43,149 nucleotides of DNA from an uncultured Gammaproteobacteria bacterium. Lineage in GTDB: Bacteria; Patescibacteriota; Microgenomatia; UBA12405. Position numbers and translations under genes: made by a program. This document shows, piece after piece, positions 1 through 43,149 of this stretch. Location of the stretch: positions 1 through 43,149 of the forward strand of contig CAZVMP010000003.1 of NCBI GenBank assembly GCA_964628885.1. Reading direction: 5' to 3'. Within the stretch, counting starts at the first letter, position 1. Each line of letters starts with the position of its first letter. The notes under the pieces are model-generated. The model made no database searches. It had not been told where the DNA came from and saw nothing but the letters and a program-made list of their open reading frames with translations.

Positions 1-27
1 TTCACTAATAAATGATAACAGAAAGTT

Positions 28-1248
28 TTACTCGTATCTCAATGCTTCAATTGGAGAAAGCTGACTAGCTTTGCGGGCAGGAGCAACTCCAAAAATAATA
101 CCAACGATGAAAGAAACTCCAAAAGCAAGTAAAATAGAGCTTAGAGTAACTTGAGCAGGAAAAAATCTATTAATAGTAGTAGTACCTAGGGTTCCAAGAG
201 TGATACCAATAATTCCACCTAATCCTGATAAGATGACAGCTTCAAATAAAAATTGAAGTAGAATGGCTTGAGGATAAGCCCCAATGGCTTTTCTAAGACC
301 AATTTCTCGAGTTCGCTCAGAAACCGTGACTAACATGATATTCATGATGCCAATACCACCAACAACCAAGGAGATGGCAGCAATACCAGTTAAGGCGATA
401 GTAAGTGTGCTGATAATGCTTTCGATAGAAGTAAGTAATTGAGTAGAGTCATAAACAGAAAAGGTGTCTTCACCATAGGTTTTAGCCATAACAGTTTCAG
501 CTCTTTTTTTAGTAGAATCAACTTGGTCTTGAGATGGGGCTTTAATCATTATCTGTTGAATTTTTCGATCTCCAGCAATGTTAGTAGCAATATTAAAGGG
601 AACAAAAATATATTCGTCAATGCTAGGACCCATTCCCCCTCCTTTTTTGTCAATAATGCCTATTATTTTAATATTTTTACTTTTAATAATAATTTTTTTA
701 CCTAAAGCATTGCTGTTAGGAAAAAGGTCTTGGGCAATTTTATAACCAAGAACAGCTACTTGATCGCCCTTATCCTCTTCTTCTTTAGTGAACCAACGAC
801 CATTACCTTGGCTGGGAAGAGAGTTGTTATTAGGTCCGTATTGATAAGTGCTGCCAACGACACTGACATCTTTTTTAGTATCTTTGGATTTAACTTCAAC
901 AGAAACGTTTTTTACAGGGAAAATAATACTGTTTTTTAAATCTTTTTTAAGATTAGAAATATCTTTATCAGTGAAAGAGTTCATCATCATGGCGCTAGGA
1001 TTTTGATTAAAGCCTCCACCGTTGTCACTAAAAATTTTTCCTGGGGTAACAAATAAAGTATTACTGCCAAGGTTTTCAAACTGATCGTTAACATATTTAG
1101 TAAGACCGGTTCCAATAGAAGTTAGTAAAATAACGGATGTTACTCCAATAATTACCCCAAGTGATGTTAAGATTGTTCGGCTTTTATTTTTTAAAACTGA
1201 ACGAATAGAAGAATTTATTAGATCTTGAAGTGATGGTTTAAGTCTCAT
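28..1248 (-). CDS. ABC transporter permease, MacB/FtsX family
   Basis: N-terminal TM helix, large extracytoplasmic domain, and C-terminal FtsX-type signature 'GGIGIMNIMLVTVSERTREIGLRKAIGA' followed by three TM helices; overlaps the ATPase stop by 4 nt. Confidence 0.95.
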   Translation of the reverse strand: MRLKPSLQDLINSSIRSVLKNKSRTILTSLGVIIGVTSVILLTSIGTGLTKYVNDQFENLGSNTLFVTPGKIFSDNGGGFNQNPSAMMMNSFTDKDISNLKKDLKNSIIFPVKNVSVEVKSKDTKKDVSVVGSTYQYGPNNNSLPSQGNGRWFTKEEEDKGDQVAVLGYKIAQDLFPNSNALGKKIIIKSKNIKIIGIIDKKGGGMGPSIDEYIFVPFNIATNIAGDRKIQQIMIKAPSQDQVDSTKKRAETVMAKTYGEDTFSVYDSTQLLTSIESIISTLTIALTGIAAISLVVGGIGIMNIMLVTVSERTREIGLRKAIGAYPQAILLQFLFEAVILSGLGGIIGITLGTLGTTTINRFFPAQVTLSSILLAFGVSFIVGIIFGVAPARKASQLSPIEALRYE

Positions 1249-1958
1249 AATTTTTGGATTTTACCGTCTTTGATAAAAATAATTTTTTGAGCTTGTTTGG
1301 CTAGACTCATATCATGGGTGACTAAAACGATGGTTTGACCTTCGTGATGTAGTTGATGAAGTAATTTAATAACATCAGCACCAGATTTAGAATCGAGATT
1401 CCCAGTAGGTTCATCGGCTAAGATAATTTTAGGGTGGTTGATTAGGGCTCGGGCGATAGCAACTCTTTGTTGTTGACCACCAGAAAGTTGAGCGGGAGTA
1501 TTTTTTAGTTTATCTAAAAGATTAACTTTTTTAAGCATTTCTAGTGCCCGAGATTCGTGTTCAGATTTAGGAATATCAGAATATAGTAATGGGAGGGTAA
1601 CATTTTCTAAAGAAGAAGTTTTACTTAAGAGATTAAACTGTTGAAAAACGAAACCTAGGGTGACATTTCTAATTCTAGCAAGTTCATTTTCATTAAGATG
1701 AGAAATATTACGACCTTCAAGTATAATTTGTCCTGAAGTGGGGTTATCTAATAGTCCAATAATATGCATCATAGTTGATTTACCAGAACCGCTAGGACCA
1801 GTAATTGAAATAAAGTCGTTTTGACGAATCTTAAAAGAAACACCATCAAGAGCATTAAAACTTTCCTCTCCGGTAGTATAAGTTTTAATGACGTTTTTAA
1901 GTTCTAGTACTATTGGGCGTGATTTAGATTTTTCTGATAGCGACTGAGTCATTAGCAT
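1245..1958 (-). CDS. ABC transporter ATP-binding protein, MacB/LolD family
   Basis: Walker A GPSGSGKST, signature LSGGQQQRVAIARAL, Walker B ILADEPTGNLD, H-loop VTHD; start could be 1958 or 1952. Confidence 0.96.
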   Translation of the reverse strand: MLMTQSLSEKSKSRPIVLELKNVIKTYTTGEESFNALDGVSFKIRQNDFISITGPSGSGKSTMMHIIGLLDNPTSGQIILEGRNISHLNENELARIRNVTLGFVFQQFNLLSKTSSLENVTLPLLYSDIPKSEHESRALEMLKKVNLLDKLKNTPAQLSGGQQQRVAIARALINHPKIILADEPTGNLDSKSGADVIKLLHQLHHEGQTIVLVTHDMSLAKQAQKIIFIKDGKIQKL

Positions 1959-2976
1959 CTATACCGGATAAGACTTGGATTTCGGTATCAGTTTCAATAC
2001 CGGTATCTATATAAATTTTTTCTAAAGTTTGACCTTTTTTAACCCAAACAAAAGTTTTATTATCTTCATAATTAATGGTGTCAATAGGTAAGGTTAGAGC
2101 ATCTGTCTCCTGTTTAAGAGTAATGGTGACGTCTCCATCCATGCCTAAGCGATAACGCATATCTTGGTTATTAACTGGAAGTTTAAAATCAATCTTGTAA
2201 ACTGTAGAAGTTTGGCCGGAAACAGGAGTAAAAGCAATGTTGGTAATTTCAGAATCAAAACTTTCTTTTGGAAAAGCGTCGATATTAATTTTTGCAGACT
2301 GTCCTATTTTGACTTGGGTAACATCGTCTTCATCAATTTCAGACTTAAAATAAACAGAGGTGGGATCAATAACAACAAACACGGCACTGGAGGGGGTGAT
2401 ATTAACTCCAGGGTTGGTAGGTTCAGCAATAGTGACAACTCCATTTATAGGACTCCAAATGGTGGCATATTTAATTGCTAGATCATTAAGTTCATAATTA
2501 ATAACAGAATTATTGAGTGAATATTGAGATCGGTTAAGAATACGTTTCATTTCGTCAGTTAGAATCAAAGCTTCTTTTTCAGTTTTATATTTGTCTTGAG
2601 TATCATCAAATCTGGAGAGTTCGGCTTGATAGTTATTTAAAGAGATGGCTAATTGTTTTTTAAGTTCTTGTTGATCAAGAGAAGCTAGAGATTGCCATTT
2701 TTTAACTCTATCCCCCACCTTGACTCCAACCCAAACTAATCTACCAGGAGTTTGAAATCTAATTTCGGCCTTGTCTTTAGCATCGATGGAGCCAGATAGA
2801 ACAATATCTTGAGTGATAGTTTTTATCTCTGGGCTAATGAAAGTATCTTTTTTAGGATTAATATTTGTTGAATTTTTGTATTTTTGAGCTTGAATTTGGC
2901 GAATACCAATAAAAAGAATCATGGCGGTAATAATTCCCAAAATAATTTTTTTGCGATATTTCTTGAAAAAATTCAT
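1924..2976 (-). CDS. Membrane fusion / periplasmic adaptor protein (MacA/HlyD family)
   Basis: N-terminal TM anchor, lipoyl-like halves ('FQTPGRLVWVGVKVGDRVKKWQSLA', 'WSPINGVV'), coiled coil, beta-barrel; first gene of the adaptor-ATPase-permease operon. Confidence 0.92.
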   Translation of the reverse strand: MNFFKKYRKKIILGIITAMILFIGIRQIQAQKYKNSTNINPKKDTFISPEIKTITQDIVLSGSIDAKDKAEIRFQTPGRLVWVGVKVGDRVKKWQSLASLDQQELKKQLAISLNNYQAELSRFDDTQDKYKTEKEALILTDEMKRILNRSQYSLNNSVINYELNDLAIKYATIWSPINGVVTIAEPTNPGVNITPSSAVFVVIDPTSVYFKSEIDEDDVTQVKIGQSAKINIDAFPKESFDSEITNIAFTPVSGQTSTVYKIDFKLPVNNQDMRYRLGMDGDVTITLKQETDALTLPIDTINYEDNKTFVWVKKGQTLEKIYIDTGIETDTEIQVLSGIDANDSVAIRKI

Positions 2977-2999
2977 TAGGAGGTATTATACCATTAAAA

Positions 3000-3293
3000 T
3001 TAAGTTGTTTCGGTTTTGAGTTGGTGTAGTTTCCACATGAATAGTTTATATGGCGTTTTGATGGTGCCAGGATTCTGGTCTTTAATAAAATACCGAGCTT
3101 GTTCAAGAATTTTTCTAGGAGTATTTTTGGCGAGTCGAATGTATAGAGATCGATTTTTCCAATCTCCAAGTTCTTTGGCTAATTCTAGGCCGTAGGCTTG
3201 GTATTCCATTTTGACGTACTTTTGACGCTTATCAAGTGTTTCTTTGAATTTTTCCAGTTGTTGGGAAATAGAAGTGGGCTTATTTTGTTTCAT
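3000..3293 (-). CDS. Small helical hypothetical protein (97 aa)
   Basis: ORF-track frame 3000..3329; ATG at 3293 (MKQNKP...) minimises overlap with the upstream gene; soluble, basic, 'ELAKELGDWKNRSLYIRLAK...LFMWKL'. Confidence 0.7.
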   Translation of the reverse strand: MKQNKPTSISQQLEKFKETLDKRQKYVKMEYQAYGLELAKELGDWKNRSLYIRLAKNTPRKILEQARYFIKDQNPGTIKTPYKLFMWKLHQLKTETT

Positions 3294-4818
3294 AAGGTGA
3301 TTGGAGAGATAGAATATAAGCTTGACCATCGGTTAAAAAATTATTACCACTTTTTTTGGTACCGTAGGTTAGTCCAGTTAAATTTATTTTTTCTGCTGAT
3401 TTAATAAAGCCGTTTTCTTCAAGTTGAGCCTTAATTTCTTCTCGTTCCTTGTCAACTAAGAGTTGGGTTTGGTGAAAGGGCATAATAATTTTAAATTTTT
3501 TCTTAATACTTTCATCGAAATGAGCCGTTCCTACCCAGATAGGTTGATGATCGGTAGTAATAAAATTACTTTTCCAGAAGTGAATGTGATGACGAGAGCT
3601 GACGGAGTCAGGAGGGTCCGGTTTTCCATAACCAATAAGATTTGGTTTAGTGTCCCAAAAGACAGGTAATCCGGGAGCGTTGGGATATTCTTTATTAAAA
3701 ATAACGGAGGAAACTAGCTTTTGGTAAACCTTAATTCCAGGTTTATCTAAGAGATACCAACCAGATTTAATAAAAGCTTGATTTAAAATATTCTCATTAG
3801 CGATGATAATAATGTTTATAGGTTCGGCTGGAGTAGAATTAATAGATTCGCTAATTTTAGGGAGTTGTTTAAAGAGTTCGGTTTCAATTTGACTTGGATC
3901 AATAATAATTGGAGAAAGATATGGAGGAGGGAGAGGTTCAGATAGTGGATGGGTATAGTAATAAAAATAAATAAAGGTGGTCCAGGTGAAAATCAGAAAT
4001 ATAGAGGTTAAACGGGCAACTTTGGGGTGAAAATTAGTGTGTGGCGGAATTCGACCAAACTTCTTTTTTATTTTTAAAGATGTTGCCATAATAACTAACC
4101 AAGCAGTTCCAACGGCTAGACTAGCAAAAACGTCTGATGGCCAATGGGCACCAAGGTAGATACGGGAAATACCAACTAAAACAATCAGAAGAAGGCTAGA
4201 TATAAAGGTGACAATCTTAAAAATTTTATTTTTTTTAGATTGAATAACGAAATAAGCTAATAGGCCATAAAAGGCAATAGTAACAAAGGTGTGACCGCTA
4301 GGAAAACTATGACTAGATTCAATTACAAGAGAGTTAATTAATGGAGGGCGAGGTCGATTAATAAGGTTTTTTATAATCCAAACTAGAATTTCACCACCAA
4401 GGACAGAAATTAATAAGGTATTAATAAAACGTCGTTTTTTAAACAAAAATAAAATTAAACAAGCGATAATGGTGCCAATGGTAATAATTTCTCCTTTAGC
4501 AAGGTAGGTAATAAAAAGCATTTGTTGATTTAGTTTTGGGTGACGGAAAGCGGCAAAAAGATTAAGGACTCGGAGATCAAACTGAATAATGTTTTCGTTA
4601 CCGATATAGTCTTGGAGGATTCCAAAGAATATATAGATAAAAAAAAGAGTAATTAAAAAACCAAGACTAAAATGGAGACCGTATTTTTCGGTTGGGGTTA
4701 GACGTTTTTTAAGAAAACAGAACACCTTAGGATATCTTTTAACAATCTTGTTAATTTCAGGGTCGTTTTTAACTCCCCGACTGATAGATTTAGTAACGGA
4801 TTTAATAATTTTAACCAT
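3280..4818 (-). CDS. PAP2 family membrane phosphatase fused to an LssY-like C-terminal domain
   Basis: PAP2 motifs KNLINRPRP, SFPSGH, SRIYLGAHWPSD among TM helices; C-terminal 'EPINIII', 'RHHIHFW', 'WVGTAHFD', 'TDGQAY' resemble LssY_C. Confidence 0.85.
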   Translation of the reverse strand: MVKIIKSVTKSISRGVKNDPEINKIVKRYPKVFCFLKKRLTPTEKYGLHFSLGFLITLFFIYIFFGILQDYIGNENIIQFDLRVLNLFAAFRHPKLNQQMLFITYLAKGEIITIGTIIACLILFLFKKRRFINTLLISVLGGEILVWIIKNLINRPRPPLINSLVIESSHSFPSGHTFVTIAFYGLLAYFVIQSKKNKIFKIVTFISSLLLIVLVGISRIYLGAHWPSDVFASLAVGTAWLVIMATSLKIKKKFGRIPPHTNFHPKVARLTSIFLIFTWTTFIYFYYYTHPLSEPLPPPYLSPIIIDPSQIETELFKQLPKISESINSTPAEPINIIIIANENILNQAFIKSGWYLLDKPGIKVYQKLVSSVIFNKEYPNAPGLPVFWDTKPNLIGYGKPDPPDSVSSRHHIHFWKSNFITTDHQPIWVGTAHFDESIKKKFKIIMPFHQTQLLVDKEREEIKAQLEENGFIKSAEKINLTGLTYGTKKSGNNFLTDGQAYILSLQSPYETK

Positions 4819-4826
4819 AAATTAAG

Positions 4827-4899
4827 TGGACCGTAGGAGAGTCGAACTCCTGATCTCTGCAATGCGAATGCAGCGCTCTACCAACTGAGCTAACGGCCC
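4827..4899 (-). tRNA. tRNA-Ala(CGC)
   Basis: Reverse complement GGGCCGTTAGCTCAGTTGGTAGAGCG-CTGCA-TTCGCAT-TGCAG-...GGAGTTCGACTCTCC-TACGGTCCA; cloverleaf with G3:U70; CCA not encoded. Confidence 0.96.
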
Positions 4900-4915
4900 T
4901 TTAAGTATATATTAA

Positions 4916-5452
4916 TCAGGTTTTTGACAGAAAACTATCGATTTGGTTGGTAATATCCTTATTAAGAGATTCTATTATATCTAATTCGTTTGAGGTGAAT
5001 GGTTGAAGAACATAATCTTCAGTAGAAATATGGTTTTGAGGACTGTTAATACCAATACGGAGGCGATAAAAGGCTTGGGTTTGGAGGTGTTGAATAATAG
5101 ACTTAATTCCATTGTGTCCAGCTGATCCTCGATCAAACTGAGTTTTAAAATCCCCTACCGATAGGTCAAGATCATCATGGATGATATAGATATTTTTGGA
5201 ACTAATTTTATAGAAATTGGCAATATTATAGACAGAAATACCGGAATTATTCATAAAATCAGTAGAGATGGCCAAAATATTTTTCTGACTTCCCTGCCCT
5301 ATTTGGCAAATTTTAGAGTAAAGATTTTTTTTAAAAACTAATGGAGGGAGTTTTTTGTCTTGGAGATATTGATTAATAATTTTTTGACCTAAATTGTGGC
5401 GGGTAGTTTGGTATTTTTTTCCAGGGTTACCAAGTCCGAATATAAGTTTCAT
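4916..5452 (-). CDS. pth: Peptidyl-tRNA hydrolase
   Basis: MKLIFGLGNPG, TRHNLG, FMNNSG, HDDLD, SAGHNGIKS, RLRIGI; start moved from 5467 to 5452 because the family begins at MKLI and a TGcTAAAAT element lies 5 nt upstream. Confidence 0.96.
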   Translation of the reverse strand: MKLIFGLGNPGKKYQTTRHNLGQKIINQYLQDKKLPPLVFKKNLYSKICQIGQGSQKNILAISTDFMNNSGISVYNIANFYKISSKNIYIIHDDLDLSVGDFKTQFDRGSAGHNGIKSIIQHLQTQAFYRLRIGINSPQNHISTEDYVLQPFTSNELDIIESLNKDITNQIDSFLSKT

Positions 5453-5562
5453 AGGATATTTTAGCATTGGCTTACTTGATAGATAAGTATATATTTTGAT
5501 ATATATTTATAGCCTAAAGATAGGAAAGAATAATTTTTATATACTTATTAGCAGTCGTTTTG

Positions 5563-7512
5563 TTAGTTTGCTAATTGATTAAATTCAATTTCATTAATAA
5601 TTTTAGTATTGAATTTTTTAGCATTAATAAATTTAGCAGAATTAGATTTAATTTCATTAGTGATAAGGTAGTTGGTGTGAGAAGTCACAGATGAGGTTAA
5701 TTTACCGCCAAGTGAGGTGATTTTTTCTTCTATGATTTTTCGGGGTAATGAAAGAGTACCGGTAATAGCAAATGATAATCCAGATATTTTTGATTTTGAA
5801 TTTGAGGAGTGAATTTGAGAAATGGTGATATTGGAGAGAATGGATTTAATAAAATCTTGACGGTCCTGAAGTCCTTGATAAATTTTTTGAGCTAAAGTTG
5901 TTTTGATACCAGGAAGAGCTTCTAATTTAGAGACAGTTAATTGGAGAATTTTTTCAGGAGTATTAAAACCGGCTGTAATAATTTGAGTGATTCTTTTGGA
6001 GCTAAAGTTAGGAATAATTGCGGCAGTTAAAACTTGCTTGAGAGTTAAGTATTTTTTTGATTGAATTTGACTAATAATATTATTACCGGACTTTTGTCCT
6101 AACCCAGGGATAGTTTTAAAATTATCAACAGTGAGATGGTAAAAATCTCCAGGAAGTCTAATTAGGTTTAGGTCATAAAGTTTGGTAATGGTTTTGTCAG
6201 AAATTCCTTTAATGTCTAATTTATTACAGAATAGTTTAAGTGATCCTAGTATTTGAGATTTACAATTTTTAAGGTTAGGACAACGGATAAATTTATTATC
6301 AACAATAAGTTGACTGTGACATGAAGGGCAGTTTTTTGGAGGAGAGATGTGTCCGGGATTAATTTTAGTAATAACTTTTTCGATATGGGGGATAACATCG
6401 CCGCGTCGTTGAATTTCAACAATATCATTAAGATTAATATTTTTATCTCTTATTAGATTGTAATTAGCCAATGAAGCAAAGGTAATGATGGCACCAGAGA
6501 TTTCAATTGAGTCAACTTTGGCTACTGGGGTAATAGTGCCCATAGGACCAACTTGCCAATCAACTTTAATGATTCTGGTTTGACTAGAGCGTGAAGGGAA
6601 TTTGTAAGCAACTTGTCCTTTGGGGCGGCCATTTTTAGAACCTAATTGATGTTGGATAGTAAGATTGTTTATCTTAATAACTAGGCCGTCAATCTCAAAG
6701 GGGTAGGTTAATCGAGTTTTGGTAAGGAATTTTTGGTAGATGGTTTCAATTTGATTAAAATTTTGACAAATAAAAGTTTCAACAGGAGTAAAACCATATT
6801 TTTTAAGTAATTTTATTTTATCTGATTCGGTGGCGATTTTAATTGATTTGGAAACGGGGTGAATATCGACAGCATAGAGGCTGCAATATTCAGAAAATTG
6901 GCCATCTAATCTTTGAGAGATACCAGAAGCGGCATTACGAGAATTGGAATAAATTTCGTTTTTATTTTTAACAATTTGATTGAGTTTTTTGAAATCGGAG
7001 TCGAGCATAACAATTTCACAACGAACGGAACCAGAAAACTTTTGAGGTAGTTTGGCAACAAAATTTTTCATGAGAGTAATATTTTGAGTAATAATGTCCC
7101 CTATTCGACCGTCGCCGCGAGTAATAGCATTAACTAGTTGGCCATTTTGGTATTCAATTTCTAAAGAAATACCGTCGCATTTAACTTGAACAACAAACTC
7201 GCTATTTGAGGGAATTTTTTTGAGTTGGAAATAATGGATTAAATCAGAATAAGTGTTGACTTTATTTTGAGATCCCATTGGCATAGTATGGAGTTTTTTG
7301 TCAAAACCGGTATTAAATTTATCAGTACCAATTTTGGAAAAAATTCGATGATATGGGTTTTGGTGGCGGAGAGTGTCTTCAAGAATATCGTAGGTGTGGT
7401 CATCCATGATGGGTTTGCCACCAGTGTAATAAGCTTTTTTAGCTTCAATTAAGAGTTCGCCAAGTTTTTGAGGAGAAATATTTTTAAGCTCGGGAGATTC
7501 AAGAGTCAACAT
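5563..7512 (-). CDS. ligA: NAD-dependent DNA ligase
   Basis: Domain Ia (AYY...DDHTYD), KCDG adenylation motif, TRGDG, EIDGLVIK, AYKF, OB fold, CPSC...C...C zinc finger, HhH, C-terminal BRCT (FAITGTL). Confidence 0.97.
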   Translation of the reverse strand: MLTLESPELKNISPQKLGELLIEAKKAYYTGGKPIMDDHTYDILEDTLRHQNPYHRIFSKIGTDKFNTGFDKKLHTMPMGSQNKVNTYSDLIHYFQLKKIPSNSEFVVQVKCDGISLEIEYQNGQLVNAITRGDGRIGDIITQNITLMKNFVAKLPQKFSGSVRCEIVMLDSDFKKLNQIVKNKNEIYSNSRNAASGISQRLDGQFSEYCSLYAVDIHPVSKSIKIATESDKIKLLKKYGFTPVETFICQNFNQIETIYQKFLTKTRLTYPFEIDGLVIKINNLTIQHQLGSKNGRPKGQVAYKFPSRSSQTRIIKVDWQVGPMGTITPVAKVDSIEISGAIITFASLANYNLIRDKNINLNDIVEIQRRGDVIPHIEKVITKINPGHISPPKNCPSCHSQLIVDNKFIRCPNLKNCKSQILGSLKLFCNKLDIKGISDKTITKLYDLNLIRLPGDFYHLTVDNFKTIPGLGQKSGNNIISQIQSKKYLTLKQVLTAAIIPNFSSKRITQIITAGFNTPEKILQLTVSKLEALPGIKTTLAQKIYQGLQDRQDFIKSILSNITISQIHSSNSKSKISGLSFAITGTLSLPRKIIEEKITSLGGKLTSSVTSHTNYLITNEIKSNSAKFINAKKFNTKIINEIEFNQLAN

Positions 7513-7627
7513 TTATATATTATACAAAATTAGAGGCCTTTAAACCTAACTCACCTTCTTTGTTAAAATATTCTGAGAGTTAGATTAGTTGTGAAGAGAA
7601 AATCTTTTGAAATAAAGTGATTTAAGT

Positions 7628-8755
7628 TTAGACGTTGGTAAGACAATAGTAGGCTCCTTTAGTAGAACCACGTTTTTCAACAGCACCAGAGTCGACCAGC
7701 TTTTTAAGGTCTCGCCAAATAGTATCATCTGAAACCATAGGAAGAAGTTGTTGAGCATCGGGCATACGTAGACCGCCAAATTGTTGCATGTATTCAACTA
7801 ATTTAATTTGACGTTCACTTAAGTGAACTTGTTTGCCACCGAGTTTTTGTTTGAGCTTGATATCGCGGGATAAAGATTGGACTTTGTCTTTGACTCGGGA
7901 AAGTTCTATTGAGAGAGCTTGAGTATAGTATTCAATCCATTTGGTTAGATCACGTTTGAAAGTGTCGGAGGCAAGTAAGTGAGTATTTTGGATGGTATTG
8001 TAATAGTCTTCGGCGTTGCGATCGAAGTATTCTTCCATAGAAAAGAGACGACGAATATCATATCCTTGAGTATAAAGAGGTAACATCGCAAAAGCGCGAG
8101 AAACACGACCATTACCTTCAATAAAGGGATGAATGGCAACTAGAATATATTGACTAATAGCGGACTTAATAGTGGCGTGGATGTCTTGGGAAACTGGGGC
8201 GTTAATCCAATCAATAAAATCAGCCATAAGATAAGGAACTTCTATGGCTGGAGGTGGTCGGTGGGCAATTTCTCCGGTGTGAGTATTCTTAAGAACCACT
8301 TGCTGGTGGCGATATTTACCAACATCTGATTCGGGAATGATTTTAGCGGTAGTAAGTTGGTGGATTCTTTTAATAATAGTCTCACTATAAAAGAAGAATC
8401 GGTTTTTATCATTAGTATCAACATTTTTTTCTTCTGGCAGAGGTAGATTGGCGTCGTAAAGTGACCATAACTCCTCGAGATAGGAAATAACATTTCTATA
8501 GTTAATAACTTCTTGGATATCTCGGTCAGTAGCTGTAACTTGGTGTCCTTCAACTAATTTAGCTACTTCCTGAAAGGTTAAATCATTACCTTCAATTCGA
8601 GTACCATAATGAACTGTTCTGACAATAGCTTCTTGTTGGAATTGTTTTTCATAGGCTGGAATCATGGGGGCTTCATCAATGATGGCCTTAGCAGCTTCAA
8701 TTTGGCCAATATTTTTCAGAATTTGATTATTGATTGAGAAGACAGGAGAAAACAT
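7628..8755 (-). CDS. Fic family protein with C-terminal DeoR-like winged HTH
   Basis: Canonical Fic motif HPFIEGNGRVSR; N-terminal TRIEGN inhibitory-helix-like motif; C-terminal 'VSDDTIWRDLKKLVDSGAVEKRG' wHTH. Confidence 0.92.
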   Translation of the reverse strand: MFSPVFSINNQILKNIGQIEAAKAIIDEAPMIPAYEKQFQQEAIVRTVHYGTRIEGNDLTFQEVAKLVEGHQVTATDRDIQEVINYRNVISYLEELWSLYDANLPLPEEKNVDTNDKNRFFFYSETIIKRIHQLTTAKIIPESDVGKYRHQQVVLKNTHTGEIAHRPPPAIEVPYLMADFIDWINAPVSQDIHATIKSAISQYILVAIHPFIEGNGRVSRAFAMLPLYTQGYDIRRLFSMEEYFDRNAEDYYNTIQNTHLLASDTFKRDLTKWIEYYTQALSIELSRVKDKVQSLSRDIKLKQKLGGKQVHLSERQIKLVEYMQQFGGLRMPDAQQLLPMVSDDTIWRDLKKLVDSGAVEKRGSTKGAYYCLTNV

Positions 8756-8847
8756 GTTAAGCTGATTATATCATTTTTGGAGTAATAGTTAAGGGGAAAA
8801 TGCGGGAATCAGTTTAGATTATAGATATTAAATTATGGGTTTTAGCT

Positions 8848-9495
8848 TTAAGATAAAAATAAGTAATCAAGTGCAGATTTAGGGTCAACATTACTTTCAA
8901 TCATTTTAATAGAAGTCATTATTTTTTGGATCAAGTGGGAGTTGGTGGTGGTTGGGTGTTGTTTTAAAGTACGTTGATAAATTTTTAATTGTTCCTTGAG
9001 ATGCGGAAGAACGCTACTTCGATCTTTAGAAAGAGTATCGCTGAGGAAAAGGTCTTTTTTAATTTGATGGCTAATGGTTAGAGGAGTTAATTGAGAATTA
9101 ATTTTATGGATATTTTTTAGCTTAACGGATTGACAACGAGAAATAATTGTGGGTAAAAGTTTTGAAGGTTTAGCGGTGGTAATAATTATATAGTTATTAG
9201 GACCAGGGTCTTCAATAGTTTTAAGAAGGGCGTTTTGGGATTCAATATTAAGATTTTCGGCCTGATAGATAATAACAATCTTGTTTTGATGGTTGAAGGG
9301 TTTTTGAGAGAGAAAATTTTTAATTTGTCGAGTAAGATCAATTGTCCAGCCGCTGTCTTGGTTAATGATAAAAATATCGGGGTTGTTTGGGTTAATATTA
9401 TTTTTTAGCTGTTGGCAAATATGATTGATTTGGATATTTATTTGGTCAGTGTCTGAAGAGATAAATAAAGTTGAGGGGAAAAGGTTAGTTTTCAT
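8848..9495 (-). CDS. holB: DNA polymerase III delta-prime-like subunit (short)
   Basis: 'NPDIFII', 'KIVIIYQAENLNIESQNALLKTIEDP', 'LLPTIISRCQ' (SRC motif); no Walker A or zinc-finger cysteines visible. Confidence 0.8.
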   Translation of the reverse strand: MKTNLFPSTLFISSDTDQINIQINHICQQLKNNINPNNPDIFIINQDSGWTIDLTRQIKNFLSQKPFNHQNKIVIIYQAENLNIESQNALLKTIEDPGPNNYIIITTAKPSKLLPTIISRCQSVKLKNIHKINSQLTPLTISHQIKKDLFLSDTLSKDRSSVLPHLKEQLKIYQRTLKQHPTTTNSHLIQKIMTSIKMIESNVDPKSALDYLFLS

Positions 9496-9536
9496 TGATT
9501 TGGTTACGAAAAAACTGTAGTATAAATATAAGTATT

Positions 9537-11276
9537 ATGAATGATTCTGCCCAAAAAATATACAAGAGCCTTGGAGAGATTCTTAAAGATGAAGGCTTGA
9601 TAAGTGAACAAGGAGATAAGGATATTGGATTAAGAAGGGTAAAAACTGGTGAATCAGAAGAAGATATTATTAGAGCGTTAAGGTTAGTTCCCGAGGAGTC
9701 TTTGGTTAAGGCTAAGGCAAAGTTTTTGAAGGTACCGTTTATAGATTTAGATAATACAGCCTTTTCTCCAGAAGCGTTGAGTTTAGTACCGGAAAGTGTA
9801 GCTCAAAAATATAAAATAGTAGCCTATCGGTTTGACGCTAAAGCTAAGACATTATTTGTAACCATGGTAAACCCGTTGGATTTAGAGACGTTGGAATTTT
9901 TGGAAAAGAAAACTAATTTGAAAATAAATGCCGCCATGTCAATGGAAAAGCAAATAGATTCATTTATTAGGGAAAAGTATATTAGAGAGAAAAGTATTAC
10001 TTCAGAAGTAAATAAGGCGTTGGATGAAAGAAAGGCAGAAGAAACTGTAGTCAAGAAAACTCAAGATAATGTTACAGTTGAAGCACCGGTAGCTAAGATA
10101 GTTTCGACAATTTTAGAGTATGCAATAAAATCCAGAGCGTCTGATGTTCACATTGAACCACAGGAAGACAATGTAAGAGTGAGGTATAGGATAGATGGTA
10201 TCTTGCAGGAAAAATATTTGTTGCCAAGAAATGTTCACGATGCAGTGGTTTCAAGAATAAAAATTTTGTCAGATTTAAAAATTGATGAAAAAAGAGTTCC
10301 TCAGGATGGTCGGTTCTTTTTTTCGGCAGACGGGAATGATGTTGATTTGCGGATATCAACTTTACCAACCACTTATGGAGAAAAAGTAGTTATGCGTCTT
10401 TTAAAAAAATCGCAGAAAGTTCCTAGTTTACCGGATTTAGGATTGAGAGGGTTGGCGTTGAAAAATTTAATGACTTCGATTCAGCGACCACATGGAATAA
10501 TTATAGTTTGCGGACCAACTGGTTCAGGAAAGACAACCACCTTATATTCAATTTTAGATATTGTGGCGACATCAAGGGTAAATGTAGTTACGATTGAGGA
10601 TCCGGTGGAATATCAAATGAAAGGAGTTAATCAGGTCCAAGTGAATGTACAAGCAGGGTTATCGTTTGCTTCAGCCTTAAGGTCGTTTTTACGTCAGGAC
10701 CCAAACATTATAATGGTAGGAGAAGTCCGGGATGCGGAAACGGCTGATTTAGCTATTAATGCGGCTTTGACAGGTCATTTGGTGTTTTCAACACTTCACA
10801 CCAATGATGCTTCTGGAGTTCCACCACGGTTACTGGATATGGGAGCAGAACCATTTTTATTAGTATCTTCATTAAATTGTGTCGTTGGTCAACGGGTATT
10901 AAGGAGGGTTTGTAAGGAATGTGTTTCTGAATCAGACATGACTTCGGATCAGGAACATGAGATAAAGACAACTTTAGGACCAATTTATAATTTAATAGAA
11001 GATAAATACAGAAAGGAAGGAAAGAAAATAACTTTACCAAAAATTGTAGGCTGTGAAAAGTGTAATAATACGGGATATGTGGGGAGAATCGCTATTTATG
11101 AAGTAATGCCAATAAGTGAAAAATTATCAAAATTAATTATTGAGAAAGCAGCTGCTTCTGAGATTCAAAAACAAGCAATGGATGAAGGGATGTTAACGAT
11201 GAAACAGGATGGTTACGTTAAGGTATTAGAGGGAATAACTACTATGGATGAAGTTGTCAGAGTAGCCCAATATTAG
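9537..11276 (+). CDS. pilB: Type IV pilus extension ATPase (PilB/GspE)
   Basis: MshEN/GspE N-domain, ASDVHIEP, RYRIDG, PQDGRF, Walker A GPTGSGKTT, TIEDPVE, LRQDPNIIMVGEVRD, TGHLVFSTLH, CxxC...CxxC; start set at ATG 9537 (track begins 9495). Confidence 0.96.
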   Translation: MNDSAQKIYKSLGEILKDEGLISEQGDKDIGLRRVKTGESEEDIIRALRLVPEESLVKAKAKFLKVPFIDLDNTAFSPEALSLVPESVAQKYKIVAYRFDAKAKTLFVTMVNPLDLETLEFLEKKTNLKINAAMSMEKQIDSFIREKYIREKSITSEVNKALDERKAEETVVKKTQDNVTVEAPVAKIVSTILEYAIKSRASDVHIEPQEDNVRVRYRIDGILQEKYLLPRNVHDAVVSRIKILSDLKIDEKRVPQDGRFFFSADGNDVDLRISTLPTTYGEKVVMRLLKKSQKVPSLPDLGLRGLALKNLMTSIQRPHGIIIVCGPTGSGKTTTLYSILDIVATSRVNVVTIEDPVEYQMKGVNQVQVNVQAGLSFASALRSFLRQDPNIIMVGEVRDAETADLAINAALTGHLVFSTLHTNDASGVPPRLLDMGAEPFLLVSSLNCVVGQRVLRRVCKECVSESDMTSDQEHEIKTTLGPIYNLIEDKYRKEGKKITLPKIVGCEKCNNTGYVGRIAIYEVMPISEKLSKLIIEKAAASEIQKQAMDEGMLTMKQDGYVKVLEGITTMDEVVRVAQY

Positions 11277-11312
11277 TTATAAATAACTATACTATTAATT
11301 TTTAATAAATAA

Positions 11313-12374
11313 ATGCATACAAAATTAAAAGAATTATTATCACTAGCAGTAGCTAACAAGGCATCTGATATTCATTTGATGATGGGAATACCTCCTAAAA
11401 TTAGGGTTAATGGGGAGCTTCAATTGGCCCCAAATTGGATAAATGTGGACGATGATTTGACCAGGGAAATGGTGGAATCTATCATGGATGAAAAACAAAA
11501 AGAAAAATTAGAGAGAGAAAAAGAAGTTGATTTTTCTTTTGAAACTAATGAAGCTAGGTTTAGAGCTAATGTTTATTGGCAAAAGGATACGGTCGCTTGT
11601 GCTTTAAGGATTCTATCGTCAACTATTCCTTCTTTTGAAGAATTAAATTTACCAGGAATATTAAGAGATTTTATTGGTATAAAACAAGGATTTATTTTAA
11701 TTACTGGGCCAACTAGCCATGGTAAATCAACCACTATAGCTTCACTTTTAAATGAAATTAATAAAAGTCGTAATGCTCATATCGTGACGATTGAGGATCC
11801 AGTGGAATATTTATTAAAACCTGAAAAATCAATTATTTCTCAAAGAGAGTTGGGTGGTGATACTAACGATTTTCCGTCGGCACTACGATCATGTTTACGT
11901 CAAGACCCTAATGTTGTTTTTATTGGAGAAATGAGAGATTTAGATTCGATTCAATCAGCGTTGACAATTGCTGAAACTGGGCATCTTGTTTTTTCAGTGC
12001 TTCACACCAATTCGGCAGCTCAAACTATTGATAGAATAGTGGACGTTTTTCCAAGCGGATCTAAGGAAGAAGTTAGAATTCAGTTGGCGTCAGTATTGAC
12101 GGCAATTGTATCTCAAAGACTGTTACCGTCGATTGACGGAGGTAGAATCCCGGCACTTGAAGTTATGATCAATACTTCGGCGGTTAGAAATATTATTCGT
12201 GAAGGTAAGACTTTTATGTTGGATAATGTAATTCAAACAAGCGCTGATGTAGGAATGATAGGGTTGGATACTTATTTGGCAAAATTAGTATTAGAAGGGA
12301 AAGTAAAAGAAGAAGAAGCAGTTAATTATGTTACTAATTTAATTGAGTTCCAAACCAAACTGAGGAAAAAATAA
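11313..12374 (+). CDS. pilT: Type IV pilus retraction ATPase PilT
   Basis: ASDIHL, GPTSHGKSTT, TIEDPVE, LRQDPNVVFIGEMRD, TGHLVFSVLH, AVRNIIRE (AIRNLIRE motif). Confidence 0.95.
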   Translation: MHTKLKELLSLAVANKASDIHLMMGIPPKIRVNGELQLAPNWINVDDDLTREMVESIMDEKQKEKLEREKEVDFSFETNEARFRANVYWQKDTVACALRILSSTIPSFEELNLPGILRDFIGIKQGFILITGPTSHGKSTTIASLLNEINKSRNAHIVTIEDPVEYLLKPEKSIISQRELGGDTNDFPSALRSCLRQDPNVVFIGEMRDLDSIQSALTIAETGHLVFSVLHTNSAAQTIDRIVDVFPSGSKEEVRIQLASVLTAIVSQRLLPSIDGGRIPALEVMINTSAVRNIIREGKTFMLDNVIQTSADVGMIGLDTYLAKLVLEGKVKEEEAVNYVTNLIEFQTKLRKK

Positions 12375-12381
12375 TTAAATC

Positions 12382-13590
12382 ATGAAATTTGTTTACAGGG
12401 CTAGAGACTGGAGTGGAAAGATGATAAAAGGTGATGGAGATTTTCATGACCAAAAAGAAGTAATAGAATCAATTAAAAGTAGTGGATTAGTGCCGATATT
12501 TGTAGCTGAAGAAAGATCAAGTTTGTTGGTTGAGTTTTATAAAAGTACCTTTTCAAAGGTAACCTTAAAACAGGTAAGTGTTTTTACTAGACAGCTATCG
12601 ACAATGATGAATTCAGGATTACCATTAACTGATGCTTTGGCTTTGTTAAAGAATCAGATGGATAGAAGATCTTTAATGTATGAGATTTTGGATTATACTT
12701 TAAAAACTGTTCAGAAAGGAAGTACTTTAGCAGAAGGTTTAAGTAAATACAAAAAAGTCTTTGGGGAGGCTTATATTGCTTCAGTTGAAGCTGGTGAAGA
12801 AGCGGGAGTGTTGGATGAAATTATAACTAAATTAGCAGAGACTTTAGAAAAACAAAATGAATTTCAAGGAAAGGTTAAAGGGGCGATGATTTATCCAGTA
12901 ATCGTAATTATAGGGATGGTGGCGGTAGTAATTATTATGATGATATTTGTTATTCCGAAACTTTTGAGTATGTATAGCGATTTTGGAGCGGAAATGCCGA
13001 CTTCGACAAGGATTCTAATGAATATATCAACATTTATGGGAAAGTTTTGGTTTTTGATGCCAATTTTTGGTTTTGGAGTTTGGGCAATTTTTTGGATGGG
13101 TAAGAAAAATAAAGAATTTGGTTATAAAGTAGATACTTTTAAGCTTAGATTTCCAGTGATTGGTGATTTAACTAAAAAAAATATTTTAGCAACAACTATT
13201 AGAACTTTATCAATGTTATTGTCAGCAGGAATCCCTTTGGTAGAAGCTTTGAAAATAGTTTCAAACATTGCGGAGAATATGGTTTATGTGGATTCTTTTT
13301 TAAAGATAGGAAATCGAGTACAGAAAGGATTTTCTATAGCTAATTCGTTTGAAGAAACGGGAGTTTTTCCATTAATTGTCAACCAAATGGTAGCAACTGG
13401 AGAAGCAACTGGAAAACTAGATGAGGTCTTATTAAAGGTGGCAGATTACTTTGCTAGCGAAGCAGAACAGTCAGTTAAATCACTAACATCAGCAATTGAA
13501 CCGTTGATTATGATTGTACTGGGGTTGGGGGTAGCATTTTTAGTGGTGGCGGTGGTAATGCCAATCTATAACTTGACTTCTCAATTTTAG
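12382..13590 (+). CDS. pilC: Type IV pilus platform protein (PilC/GspF)
   Basis: Two T2SSF domains: 'FTRQLSTMMNSGLPL', 'GEEAGVLDE', 'AMIYP', 'GEATGKLDEVL', 'IEPLIMIVLG...MPIYNL'. Confidence 0.96.
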   Translation: MKFVYRARDWSGKMIKGDGDFHDQKEVIESIKSSGLVPIFVAEERSSLLVEFYKSTFSKVTLKQVSVFTRQLSTMMNSGLPLTDALALLKNQMDRRSLMYEILDYTLKTVQKGSTLAEGLSKYKKVFGEAYIASVEAGEEAGVLDEIITKLAETLEKQNEFQGKVKGAMIYPVIVIIGMVAVVIIMMIFVIPKLLSMYSDFGAEMPTSTRILMNISTFMGKFWFLMPIFGFGVWAIFWMGKKNKEFGYKVDTFKLRFPVIGDLTKKNILATTIRTLSMLLSAGIPLVEALKIVSNIAENMVYVDSFLKIGNRVQKGFSIANSFEETGVFPLIVNQMVATGEATGKLDEVLLKVADYFASEAEQSVKSLTSAIEPLIMIVLGLGVAFLVVAVVMPIYNLTSQF

Positions 13591-13628
13591 TGGTAAATAA
13601 TAAATATAGTTATTATTGAAAAATTAAA

Positions 13629-14321
13629 ATGAAACAAAAGATATTTTTAGGAAATAGAAAGAAAAATAAAGGTTTCACCTTAGTGGAACTATTGATAGTT
13701 ATTGCCTTGATTGCAATTTTATCAGTAGCAGTTTTGGCAACTATTAACCCAATTGAACAATCAAATAAGGCTAAAGACTCAACTATGCAAAACGATGCTG
13801 CTGAAGTCTTGAACGCTTATGAACGTTATTATGCAGCTCAAGCTTCTTATCCTTGGATTGATGTAGTATCCCCCTCAACCTTAACAGTTGATAATGAAAT
13901 AAGTTTAAATAGTACCATGGCAGGGTTCGGTTTATGTACTGTTGCCGATGCTGCAAGTCCTACGGATCAATGTTCCCCAAGAGATAGCCAGGGGTTACTG
14001 CTAAGTACCACTGAGCTAAAAGACTCTTTTTTAGAGAAAAATTATACTAAAAGTCCAACCAATCCAGCCAACGAACCTTTGTTTTCTGAAAGGCTCTATT
14101 TAGTTAAGGATCCGGTAGGCCAAGGAAATTCAATTCATGTTTGTTTTATTCCTAAGGCAAAGGCTAACAGGACACAAAATTCCAGATTAAAGGAGCTAGC
14201 TGTCGATGAGAGTGGAATTCCAACAACATTTATAGATGCTACTGGATTTGTTAGCGGTTATCCTGCTGCAAGTTGGGATTTTACAAGTGCAGGAACATCA
14301 CTATTTAAGTGCGTACCATAA
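13629..14321 (+). CDS. Type IV pilin, probable major pilin
   Basis: Class III signal KNKG|FTLVELLIVIALIAILSVAVLATINP; directly after pilC and followed by a strong terminator; 4 Cys in the globular domain. Confidence 0.88.
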   Translation: MKQKIFLGNRKKNKGFTLVELLIVIALIAILSVAVLATINPIEQSNKAKDSTMQNDAAEVLNAYERYYAAQASYPWIDVVSPSTLTVDNEISLNSTMAGFGLCTVADAASPTDQCSPRDSQGLLLSTTELKDSFLEKNYTKSPTNPANEPLFSERLYLVKDPVGQGNSIHVCFIPKAKANRTQNSRLKELAVDESGIPTTFIDATGFVSGYPAASWDFTSAGTSLFKCVP

Positions 14322-14342
14322 TTTAGCAATTAGATAATAGAT

Positions 14343-14370
14343 AAACCCTCCAAGAAATTGGGGGGTTTTT
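14343..14370 (+). terminator. Intrinsic terminator after the putative major pilin
   Basis: CCCTCCAA-GAAA-TTGGGGGG stem-loop (GNRA loop, one G-U) followed by TTTTT. Confidence 0.85.
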
Positions 14371-14386
14371 GTTGATAAAATTAAAT

Positions 14387-15175
14387 ATGGAAATTTTATT
14401 AATTAACGGGTTGATATTTATTTTAGGTTTAGGGGTTGGCAGTTTTGTAAATATGTTGGTTTATAGAGTGGCAATCAAATATGAGTTAGAGGTTTATAGT
14501 GTTAAAAGGAAGAGAAATAAAAATAGATCTTTTTGTGATTTTTGTGGTCGACAGTTGAGATGGAAAGAAAATATTCCGGTATTATCCTGGATAAGACAAA
14601 AAGGAAAGTCTGGGTGCTGTCAAAAAAAGTTACCTATTTTTTATCCGATAGTCGAGGCAGGAACAGGGATTGTCTTTTGGTGGTTTAATTTTAGGTATCC
14701 ATATTGGCAGACTGATTGGTGGCTTTGGGGATTGGGGTTAATTATCTTGACGTTAATGATATTTTTAACGGTGTTTGATTATAGGTATATGATTTTACCT
14801 GATTTTGCAGTAATTATTTTAATAATTTTGGCAATAGTGGGGGTAGTTTTTAGTGAAAAGAGTCTAGTCCCCTATTTAATATCATCGTTATCAGCATCGG
14901 GATTATTACTGTTTTTAAATTTAATAACTAAGGGTAAGGGTATGGGTTGGGGAGATGTTAAGCTGGCAGTATTTATGGGGTTGTTTTTAGGGTATCCAGG
15001 AATACTGATGGCAATGTATTTAGCTTTTATTATTGGAGCATTAGTAAGTTTAGGGTTAATAATCACCAAAAAAGCTACCAAAAAAAGCCTAATTCCTTTT
15101 GGGCCATTTTTGATATTAGGAACCTGGCTATCGTGGTGGTTTGGGGCAGAGATGTGGCAGTTAATTTGGGGATAG
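14387..15175 (+). CDS. pilD: Prepilin peptidase / N-methyltransferase (A24 family)
   Basis: 'GSFVNMLVYR', 'RSFCDFCGRQLRWKENIPVLSW...GCC', catalytic Asp motifs VFDYRY and MGWGDVKL, IPFGPFL; start at 14387 (track 14369). Confidence 0.95.
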   Translation: MEILLINGLIFILGLGVGSFVNMLVYRVAIKYELEVYSVKRKRNKNRSFCDFCGRQLRWKENIPVLSWIRQKGKSGCCQKKLPIFYPIVEAGTGIVFWWFNFRYPYWQTDWWLWGLGLIILTLMIFLTVFDYRYMILPDFAVIILIILAIVGVVFSEKSLVPYLISSLSASGLLLFLNLITKGKGMGWGDVKLAVFMGLFLGYPGILMAMYLAFIIGALVSLGLIITKKATKKSLIPFGPFLILGTWLSWWFGAEMWQLIWG

Positions 15176-15189
15176 TATAGAATAAATTA

Positions 15190-15687
15190 ATGACAAGAGA
15201 GGAAAGATTGAAGCAAGATTCAGGGTTTACTTTAGTGGAGTTGTTAATAGTAATAACAATCTTAGTATTTTTGGCAATAATGTTGATTGGAATTATTAAT
15301 CCAAACGCTTTAATTGGTCGAGCTAATGATTCCAGACGAAAAAGTGATTTGAATAAAATAAGAACAGCCTTTGAAGAGTTTTCTAACGATAATGGTAGAT
15401 ATCCGACGGCAGCAGAGGTTTCTTTATGGAATAGAATGTCAAATTGTGATAAGAAGGTTGATGATTTGAAAAATTATTTACCGGCATGGCCGTGTGATCC
15501 TGATAAAAAGTTATATCAAATTATGGTTGGGGAGAAATGGTTTAAGATAGTAACTAATTTAAAAAATAAACAGGATAAGGATATTCCTGCTGGTTGGTAT
15601 AATTCGGGGACTTATACTAGTAGTGGGTTTGATAAATCAAGTGTAAACTATGGAGTCTCCAGTTTAAATATATTATGGTATGAATAG
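15190..15687 (+). CDS. Type IV pilin-like protein (GspG-like)
   Basis: G|FTLVELLIV; 'ANDSRRKSDLNKIRTAFEEFSNDNGRYP'; 2 Cys. Confidence 0.88.
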   Translation: MTREERLKQDSGFTLVELLIVITILVFLAIMLIGIINPNALIGRANDSRRKSDLNKIRTAFEEFSNDNGRYPTAAEVSLWNRMSNCDKKVDDLKNYLPAWPCDPDKKLYQIMVGEKWFKIVTNLKNKQDKDIPAGWYNSGTYTSSGFDKSSVNYGVSSLNILWYE

Positions 15688-15732
15688 TATTTCTACTGTC
15701 CCCTACTGTAGAGTTGGGGAAATTAAACTATT

Positions 15733-16161
15733 ATGAACAAAACTGCTATTGAAACATTAATTGCCGTTGTTTGTTTGCTTGTTTTGGGAGGGATTACTTT
15801 TAATCAATTTAGTCTAGCAAAAGCCAGATCAAGGGATATAAGACGAAAGAATGATTTACATGAAATGTCAAAGATAATTAGACTTTATTATAAAGATTAT
15901 AAAAAATTACCAGAAGCAGAAATAATAAACAATTTGTGGGGAAAAGAGTGGGTTGATATGGGTTATGTCTACATGGATAAGGTGCCGGGTGAACCTTTAG
16001 GTCAGAATCAGTTTTGTTATGAAATAGTTGATGAAAATAATTTTGCCCTACTTGCTGATTTGGAAAATAAAAATGATGTTGATTGTAAAAATAAAGATTT
16101 TTTTTGTAATAGCCAAAACTATTGTTATCGGGACGTTTTGACAGCCGAAGTAATAAAATAA
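15733..16161 (+). CDS. Pilin-like protein with non-canonical N-terminus
   Basis: Body matches neighbours ('SRDIRRKNDL...YYKDYKKLP', 'FALLADLENKND') but begins MNKTAIETLIAVV with no G|F site. Confidence 0.75.
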   Translation: MNKTAIETLIAVVCLLVLGGITFNQFSLAKARSRDIRRKNDLHEMSKIIRLYYKDYKKLPEAEIINNLWGKEWVDMGYVYMDKVPGEPLGQNQFCYEIVDENNFALLADLENKNDVDCKNKDFFCNSQNYCYRDVLTAEVIK

Positions 16162-16191
16162 CAAGTTAGTTTCAAGAGTTAAGGGTTAGAT

Positions 16192-16220
16192 TTGCAAGAC
16201 GATAAATAAATGAGTATGAT
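16192..16220 (+). promoter_or_regulatory. Sigma70-type promoter inside the pilin array
   Basis: TTGCAA (16192-97), 17 bp, TATGAT (16215-20), 10 nt before ATG 16231. Confidence 0.65.
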
Positions 16221-16230
16221 TATTTTAGTT

Positions 16231-16641
16231 ATGAAAGAGAATAAAGGATTTAGTTTAATAGAACTATTAGTTGTTATTTCAATTATTGGAGTTTTGTCAG
16301 CAATTTTAATGATGAATTTAATGGGGGCGAGAGAAAGAAGTCGGGATTCGCAAAGAATTCAAGATTTAAACAGTCTTAAAAGTGCTTTGCGCCTTTATTA
16401 TAATGATAATCAAGCTTATCCTACGGGATCAGAATGTACTACTTGTTTAAACTCAATTTTATCAGGTTATACTAGCGGAGTGTCTGGGGTTGGATATACT
16501 TATACTTCGGTTGATAATAATAACGGGTTTTTGTTGACAGTGGTATTAGAAAGTGGGGCTGGAAATGAAGATATTAATTCACAATCTAAATGTGGAATAG
16601 CTTCGCCAAAAGATAAAATTTATGCTGTTTGTGCTTATTAA
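16231..16641 (+). CDS. Type IV pilin-like protein (GspG-like)
   Basis: MKENKG|FSLIELLVVISIIG; 'SRDSQRIQDL...LYYNDNQAYP'; start 16231 (track 16210). Confidence 0.88.
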   Translation: MKENKGFSLIELLVVISIIGVLSAILMMNLMGARERSRDSQRIQDLNSLKSALRLYYNDNQAYPTGSECTTCLNSILSGYTSGVSGVGYTYTSVDNNNGFLLTVVLESGAGNEDINSQSKCGIASPKDKIYAVCAY

Positions 16642-16643
16642 AT

Positions 16644-17099
16644 ATGATAAAAAGAAGTAAAAAAAATGGTTTTACCTTGGTAGAATTATTAATTGTGATT
16701 TCAATTATTGGAATTGTCACCATAATTGCCTCAAGTAGTTTTGTTAGTTCTCAAAAAAAATCCAGAGATGCTTCAAGGAAGGCTAGTTTAAAATCTTTAT
16801 CAGATGCCTTAAATATGTATTACGCTGATATGGGTTCATTCCCTACTTCAATTACATTTGGAGGCCAATTGATATTAGGAACGGTAGTCTATATGAAAGA
16901 AATTCCAACAGAAACAGCTAAAGGAGTTAAACAATTTTATTACCAACCATCTCCAACTCGGAAGTCGTTTAGATTGTATACCAATTTGGAAAATGGTGAC
17001 GATAAAGATTGTTTACCTTCTTGTTCTGGTTATAGTGTCCCAGGAGGCTGTTGTTATGCGATTACTAGTTCAAATGCTAATATGAGCGATTTACCATGA
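16644..17099 (+). CDS. Type IV pilin-like protein (GspG-like)
   Basis: MIKRSKKNG|FTLVELLIV; 'SRDASRKASL...MYYADMGSFP', 'FRLYTNLENGDD'; start 16644 (track 16629). Confidence 0.88.
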   Translation: MIKRSKKNGFTLVELLIVISIIGIVTIIASSSFVSSQKKSRDASRKASLKSLSDALNMYYADMGSFPTSITFGGQLILGTVVYMKEIPTETAKGVKQFYYQPSPTRKSFRLYTNLENGDDKDCLPSCSGYSVPGGCCYAITSSNANMSDLP

Positions 17100-17539
17100 T
17101 AAAAAATAAAAAAACATTAGGTTTTACATTGGTTGAATTATTGATATCTATTTCGATTATTGCGATATTGTCAGTAATTTTATCGGTAAATTTTTCTAAA
17201 GCTCAGAAGAGTGGTCGAGATCAAAGAAGAATATCAGATTTGAAAGCGATTCAATCGGCAGCAGAACAATATTATTTACTTAAAGGAAGTTATCCTCCAA
17301 ATAAGACAACTCCTTGGACAGTTAACTCGAATGTAATCTTGCAGGCATTTCCAGTAGGTCCAAGAGGTGAGGCTTATACCTATACTTACAATGCTACTGC
17401 TGGAGGATTTTGTGCCTGTTCAACAGGAATGGAGTCTACTAAAGATAATAATGCTAACCAAACAAATTATGTTCCTTGTGACTTTCAGCCAGTAGGGTCT
17501 CTTGGAGCAGTTAATTATTGTGTTGGTAATCAACAATAA
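17096..17539 (+). CDS. Type IV pilin-like protein (GspG-like)
   Basis: LG|FTLVELLISI; 'GRDQRRISDLKAIQSAAEQYYLLKGSYP'; ATGA overlap with the upstream gene. Confidence 0.88.
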   Translation: MIKNKKTLGFTLVELLISISIIAILSVILSVNFSKAQKSGRDQRRISDLKAIQSAAEQYYLLKGSYPPNKTTPWTVNSNVILQAFPVGPRGEAYTYTYNATAGGFCACSTGMESTKDNNANQTNYVPCDFQPVGSLGAVNYCVGNQQ

Positions 17540-17558
17540 GTTAGTAGTTAAATTGGAG

Positions 17559-17960
17559 ATGAAAGACGGTAAATATAAAAATAAACAACAAGGATTTACT
17601 TTATTTGAACTGTTGGTTAGTATTTCGATTATCGCAGTAATGACAGCAATAGCAGTAGTTAGTTTTGGGGGGATGAATAAAAAGAGTCGTGATGCTAGAA
17701 GAACGGCTGACTTAGAAAAGATTAGGACGGCTTTGGAACTGGCCAAACAGATAGGAACTACCTACCCATCGTCAATTAACTATTTAGTGACTAATAAGTT
17801 TTTGGATAAAGAGCCAGTAGATCCAAAGAGTAAGGCAGCATACACTTATCGTAGAGATGATCCTTACAATTATTATATCTGTGCTACCATGGAAGATATC
17901 GGTTCGACTAATAACCCTGTAGGAATGACGGGCTGTAATTATCAAGTTATTAATCCTTAG
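17559..17960 (+). CDS. Type IV pilin-like protein (GspG-like)
   Basis: QQG|FTLFELLVSI; 'SRDARRTADLEKIRTALE...TYP'; ATG 17559 preceded by GGAG (track start 17502). Confidence 0.88.
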   Translation: MKDGKYKNKQQGFTLFELLVSISIIAVMTAIAVVSFGGMNKKSRDARRTADLEKIRTALELAKQIGTTYPSSINYLVTNKFLDKEPVDPKSKAAYTYRRDDPYNYYICATMEDIGSTNNPVGMTGCNYQVINP

Positions 17961-17986
17961 GTTTTTGTTTGAATTGATCTGAGTAT

Positions 17987-18015
17987 TTGTAACCGGTTTA
18001 GGAAATCGGTATGAT
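17987..18015 (+). promoter_or_regulatory. Sigma70-type promoter before the minor-pilin block
   Basis: TTGTAA (17987-92), 17 bp, TATGAT (18010-15), 6 nt before ATG 18022. Confidence 0.7.
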
Positions 18016-18021
18016 TAAGTG

Positions 18022-18510
18022 ATGAATGAAAAAAGAGGTTTTACTTTAATTGAATTGATTGTAGCAATGTCGGTAATGTTGCTTTTATTAGGAATTGGGA
18101 GTTATTCTATTAGCAAGTTTACACAATCAAGAAAGGTGATGGTGGCTAGAAATGAATTAACAACTTATATTAAACTGGCTAGAAATTTAGCAATAACCAA
18201 CCAACTTCCAAATAAGAAGACAAATCTAAAGTATGTTAGGGTAACCCTTTCTGGGATGACAATATCGGTTGTTGGTATAGATGATAATGGGGTCTCGTTT
18301 TCTGGCTTTCCTTACTTTTCTAAAACAATTGATGCTAAGGGGGTGACAACAGGTGGATTGTTAACTTTTGGTTTTAGTGGACTGTCAGGTAAATTAACTG
18401 ATAGTAATGGTAACTTAGATGATAATTACCTGTCGGTGAACGTGACTGAAGGGGTTGATACTTACTCGATTAAAGTTGATAGTTTAGGAATAATTACTGA
18501 TGAAAACTAA
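18022..18510 (+). CDS. Minor pilin (FimT/GspH-like)
   Basis: KRG|FTLIELIVAMSV; 'ARNELTTYIKLARNLAI'; beta-rich C-terminus. Confidence 0.8.
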   Translation: MNEKRGFTLIELIVAMSVMLLLLGIGSYSISKFTQSRKVMVARNELTTYIKLARNLAITNQLPNKKTNLKYVRVTLSGMTISVVGIDDNGVSFSGFPYFSKTIDAKGVTTGGLLTFGFSGLSGKLTDSNGNLDDNYLSVNVTEGVDTYSIKVDSLGIITDEN

Positions 18511-18898
18511 AGAAGCAGGACAGAGTTTAGTTGAAATGATTTTTTCTATAGGGATTTTAGTAACAGTAATTGTGGGAGTGGTGTCATTGATGGTTAAAAC
18601 GACATCGGTAAAAACAATAACAAATGCCAGAAAGAAAGCTAGTGAAATGAGTAGAGTTGTTGTAGAAAAACTTTTAGATGATAAAAATAATAAACCTGAT
18701 CAGTTTTGGCAGCTAAACAGTATTTCTCCTTCACAATTGCCGGGCTATGAAGGTTACAGTTATACGGTTAATTTTGATGTAATTACTGGAAATAATTGTA
18801 GTAGTACTGTGACAGAATGTGTTAATGCTACCATTGAGATAGCTTGGGGAAATAATGAAAAATTAGAAATCAAAAGGTTTTTTTCAAAAAAGATGTAA
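18500..18898 (+). CDS. Minor pilin (PilV/GspI-like)
   Basis: EAG|QSLVEMIFSIGIL; short; C-terminal 'VNATIEIAWG' typical of this class. Confidence 0.78.
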   Translation: MKTKEAGQSLVEMIFSIGILVTVIVGVVSLMVKTTSVKTITNARKKASEMSRVVVEKLLDDKNNKPDQFWQLNSISPSQLPGYEGYSYTVNFDVITGNNCSSTVTECVNATIEIAWGNNEKLEIKRFFSKKM

Positions 18899-18918
18899 TT
18901 TTTGAAAGTGATTGGTGT

Positions 18919-18947
18919 TTGTAACTCGGATGATAAACGGATATGAT
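18919..18947 (+). promoter_or_regulatory. Sigma70-type promoter before the PilW-like gene
   Basis: TTGTAA (18919-24), 17 bp, TATGAT (18942-47), 9 nt before ATG 18957. Confidence 0.7.
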
Positions 18948-18956
18948 TAATTTAGA

Positions 18957-19466
18957 ATGGATAAAAAAATGCAATATAAGAGAGGTTTTACTTTAATTGA
19001 GATTGTGGTGGTGGTGGGATCCTTGGCAATTATTGTTACAGCCGTGGTGGGAGTAATTTTGGGGACTTTTAGGTCTCAAAATAGAGTTAAATCAGTTAAT
19101 AAGGTGATGGAAAATGGGACCTGGATAACTGATCAACTCAGGAAAAATATATTTAATAGTCAAGGAGATAAAATAGCTTGTAATCCTAATGGATTATCTA
19201 TCCAATCAAGAGATAGTATTGATGATTCACTGATAACAATCAGTTGTAATAAAGGAAGTAATAAAATTACTTTAGCTTCAGCAACTAAAGAATATATACT
19301 AAATAGTAGTGAAGTGAATATAAATAATTGTACTGAATTTGTAATTTGTGAAAAGGATGGTTTTGGATTGGTAACTAAAGTAATGTTTAGTTTTGATATT
19401 GGAGCGACAACTGCTGGGGTTGGTTATAGTCAAAATTTTAAGACATCGGTTACGGTTAGAAATTAA
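18957..19466 (+). CDS. Minor pilin (PilW/GspJ-like)
   Basis: KRG|FTLIEIVVVVG; C-terminal 'FKTSVTVRN' typical of J/W-type pseudopilins. Confidence 0.8.
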   Translation: MDKKMQYKRGFTLIEIVVVVGSLAIIVTAVVGVILGTFRSQNRVKSVNKVMENGTWITDQLRKNIFNSQGDKIACNPNGLSIQSRDSIDDSLITISCNKGSNKITLASATKEYILNSSEVNINNCTEFVICEKDGFGLVTKVMFSFDIGATTAGVGYSQNFKTSVTVRN

Positions 19467-19628
19467 GTATTTAAAGTGTTTGATAAGAAGATGTTTAACA
19501 ATGATACAAATAATTTAGTTATGATTATTACTATATGAGAGATATTCCCTTCTATGTTATAAGTGGTTGTTGCTGTAGGGATAACTTCGAGTGGAAAGGT
19601 GACAAATAAATAGTTATACTGAATACAT

Positions 19629-20660
19629 ATGAGCAATATTGTAGGTTTAGATGTCGGTCAAAATGGTATTAAAGCGGTGTCAGTTGATAAGGATGTTTCA
19701 GGGAAGTTGGTCTTAAGTTTAATTGGGGAAATAAAATCTCCTCAAAGAGAAGATGAGAGTGAGAATTCTAAAAATAAATATTTTGAATTTTTGGGCAACT
19801 CTTTAAAAAAATTGATTTCTGATTTAAAAATAAAAGGTAATCAGGCAGTAGTTAATTTGCCGGAAAATGAGGTAGTAAGTCGTTTAGTTAGGTTACCACC
19901 TTTAAAAGATTCAGAAATAATGGATGCTTTAAGGTTTGAGGCAGAGACATTTGTTCCCTACCCTTTGGATAAGGTTTCAATTGATTATGAAATTGTTGAA
20001 AAAGATGATGCTGGTAGAATTACGGTTTTTGTAATTGCTGCTAAAAATGATTTGATTAATTCATATGTAAAATTATTTAAGTCGTTAGGAATGGAGTTAA
20101 TTGCTATAGAGTCATCTTCAATAGCCTATAGACGAATAGTTAAATCAGGGATAACTTCAGTGGATCGGGTTATGGTTTTGGATATGGGGGAAAAATATTC
20201 TGACATTCTTAATATTAATAAAGGAAATGTATATTTCTCAAGATCTTTACCGGTTGGAGGAGAATCGATTACTCGAGCGGTATCTTTGGGGTTAGGTTTA
20301 GATATGGCGTCAGCAGAGGAATACAAGAAGGCTTATGGAATTAAAGCAGAAGAATTAGAAGGTAAAATACGAACGGTTTCGTTACCTGTTTTTAACAGTA
20401 TTGCTGATGAAGTAAGAAAGGCAATGACACTTTTTAATGAAGATACTGGAAAAACAGTAGAATTATTAATTTTGTCTGGTGGTGGAGCAGTTTTACCAGG
20501 TATGGCAGAAGAGTTAACTAAGGTGTTGGGGGTTGAGGTTCAGATAGCCCAGCCATTTATGAATATTAATACGACTAAAATTCAGGCTCCATTTAATTTG
20601 GTTACTGAAGGATCCCGGTTTAGTTTGGCGGTTGGTTTATCTTTAAGAGGGTTAATATGA
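19629..20660 (+). CDS. pilM: Type IV pilus assembly protein PilM
   Basis: Actin-like fold: 'VGLDVGQNGIKAV', 'EAETFVPYP', 'VLDMG', 'LILSGGGAVLPG', 'AVGLSLRG'. Confidence 0.94.
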   Translation: MSNIVGLDVGQNGIKAVSVDKDVSGKLVLSLIGEIKSPQREDESENSKNKYFEFLGNSLKKLISDLKIKGNQAVVNLPENEVVSRLVRLPPLKDSEIMDALRFEAETFVPYPLDKVSIDYEIVEKDDAGRITVFVIAAKNDLINSYVKLFKSLGMELIAIESSSIAYRRIVKSGITSVDRVMVLDMGEKYSDILNINKGNVYFSRSLPVGGESITRAVSLGLGLDMASAEEYKKAYGIKAEELEGKIRTVSLPVFNSIADEVRKAMTLFNEDTGKTVELLILSGGGAVLPGMAEELTKVLGVEVQIAQPFMNINTTKIQAPFNLVTEGSRFSLAVGLSLRGLI

Positions 20661-21199
20661 GTGATTTAAATTTATTACCATCAGAAGCTAAATTTCGAGC
20701 AGAAAAAATAAGAATACAGAAAATTGTTAATAATTTCTTGTGGGTTTTTGGTGGTTTTTGGGCGCTGATTTTAATTGGAGCAATAATAATAAGTTTGATG
20801 ATGCAATTAAGCTTGAAAAAAATTACTAATGATTATGAAAAGGAGAAGAATCAATATCAAACACTGGCTGGAAGTATGGTGATTACTCAAAAAATAAAAT
20901 ATCAAGCTAAAGTAGTAAGTAAGGTTTTGGCTGATAGGTTTGAATACGGTAAATCAATGGAAATGGTGAGGAGTTTGTTTTCTGAAAATATTACCATTAC
21001 TAATCTGGAAATTGGAGAAAAGAAAGTGTTTACAATTTTTGGAACAGTAATTGATGGTAATAATTTGCCGGAAGTTGAAGTAAAAGTAGAAGATATTAAT
21101 CATGATTTAGTTGACGGGTTTAAGTCAGCTAAAATTATTAATTTAAGTTATGATCCGATTAAAAGTTGGCAGTTTCAAGTGGAGGTTAAACTAAAATGA
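20657..21199 (+). CDS. pilN: PilN-like alignment protein
   Basis: N-terminal 'LNLLP' (INLLP motif), one TM helix, coiled coil; follows pilM. Confidence 0.8.
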   Translation: MSDLNLLPSEAKFRAEKIRIQKIVNNFLWVFGGFWALILIGAIIISLMMQLSLKKITNDYEKEKNQYQTLAGSMVITQKIKYQAKVVSKVLADRFEYGKSMEMVRSLFSENITITNLEIGEKKVFTIFGTVIDGNNLPEVEVKVEDINHDLVDGFKSAKIINLSYDPIKSWQFQVEVKLK

Positions 21200-21963
21200 G
21201 CGAAGGTTTTTTAAAAATGCCAGAAAAGATATTTGGAATTGATAGTAGTTTAATAAAAATGTTTTTATTACCATTTGGAATGGTAGTAGCCTTTATTATT
21301 AGCTTAGGTTTAATAATTTTACCGAGGGTTGATAATATTAAACAATCAAATATATCGATTACTGACACCAAGATACAAATCAAGTCGATATTAGAAAAGA
21401 AAGCTTATTTATTATCAATCGATCAGGATGAATTGGTTAGAAATGAACAGCAGTTGTCAGCAGCAGTTCTTCCAGAAAAGAATTCTTATGTTTTAGTTGG
21501 AGTGTTAAGAACGATTGCTGATAAATATGATTATCAGGTTAATAGTTTTTTAATTAACCCAATGGCAATAAAAGGTGACCCTAAAGATTTGCCGGGAAGT
21601 TCAGAAAAAACTTCAGCAACAAAGATGCCAATTAATATAGTTTTAACTGGGCCGGAGGATAAAAATCTGGAATTGATTAAGGGGATTGAAAATAGTTTGC
21701 CGTTGTTTTTTATAGACAGTATGAAGACGTCTTCTAAGCTTGGAGTTTCAGAAATAGAAATGAATATTTCTTCATATTATGTCCCTGATAAGGTGGAGTA
21801 TGTCTCAGGAAACCTATCATTAACTGATTTGCAACCAACCAAGGAAGAGGCGGAATTACTAGCTATAATTAGTGATTTTGAAAGTAGTACAAACTTAGAA
21901 GAGACAAAAGTAGACGATAAGATGTTTACTGAATACGATAGAAATAATCCTTTTACTCTCTAA
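21196..21963 (+). CDS. PilO-like alignment protein
   Basis: N-terminal TM helix, coiled coil, ferredoxin-like C-terminal half; follows the pilN-like gene. Confidence 0.68.
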   Translation: MSEGFLKMPEKIFGIDSSLIKMFLLPFGMVVAFIISLGLIILPRVDNIKQSNISITDTKIQIKSILEKKAYLLSIDQDELVRNEQQLSAAVLPEKNSYVLVGVLRTIADKYDYQVNSFLINPMAIKGDPKDLPGSSEKTSATKMPINIVLTGPEDKNLELIKGIENSLPLFFIDSMKTSSKLGVSEIEMNISSYYVPDKVEYVSGNLSLTDLQPTKEEAELLAIISDFESSTNLEETKVDDKMFTEYDRNNPFTL

Positions 21964-22186
21964 TCTTGATAAAGAATTTTTCTTCAGGAAAGGCAACAAA
22001 TAAAATATTTCTAATTGATTTAATTATTTTACCTTCTTTACCAATTATTTTTCCTATAATTTCTTGAGGAGCAATTATCTCTAATATTTTAGTTCCATTT
22101 TGATCAATTTCCTCAACAGTGACATTATCTTCTTTTTGGGTAATTGAGTTAATAATATATTCAAGTGTTTCTTTAGCATTAGTCAT
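21953..22186 (-). CDS. khpA: KH-domain RNA-binding protein (KhpA/YlqC)
   Basis: 'GKIIGKEGKIIKSIR' GxxG KH motif; conserved position after rpsP. Confidence 0.82.
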   Translation of the reverse strand: MTNAKETLEYIINSITQKEDNVTVEEIDQNGTKILEIIAPQEIIGKIIGKEGKIIKSIRNILFVAFPEEKFFIKIRE

Positions 22187-22188
22187 AA

Positions 22189-22560
22189 TTATTCGGTTTT
22201 AATGGGTTGAGAAGCTTCAGTTGCTGGTGCTTCTTGAGGTTGTTTATCATCTTCGGTTTTTTTAGAATCTACCTCTTGTGGAGCGGCTTCTTCTTTAATT
22301 TTAGCTTCTTTTTTCTTTTTAACTTTTTTAGGATATTTATCTGGATTAAGAAGTTTATCAACTCCTTGGGTAAGCTTGGCACCCTTTTTTTGCCAATCAA
22401 CTAGTTTATCTTTATCGATAGTTAGAGTTTTTGTTTGAGGGGTATAAAAACCTAAATCGTCAATATATTTTCCATCAAATTTGCTCCGTTGTTCAGCAAT
22501 AACAATTCGGTAGGTAATTTGGTGTTTTTTACCACGGGGCAAAAGTTTAATTTTTATCAT
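22189..22560 (-). CDS. rpsP: 30S ribosomal protein S16 with charged C-terminal extension
   Basis: 'MIKIKLLPRGKKHQITYRIVIAEQRSKFDGKYIDDLGFYTP', 'GAKLT'. Confidence 0.95.
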   Translation of the reverse strand: MIKIKLLPRGKKHQITYRIVIAEQRSKFDGKYIDDLGFYTPQTKTLTIDKDKLVDWQKKGAKLTQGVDKLLNPDKYPKKVKKKKEAKIKEEAAPQEVDSKKTEDDKQPQEAPATEASQPIKTE

Positions 22561-22570
22561 AATGTTAGGA

Positions 22571-23257
22571 TTATACTAGATTATTTAGTATTTTGGTAGC
22601 TTTAATAGAGGCAGACTCTTCTGCTTTTTGTTTAGAATTTCCTCGACCTTTAGCAATAAGCTTATTGTCTAAAAATACCCCAACTTCAAATATTTTTTGA
22701 TGATCTGGGCCGGATTCAGATAAGGTTTTGTATTTTGGAGTGATCCCCTGTCGAGATTGGGCAATTTCTTGAAAAATACTTTTTGGGTCTTTATAAATTT
22801 CTTTGGAAGATAATTTGGTGACACTGGCTTCAAGAAATTTATCTAAAAATTTAAAAGCAGGAGAAATTCCTCCATCAAGGTAGATAGAACCAATTAGGGC
22901 TTCAAAAGTGTCAGCCAAGATGGATTGATTATGTCGACCATTATGGTTTTCTTCCCCGCGTGAAAGAAAGATAAATTCGCCAAGATTAAATTCTTCTGAT
23001 ATTTTAGCTAAATTCTGAGTACAAACTATTAGGGCTCTGAGGTTGGTTAGCTTACCTTCGTCAAATTGGTTAAATCGATTAAAAATTCGATCTGATGCCC
23101 AAAGTTCAAGAACAGCATCGCCGAGAAATTCATATCTTTCGTTGGATTCGTTAAACCGAGGTTGTTCATTGAGAGAAGATCTATGGACAAGAGCTTGTTG
23201 GAGTTTAAGCTGATCTTTAAATTTATAGCCGATTAATTGTTGGAGTTTATCAATCAT
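22571..23257 (-). CDS. rnc: Ribonuclease III
   Basis: NERYEFLGDAVL signature, ADTFEALIG, C-terminal dsRBD. Confidence 0.97.
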   Translation of the reverse strand: MIDKLQQLIGYKFKDQLKLQQALVHRSSLNEQPRFNESNERYEFLGDAVLELWASDRIFNRFNQFDEGKLTNLRALIVCTQNLAKISEEFNLGEFIFLSRGEENHNGRHNQSILADTFEALIGSIYLDGGISPAFKFLDKFLEASVTKLSSKEIYKDPKSIFQEIAQSRQGITPKYKTLSESGPDHQKIFEVGVFLDNKLIAKGRGNSKQKAEESASIKATKILNNLV

Positions 23258-23615
23258 CTTTATTATCTTTTTTTAAGGCCCCACCAATAACTCCATTAAC
23301 AAAACTAGAACTAGTATTAGTGCCGTACTCTTTGGCAATTTCAATTGCTTCATCAATGACAACTTTTTCAGGGTTTTTTTTGAAATAAAATAATTCCCAC
23401 AAGGCATAGCGGAGGATATTAAGGTCAACTTTATTTATTTTATCAATTGGCCATTTGGGGGCATTTTCTTGAATAATAGTATCAATTTTAGGAATAAGTT
23501 TAATAATTTTTTGAGTTTCTTGAGCGATAGGTCCAGATCCACCAAGACTCCAAGCAAATAAAGCTTGAATATTGGCGATTCGTTTTAGGTGGCGGGGGTC
23601 AAATTTATTTTTCAC
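23250..23615 (-). CDS. nusB: Transcription antitermination factor NusB
   Basis: 'DLNILR...EL', 'VVIDEAIEIAKEYG...FVNGVIG'; GTG start overlaps the rpmF stop. Confidence 0.92.
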   Translation of the reverse strand: MKNKFDPRHLKRIANIQALFAWSLGGSGPIAQETQKIIKLIPKIDTIIQENAPKWPIDKINKVDLNILRYALWELFYFKKNPEKVVIDEAIEIAKEYGTNTSSSFVNGVIGGALKKDNKDD

Positions 23616-23764
23616 TGTTTACAGTTGGGGCACTGAAAACCGGCCATTTTAGGTTGGCCACAATTTTTACAAGTGATAGGTTTAATTAGTTTAGGACCTT
23701 TGTCGGCGGCGCGACGGCGACCTTGTCGGCGGCTGGAAGGCCAATGTTTAGGTAATGCTGTCAT
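23612..23764 (-). CDS. rpmF: 50S ribosomal protein L32 (not in ORF track)
   Basis: Manual translation MTALPKHWPSSRRQGRRRAADKGPKLIKPITCKNCGQPKMAGFQCPNCKQ (50 aa); LPK start, Arg-rich segment, CxxC...CxxC. Confidence 0.9.
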   Translation of the reverse strand: MTALPKHWPSSRRQGRRRAADKGPKLIKPITCKNCGQPKMAGFQCPNCKQ

Positions 23765-23814
23765 AAGAGTTATTTTAGCAGAAAATTAAAGATTTAAAAT
23801 GATTTTATTTAATT

Positions 23815-24948
23815 TTAGTTTTGTTTCTTAAAAAGAGATGTTAATACTTTGTTGTAAGCAATGGCATAAGTAATTTGGGATAAGTTTTTGAATAAAATTT
23901 TTTTATTAAAAAGGTATTCATTTTTTACACTTTGTTGATAAATTGAAAAACGGTTTAATATATTTGAATATAGTACCTCCGGTTTTTGATTTGGGTTTTG
24001 GAATAATTTAATTTCAAAAAATGTTTGAGAAATAGTGCTTAACATATATTTGATGGTAGGGATAAAGATGTCTGGAAGATATTTTTTAATTAGCTTAAGC
24101 TGATTTTTGATAACTTTTACTTCAATAGTGTAAAGGTTGGGATTAATAGATGAATTTTGCCGAAATATTTTTTTCATCACTTTGACATGGCTTATTTCGT
24201 GAAGAAAATCGATAATTTGATGGTTTAGACTAATATTTTGATTAATGTTAATTTGGAAATTATCGGTTTCTTTTAGATACTGGGCACTTGATAGATTAGA
24301 TAATTTAATCTTTATTTGGGGTTGGTTTTTGTTCAAGAATTGGTATTTTTTAGAAAAGTCTTTTATAAAATAATGAATGTTTTGGTAAGGTAACGGTTTA
24401 GTCTGACAGATAAAACAAGGATTGGTTTGATTTGAATCAAGTTTTTCAATATTTGGTATATATTTTTTACTCTGTTTAATTAAAGTATTAATATTTTTAA
24501 GAAAATTTTGAAACTCCTTTTGAGGTATTTGTGAATAGTCTAACCTTAAATCTAGATAAGATTTATAATGACGGTTTTTAGCAAAAATATTTCTTTCTTT
24601 AATTATTTTTATAAAATCTTTATTAGCTTGGTCTAAAATTGATTTTTTAGTTGTTGGTGATAGTTGTTGATAAGATTTGTTTTGGAAAAATTTAATAGCT
24701 TCTTGTAGGTCATCGGGTGGATTTTTGGGATTAATTTTGGTTAAGCTTTTGGTGGCAATATCTTTGGAGATTTCATCATTAAGCCATAAAGAAATATAGG
24801 CTTTTTGAGTAATATTTCTTGGTTTAGGAAGTTTTGAAAAACTTTGCTTAGCTTGTTGATAACAAGTATTAATCATGTTTTTAATTTGACTATCAGTGAT
24901 AGGGATGGCCTTTTTTTGGTATTGAGAGTAGATGGTGTGGTGATTCAT
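23815..24948 (-). CDS. Putative zinc metallopeptidase (HEXXH; M3-like, short)
   Basis: FLHEISH plus a downstream Glu (TIEVKV); 'RNIFAKNRHYKSYLDLRL' recalls the M3/oligoendopeptidase F segment. Confidence 0.55.
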   Translation of the reverse strand: MNHHTIYSQYQKKAIPITDSQIKNMINTCYQQAKQSFSKLPKPRNITQKAYISLWLNDEISKDIATKSLTKINPKNPPDDLQEAIKFFQNKSYQQLSPTTKKSILDQANKDFIKIIKERNIFAKNRHYKSYLDLRLDYSQIPQKEFQNFLKNINTLIKQSKKYIPNIEKLDSNQTNPCFICQTKPLPYQNIHYFIKDFSKKYQFLNKNQPQIKIKLSNLSSAQYLKETDNFQININQNISLNHQIIDFLHEISHVKVMKKIFRQNSSINPNLYTIEVKVIKNQLKLIKKYLPDIFIPTIKYMLSTISQTFFEIKLFQNPNQKPEVLYSNILNRFSIYQQSVKNEYLFNKKILFKNLSQITYAIAYNKVLTSLFKKQN

Positions 24949-24957
24949 AGTTTTAGG

Positions 24958-26961
24958 TTAATTATTTAAAATTTTTTCTTTAATTTGGTGGGATTTGGGA
25001 ATAAGGGAGCTGAGATTAAATTTTGGGTTTTGGGAGAGGCTGGTAAGAATTTCCTGGCTTTGGGAAATTAATTTAGTCTCAGAGAGATTGGCAAGTTTAA
25101 GTGAAGGAAAACCGTGTTGGAGAGTAGAAAAAATTTCACCAGGTCCGCGAATTTTAAGGTCATATTGGGAAATTTCTAGTCCATTATGATGTTTTTCCAT
25201 GAATTTGAGTCGATTTGTGGCTGAGTCGGTAGCCTGACTGGTAAAAAAATAGCAAAAACTTTGCTGTTGTCCCCTACCCACTCGGCCGCGGAGTTGGTGG
25301 AGTTGAGATAAGCCGAAGCGGTCAGCTGATTGAATAATCATAATGGAAGCATTGGGAATATCGACCCCAACTTCAATTAAAGGAGTAGTTACCAAAATAT
25401 CGATTTTATTTTCTTTAAACTGATTGATAATATCAGACTTGATTGATGGTTTTAATTTGCCGTGAAGTAGTGATAATTTTAGTTTTGGAAAAACAGTTTG
25501 AAGATGGTTGAATTCAGCCTTGGCTGATTTAACGCTAGCCATGGTTTCGGAAATTTCAATAAAAGGACAGACAATATAGGCTTGGCATTTGGTTTTGAGG
25601 ATTTGATCTTGAATCCAGGTATAACATTGGTTGGTTTTGTTAGGAGAAACTAAAAAGGTTTTAACTGGTAATCGTTGACTTGGAGGGTTATCAATAATGG
25701 AAATATCAAGGTTACCAAGAAGAGTTAAACTGATGGTGCGAGGAATGGGAGTGGCCGTCATGGTTAAGCAATGAGGTTTATCGTTTAGGTCGGCAAGAAA
25801 TGATCTTTGTTTAACCCCAAACTTATGTTGCTCATCAACAATTAAAAGTGAAACATCATTTTTTAGTTTTTCTTTTTGATAAATGGCGGCATGGGTGGCA
25901 ATAATAATGGCATTTTTAGGTATTTTTTTATTAATTTTATGGTTGGCTGTCAGTAAAAAAATCGGAGTCTTAAGTTTTTTAAGGAATTGATTAAAGGTGT
26001 GGTAATGTTGTTGGGCTAGAATTTCGGTGGGGGCCAATATCAGAGTCAAAGAATTGTTAAGATGGGTTAGATAAGCTGCTAGGAGGGCAATAATAGTTTT
26101 ACCAGAGCCAACATCACCCTGAAGAAGTCGGTTAGTAATTTTGTTGGGGTTAATTAGGTCATCTTTGATCTCTTGCCAAACTTTAACTTGGGATGGGGTT
26201 AGCTTGAAGGGTAGAGATGAAATTAGCTGGTTAATAGAACTATTTATTTCCGGGTTAGTTTTAATAATGGTTTTAGGAAGTTGGCTTAACCATTTTTGTT
26301 TGAGGAGGTAGGATTTGGTCTGAATGGAGAGAATTTCATCAACTGCCAGGCGATGACGCGACAATTCTAGTAATTGAGAATTTTGGGGATGGTGAATTTG
26401 TTTGAGAGCTTGATCAAGTGGAAGTAGTTGATATTTATTTAGGATTTGATCAGGGAGGGTTTCAGTAACATTTTTTAGTAATTTAGGTAAGAATGTTTCG
26501 ATAGTTTTACGAAACCAATTAGAAGTTAGACCAGAAGTTTCAGGGTAAATGGCAATAATTTTACCAGTATTATGTTTACCGGAAACGGGGGCAATAATGG
26601 TTTTTTGATTTTGAACCAGAGAGACGGTGCCAGCAAAACTATAAGTTTGGCCAATTGTAAAATTTCTAGTTAGATAGGGTTGATTAAACCATAATAAATT
26701 TATTTGGCCGGTGGAGTCGACAACAACTGCTTTTTGAAGATTTTTTTTTGATCGGGTGAAGATATTTTGAAATTTAATTAGTCGGCCGGTGATGGTAAAG
26801 TTTTGATTTAAGGTAAGGTTTTTTATAGCAGTAATATGGGAGAAATCAATATATCTGTAAGGATAATGATAGAGTAAATCTGTGGGGGAAAATATATTAA
26901 GCTTATTAAGCTTGATAATGGTTTTGGGACCAATACCGGGGATCTGAGCTAGATTATCCAT
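24958..26961 (-). CDS. recG: ATP-dependent DNA helicase RecG
   Basis: Wedge/OB domain, RLLQGDVGSGKT, DEQH, MTATPIPRT, RFGLSQLHQLRGRVGRG, DLKIRGPGE. Confidence 0.97.
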   Translation of the reverse strand: MDNLAQIPGIGPKTIIKLNKLNIFSPTDLLYHYPYRYIDFSHITAIKNLTLNQNFTITGRLIKFQNIFTRSKKNLQKAVVVDSTGQINLLWFNQPYLTRNFTIGQTYSFAGTVSLVQNQKTIIAPVSGKHNTGKIIAIYPETSGLTSNWFRKTIETFLPKLLKNVTETLPDQILNKYQLLPLDQALKQIHHPQNSQLLELSRHRLAVDEILSIQTKSYLLKQKWLSQLPKTIIKTNPEINSSINQLISSLPFKLTPSQVKVWQEIKDDLINPNKITNRLLQGDVGSGKTIIALLAAYLTHLNNSLTLILAPTEILAQQHYHTFNQFLKKLKTPIFLLTANHKINKKIPKNAIIIATHAAIYQKEKLKNDVSLLIVDEQHKFGVKQRSFLADLNDKPHCLTMTATPIPRTISLTLLGNLDISIIDNPPSQRLPVKTFLVSPNKTNQCYTWIQDQILKTKCQAYIVCPFIEISETMASVKSAKAEFNHLQTVFPKLKLSLLHGKLKPSIKSDIINQFKENKIDILVTTPLIEVGVDIPNASIMIIQSADRFGLSQLHQLRGRVGRGQQQSFCYFFTSQATDSATNRLKFMEKHHNGLEISQYDLKIRGPGEIFSTLQHGFPSLKLANLSETKLISQSQEILTSLSQNPKFNLSSLIPKSHQIKEKILNN

Positions 26962-27048
26962 AAAGAAATAATACCAAAATATTGATTTAATATTCGGGTT
27001 TAGTTTGGGTTTCTAATATAAAAACAAGATTTATGTTATCATCATTTT

Positions 27049-27156
27049 ATGAAATTGAAGAAAAAGACAGTGACTAAAGTAGTCTTGGTGGTTTCGTTGA
27101 TAGTTTTATTACTTTCAGGGATGGTTCCATTTTTATTAGTTTTGATGGGTCAATAA
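27049..27156 (+). CDS. Small single-pass membrane peptide (35 aa; not in ORF track)
   Basis: MKLKKKTVTKVVLVVSLIVLLLSGMVPFLLVLMGQ; TGtTATCAT element 6 nt upstream; stop 5 nt before the PBP start. Confidence 0.62.
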   Translation: MKLKKKTVTKVVLVVSLIVLLLSGMVPFLLVLMGQ

Positions 27157-27161
27157 ATAAA

Positions 27162-29858
27162 ATGGTGTTTTCGAGGAGCTGGAAGTTAAAATGGTCTAAA
27201 TTTTTTGATCGGTTTAAAATTGGACAGAAAAAAAAATGGTCAGAGCTATTTAAAAGTAAAAAATTTTGGCTTAATTTTTTCAGCGTAGTATTAATAATGA
27301 TAGGAATTGGGGTGTTGGCGGTGCTATTTTTATTTGTTTGGTATTCAAAAGATTTACCTTCACCAACTAAAGTGGTTCGTCGGGATGGGTATTCTAGTAA
27401 AGTTTATGATAGGAACGAAAAAGTGCTTTATGATATTTTTAATGATGCTAAGCGTGATCCAGTAAGTTTTTCAGATATTCCAGATTATTTAAAGCAGGCA
27501 ACAATAGCCGTTGAGGATAAAGATTTTTATAAGCATAAAGGGTTTGACCCCTTAACTCCACTTAGAATCATTAAAAATGCGTTTTATTTTAAAAAAGTAA
27601 CTGGAGGGTCGACTTTAACACAACAATTAACTAGAAATGTATTACTATCTACTGATAGAACGATTCATCGTAAAATTAAAGAATTAATTTTATCAATTCA
27701 GATCGAATCTAAATATAGTAAAGATGAAATCTTGGCAATGTATTTGAATGAAGCTCCTTATGGAGGGGCTTCATGGGGAGTTGGTCCGGCGGTAGAACAA
27801 TATTTTGGAAAATCAGTAAAAGAATTAAATTTGGCTGAATCAGCTATTTTAGCGGGAATGCCTCAATTACCAAGTGTCTATTCACCTTATTCAAAAACAC
27901 CAACTGCTTATATAGATAGGACAAGTCATGTGTTGAATAGAATGGTGGAAGATGGTTATATTAGTCGGGATTTGGCTGATAAGACGATGGAGGAGGTTAA
28001 AAACTATGAATTTAGCGATAAAAATTCTACTATTAAGGCTCCTCATTTTGTTTTTTGGATAAAAGAGGTTTTAGCTAAAAAATATGGAGAGGAAGTAGTT
28101 GAGAACGGTGGGCTCAAAATCATAACTACCTTGGACTTAGATTTACAAAATGAGGCACAAAAGATTGTCGCGGAAGAAATTGAGAAAACAGAAAAAATAG
28201 GAATTACTAATGGAGCAGCATTAGTGCTTGATCCAAAAACGGGTCAAGTGTTAGCAATGGTGGGTTCAAGAGATTATTTTTCGGATAAAACTGACGGCAA
28301 TTTTAATGTTATAACTCAAGCTCTAAGACAGCCAGGATCATCAATTAAGCCGATTACTTATTTGGGAGCAATCAAAAAAGGTTGGACGGCGGCAACTATG
28401 ATTATGGATACTCCAGTAGTGTTTCCAGGGAGTGGAGGTCAACCAAATTATGTCCCAAAAAATTATAACGGTAAATATAATGGGCCAATTAGCCTTAGAA
28501 ATTCTTTAGGAAATTCAATAAATATAACGGCAGTAAAAGCCTTGGCCTTTGTCGGAGTTGAGAACATGTTGTCATTATCTTATGATATGGGCTTATCAAC
28601 TTTAGAACCAACCAAAGAAAATTTATCTAAATTTGGATTGGCGGTAACCTTGGGTGGAGCTGAGGTGAGGGTGATTGATTTAGCGTCGGCCTATACTGCT
28701 TTTGCTAATAATGGTGAAAGAATGGAGGCGGTCGGAATTTTGCGAGTTGAGGATAGAGATGGGCGGGTGTTAGAAGAATATAAGCCAGTAAATGGTAAAA
28801 AAGTAATGACTCCTCAAGAAGCTTTTATAATTTCAAATATTTTATCGGATAATTCAGCTAGAGAGATGACGTTTGGATCAGTCAATTCTTTGGTTATCCC
28901 CAACTATCAAGTGGCAGCTAAGACAGGAACAACTAATGAGAAAAAAGATAATTGGACTATTGGCTGGACCCCTGGGTTATTAACAGCGGTATGGGTGGGA
29001 AATAATAATGGTGACCCGATGGGAAATTTAGTTTCTGGAGTTTCTGGAGCAGCCCCGATTTGGAAGCGGATTATGACTTATCAGTTACCTAAACAAGCAA
29101 AAATAGATTTTACTATTCCAGATAAGATTATCTCGGTTGAAGTGGATAGAATTTCGGGGTATTCATCTCATGATGGATTTCCTAGTAGAAATGAATATTT
29201 TATCGATGGAACTCAACCAACAATTTCAGATCCGATTCATTTAAAATTGAAAATTTGTAAGGGACAGTCAGGCTTGGCGCCTCCAGATGATGTCGCTAGT
29301 AATAATTATGATGAAAAAGAGTTTTTCTTATTTAAAGAAAACGATTTGATTTCAACTGATGATAAAAATAGATGGCAGGAAGGGATTGATAGTTGGATTA
29401 GCCAGCAACCAGACAAGGATAAATATAATCCGCCAACAGAGTACTGCCGTCAAGGAGGAATGGTAAATGTCGGGATTGATTCTCCAACTCATGAATCAAC
29501 AGTGAGCAGTACCTTTGATGTTAAAATAACAACAAATTCTCTGACTAAAATCGTTGAAGTAAAGTTATGGGTTGATGGTGAGGAAAAGAAGGTTTGGAAT
29601 GAGAGACCTTTCGAAACTAAATTAACTTTAACTGATGGTCCTCATACACTTAAGGTAAGAGCAACCGATCGTGATGGAAATAGTCAGGAGAGAGAATCTA
29701 AGATTGGGGTGAACACTCCATGGAAAATAACTCCAACCCCAACGTTATCGCCGACTATTTTATTAACCCCAACCTCAACTCCGATACCGTCACTAAGTTC
29801 TACCCCGACTCCGACTCTTGTTCCGACCTCGGCGCCTATTCCAACAGTTTCTCAATAA
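27162..29858 (+). CDS. Class A penicillin-binding protein (PBP1A family) with C-terminal Ig-like domain and Thr/Pro-rich tail
   Basis: TM anchor; transglycosylase motifs EDKDFY, GGSTLTQQL, RKIKE; transpeptidase SSIK, SIN, KTGT; C-terminal 'DGPHTLKVRATD' and TPTPT repeats. Confidence 0.95.
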   Translation: MVFSRSWKLKWSKFFDRFKIGQKKKWSELFKSKKFWLNFFSVVLIMIGIGVLAVLFLFVWYSKDLPSPTKVVRRDGYSSKVYDRNEKVLYDIFNDAKRDPVSFSDIPDYLKQATIAVEDKDFYKHKGFDPLTPLRIIKNAFYFKKVTGGSTLTQQLTRNVLLSTDRTIHRKIKELILSIQIESKYSKDEILAMYLNEAPYGGASWGVGPAVEQYFGKSVKELNLAESAILAGMPQLPSVYSPYSKTPTAYIDRTSHVLNRMVEDGYISRDLADKTMEEVKNYEFSDKNSTIKAPHFVFWIKEVLAKKYGEEVVENGGLKIITTLDLDLQNEAQKIVAEEIEKTEKIGITNGAALVLDPKTGQVLAMVGSRDYFSDKTDGNFNVITQALRQPGSSIKPITYLGAIKKGWTAATMIMDTPVVFPGSGGQPNYVPKNYNGKYNGPISLRNSLGNSINITAVKALAFVGVENMLSLSYDMGLSTLEPTKENLSKFGLAVTLGGAEVRVIDLASAYTAFANNGERMEAVGILRVEDRDGRVLEEYKPVNGKKVMTPQEAFIISNILSDNSAREMTFGSVNSLVIPNYQVAAKTGTTNEKKDNWTIGWTPGLLTAVWVGNNNGDPMGNLVSGVSGAAPIWKRIMTYQLPKQAKIDFTIPDKIISVEVDRISGYSSHDGFPSRNEYFIDGTQPTISDPIHLKLKICKGQSGLAPPDDVASNNYDEKEFFLFKENDLISTDDKNRWQEGIDSWISQQPDKDKYNPPTEYCRQGGMVNVGIDSPTHESTVSSTFDVKITTNSLTKIVEVKLWVDGEEKKVWNERPFETKLTLTDGPHTLKVRATDRDGNSQERESKIGVNTPWKITPTPTLSPTILLTPTSTPIPSLSSTPTPTLVPTSAPIPTVSQ

Positions 29859-29954
29859 AATTGCCTAAATATAGGATAATTTCGTTTTTAGCTCTAAATT
29901 AGCAGTCTTCATGTTTGAGTGCTAATATATCATATTATTTCAAAAGATATAAAA

Positions 29955-31760
29955 CTATTTCAAATTGAAGGCTTTAAGATGGATTTCTTTAGCGGTTTTA
30001 TCATCCAGATTGAAGTATGAAGCTTGAAAAGTATAGCGGTATTTTTGGGTAATCTGATCATGATAGATATCGGTAATAGTAAGTTGCCAGAGATGCTCTG
30101 AGTTAATTATTTTAGAATATTTAGTTATTAGTTTGAAAGGGTCTTTTTTAGTATCTAAAGTAATGTTGGCATCCAGAGTAATAATTTGACGAGTTAGTTG
30201 GTAGGCGTGGGAGGAGGAAATAATCGGCTGATATTGTTGGGGCTTGTCTAAATTATCAAGAATAATTTCGGTAAAATTATCATCAATAATGTTGGTGTTT
30301 AAATCAAGATGTTTTAAATCATCGACAAGTTTTTTAGGATCGGAATTGTAGATGGCTAGGGCATTTTTTTCAAGATATTGATTAGCTGTTTTGAAAAAGA
30401 TTTTACCAATTTCAAAAAATTGAGTTGGGGGTAATTTAAAACGGAGATATTGGTCTACTTGATGTTTAAGGGAAGGAATTAATGATTGACGTAAATAAAC
30501 GACTTCGGTATTAATGCTGTTTTGAGTTTTAACGACAGTTTTTGGGTCATTAACAGTATCTGTTAGAGGCCAAGTTAAAACTTCGTTATAACCAAGAGCA
30601 GTTAGACGGTCTTTAATAAGATCAATAAGATAAATTTCCTTAGGAGTAATATCGGTGATTTTTTTGGGAGAAAGAGGTTGATTGGTGGGGATTTGATGAT
30701 AACCCCAAAAACGAATCGATTCATTAGTAAGACTTTGAGAGATAGTTAAATCTTGGCGAATAGAGGGAGGAGTAACAGAGACTAATTGGTTGTGAGTAGA
30801 TAGACTACAGCCAAGTCGAGTAAGGCAGTCAAGGGTAAAATTAACGGGGATATTTATTCCAGAAATTTGAGAAGGAGAGCTGGGGTCAAATTTTATTACT
30901 GGCAGAGAATCAGCTTGGGGATAATAATCAAAGATTTGAGAGCTAATTTGACCTTGGCAATGTTCTAAAAGTAGTTTGGTTAAAAAATTAAAAGCTAAAG
31001 GGATGGTTTTGGGGTCAAGCAGTTTTTCTAACCTGGTAGCAGCTTCAGTGGTTGATTTAAGGAATCGACTGTTTTGACGGACAGTGGTGGGATCATAAAT
31101 AGCTACTTCAATAATGATATCAGTGGTATCTAAGTTAATAGCACAGGCTTCCCCACCCCAAAAATTAAGACTGAGAGCTTTTTTGGGATTATTAATCATT
31201 AAAATATCAGAGTTTAATTTGAGACGAGAATTATCAAGGCTAATAAATTCTTTATACTTAGGATTAATTTCCCAAATAAGGTTGTTTCCAGATTTGTAAA
31301 CATCAAAAGCATGGTTGGGAATGCCATACATGAACATGACATAGTTACTTAGATCAACAATTAAATTGACGGGATTAGTGTTATGAAATTTAATAAAAGT
31401 CTGGAGCCATTTAGGAGAGATTTGGTTTTTGAGTTGAGAAATTTTAACTGCCATGACTCGTTTGACTTTATTGGTGGTGATGGTAATTGGTAGTTGAGGT
31501 AAAGAATTATTTGATAACAAGTCTGTGGTTAAATCATGTAATTTTAAATTGTAAAGAACAGCTAAATCTCGGGCTAATCCATAATAACCGAGACAGTCTC
31601 CCCTATTGACTTTGATATCTAAATCAAAAATAATTTCGTTGTCAGTTTCTTCAAAGAAGTTAGTGAAGTGACCAATCATGGTGAGGTCATCACGAAGTTG
31701 ATGTGGCTTAACATTAAGATCGGGTAAAAATTTTTGAAGATGAGAGTAGACTAGTTTCAT
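29955..31760 (-). CDS. pheT: Phenylalanine-tRNA ligase beta subunit (short form)
   Basis: NRGDCLGYYGLARDL, B3/B4 domain, B5 'PPSIRQDL', 'LRQSLIPSL', 'FFEIGKIF'; follows pheS. Confidence 0.9.
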   Translation of the reverse strand: MKLVYSHLQKFLPDLNVKPHQLRDDLTMIGHFTNFFEETDNEIIFDLDIKVNRGDCLGYYGLARDLAVLYNLKLHDLTTDLLSNNSLPQLPITITTNKVKRVMAVKISQLKNQISPKWLQTFIKFHNTNPVNLIVDLSNYVMFMYGIPNHAFDVYKSGNNLIWEINPKYKEFISLDNSRLKLNSDILMINNPKKALSLNFWGGEACAINLDTTDIIIEVAIYDPTTVRQNSRFLKSTTEAATRLEKLLDPKTIPLAFNFLTKLLLEHCQGQISSQIFDYYPQADSLPVIKFDPSSPSQISGINIPVNFTLDCLTRLGCSLSTHNQLVSVTPPSIRQDLTISQSLTNESIRFWGYHQIPTNQPLSPKKITDITPKEIYLIDLIKDRLTALGYNEVLTWPLTDTVNDPKTVVKTQNSINTEVVYLRQSLIPSLKHQVDQYLRFKLPPTQFFEIGKIFFKTANQYLEKNALAIYNSDPKKLVDDLKHLDLNTNIIDDNFTEIILDNLDKPQQYQPIISSSHAYQLTRQIITLDANITLDTKKDPFKLITKYSKIINSEHLWQLTITDIYHDQITQKYRYTFQASYFNLDDKTAKEIHLKAFNLK

Positions 31761-32767
31761 AGTTGATGAGGTTTGTAAGCAAGGTTACCCCCCATGAGGG
31801 TACGAATATCACTAATCTTATTTTGAGCCATAGTCCAGCGATCAAGACCCATACCAAAAGCAAAGCCAGACCAAATTTTAGGATTAATTCCAGCCATACT
31901 GAGGACTTTAGGGTGAATCATACCACTGCCTCCCATTTCAATCCAACCAGCATATTTGCATAAAGAACAGCCTTGACCGTGACAGTTAAAACATTGCATA
32001 TCGGGACCGACTCCGGGTTCGACTTCGGGATAATACTTAGCGCGGTAACGGACAACCACCTTGGGGCCATAAAGAGTCTTGAACATAAGATCCATGGTAC
32101 CAATAAGGTCTTTAATAGTTAGGCCTTTATCGACGACGACAGCTTGATATTGATGAAAAACAAAGTGGTTAGAACGATTAACTTTTTCATTACGATAAAC
32201 GGCTCCAGGGAAAGCAGCACGAATTGGTAGTTTTTGTGATTGCTGATTTAATAGATATGATTCGATGGTAGAAGTTTGGGTGCGAAGGAGATATTCTGGT
32301 TCTTGGATATAGATACTGTCTTGCATATCGCGGGCGGGATGATCTTCGGGAACATTGAGACGTTTAAAATTATATTCATCAGTAACAATTTCTGGACCAG
32401 TATAAATGGAAAAACCAAGATTTTTAAAGAGGGCGTTTAATTGGCGTTCAGTTTGGGTGATGGGGTGAAGATGTCCAATTTTAGGAGGAGTAAAAATAGG
32501 AGAGGAGGTTTTTTTGGTGATGGTTTTGATTTCTTTTATTTTTTTCAAACTTAAAAGAGTTTCTAGGTCGGTTTTAGTTCGGTTTAGGTCAATCCCATAT
32601 TGTCGTTTTTGGTCATTAGGGATATTTCTAATCTTAGAAAAGAGTTGATTAAATAAGCCGTTTCGTCCAAAAAGTTCAATTCTAATCTTTTCCAGATCAT
32701 GTGAATTTTTTAGTTGGGATATTTTTTTAGAGTATTTTTGTTTAATTAACTCCAGGTCTTGATTCAT
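31757..32767 (-). CDS. pheS: Phenylalanine-tRNA ligase alpha subunit
   Basis: GHLHP, HPARDMQD, LLRTQTS, FHQ, YYPEVEPG, GFAFGMGLDR; start 32767 (track start 32824 runs through a terminator). Confidence 0.96.
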   Translation of the reverse strand: MNQDLELIKQKYSKKISQLKNSHDLEKIRIELFGRNGLFNQLFSKIRNIPNDQKRQYGIDLNRTKTDLETLLSLKKIKEIKTITKKTSSPIFTPPKIGHLHPITQTERQLNALFKNLGFSIYTGPEIVTDEYNFKRLNVPEDHPARDMQDSIYIQEPEYLLRTQTSTIESYLLNQQSQKLPIRAAFPGAVYRNEKVNRSNHFVFHQYQAVVVDKGLTIKDLIGTMDLMFKTLYGPKVVVRYRAKYYPEVEPGVGPDMQCFNCHGQGCSLCKYAGWIEMGGSGMIHPKVLSMAGINPKIWSGFAFGMGLDRWTMAQNKISDIRTLMGGNLAYKPHQL

Positions 32768-32785
32768 AGCTGGTTTTATTTTAAC

Positions 32786-32811
32786 AAAAAACCCCGCAGA
32801 GGCGGGGTTTT
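32786..32811 (-). terminator. Intrinsic terminator after rplT
   Basis: Minus strand AAAACCCCGC-CTCT-GCGGGGTTTTTT. Confidence 0.88.
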
Positions 32812-32829
32812 GATTAAAAAGCAAGCTAT

Positions 32830-33171
32830 CTATTTAGCTGATTCAACGATAGCTTTGAAACTATCAGGATTGTTAACAGCTAAATCGGCTAAAATTTTTC
32901 TATCAATGATGATATTGCGGTTTTTTAGCATTTTGATAAAAGCAGAATAACGAATATCAAAAGGTTTTAGAGCGGCATTGATACGGACAATCCAAGTTTT
33001 ACGAAGATCGCGTTTTTTTAGACGTCGTCCAATAAAAGCATAATCACCAGCATGCATGACAGCTTCGTGGGCGACCTTGTATCTTTTATGCCGGGTCATC
33101 CAAAAACCTTTAGCAGCTTTGAGGACCTTTTTGTGAGCAGCTCTTCTGACTGTTCCAGTTTTGACTCTCAT
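32830..33171 (-). CDS. rplT: 50S ribosomal protein L20
   Basis: 'MRVKTGTVRR', 'RRLKKRDLRKTWIVRINAA', 'IDRKILADLAV'. Confidence 0.97.
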   Translation of the reverse strand: MRVKTGTVRRAAHKKVLKAAKGFWMTRHKRYKVAHEAVMHAGDYAFIGRRLKKRDLRKTWIVRINAALKPFDIRYSAFIKMLKNRNIIIDRKILADLAVNNPDSFKAIVESAK

Positions 33172-33213
33172 AGGTTATTTTTAAAATTTAAGTTATTAAT
33201 TAGTAAAAACAAA

Positions 33214-33414
33214 TTATAATTGGCCTAATAATTTTTTGACTCGAATAGCGACAGCACCTTGGACAACTTGTTTACCTTTAAGACGGCGAAGTTGTTTTTT
33301 ACTTTTTTTGCGACGTAAGTGTCGGTTAAAAGAAGACATTCTTAAAACTTTACCAGTTTTAGTGACCTCAAATCGGTTAGAAACTGATTTTCTGACTTTT
33401 AATTTTTTAGACAT
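33214..33414 (-). CDS. rpmI: 50S ribosomal protein L35
   Basis: 'KLKVRKSVSNRFEVTKTGKV...HLRRKKSKKQLRRL'; infC-rpmI-rplT synteny; start 33414 or 33423. Confidence 0.92.
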   Translation of the reverse strand: MSKKLKVRKSVSNRFEVTKTGKVLRMSSFNRHLRRKKSKKQLRRLKGKQVVQGAVAIRVKKLLGQL

Positions 33415-33976
33415 TTTTTTCATCGGTAACAGTAGCCTTCTTTTTTGAAGGAGTAAAAGTAATCATTAATCTTTTGCCAATAAGTTTAGCTTCACCTTCA
33501 GTAGTGGCAAAATCCTGGAGATCAGATTTGAATTTGGTTACCAGGTTATGTCCAAATTGCTGATGAGCCATCTGGCGACCTTGGAATTTTATACTTAATT
33601 TGATTTTATTTCCAGTAGCCAAAAACTTTTTAGCTCTATCAATTCGGATTTGATAATCATTTTGTCCGATAAATGGGGTCATTTGTATTTCTTTAAGTTC
33701 CCCGCCTTTGATTCCTTTCTTTTCAGACTGGAGCTTTTTGGCTTCCTGGTATTTAAATTTAGAGAAACTAATAAGTTTAATTACTGGCGGTATGGCTTTA
33801 CCATTAATTTCAATCAAGTCTAGTCCAGACTCCTGAGACATATTTCTAGCTTCAGAGATAGGGACAACTCCAATTTGTTTACCGTGCTCATCTAAAAGAC
33901 GGACTTCTGAGGCTGTAATATATTGATTAATTTTATAAAATTTATTATTAGTTTTTCTGTTTCTGAAACTACTCAA
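33407..33976 (-). CDS. infC: Translation initiation factor IF-3
   Basis: 'INQYITASEVRL', 'GLDLIEI', 'KEIQMTPFIGQNDY', 'GNKIKLSIKFQGRQ'; TTG start. Confidence 0.95.
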   Translation of the reverse strand: MSSFRNRKTNNKFYKINQYITASEVRLLDEHGKQIGVVPISEARNMSQESGLDLIEINGKAIPPVIKLISFSKFKYQEAKKLQSEKKGIKGGELKEIQMTPFIGQNDYQIRIDRAKKFLATGNKIKLSIKFQGRQMAHQQFGHNLVTKFKSDLQDFATTEGEAKLIGKRLMITFTPSKKKATVTDEKNV

Positions 33977-34002
33977 GTTATTTTGTAATTTTTAACTGTT
34001 GA

Positions 34003-35754
34003 CTATTTTATCAAATTTAAGGCTTTATTTGTGATTTGATCCTTAATCTGAGTTAGGAAGTCAGCTAGTGTCATAATACCTAAGTCTTGACCATCGCGCT
34101 GACGGACAGAAATAGTTTTATTTTCTGTCTCACGGCCACCGATAATAATCATATAAGGAATTTTTTCTCCGGCAGCCTGACGAATTTTATTTTGCATAGT
34201 TTCAGCACGATCATCAATTTCAACCCGAATATCTTCGTTTTGAAGAAGATCCTTAATTTGCTGGGCATATTCTAATTGCTGATCAGTAATGGGAATTATT
34301 TTAATTTGAGTTGGAGCAATCCAAGTTGGAAATGAGCCACTAAAATGTTCAATAAGAATTCCCATGAAACGTTCAAGTGAACCATAAATTACACGATGAA
34401 TAACTACTGGAGTTTTTTCAGTACCATTTTTGTCTGTATATTTTAAATTAAACTTACGAGGAAGTTGAAAATCTAATTGGATAGTACCTGTTTGCCATTC
34501 ACGACCAATACAGTCATCCATTAAAATATCTAATTTTGGTCCGTAAAAAGCACCTTCTCCGGGGCCAATAAAATAATCAAAGTTGTTATTTTTTAATATC
34601 TTTTCTAGTTCTTTTTCAGCCTTATTCCAAGTTTTAATATCTCCCATAAAATCATCTGGTCTGGTACCAAGTCTAATCTTAAATTCTATTCCAAAAACTG
34701 AATAAAATAATTTAGCAATTTCTAGAATTTTTTTATATTCATCTCCGATCTGATCTTCAGTTACAAAAATATGAGCATCATCTTGAGAAAATTTTTGAAC
34801 TCGAAGTAAACCATTAAGCTGACCTGATTTTTCATGTCGGTGAAGAACATCGCAGTCCGAAAGACGTAAGGGTAATTCGCGATAGCTATGTTTAGATTGT
34901 TTAAAAATAATCATGGCATTGGGACAGTTCATGGGTTTAAGACAATAGACACCATCCTCTTTCATATCAGAAATAAACATATTTTCTCTATAATGATCCC
35001 AATGACCAGAGGTTTCATAAAGTTGTTTTTTATTTAAAAGAGGGGTAATGGTTTCGTGGTAGCCTCGTTTTGAGTGTTCTGAACGCCAAAATTTTAGTAA
35101 TTCATTGATAATGATAGTTCCTTTTGGAAGCCAATATGGCATTCCGGGAGCTGTTTCATCTATAAAGAATAATCCTAGTTGTGGGCCTAATTTGCGATGA
35201 TCGCGTTTTTTAGCTTCTTCCAGATTATCGAGGTATTGTTGAAGTTCATCTTTAGTATTAAAAGCGGTGCCGTAGATACGAGTAAGCATTTTATTTTTTT
35301 CATCACCATGCCAGTAGGCGCCAGCAACGGACAAGAGTTTAAACGCTTTGACCTGACTAGTATAGCGAACATGGGGTCCAGCGCAAAGATCAATAAAATC
35401 GTCGCCGGTTTGGTAAGCAGTAATTACTTCTCCCCTATCTTCGATAGAGTCAAGCCATTCCATTTTATAAGGATTGTCTTTAAAAATTTCTTTGGCTTCA
35501 TTAAGACTGATTTCTAATCTAGTTATGGGTAGATTTTGCTTAATAATTTTTTTCATTTCGGACTCAATCTTGGGGAAATCATCTTCACTGAGTTTAAAAC
35601 CGTTAAGTGGTTCAAAATCAAAATAAAAGCCGTTATCAGTAGACGGACCCATAGCCATGAGAAATTTATGAGGATAAAGTCGCTCCATGGCTTGAGTGAG
35701 AATGTGCTCAGTGGAGTGACGAAGTTGATGTAAATCTGTTTTGTTTTCTGACAT
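34003..35754 (-). CDS. thrS: Threonine-tRNA ligase (no N-terminal TGS domain)
   Basis: RHSTEH, DLCAGPH, RDHRKLG, LKPMNCP, GAFYGPKLD, QLDF, HRVIYGSLERF, C-terminal anticodon-binding domain. Confidence 0.97.
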   Translation of the reverse strand: MSENKTDLHQLRHSTEHILTQAMERLYPHKFLMAMGPSTDNGFYFDFEPLNGFKLSEDDFPKIESEMKKIIKQNLPITRLEISLNEAKEIFKDNPYKMEWLDSIEDRGEVITAYQTGDDFIDLCAGPHVRYTSQVKAFKLLSVAGAYWHGDEKNKMLTRIYGTAFNTKDELQQYLDNLEEAKKRDHRKLGPQLGLFFIDETAPGMPYWLPKGTIIINELLKFWRSEHSKRGYHETITPLLNKKQLYETSGHWDHYRENMFISDMKEDGVYCLKPMNCPNAMIIFKQSKHSYRELPLRLSDCDVLHRHEKSGQLNGLLRVQKFSQDDAHIFVTEDQIGDEYKKILEIAKLFYSVFGIEFKIRLGTRPDDFMGDIKTWNKAEKELEKILKNNNFDYFIGPGEGAFYGPKLDILMDDCIGREWQTGTIQLDFQLPRKFNLKYTDKNGTEKTPVVIHRVIYGSLERFMGILIEHFSGSFPTWIAPTQIKIIPITDQQLEYAQQIKDLLQNEDIRVEIDDRAETMQNKIRQAAGEKIPYMIIIGGRETENKTISVRQRDGQDLGIMTLADFLTQIKDQITNKALNLIK

Positions 35755-35916
35755 ATTATAAGGATATTTTAACAGTAAAAGGGTTTAAAAATGTGGCCCA
35801 AAAGGAATAGCTCCGAATTGGGCTATTTAGTTAGAAAAGTTTTTAAAAAATGAGTCTGGAACATGCTGATAAAGTATATCACAGGCTAGATTGGAAAATT
35901 TTTTGTAAAATTAGTT

Positions 35917-37350
35917 ATGTTAAAAATAAAAAATAATAAATGGTGGTGGCTGGTAATAGTAGTAATTGGATTGGGGTTAGTGATTAGATTAAAGAATTTT
36001 AGAGTATTACCAGTAGACGGTCATCCAATGAGACAGACAGACACTGAATGTGTAGCTTATTTTCTGTATACCGGTAAGGCTAGTTTCTTTAAGCCGAAAA
36101 GTTGTTTAATGAGGCCGGTGAGTAATATTGATGGTTATTTTTTATTAGAAATGCCATTTTATGAAAAATTGATTGCAGTGAGTTATAAAATTTTTGTTTC
36201 AGAGATATGGGCAGCTCGAATAGTTAATCTTCTTTTGTATTTAGTTGGAGCAGTAGCTGCGTGGAAATTTTTAAGTGAATGGTTGGGTAAAAAATCAGGA
36301 ATTTTGGGATTAATAATTTACAGTTTGATGCCGGGGAGTATTTTTTTTGTGGGCCATGCGATTCATCCAGATGCTATGGCGGTGAGTTTAATTTGGGTAG
36401 CATTGTACTTAGTTTATAAATATAGTCAGAATAGAAATTATAGATGGTTAATTAGTAGTGGAATAATGATGGGGATTAGTGTCGCTAGTCGACCATTCGG
36501 ATTAATTTGTTTACCACTGTTGTTTTATTTTTTGTGGCAGAAAAAAAGCAAATTTAGAGACTATGTGACATTGATGGTTTTATCGGTAGGGTTTTATGGT
36601 TGGTGGCAGTGGTGGGTAAATTATTTAAATTTAGATATGAGTTGGGAAAATTGGGTATTGGCGGGTCGGGAGAAGTTGTTTGATTTAGGATTGTTAAAAA
36701 ACTTAATTTGGAAAAATGTGGTTGGTGAGGTAATGGGTAAGGTGGCCAGTGTGCTAGCAGGGATAGGTTTGATGGTGGGGATTATTAAAAAAGATAAAAA
36801 AATAAGACCACTAATTTTGTGGATTTTTGGAGTAATGGTTTATTGGTTGATAGTACCAAATGGTAATTTAACTCATCAATATTATGCTGATGTATATATC
36901 CCGTTGGTAGTAATTTTGGCAGCAATGGGATGGAAATTTGTTTGGGATAAGAGTTGGCTGATAGCAATCTTAATTTTACCAGTGTTGATATGGAATGGAG
37001 TTAGGGTAAGTAATTATTTTTTTCAACCAGAGATTGAGGCAAGAGAAAATATTAAAATTGCTAATGAAATTAAAAAAGAAATCGGTGAGGATAAAAAGAT
37101 AATTTATTTAGTGAGAAATAATTCAATCCCATTGTCTTTAGCACATCGTCAAGGGTGGATGTTGGGTGAGTGGCCTACTGATGTGGCGGGACATATTTGG
37201 GCATTTATGGAAATGAGAAATTATGAATTTGATTATATTGTTGAACCTAAAAATAAAAAAGATTTGAAGAGCGAAGATTGGGAAATTATTAAACAAAATT
37301 ATCCACTAGAAAAGGAAGGAGAAACAATAAATATCTTTAAAAGAAAGTAG
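35917..37350 (+). CDS. GT-C fold membrane glycosyltransferase (GT39/ArnT-like)
   Basis: About 11-12 TM helices, first loop 'HPMRQTDT' with acidic residue, 'EMPFY', 'HPDAM', small C-terminal extracytoplasmic domain. Confidence 0.8.
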   Translation: MLKIKNNKWWWLVIVVIGLGLVIRLKNFRVLPVDGHPMRQTDTECVAYFLYTGKASFFKPKSCLMRPVSNIDGYFLLEMPFYEKLIAVSYKIFVSEIWAARIVNLLLYLVGAVAAWKFLSEWLGKKSGILGLIIYSLMPGSIFFVGHAIHPDAMAVSLIWVALYLVYKYSQNRNYRWLISSGIMMGISVASRPFGLICLPLLFYFLWQKKSKFRDYVTLMVLSVGFYGWWQWWVNYLNLDMSWENWVLAGREKLFDLGLLKNLIWKNVVGEVMGKVASVLAGIGLMVGIIKKDKKIRPLILWIFGVMVYWLIVPNGNLTHQYYADVYIPLVVILAAMGWKFVWDKSWLIAILILPVLIWNGVRVSNYFFQPEIEARENIKIANEIKKEIGEDKKIIYLVRNNSIPLSLAHRQGWMLGEWPTDVAGHIWAFMEMRNYEFDYIVEPKNKKDLKSEDWEIIKQNYPLEKEGETINIFKRK

Positions 37351-37685
37351 TGTGAACTAAAAGTTACTATTCTTGAACTTTTAGAGTATCTCGTTAAAGA
37401 GAAAGTAAAAATAGACGAATGTTAGATTATTTTTCTGTTTTGTTGGATAAAAATAAAGATAGAATAGATAGGGAGATTGAGGATATTGTGCCGTAAATAC
37501 ATTACATTTGTCTTATAACTTGACAGATACCAAACCAAAAAGATACTTTTTTAAATCTGCTGATTTATTAGAAGACGATGATTTATCTGATGAGGTTGAA
37601 AGTGCAGGTGGCGAAGCCATGTTTTCATTATGGACTTTATTTTGTCACTTTCTTGTAGTTGTTGTTCATTCATTTTTATTTTTAA

Positions 37686-38219
37686 TTAAATTGTGCCTTC
37701 AATTAGTAAAATAATCTCATTTAACTTCGAGTTGGTTTTTCTTTTAGTGTTTATTGTTTTTTTGGGAAATAATCTAAAAAAGTCTTTATTTTCTTCTGTT
37801 CTGATGTTTTTTAAAAATTCTTTTTTATATTTTAATTTGCACTTACCAGTTTTATTAGGAATATCATCTTGGTTATCACATAATATGCTCAATAAAAGAA
37901 ATTCGATGCAAGGTGTTATTTCTATTAGTTTTATATTATTTATATTTGCTTGTTTCCTAGCTTTTTCCATTTCTTCTGTTTTTTTATCGTTATCGAGCAC
38001 AGTAACTCTGTTATCATATAAACCATGAGAATTTATAGTTTCCAAGACTAGACCGTCTGCAGTGCCGCCCATTCCATTTCTTATCGTTAGTTTTACTCTG
38101 TCTCTATGGGTATATAAGGATTCAAGATATTTAAGAAAGTTTGAATCTCTTAACCCTTCCGCTATTACCAGAATCGTTTTTTTTGGTGTCTTTCGATTTT
38201 GTTTAACAAGTTCTGGCAT
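37686..38219 (-). CDS. RloB/AbiLii-like TOPRIM-type protein
   Basis: 'LVIAEG..D..FL', 'VLDND' (DxD), 'PCIEFLLL' match the RloB pattern; 12 nt downstream of the ATPase. Confidence 0.75.
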   Translation of the reverse strand: MPELVKQNRKTPKKTILVIAEGLRDSNFLKYLESLYTHRDRVKLTIRNGMGGTADGLVLETINSHGLYDNRVTVLDNDKKTEEMEKARKQANINNIKLIEITPCIEFLLLSILCDNQDDIPNKTGKCKLKYKKEFLKNIRTEENKDFFRLFPKKTINTKRKTNSKLNEIILLIEGTI

Positions 38220-38231
38220 AAATTTTTAACC

Positions 38232-39443
38232 TTAACTTATATTTGGGAAAGCACCATAGGCTCCAGTAATATATTTGAGATAATAATTATCATCTGGTCT
38301 GATACCAGACATGTCATCTAATCTCCATGATTCGCTTACTCCATCTTTATTCTTTTCTACTAAGATTATTTGGTATTTATTTAATTTACTTAAAATAAGA
38401 TGACTGTGGGTGCTGAATATTAGTTGGGCGTTATGTGGGTTGGTTTCTGGCTGCATAAAGAGGTTAAATAACGAGATAACTATTTCTGGGTGTAAATTTA
38501 CATCTATTTCATCCAATACAGCGATACCACCCCTACTTAATACTATTAAAATTGATTTAAGCATTGTAAAAAGCTGTCGTGTCCCCGAAGATTCATATCT
38601 TATATCTAGATAATGTTTCACTCCTTTAAATATATGAGTACCTTTTGCTTCTATATGTATCTGACCATTGTCTTCTTTTGTTTTTTTGATATCAAATGAA
38701 TCTAAACCGAGATCAAAACTAGAGAGTAATTTTTCCGCCTCTTTTTTAAGAATTTTATTCTCGCTAAAAAAATCTAATGTTTCAATGAAATTTATATCAG
38801 AATTAGCTAATAAATAATCACCTATCCAACCTGATTCAATAACATTTGTTTCTATGTTATTCCAAAAGTTTGCTATTTTTTGACTAGGTATATGATTTAG
38901 TCGTATAGCACTTCCGATTATACTAGTATTTTTTCTTAGTGATTCCTCAAACCCTTTTGGAAATTTGAAGTTTTTACCATTAAATCGGTATTTCTTTTCA
39001 GATTCATTCCAAATGCGTGAAAATGCTGTTTTATAGGTATTTTTTTCTTTAGTAATACTTCTAAATGAGAGTTTTTCGTTCAGAATTCTTTCTGAATTTA
39101 ATATAAATTTATATATATAAACTATACCGTCTATCTCAAATTTAGCCGATAACTCCGTTGGATCTTTTTTGTTTTCGAATTTAAAAGCCTGAACTGCTAT
39201 TGGATCGTTTGGATTAAGACTGAAAGAACCAATCATAAGCCATTTCATAAATGGTAATGCTTTTAATAGATTAGTTTTACCAGAAGCATTGGATCCTATA
39301 ACTGTTTCTGCTTTTGACAATCTGGTTTTTGATTTGTCTTTAAAAAATCCGTTGCTTTTTGGTGCGTGCTTGTTAACTACAAAATTAACTGTTGTCAAAT
39401 CTTTAAAGGAATAAAAATTTTTACAAGAAAAAGAATGAATCAT
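38232..39443 (-). CDS. AAA_21-type ABC-like ATPase (RloA/AbiLi-like)
   Basis: 'FSCKNFYSFKD', Walker A GSNASGKTN, 'YESSGT', Walker B VLDEIDVNLHP, 'QLIFSTH', C-terminal 'YITGAYGAFP'. Confidence 0.9.
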   Translation of the reverse strand: MIHSFSCKNFYSFKDLTTVNFVVNKHAPKSNGFFKDKSKTRLSKAETVIGSNASGKTNLLKALPFMKWLMIGSFSLNPNDPIAVQAFKFENKKDPTELSAKFEIDGIVYIYKFILNSERILNEKLSFRSITKEKNTYKTAFSRIWNESEKKYRFNGKNFKFPKGFEESLRKNTSIIGSAIRLNHIPSQKIANFWNNIETNVIESGWIGDYLLANSDINFIETLDFFSENKILKKEAEKLLSSFDLGLDSFDIKKTKEDNGQIHIEAKGTHIFKGVKHYLDIRYESSGTRQLFTMLKSILIVLSRGGIAVLDEIDVNLHPEIVISLFNLFMQPETNPHNAQLIFSTHSHLILSKLNKYQIILVEKNKDGVSESWRLDDMSGIRPDDNYYLKYITGAYGAFPNIS

Positions 39444-39545
39444 ATAGTTGGTATATTATCAATGGTTGGTCTATATGTCAATATTTAACATTATTTTGTT
39501 AAATATTGCTTTATAAGTATATATTTTGTTTAGTTTTGGAAAATT

Positions 39546-39718
39546 GTGCGCGTTAGGTATCATTGTGCTAAAAATAGTTTTGTTGAACTCAGAGCAAATG
39601 GATGGAGTTTTGATCGGATCTAAAAAAACTTAATGTTTCTAAACTAACATTGATAAATTATGGCTCAATCCTGACTTTATTAAGATTGTACTGGTCAATT
39701 CAAAAAACTAAACAGTAA
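39546..39718 (+). pseudogene. Frameshifted HTH DNA-binding protein remnant
   Basis: Frame 1 'FVELRANGWSFDRI*' (TAA 39621-23) continues in another frame as 'KKLNVSKLTLIN'; restoring 1 nt gives a coherent HTH. Confidence 0.6.
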
Positions 39719-39822
39719 ATTATCGTTGCAAATGGCTATTGGTAGTGAAGTCAATTTTAAAGGTTAAAACAAAAAATCAAACTTTTAAAAAAGTGTTCAT
39801 TTTTGCAACGGTGCCCAATAAG

Positions 39823-39896
39823 TGAGTCTAAGAGGACTCGAACCTCTGACCTCTTCGATGTCAACGAAGCGCTCTAACCAACTGAGCTATAGACTC
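39823..39896 (-). tRNA. tRNA-Val(GAC)
   Basis: Reverse complement GAGTCTATAGCTCAGTTGGTTAGAGCG-CTTCG-TTGACAT-CGAAG-AGGTC-AGAGGTTCGAGTCCTCT-TAGACTCA. Confidence 0.96.
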
Positions 39897-39920
39897 GTTT
39901 GATAGCCAAAATTATATCAT

Positions 39921-40502
39921 TTAGTTGGTGGAACGGGAAACACTGTGTTCACCGCTTAAGAGATATTGCTCTCCTCCATTTTTTTTGTTTTTAACTGTGT
40001 TCCAAAAAGTATTTTTGCGGTTTTTTTTGTGATTAAAACTTTCTAGCCAAAGACATGACTGGTCAATATTTCTTCTAAACTGGATAATTAAGGATTTAAT
40101 TCGAGATAAAAAATTAAGCTGATATTGATTGATTTCAACAATATTTTGGTTAGTAACTTGAATAATCTCACTCTCAAGATTGTCAGTACTTTTTATAAGT
40201 TGGCTAATTTCTTGACGAAGTTCTTTGATAGCAACATTTGTTTCTTGAAAACGTTGGTTGACAAACAGAGACTGTTCTTGAGCAACAGATTTAGAGGAAA
40301 ACTCATGACTCCAATTAATTTGACTTGGTTGAGATTCTTGAGAATGAAGAAAAAGACTTTGGCCAGGGAATAATGTTCCTGAGGTTTTTTGAGGTATTTT
40401 AGGAGTTTGTTGATCAGGAAATTCTTTGAGAATTTCGCTATTATGTTTATTAAAAATAGTCTTGTTTTTTGGGTTCTGCTTAACCCCAAAACCACCTGCC
40501 AT
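39921..40502 (-). CDS. DUF5660-like conserved hypothetical protein
   Basis: C-terminal 'IKELRQEISQL...NFLSRI...WLESFNHKK...FWN...GGEQYLLSGEHSVSRS' recognised from memory as the Microgenomates DUF5660 pattern; not searched. Confidence 0.65.
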   Translation of the reverse strand: MAGGFGVKQNPKNKTIFNKHNSEILKEFPDQQTPKIPQKTSGTLFPGQSLFLHSQESQPSQINWSHEFSSKSVAQEQSLFVNQRFQETNVAIKELRQEISQLIKSTDNLESEIIQVTNQNIVEINQYQLNFLSRIKSLIIQFRRNIDQSCLWLESFNHKKNRKNTFWNTVKNKKNGGEQYLLSGEHSVSRSTN

Positions 40503-40520
40503 ATTGATTATTTTAACAAA

Positions 40521-41330
40521 TTATTGCTTTTTTAAAAACTCAAAAACCTTTTGCTGAGTTAAAAGATAGTAAACCATGTTAGTATTTTGAGATAATTGAG
40601 GATTTTTGGCTAGTAAATCCTTAATTTCGGTATCTGAGATTTCAATTTTATTATTTTTAGCAATTTGGGTAATGGCTAGATTTATAGTCCATTCTTGAGT
40701 AATACGTTTTTTAAGATCGTTTTGATAATCTTCTAGGGTTTGTTTACGAGATTCTAAATATTGTTGGACAGTGATTCCGGCCTGATTAGCTTGATCAACC
40801 AAGTGAGATAGTTGGTGTTGGACATCTGATTGAATAAGAATTTCAGGGAGATCTAGTTTAGAATGTTTAACTATAGATTGAATAATTTTATCTAAGCGGG
40901 CGTTATTATCTTTAATAGTTTTGTCTTGATTGATGGTTTTAACTTCTTTTAAATATTCAGGATTAAGTTCAATTTCTGGGAGTTCACTACCAGTAATTTC
41001 AACTTGCCAATCGTGGTCAAAATCAGGATTATTATTTTTGAATTTTATCTGGGGCTGAGTGATAGGTTTAAGTTTGTTTTCAGTAACAGCATTTGAATAT
41101 CGATGGGAAATAAGATGTGAGGCAACTTCTTCAAAAATTTTTTCAGGAGAAATTTGTGACTCAACAACACTAAGAGGAGCCTTACCTTTACGGAAACCTT
41201 TAGTTTCAAAATTAGACTGGAGAGATTTTAAGGTTTTTTGGTACTCTTCTTTAATATCCTTAACTTTAATTTCTAGGTTAAGAATGAAAGATTTGTCCTT
41301 AAGTTTTTGAATTGGAGAGTTTGGTTTCAT
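40521..41330 (-). CDS. tig: Trigger factor (short, no PPIase domain)
   Basis: Ribosome-binding signature GFRKGKAP in the N-domain, then directly a SurA-like C-domain ('LPEILIQSDV...YL'). Confidence 0.88.
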   Translation of the reverse strand: MKPNSPIQKLKDKSFILNLEIKVKDIKEEYQKTLKSLQSNFETKGFRKGKAPLSVVESQISPEKIFEEVASHLISHRYSNAVTENKLKPITQPQIKFKNNNPDFDHDWQVEITGSELPEIELNPEYLKEVKTINQDKTIKDNNARLDKIIQSIVKHSKLDLPEILIQSDVQHQLSHLVDQANQAGITVQQYLESRKQTLEDYQNDLKKRITQEWTINLAITQIAKNNKIEISDTEIKDLLAKNPQLSQNTNMVYYLLTQQKVFEFLKKQ

Positions 41331-41360
41331 AAGTGTGCTTATGATACCATAGAAATAGGA
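41331..41360. promoter_or_regulatory. Overlapping bidirectional extended -10 promoter
   Basis: Central ATGATACCAT reads TGaTACCAT on plus and TGgTATCAT on minus, with 10 nt to each ATG. Confidence 0.6.
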
Positions 41361-41972
41361 ATGGAAAAATTAATAAGTAAAATTAAAAGAACGGTATTAT
41401 CGGTATCATTTATGGTTTTGGGTGTTATGGCGTTTTTCTGGGAACTAAATTATTTAAATAAGGTTGATGATAAAAAAAATGTCTTGGGAGCTTTTAATGA
41501 TCAAATTTTGAATTTAACAATTATGGGGTCTGAGGATAATCTTAAACCTATCCAGGTTAGAGAAAGAGTTTCTGGAGATGATGCCCGACCAGTTATTATC
41601 AGAAAATATTTGGAAAAATATAAATCCCCCTTAGCTCCCTACTCTGACTTGATTTATGAGATCTCGAATGATTACGGTTTTGAATATTATTGGATAGTAG
41701 CGATAGCTCAACAAGAATCAAATTTGTGTAAAAAAATACCAGAAAATTCTCATAATTGTTGGGGGTATGGAATTCATAAACGAGGAACCTTAAAATTTGA
41801 AAATTATGAGCTAGCTATTAGAAGTTATGCGGAATATTTAAAAAGAGAGTATTTTGACAAAGGATTGGATACACCAGAGCTAATAATGAAGAAATATTGT
41901 CCAAGCTCTGAAGGTTCTTGGGCAAGAGGAGTTTGGCAGTTTATTAATGAGATGGAAAATGGTGATTTTTGA
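41361..41972 (+). CDS. Membrane-anchored lysozyme-fold (glucosaminidase/SLT-like) protein
   Basis: N-terminal TM helix; 'IVAIAQQESN', 'HNCWGYG', 'FENYELAI', 'KYCP'; start 41361 (track 41307 overlaps tig). Confidence 0.65.
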   Translation: MEKLISKIKRTVLSVSFMVLGVMAFFWELNYLNKVDDKKNVLGAFNDQILNLTIMGSEDNLKPIQVRERVSGDDARPVIIRKYLEKYKSPLAPYSDLIYEISNDYGFEYYWIVAIAQQESNLCKKIPENSHNCWGYGIHKRGTLKFENYELAIRSYAEYLKREYFDKGLDTPELIMKKYCPSSEGSWARGVWQFINEMENGDF

Positions 41973-41991
41973 TATGTATCTAAGATGTATA

Positions 41992-42020
41992 TTGACATGT
42001 ATATAATATTTTGATATATT
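41992..42020 (+). promoter_or_regulatory. Near-consensus sigma70 promoter
   Basis: TTGACA (41992-97), 17 bp, TATATT (42015-20) with extended TG at 42012-13. Confidence 0.75.
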
Positions 42021-42028
42021 ATATACAG

Positions 42029-42074
42029 ATCCTGGGGTGGCTCCTCTAAAAAGCATACTCTGGGATTTTTTTTT
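42029..42074 (+). terminator. Hairpin plus U9 tract (terminator, attenuator or small RNA)
   Basis: 14-bp stem 42029-42 with 42052-66 (4 G-U pairs, 1 bulge, 9-nt loop), run of nine T at 42066-74. Confidence 0.7.
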
Positions 42075-42155
42075 GGTTAAAAACGAGCCTGTTAAAAAGA
42101 GACTTTTAAAGATAAGGGGTTTAAATTACTGTTGAATAGAGTTAAAATCAAATTC

Positions 42156-42719
42156 ATGGCAGTTATATCAACATCTCAGTTCAAACGAGGAATCTATATT
42201 ATTTTTCAAGATGAACCACACATGATTGTGGATATGTCTTTTGTTTCACCAGGGAAAGGTTCGGCATTTTATAGAACCAAGATTAAAAATCTTTATACTG
42301 GGAGAATGTTGGATTATACTTATAAATCTGGAGAAAAGGTAGAAGAGGTATTGGTAGAAACCCATGAAGCAGAATATTCTTATTTTGATGGATCAAATTA
42401 TGTTTTTATTGAACCTAGAACATTTGAGCAATATGCAGTACCAGTTGATATTGTAGGAGAAGACAAGGTTTATTTAAAAGAAGGATTATTATATAGGATA
42501 AAGTTTTATGAAGAAATTCCAGTAGGAATTAGTTTACCAAAAACCATTTCTTATAAGGTGATAGAAGCAGAAAATTCAGTTAAGGGTGATACAGCAACCA
42601 ATGCAACCAAACAGGTAGTTTTAGATACCGGGCTTAAGGTTCAGGTGCCGTTATTTATAAAGACGGGGGAGGAAATTTTAGTCAGTACGGAAACTGGAGC
42701 TTATTTGTCACGAAAGTAA
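42156..42719 (+). CDS. efp: Elongation factor P
   Basis: 'SPGKGSAF', 'VKGDTA', 'TGLKVQVPLFI..GE.I.V.T.TG.Y..R'; start 42156 (track 42132). Confidence 0.96.
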   Translation: MAVISTSQFKRGIYIIFQDEPHMIVDMSFVSPGKGSAFYRTKIKNLYTGRMLDYTYKSGEKVEEVLVETHEAEYSYFDGSNYVFIEPRTFEQYAVPVDIVGEDKVYLKEGLLYRIKFYEEIPVGISLPKTISYKVIEAENSVKGDTATNATKQVVLDTGLKVQVPLFIKTGEEILVSTETGAYLSRK

Positions 42720-42749
42720 GATACTTTGGTAAAATACAGAATAGTATTT

Positions 42750-42823
42750 GTCCTCATAGCTCAGTTGGATAGAGCGCCTCCCTTCTAAGGAGGAGGTCGC
42801 AGGTTCGATCCCTGCTGAGGATA
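42750..42823 (+). tRNA. tRNA-Arg(UCU)
   Basis: GTCCTCA...CCTCC-CTTCTAA-GGAGG...GCAGGTTCGATCCCTGC-TGAGGATA. Confidence 0.95.
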
Positions 42824-42835
42824 CTCGGGAACTAA

Positions 42836-42907
42836 GCGCCTATAGCTCAATGGATAGAGTACTAGTCTTCGGAACTAGTGATGGGGGTTCAATTCCCTCT
42901 GGGCGCA
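42836..42907 (+). tRNA. tRNA-Arg(UCG)
   Basis: GCGCCTA...CTAGT-CTTCGGA-ACTAG...GGGGGTTCAATTCCCTC-TGGGCGCA. Confidence 0.95.
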
Positions 42908-42920
42908 CTTTTTAAAATTG

Positions 42921-42993
42921 GGGTTTGTAGCTCAGTTGGTAGAGCGGTCGCCTCTTAAGCGATTGGTCGCGGGTTCGAGTCCCGCCGAACCCA
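42921..42993 (+). tRNA. tRNA-Lys(CUU)
   Basis: GGGTTTG...GTCGC-CTCTTAA-GCGAT...GCGGGTTCGAGTCCCGC-CGAACCCA. Confidence 0.95.
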
Positions 42994-43024
42994 CAAAATT
43001 TAGAAAAGTTCGTTAAAATAGATT

Positions 43025-43094
43025 ATTAACCCTTAAGATCTGGCGCCTCGGTATTACCTGAAGTAGTGCTGGGCACCAGATTTTAGGGATTAAT
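43025..43094 (+). ncRNA. Candidate structured RNA (about 30-bp interrupted hairpin)
   Basis: Pairing traced by hand from A43025-T43094 up to C43057-G43063; 4 G-U pairs favour the plus strand; TAAAAT at 43014-19 just upstream. Confidence 0.45.
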
Positions 43095-43099
43095 TTTTG

Positions 43100-43149
43100 G
43101 CCGCAGTGTTGAAATTGGTATACAAGCACGGCTTAGGACCGTGTGGGGT
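43100..43149 (+). tRNA. tRNA-Leu(UAG), truncated by the window end
   Basis: GCCGCAG-TG-TTGAAATTGGTATACAA-G-CACGG-CTTAGGA-CCGTG then the start of the variable arm. Confidence 0.9.

Follow-up and report, generated by a model that had tools for sequence, protein, structure and literature searches.

Is the short piece of DNA lodged between a tRNA-Val gene and a glycosyltransferase gene of a Shapirobacteria-like CPR bacterium an anti-phage system and, if so, which of the known pairings of an ATPase with a nuclease does it represent, how did it come to be there, and what would it do to an infected cell? CPR/Patescibacteria are bacteria with tiny genomes, in which few defence systems have been recognised and whose phages have hardly been studied by experiment. 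An earlier sequence-only reading of the window (the whole stretch of DNA analysed here, 43,149 nt of contig CAZVMP010000003.1) had proposed a horizontally acquired ATPase/TOPRIM pair at this position. The answer that we consider likely is that the region is a self-contained two-gene AbiL/RloAB anti-phage cassette inside an insertion, for which a mechanism may be sketched by analogy.

Layout of the islet

The islet begins at the 3' end of tRNA-Val(GAC), downstream of which the sequence-only reading had rightly placed the pair, and extends for 2,471 bp to the glycosyltransferase gene, with the two-gene cassette inside it taking up ~1.85 kb. The features in question are as follows:

39822..39896, minus strand: tRNA-Val(GAC) (ARAGORN; Rfam tRNA, 73.8 bits)
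39516..39821: non-coding spacer of 306 bp, from the tRNA to the cassette promoter, without ORF or family
39479..39508, minus strand: operator-like palindrome CAATATTTAACA-aaataa-TGTTAAATATTG (inverted repeat I20, perfect 12-nt arms)
39453..39481, minus strand: predicted sigma-70-type promoter (promoter scan, 10/12 matches; the sole site with TG)
38232..39443, minus strand: AbiLi-like ABC (Rad50/SMC-type) ATPase, 403 aa (Pfam AAA_21 2.6e-27, AAA_15 4.7e-11)
37686..38219, minus strand: AbiLii/RloB-like small protein, predicted nuclease, 177 aa (PADLOC AbiLii; Pfam RloB)
37351..37685: unassigned stretch of 335 bp, from the nuclease gene to the glycosyltransferase stop (six-frame translation yields short broken frames only)
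35917..37350, plus strand: PMT_2 (GT-C fold) glycosyltransferase, the distal islet boundary (Pfam PMT_2 1.8e-15)

The two ORFs of the cassette are co-directional and lie 12 nt apart, the ATPase gene preceding that of the nuclease, and the ORFs, the AAA_21 match and the residues E21 and D76-N-D78 of the small protein all agree with the two-gene unit (an AAA_21-type ATPase, then a 177-aa protein with E...DxD) that had been described from the letters alone. The neighbours of the locus are tRNA-Val, DUF5660, trigger factor, the PMT_2 glycosyltransferase and ThrRS, and an Rfam scan of the window returned five tRNAs and nothing else.

About 640 bp of the islet, flanking the pair on both sides, is unassignable DNA with broken frames. 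The spacer on the tRNA side (GC 0.291) is found in this genome alone, other cassette-bearing loci yielding no more than a single 22-nt match (E 0.01), while the stretch on the glycosyltransferase side matches, among the fetched loci, only L001 and L002, both of them copies of the same genome, and gave nothing in tblastx against all cassette-bearing loci. A “broken HTH gene” had previously been suspected within the latter stretch; however, a Pfam scan (E<=10) of its fragments on both strands and of a version spliced by hand gave chance-level matches only, with no family better than E 0.07 (the best being VapB antitoxin, E 0.074, and coronavirus E protein, E 0.081), and this element of the reading is not supported. 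A third cassette gene was likewise considered and rejected: the 40-aa ORF at 37551..37673, which is a gene call in the public record, is unrelated to the 40-aa ORF following the pair in L089/L090, and no downstream ORF is conserved across the cassette loci compared.

Insertion relative to related genomes

Comparison with related genomes shows the 2,471-bp DNA to be an insertion. At 18 related Shapirobacteria/Microgenomates loci the flanking gene order is kept, with tRNA-Val following the DUF5660 gene in the same way, and the pair is absent (as scored no farther than about 10 kb from thrS); L009, the closest relative, has the 3' end of tRNA-Val at 2281 directly against the complement of the glycosyltransferase stop codon at 2282..2284. 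Across the related loci the interval behind tRNA-Val measures 0-150 bp in ten cases and reaches 5 kb at most, and its cargo differs in L004, L025, L038, L021 and others, L025 carrying a fused OLD/GajA/AriAB-like ATPase-TOPRIM gene in the very same slot. Comparing the tRNA-Val to GT-C interval among strains had been proposed as a check on the sequence-only reading, and it rules out lineage-wide vertical conservation of the pair at this locus; the 18 syntenic relatives lacking the pair, the tRNA/stop junction of L009 and the presence of homologous cassettes at unrelated loci (see below) jointly speak for the horizontal acquisition postulated there. Both the junctions and the sequence of the islet are identical in two independent metagenome assemblies. 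With a cargo that varies among relatives (the fused OLD-like gene included), the tRNA-Val/thrS slot represents a small natural hotspot for the study of gene flow.

The base composition, earlier judged atypical by eye, is indeed extreme for the islet as a whole and milder gene by gene: its GC of 0.289 is the lowest among 715 same-size windows (mean 0.339, sd 0.015) and its GC skew of 0.035 falls within the lowest 2.7% of these, whereas the third-position skew of the individual genes is 0.16-0.17, the minus-strand genes averaging 0.42 (sd 0.17), and thrS and infC have low values as well.

As to the route of entry, tRNA-targeted integration is unsupported by any integrase or att repeat. The site is occupied in some relatives and empty in others, as is seen with tRNA-targeting islands; however, neither the ORF list nor Pfam revealed an integrase gene in the islet, and no direct repeat of the tRNA-Val 3' end was found at the far boundary by a seeded repeat search and local alignment with shuffles (best score 10 vs a shuffle mean of 13.4). 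An att-like resemblance noticed by eye at 37351-37366 (CTTTTAGTTCACAC vs CTCTTAGACTCAC) was rejected, as the att searches gave nothing above chance.

The ATPase and its small partner

The ATPase matches the PADLOC AbiLi model PDLC02335 over residues 1-402 (E 5.9e-71, 237 bits), a score far higher than those against the PADLOC AriA models (E 1.3e-29 and 6.5e-13), the stronger of which covers the same ATPase residues and profile range as the generic Pfam AAA_21. Its Walker A (G50-N-A-S-G-K56-T), signature (Y283-E-S-S-G-T-x-Q290), Walker B (D311-E312), D-loop (D314) and H-loop (H346) motifs are invariant across 40 homologues, and its AF2 model (pLDDT 74) matches Rad50/SMC heads and PtuA at E of about 1e-9. 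Close-clade ATPases are 402-405 aa long and share ~60% identity with each other across CPR classes and 26-30% with plasmid-borne relatives, while the mean column identity of the homologue alignment is 70%. A result new to this analysis is the wide gap in conservation between the ATPase (~60% identity) and the nuclease beside it (~40%), and conservation as strong as that of the ATPase, being unexpected for a sensor that tracks fast-evolving phage proteins, counts against the main reading.

The small protein matches Pfam RloB (PF13707) with E 4.4e-7 and 30.7 bits, just below the gathering cut-off of 31.5, and the PADLOC AbiLii models PDLC02338 and PDLC02337 with E 7.6e-8 and 9.6e-4, respectively; among its 133 relatives, 114 match the AbiLii model and 107 match Pfam RloB (E<=0.01). 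Its high-confidence AF2 model (pLDDT 94.5) has a four-strand beta/alpha core of the topology b1-a-b2-a-b3-a-b4-a, in which E21 follows b1 (residues 14-20) and D76xD78 ends b3 (residues 70-76). The Toprim domain was reportedly defined (by Aravind, Leipe and Koonin in 1998) by a conserved Glu behind strand one and a DxD behind strand three of a four-strand beta/alpha core, and the small protein, as modelled, presents the Glu and the DxD in just these places and would thus count as a Toprim domain. The Toprim acidic set (E21, D25, D76, D78 and E106) is present, each member being kept in 127-133 of the 133 relatives: E21 and D76 are invariant, D78 occurs in 127, and positions 25 (D/E) and 106 (E/D) are acidic in every one of them, with K128 found in 132. 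Judging from the residues, the predicted catalytic motifs are intact in both proteins.

The sole significant match of the small protein in a BFVD structure search is a viral RloB-like protein (E 4.6e-7, TM 0.63); Foldseek against the PDB gave nothing at E<=1e-3, the C-terminal region of OLD (6nk8_A) ranking 10th with a weak E of 0.016 and TM of 0.39; an hhalign match to an OLD-like Toprim (E 0.029) covers the first motif only; and a profile of the 133 relatives found no relative in the PDB (best E 0.06, mitochondrial uL23). The weak similarity to solved Toprim domains and the sub-cut-off RloB score both count against the main reading.

Affiliation with known defence systems

Going by these matches, the predicted pair belongs to the ABC-ATPase + Toprim-type nuclease defence group, and specifically to AbiL/RloAB, and it fits the AbiL definition of PADLOC/DefenseFinder, which pairs an AbiLi-matching ATPase with an adjacent AbiLii-matching protein. 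Since standard defence-annotation software already names the cassette, it is a new example rather than a new kind of system. The AbiL/RloAB half of the “AbiL/RloAB/PARIS-like” label given to the pair at the outset therefore stands (PADLOC AbiLi 5.9e-71, AbiLii 7.6e-8), whereas the PARIS half does not in the strict sense, because no DUF4435 or AriB match to the small protein was found in Pfam or PADLOC.

The AbiL prototype (AbiLi + AbiLii) comes from the Lactococcus lactis plasmid pND861. In both it and the present cassette the gene for an ABC/Rad50-type ATPase comes first and that for a small RloB/Toprim-like protein second, in the same direction, and both are on mobile or variable DNA; the present cassette, however, resides in a very distant CPR host and forms part of a distinct, tightly conserved Patescibacteria clade having a conserved palindrome and promoter of its own. 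Published work counts both AbiL and PARIS among the ABC ATPase + TOPRIM systems and places RloAB in the ATPase + TOPRIM/OLD group (PMC13064643, PMC10440598). Lactococcal AbiL acts after phage transcription, with its abortive infection shown by experiment, and its mode of action is still listed as open in the field (PMC13064643).

With PARIS, the cassette shares an AAA_15/21 ATPase and a stand-alone Toprim-type nuclease encoded as two genes, a comparable spacing of acidic residues (E21/D25/D76/D78/E106 here vs E26/D30/D88/E90/E122 in AriB; PMC11464382) and, plausibly, by analogy, a sequester-and-release logic; it differs in that its nuclease is of the RloB type while AriB is DUF4435, and in that its proteins are smaller (403 + 177 aa vs about 55 + 35 kDa). 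RloA/RloB of the Campylobacter jejuni type I R-M loci have the same Pfam RloB family beside an AAA ATPase, but the present pair lies outside any hsd locus, among tRNA-Val/DUF5660 and the glycosyltransferase. OLD (P2 Old, class 1) and Gabija GajA (class 2) likewise join an ABC ATPase with Toprim chemistry, yet do so within one fused polypeptide instead of separate genes, and Gabija additionally has the GajB helicase, for which there is no helicase gene in the present islet or among its neighbours. Of the solved defence ATPases, PtuA (Septu/retron-associated) comes nearest in sequence (E 1.5e-6), and it also ranks among the best structural matches, although its partner PtuB is an HNH nuclease and not an RloB/Toprim protein.

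Promoter and palindrome

The sequence-only reading had given the operon its own extended -10 promoter, and such a promoter is predicted at 39481..39453 on the minus strand, consisting of a -35 TTGACA (39476..39481), a 17-nt spacer ending in TGA (the extended -10) and a -10 TAATAT (39453..39458). Promoter-like matches as a class are not enriched (12 found vs 15.1 in shuffles), but the present one gains support from its -35/17/TGn/-10 architecture being kept in 36/39 distinct homologous upstream regions. As the -10 ends 9 nt before the ATPase ATG, the cassette mRNA is predicted to be leaderless or nearly so.

A palindrome adjoins the -35, its arms at 39497..39508 and 39479..39490 enclosing an ACA-N6-TGT core and the right arm overlapping the -35 by 3 nt. 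A generic count of inverted repeats ahead of the homologues (24/39 vs 13.6 in shuffles) was uninformative in AT-rich DNA and was replaced by a promoter-anchored comparison, in which an ACR-N6-YGT palindrome is seen 5-9 nt upstream of the -35 in 44/48 close-clade cassettes against a background of 10 matches per 598 kb of related genomes. This conserved palindrome next to the -35 of close cassettes is new in this analysis and offers a concrete handle on regulation. Because no DNA-binding domain was detected in either the ATPase or the nuclease, a host factor may be what binds it.

Occurrence of the cassette elsewhere

Homologous cassettes occur at unrelated loci in many Patescibacteria, at a differing locus in each lineage examined, with the nuclease gene directly downstream of the ATPase gene at essentially every close-clade locus having enough sequence. 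DNA homology between the loci is confined to the promoter and the two genes, ending at about 39515-39527. The company kept by the cassette elsewhere is defence-like and includes a serine recombinase, AbiEii, a NucC/PD-DExK-like nuclease and a DGR, and in another lineage one copy is decayed, with its partner cut down to 95 aa. Relatives of the pair are carried on plasmids, and IMG/VR viral contigs hold distant pairs only (35% identity or less), no close relatives having been found there. A cassette of 1.85 kb that recurs across many CPR classes would be a convenient and easily synthesised model for AbiL-type ABC-ATPase/Toprim systems and could show how streamlined symbionts gain immunity.

Proposed mechanism and alternative explanations

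PARIS AriA/AriB, the AAA-antitoxin/TOPRIM-toxin pairs and lactococcal AbiL serve here as the analogues from which a mechanism for the likely AbiL/RloAB cassette is drawn. The operon would be transcribed from its own extended -10 promoter into a leaderless or near-leaderless mRNA and would probably be repressed by a factor sitting on the palindrome beside the -35, maybe the cassette's own protein complex. The ABC ATPase would make ATP-dependent head dimers or higher oligomers that keep the small nuclease inactive, and, upon sensing a phage-infection signal, could free or activate it in an ATP-dependent manner; the two-metal Toprim site of the nuclease (E21, D25, D76, D78, E106 and K128) might then be used to cleave nucleic acid, the likeliest target being tRNA or other RNA, such that translation would stop and the infection would be aborted.

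The nature of that target is where the most serious competitor comes in, namely, that the system is a defensive one but acts as a direct DNA nuclease similar to Gabija/OLD instead of a PARIS-like tRNase, a change in nucleotide levels or DNA ends prompting the complex to nick or degrade the DNA of the phage or the host. We hold this to be unlikely, though a genuine possibility: 35/133 of the small-protein relatives match the GajA model and only 1/133 that of AriB, the ATPase fold is closest to the DNA-handling heads of Rad50/SMC, and an ATPase this strongly conserved is more readily explained by a conserved nucleic-acid or nucleotide ligand than by a phage protein that varies. On the other hand, the split arrangement with a small stand-alone nuclease is the layout of PARIS, AbiL and toxin-antitoxin systems, Gabija is a fused GajA accompanied by a GajB helicase that has no counterpart nearby, and the lactococcal AbiL takes effect after phage transcription (PMC13064643). 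That the cassette is mainly a selfish toxin-antitoxin (addiction) unit, in which a nuclease toxin and an ATPase antitoxin ensure post-segregational killing without real anti-phage benefit, seems improbable, even if AAA ATPase + TOPRIM_OLD pairs act as toxin-antitoxin in neutralisation assays (NetFlax; PMC10440598), the compact bicistron with a promoter palindrome is typical of autoregulated type II TA operons, the cassette turns up at many unrelated loci (including one beside a recombinase) and one copy has decayed, its partner shortened to 95 aa. Toxin-antitoxin behaviour and defence are compatible, PARIS being both, and the AbiL prototype is an experimentally shown abortive-infection system (PMC13064643); moreover, the cassette accompanies other defence genes (AbiEii and the NucC-like nuclease).

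Two further alternatives appear very improbable. A CPR-specific housekeeping pair for DNA repair or recombination, comparable to RecF (ABC ATPase) with RecR (Toprim domain) or to SbcCD, would suit the very strong conservation of the ATPase, its Rad50/SMC-like head, the position of the pair beside uvrA at two loci (L084 and L089) and the weak match of the ATPase to recF (E 0.005, Walker A region only); it is at odds with the absence of the pair from the syntenic locus of 18 relatives and its differing locus in each lineage examined, with its foreign composition at the present locus, with the strong AbiLi defence-model score, with its relatives on plasmids and viral contigs and with the small protein, in which Pfam detects no RecR zinc-finger or HhH features. 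Equally hard to credit is an inert remnant, i.e., what is left of a former mobile element, decaying and by now neither expressed nor functional: the ~640 bp of broken-frame DNA around the pair, the absence of mobility genes and the truncated partner in another lineage would all agree with decay, but neither ORF is truncated, no catalytic or family-invariant residue has been lost from either, the promoter and the palindrome are likewise preserved, and the sequence recurs identically in independent metagenome assemblies.

An autoregulated relative of PARIS?

A more daring version of the AbiL/RloAB reading, which we regard as speculative and rather doubtful, is that the Patescibacteria-wide clade constitutes a minimal, autoregulated relative of PARIS, whose complex would itself bind the palindrome at the -35 and thereby fix its own dosage, whose ATPase, being so conserved, would sense an invariant signal rather than a variable phage protein, and whose nuclease would set target specificity. 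If true, no smaller ATPase/Toprim immune module would be known, and the module would be a common defence in ultra-small symbiotic bacteria with few recognised systems; the classification is unchanged by any of this, since existing tools already name the system. Examples of such an invariant signal would be a nucleic-acid structure, the nucleotide pool or a host factor, and an example of such specificity would be particular tRNAs, recognised via the fast-evolving 177-aa nuclease.

Insertion of an AbiL-type gene pair after tRNA-Val

The contig stems from a Shapirobacteria-like member of Microgenomates, and the islet between its tRNA-Val and glycosyltransferase genes is organized as follows:

39822..39896, minus strand: tRNA-Val(GAC), on the same strand as the pair, its 3' end being the start of the region
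39516..39821: upstream spacer, 306 bp, no match among the other fetched loci
39479..39508, minus strand: palindrome with perfect 12-nt arms (39497..39508 and 39479..39490)
38232..39443, minus strand: ABC ATPase, 403 aa (ORF call)
37686..38219, minus strand: small RloB/AbiLii-like protein, 177 aa (ORF call)
37351..37685: downstream stretch, 335 bp, no match among the other fetched loci
up to 37350, plus strand: PMT_2 (GT-C) glycosyltransferase gene (ORF call and Pfam), ending at this position

The ORF calls agree with a sequence-only reading of this DNA, which had described a two-gene, operon-like pair on the minus strand at the tRNA-Val 3' end, the two ORFs (the "cassette") lying just 12 nt apart, while the "broken HTH gene" that it placed beside them found no substantiation in 37351..37685. 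Window 37351..39821 (2,471 bp) is inserted DNA relative to the arrangement in L009, the nearest relative for the genes on both sides of the islet (70–81% identity on one side, 79–95% on the other), where the last tRNA-Val base directly abuts the complement of the glycosyltransferase stop codon. Of 80 loci gathered in a search for relatives of thrS, 18 keep the order DUF5660, tRNA-Val(GAC), thrS (most of these also have genes for EF-P, a LysM-like protein and trigger factor upstream), and the pair is absent at all 18, so that the horizontal acquisition proposed earlier stands and the lineage-wide conservation at this locus, named as its refutation, is not the case. The interval that follows tRNA-Val, the comparison of which had been suggested in the same reading, measures 0–150 bp in ten loci and up to 5 kb elsewhere. 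As the same sequence, junctions included, is present in two independent assemblies, the islet is no assembly artefact.

At a GC content of 0.289, the islet lies below all 715 stretches of equal length taken from the rest of the window (mean 0.339, sd 0.015), and its GC skew falls within their lowest 2.7%; the atypical composition claimed earlier thus holds for the islet as a whole, but the per-gene skew signal of the pair is modest and common to thrS, infC and two pilin-like genes. No integrase was found in the islet, nor was a repeat of the tRNA-Val 3' end at its far boundary, and DNA similarity to the nearest cassettes (70–74%) is confined to approximately 37670..39527. The two type IV pilin-like genes (13629..14321 and 16644..17099, both plus strand), which carry the N-terminal methylation motif, have third-position GC skews of 0.05 and 0.03 versus ~0.5 in their neighbours, which hints at recent exchange or inversion. 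The lowest GC of all window genes (26.1%) belongs to a 377-aa ORF (23815..24948, minus strand) for which a Pfam search returned no match.

The slot after tRNA-Val and the neighbouring thrS

Since the same slot harbours a 604-aa fused ATPase-TOPRIM gene of OLD/GajA/AriAB type in locus L025 (7986–9800, minus strand, 26.6% GC) and a hydrolase-like gene, an XRE-type HTH gene and radC in locus L004 (7666–9834), it is a small hotspot whose cargo varies and is in part of defence type; the PMT_2 gene itself occupies it in only a few relatives. In another locus (L038, 4712–9738), the slot is filled by a 5-kb run of four long ORFs.

The thrS gene (34003..35754, minus strand) is phylogenetically discordant when compared with L004, L008, L009, L012, L021 and L025: ThrRS identity to L009 is just 62%, though the flanking genes on both sides reach 70–95%, while the window ThrRS shares 80–82% identity with its counterparts in L004, L008 and L012, three loci in which the other genes stand at 53–76%. 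This discordance, together with a low third-position GC skew (0.23 versus a mean of 0.42), suggests that the allele was replaced through recombination.

The two proteins

Pfam places the 403-aa protein among the ABC ATPases (AAA_21, E 2.6e-27; AAA_15, E 4.7e-11), and AbiLi is its top defence model by a wide margin (PADLOC E 5.9e-71, 237 bits), with the generic AAA_21-type models "AriA", PtuA and GajA scoring far below it. Forty homologues with a mean column identity of 70% all keep the same Walker A (G50..K56-T57), ABC signature (Y283-E-S-S-G-T-x-Q290), Walker B (D311-E312), D-loop (D314) and H-loop (H346). The AlphaFold model, of moderate quality (pLDDT 74), resembles Rad50/SMC ATPase heads and Septu/retron PtuA (E ~1e-9), PtuA being the nearest solved protein by sequence, too.

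The small protein matches PADLOC AbiLii (E 7.6e-8) and scores 30.7 bits (E 4.4e-7) against Pfam RloB, just below the curated cut-off of 31.5 bits; a full-database profile search gathered 696 cluster representatives of its family, nearly all of 165–185 aa, and among the aligned members 107/133 match RloB and 114/133 AbiLii, so that its RloB/AbiLii membership is well supported. The TOPRIM-like E...DxD residues pointed out earlier are indeed conserved (E21 and D76 each in 133/133, D78 in 127/133), as are an acidic residue at positions 25 and 106 (133/133) and K128 (132/133), and the acidic set and its spacing parallel the metal-binding E26, D30, D88, E90 and E122 of the PARIS effector AriB (PMC11464382). 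In the confident AlphaFold model (pLDDT 94.5), a beta-alpha-beta-alpha-beta-alpha-beta-alpha core is followed by four helices, E21 lies directly past strand 1 and the DxD closes strand 3, which, as modelled, is the Toprim arrangement. Toprim chemistry is, therefore, well supported by motifs and predicted topology, with no proof coming from structure search: the PDB gave no match at E 1e-3 or better (the OLD C-terminal region ranked 10th, E 0.016, TM 0.39, amid generic Rossmann-like folds), the sole significant match in a viral structure library was an "RloB-like protein" (E 4.6e-7, TM 0.63), and against the OLD-like Toprim found in L025, a profile alignment (E 0.029) covered the first motif alone. 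No DNA-binding domain was detectable in either protein. Two cysteines of the small protein are also conserved, C104 (125/133) inside a P-C-[IL]-E motif and C127 (103/133) beside the near-invariant K128, and their role could be structural, redox or metal-binding.

Promoter and palindrome

Two promoter-like sites in the region match at 10 of 12 positions, and only the one at 39481..39453 (minus strand; TTGACA, a 17-nt spacer ending in TGA, TAATAT) has an extended -10 TG. As a class, such sites show no enrichment in this AT-rich region (12 found versus 15.1 expected), so the case for this site rests on conservation: 36 of 39 distinct close-clade ATPase upstream regions, anchored by promoter hexamers only, share the architecture (-35 TTGACA or TTGCAA, a 17-nt spacer ending in TGn, -10 TAnnnT), in keeping with the operon's own extended -10 predicted earlier.

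Just upstream of the cassette -35, 5–9 nt away, lies a palindrome, ACR-N6-YGT, whose flanks are often complementary too (e.g., CCACAA...TTGTGG, CTACGA...TCGTAG, TAACAA...TGTTA) and whose right arm in the window overlaps the -35. Palindrome and promoter lie no more than 130 nt from the ATPase start in 44/48 close-clade loci and ~300 nt upstream in two more (the combined pattern has just 10 hits in 598 kb from related genomes and two at other places in the window), which, the upstream regions being homologous, represents conservation and not independent recurrence. The retention of the palindrome while the surrounding intergenic DNA diverged argues for selection on a putative protein-binding operator; because complementarity beyond the core is imperfect, RNA-type covariation is not claimed. 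In L149, L150 and L153, there is also a divergent -35-like hexamer (TTGACA/TTGAAA) on the opposite strand, facing the same palindrome.

The -10 is 9 nt from the ATG in the window (39443..39458, minus strand) and 7–10 nt in nine other loci, with 22–40-nt leaders in others, and no Shine-Dalgarno sequence precedes the ATPase ATG; the ATPase mRNA is, therefore, probably leaderless or nearly so.

Classification and possible mode of action

The earlier assignment to ABC-ATPase plus TOPRIM-type pairs of the AbiL/RloAB group agrees with both PADLOC matches, yet of the broader "AbiL/RloAB/PARIS-like" label it is AbiL that the pair fits by sequence and architecture: the cassette has no DUF4435, the defining effector of PARIS, it is not embedded in an R-M locus as RloAB is, and its genes are separate, whereas those of OLD and Gabija are fused. 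Automated defence annotation would already name the pair AbiL, and surveys of CPR defensomes have used tools of this kind; what is new relative to the first reading is the proof of insertion from synteny, the clade spread, the uneven conservation of the two genes, the conserved palindrome and promoter and the hotspot nature of the slot. The pair is of some interest for the study of the AbiL mechanism and for its little-explored CPR context.

The analysis shows to which family the pair belongs, that the motifs of both ATPase and nuclease are intact, that the two genes form a unit and that the islet is an insertion; the mechanism is one that we infer. The literature classes AbiL and PARIS together, both combining an ABC ATPase with a TOPRIM/OLD protein, and leaves open whether they act in the same way, and lactococcal AbiL acts after phage transcription (PMC13064643); in PARIS, AriA sequesters AriB until ATP-dependent trigger binding releases it for tRNA cleavage (PMC11464382, PMC12409363), and AAA ATPase plus TOPRIM_OLD pairs also act as antitoxin-toxin pairs (PMC10440598). 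Because of this grouping, the PARIS mechanism and the antitoxin-toxin behaviour, a model of holding and release appears most likely, in which the ATPase would keep the nuclease inactive, an infection signal would lead to its ATP-dependent release, and the two-metal nuclease would cleave RNA, tRNA most likely, thus aborting the infection. A Gabija/OLD-like mechanism of DNA cutting is a serious alternative, as nuclease relatives matching GajA models (35/133) outnumber those matching AriB (1/133), and the strong ATPase conservation is easier to reconcile with a ligand that is itself conserved than with a phage protein that varies. Under the favoured RNA-cutting model, the palindrome would give dosage control.

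The cassette in other genomes

ATPase relatives at E<1e-10 number 691, and the best 120 of them, mostly ~60% identical or more and 383–428 aa long (mostly 402–405), carry the labels of many Patescibacteria classes and, in a few cases, of Nanoarchaeota or Clostridia. Except in L206–L209, the small gene lies directly downstream on the same strand in every close-clade locus with sufficient sequence, and no third gene conserved after the pair was found across loci; between the same pairs of loci, ATPases are 60–64% and nucleases 38–42% identical. Cassette neighbours vary by lineage: uvrA and a DGR reverse transcriptase (L089), uvrA (L084), housekeeping genes (L206–L209) or, in other lineages, tRNA synthetase and transporter genes, a large serine recombinase with an HTH gene, AbiEii, or a NucC/PD-DExK-like nuclease. 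L089 is a complete 870-kb CPR genome, in which the cassette adjoins uvrA and a diversity-generating retroelement (reverse transcriptase plus bAvd); the uvrA adjacency in L084 and L089 may be a coincidence or reflect a common variable region. The widespread lineage of protein P0098 (L206–L209) is labelled "Clostridia bacterium", yet the genes around the cassette are CPR-like; its ATPase is full-length (61% identity), but the partner behind it is truncated to 95 aa, which makes this either a decaying copy or an ATPase working alone.

Distant pairs (26–35% identity) reside on plasmids of many phyla, beside "RloB domain-containing protein" genes, as well as on IMG/VR viral contigs. Six of the contigs classed as viral (L098–L103) form a distinct subgroup, with an ATPase of 35% identity and an RloB-like partner, in which the ORFs of the pair lie end to end and 4/6 share a conserved 95-aa ORF immediately downstream.

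Follow-up and report, generated by a model that had tools for sequence, protein, structure and literature searches.

What is the long hairpin that lies between two tRNA genes of an ultra-small bacterium, is it maintained as an RNA, and what might it do there? The locus comes at the very end of the window that we analysed, a stretch of 43,149 nucleotides from a member of Ca. Shapirobacteria, ultra-small bacteria of the Microgenomates/CPR group. RNA processing and non-coding RNAs have barely been characterised in the CPR/Patescibacteria, which have minimal sets of RNases. This hairpin combines clear covariation, a fixed place at one tRNA gene and two simple candidate partners, RNase III and RNase P.

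A hairpin on the tRNA strand

The window closes with a same-strand tRNA array. Its first two genes, tRNA-Arg(UCU) and tRNA-Arg(UCG) (42750..42908, plus strand), are followed by tRNA-Lys(CUU) (42921..42994, plus strand), all of them detected by both ARAGORN and Rfam. The tRNA genes of this array, such as tRNA-Lys, do not encode CCA. The stem of the hairpin begins 30 nt after tRNA-Lys, its upstream neighbour. The hairpin itself (43025..43094, plus strand) is 70 nt long and forms about 30 bp between a 5′ arm at 43025-43057 and a 3′ arm at 43063-43094, with the loop CUGAA at 43058-43062. Its base is A/U-rich, and the stem is followed by TTTTT, a G and then GCCGCAG, the start of tRNA-Leu(UAG). The 5′ part of that gene (43100..43149, plus strand) starts 5 nt past the last paired base and is truncated by the window end, where the scaffold has a gap; as the window ends inside the gene, ARAGORN makes no tRNA-Leu call there. 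A full tRNA-Leu(UAG) is called in the continuation of the contig (L001), beyond the 100-N scaffold gap.

This gap deserves a short comment. The same stretch of about 55 nt, namely TTTTG and the first 50 nt of tRNA-Leu, is found on both of its flanks (window 43100-43149, contig C3:43150-43337; L001 1587-1824), thus the gap resembles an unmerged overlap and not missing sequence. The assembly has 26 contigs, totals 711 kb and is 94% complete.

The initial annotation of this locus, which was made from the letters of the sequence, had described the coordinates, the arms, the CTGAA loop, the TAAAAT upstream, the U-run and the tRNA flanks just as we find them. Its estimate of about 30 bp also holds, but its four G-U pairs and single C-A mismatch become five G·U pairs and two C/A mismatches by our own count.

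Three kinds of evidence identify the hairpin, i.e. its folding energy and z-score, its covariance model (CM) score and its covariation. With RNAfold, the plus strand of 43014-43098 reaches -38.8 kcal/mol, compared with -16.1 +/- 2.8 kcal/mol in 200 dinucleotide shuffles (z = -8.2), and not one of these 200 shuffles folds as well. The minus strand of the region is weaker (-27.7 kcal/mol, z = -5.0). The covariance model matches 43023-43096 with 94.2 bits on the plus strand and 49.6 bits on the minus strand.

The homologues described below allow the base pairs to be examined individually. In the 20 sequences from genomes, RNAalifold finds 28 consensus pairs, 13 of which carry compensatory changes. 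When metagenomic copies are included (35 distinct sequences), 96.4% of the cells in the alignment form standard pairs, a figure that drops to 28-46% if the 3′ partners are slid by 1-3 columns. Thirteen of the 29 pairs have changed on both sides, in 119 cells, and the observed covariation score is reached by none of 500 shuffles. The pairs also have a direction. G·U pairs make up about 18% of cells (our own tally from the pair table of the 35 sequences) and become C·A mismatches on the opposite strand; across homologues the model gives 67-95 bits to the tRNA strand and 30-55 bits to the opposite one. From the share of G·U pairs and this gap in score we conclude that the functional form is an RNA, read in the direction of the tRNAs.

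Sequence conservation leads to a similar view. The genus is old, with PheT identities among congeners of only 56-71%, yet the hairpin has a mean column identity of 77%, which implies selection on the hairpin. It is therefore a real structure of the plus-strand RNA that is under selection. The initial annotation had argued for selection on the plus-strand RNA from the G-U pairs of a single sequence; syntenic homologues, compensatory changes and strand scores now bear this out.

Conservation is distributed unevenly along the helix, which measures 29-31 bp and has single-nucleotide irregularities only. The lower 12 bp covary freely. The apical 9-11 bp form a continuous helix, there are no internal loops, and the terminal loop varies in both sequence and length (e.g. 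CUGAA, AUGAA, UUUAU and GCAA). The helix also has two invariant blocks about one helical turn apart, UGG/CCA and CGGU/RCUG, the latter with a fixed G·U pair, although part of this invariance may reflect sampling, as the metagenome sequences were chosen with a pattern that requires the blocks and recruitment by CM favours them too. Their 5′ strands lie at 43040..43054 on the plus strand of the window (columns 19-21/56-58 and 28-30/49-51, alignments A4 and A5).

The sequences on either side of the stem suggest two further readings, the first of them raised by the initial annotation. In this one, the hairpin reduces read-through into tRNA-Leu as an intrinsic terminator or attenuator, and the TTTTT that follows the stem in this genome is what one would look for. 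We consider this very improbable. The U-tract is not conserved and is absent from most homologues, many of which end in CCC, CUCC or AGAU right before the tRNA. Furthermore, the stem base is A/U-rich, the gap of 0-5 nt usually leaves tRNA-Leu no room for a promoter of its own, and a terminator scan does not flag the site.

The other reading concerns the -10-like box TAAAAT (43014..43019, plus strand), 5 nt before the stem, whose status as a promoter is uncertain. A promoter scan finds no full sigma-70-type site before the hairpin, and TAAAAT has no -35 partner. A similar box lies 3-5 nt upstream of the hairpin in some relatives, where the hairpin does not abut tRNA-Lys, and it falls in two different reading frames of unrelated upstream ORFs. 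This recurrence could be explained by common descent, and on the whole we disfavour the promoter.

Homologues, known families and genomic position

BLASTN gave the first homologues, four syntenic ones in congeners. Covariance models were then built from 5 and later from 20 sequences, and a CM search detects a single hairpin locus per genome in 20 of the 38 genomes, each at species level, that represent the genus. With stricter filters, the same kind of search finds no hairpin in 94 other genomes of the order. Nor does a filter-free search of the tRNA-Leu loci of the hairpin-less congeners and of five genomes outside the genus, which represent four other genera of the family and one other family of the order. 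Metagenome contigs, scanned with a pattern, yield 43 matches, of which 26 are further copies and 17 are unrelated sequences without the hairpin. In phage collections we find no copy, and all 26 viral contigs that match the pattern are unrelated sequences without the hairpin. An earlier and looser pattern scan of genome contigs had returned two real loci among the 80 matches listed, the rest being chance matches. The range of the hairpin is thus narrow: about half of one genus.

Within the genus, a quick PheT tree (a single gene, midpoint-rooted, with a weak backbone) has the hairpin-bearing genomes spanning the genus and nine hairpin-less ones clustering, such that one to three changes are needed. 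This is most simply read as a single gain close to the base of the genus, with one subclade losing the hairpin later.

No known family accounts for the element. At the gathering scores of Rfam 15 only tRNAs pass, and with E up to 10 the sole overlap is a minus-strand match to mir-1263, whose 23.5 bits against a cut-off of 95 are noise. Neither ARAGORN nor RF00005 finds a cloverleaf in the hairpin, so a tRNA identity was rejected, in agreement with the initial annotation. The hairpin is an RNA motif that is new to the databases, absent from Rfam and well supported.

The comparison that requires most care is with the signal recognition particle (SRP). The bacterial small SRP RNA (4.5S, RF00169) is also a single hairpin of similar length, and RF00169 is unmatched in this genome, even at E up to 10, and in 60 relatives, which leaves room for the idea that our 70-nt hairpin is a divergent SRP RNA. 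The initial annotation had set this idea aside, and for practical purposes we regard it as refuted. The hairpin does not match the RF00169 model and has no helix-8 features, i.e. no GNAR loop and neither symmetric nor asymmetric internal loops, and its restriction to half of one genus is too narrow for an SRP RNA. The protein partners are missing as well. Searches of this genome with PF02978, PF00448 and TIGR00959, together with motif scans of all six-frame ORFs, find neither Ffh nor FtsY, while a SecY control is detected readily (E = 7e-98). In about 330 Patescibacteria genomes there are no real matches to Ffh or FtsY (0 of 61 in the order, 0 of 151 in the class and 0 of 121 in the phylum), the single marginal match being a Mur ligase. 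That SRP is absent from such bacteria is already published: ffh and ffs both went undetected in all Parcubacteria genomes (Nelson and Stegen 2015, PMC4508563), and many other CPR bacteria are without two SRP subunits (Moreira et al., PMC8080830).

In nearly all copies, from genomes and metagenomes alike, the hairpin lies 0-5 nt from tRNA-Leu(UAG) on the same strand. Its distance to tRNA-Lys(CUU) ranges between 0 and about 550 nt. In copies that are flanked directly by tRNAs on both sides, the hairpin takes up the entire spacer of 72-76 nt (73 nt in G034 and G008, where its distance to tRNA-Lys is 0). A gap of 63-78 nt before tRNA-Leu is seen in four copies. Three of these still abut a decayed duplicate of the 5′ half of tRNA-Leu, which carries a GC-rich mini-palindrome. 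In the fourth, in G020, a GC-rich stem and a TGGTATAAT box are inserted between the hairpin and tRNA-Leu, and here tRNA-Leu may have its own promoter.

In hairpin-less congeners, tRNA-Lys (tRNA-Arg in one genome) is only 3-27 nt from tRNA-Leu. Because these congeners join their tRNAs so closely, tRNA maturation as such does not require the hairpin, which is dispensable, yet long retained elsewhere in the genus. One hairpin-less genome, G015 (L071), is an exception, with an 85-nt spacer between tRNA-Lys and tRNA-Leu that holds two unrelated small hairpins. It seems that this junction gains structured inserts again and again. Elsewhere in the family, in the genera examined (L257, L258 and L262), tRNA-Leu(UAG) is divergent from the tRNA-Arg-Arg-Lys cluster and 46-140 nt apart from it. 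The Lys-to-Leu arrangement and the hairpin are therefore both features of this genus, in which an inversion or relocation put tRNA-Leu downstream of tRNA-Lys.

Candidate roles in the tRNA transcript

Two general features of RNase III bear on the question of function. Regular helices of such a length, about 30 bp, are classic substrates of this enzyme, and a dsRBD reads successive minor grooves. The helix of the hairpin is regular double-stranded RNA that exceeds the 20 bp (about two turns) at which RNase III substrates start, and the cognate enzyme is at hand. The window carries rnc (22571..23257, minus strand; PF14622, PF00636 and PF00035), which encodes a full RNase III with a catalytic domain and a dsRBD. 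The initial annotation had pointed to this gene, and it gives the only dsrm match in the genome; no second dsRBD protein was found there. We treat RNase III as a candidate trans-acting partner, a link that we infer from these features.

An RNase P RNA is encoded on the minus strand of G000 contig C5 (8313-8574); it is of type A, has 262 nt and scores 95.8 bits, just below the gathering score of 100, and it is a reduced form. There is no clear RNase Z. TIGR02651 reaches 19.9 bits in a 587-aa metallo-beta-lactamase ORF (G000 contig C2:41812-42057), which is possibly an RNase J.

The reading that we prefer is that the hairpin is a lineage-specific, cis-acting RNA that works as a processing or insulating spacer of the tRNA transcript and is tied to the 5′ side of tRNA-Leu(UAG). 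We give it a probability of roughly 0.45, i.e. somewhat below even odds. The hairpin would share a transcript of the tRNA strand with tRNA-Leu and usually also with tRNA-Arg, tRNA-Arg and tRNA-Lys. It would then fold independently into about 30 bp of helix, flanked on both sides by linkers of about 4 nt. A cut by RNase P at position +1 of tRNA-Leu would separate the two, and RNase III would recognise, and probably cut, the helix. Such a module would uncouple tRNA-Leu from whatever RNA lies upstream, be it a tRNA or an inserted mRNA, and might leave a protective 3′ stem on that upstream RNA.

Parts of this scheme have precedents or can be stated more precisely. Polycistronic tRNAs of E. coli are separated by RNase P (PMC7049720, PMC4176162). 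Given that the RNase P RNA is present, a cut at tRNA-Leu +1 would leave the spacer with a 3′ end about 4-9 nt past the stem. In a model of a 282-nt precursor, the hairpin folds independently of the tRNAs that flank it. It is the sole recognisable dsRBD, in RNase III, the regular helix of about 30 bp and the spacing of the boxes by one turn that lead us to favour a processing module; invariant boxes at this distance would match a dsRBD. The analysis shows the structure with its strand, position and copy number, and the selection on it; that the hairpin is co-transcribed, released by RNase P and recognised by RNase III is what we infer.

For the preferred reading we count the fold and its strand, the single copy per genome, the fixed position at tRNA-Leu, the covariation, the selection on the hairpin, the independent folding of the modules, and the presence of RNase P and RNase III. 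On the other side, the hairpin is dispensable in congeners whose tRNAs are 3-27 nt apart, G020 keeps it although tRNA-Leu there may have its own promoter, and we see no clear RNase Z that could make the 5′ end of the hairpin. The invariant boxes fit a specific protein partner, which may be RNase III or another protein, and we count this against a processing module too.

A simpler version of the same idea needs neither nuclease nor partner. The spacer might be self-paired only because 70 unpaired nucleotides would mispair with the tRNAs, making the hairpin a passive structural insulator. The independent folding of the modules fits this well, as do the free compensatory evolution of the lower stem and the fact that the element is dispensable. 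Even so, we think it quite improbable, as it leaves the invariant boxes, the conserved G·U pairs and the constant helix length unexplained. Deleting the spacer would also have solved the mispairing equally well, and this is what happened in one clade.

The main rival to a processing module is a small, stable RNA that stands alone, is about as large as a tRNA and acts in trans by binding a protein. Its ends may be set by the tRNA-processing enzymes or by a promoter just upstream. Several features agree with such an RNA: the two boxes, including the G·U pair, are fixed, in contrast to the freely covarying lower stem and the variable loop; the hairpin exactly fills the 72-76 nt spacer where it is sandwiched between tRNAs; a TAAAAT-like box recurs 3-5 nt upstream and in two frames of unrelated ORFs; and G020 retains the hairpin although tRNA-Leu appears to have a promoter of its own. 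Regulatory RNAs derived from tRNA spacers do exist, e.g. 3′ETS-leuZ (PMC8166272). The difficulties are that a nearly fully double-stranded RNA with a variable loop offers no seed for base pairing, that no partner protein other than RNase III is evident, and that one subclade lost the hairpin without a visible replacement. In addition, the conservation of TAAAAT is perhaps due to common descent, and no -35 box was found. We therefore regard a stand-alone RNA as possible though doubtful. A more specific form, in which tRNA-maturation enzymes excise a stable dsRNA that acts in trans through the invariant boxes, e.g. as a titrant or guide of RNase III or of a dsRNA-binding protein that has escaped recognition, strikes us as unlikely.

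Comparison with known systems helps to place the hairpin. RNase III processing hairpins occur between cistrons, e.g. the R1.1-type sites of phage T7 and the stem after tRNA metY in the metY-nusA-infB operon of E. coli, and the RNA upstream of such a hairpin can keep part of it as a stem that protects it. By analogy, these are the elements that our hairpin would most resemble in the way it works: a long and nearly perfect helix of at least 20 bp lies between two units of one transcript, and RNase III is encoded in the genome. Unlike them, our hairpin belongs to the 5′ side of one tRNA and to one genus, shares no sequence similarity with them, and its cleavage is only predicted.

A second parallel comes from the tRNA cluster of phage T4, which contains the stable non-tRNA RNAs species 1 and species 2; these are released by tRNA-processing enzymes and their function is unknown. 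Like them, the hairpin is a structured non-tRNA RNA embedded in a tRNA array. The T4 RNAs are phage-encoded, whereas no phage copy of the hairpin was found.

The hairpin can also be set beside 3′ETS-leuZ of E. coli, the external trailer of a tRNA operon that acts as a base-pairing sRNA sponge (Lalaouna 2015, as cited in PMC8166272). Like it, our hairpin would be a piece of a polycistronic pre-tRNA that is excised by tRNA-processing enzymes and is under selection of its own. They differ in that the hairpin is an internal spacer or 5′ leader and is almost fully double-stranded, without a seed. A base-pairing RNA of this type was rejected for our locus: the only unpaired parts are a variable loop of 4-6 nt and variable 4-nt linkers, in which no seed is conserved. 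The same review states that no stable ITS had been reported as of 2021. A stable RNA from an internal spacer of a bacterial tRNA operon would be a first; if that is what the hairpin is, it would also be specific to the CPR and add a new type to the RNAs derived from spacers. As nothing more than a processing module, it would illustrate how such tiny genomes fit tRNAs and inserted genes onto a single transcript without spacing. In either case, its narrow reach and its dispensability limit its general importance.

Insertions and duplications around the hairpin

Between tRNA-Lys(CUU) and the hairpin lies a hot spot for insertions (L215:5455-5997, L042:1576-1827, L211:618-1016 and homologous loci). 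Where the two are far apart, the space is filled by one of three ORFs: a NUDIX hydrolase gene, an ORF for a predicted membrane protein of 133 aa, or a small GIY-YIG ORF. The NUDIX gene, of 180 aa, starts at the last base of the tRNA and ends at or inside the 5′ arm of the hairpin. Such a near-absence of spacing around the inserted ORFs suggests that their mRNAs are released by the tRNA-processing enzymes.

A hot spot of this kind raises the question of whether the hairpin is itself a relic of selfish or recombining DNA, such as a MITE, a REP sequence or an att site, and has no function as RNA. Besides the NUDIX, GIY-YIG and membrane ORFs, the upstream spacer collects partial tRNA duplicates and GC-rich mini-palindromes, which would be in keeping with such an origin. 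The idea is, however, largely refuted. The hairpin is single-copy in every genome that has it, including the one copy in this 711-kb genome, and a REP or MITE identity was rejected on this ground; the phage collections hold no copies; and the 13 compensatory pairs, together with the strand asymmetry of the G·U pairs, are a signature of RNA and not of DNA. The initial annotation had named two outcomes that would speak against an RNA, a lack of homologues or covariation together with the lack of a transcript, or dispersed copies. We find homologues, covariation and a single copy, thus neither outcome applies.

Partial duplicates of tRNA-Lys and of the 5′ half of tRNA-Leu are found at several loci (L004/L005 in G020 and G007, and L241; also L043, L045 and L237). 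Short palindromes (CCGCCAACTGGCGG; CCTGCCTGCCGGCAGGCAGG), rich in GC although the genomes are otherwise AT-rich, interrupt these duplicates. These palindromes may represent a small mobile palindromic element that targets tRNA genes.
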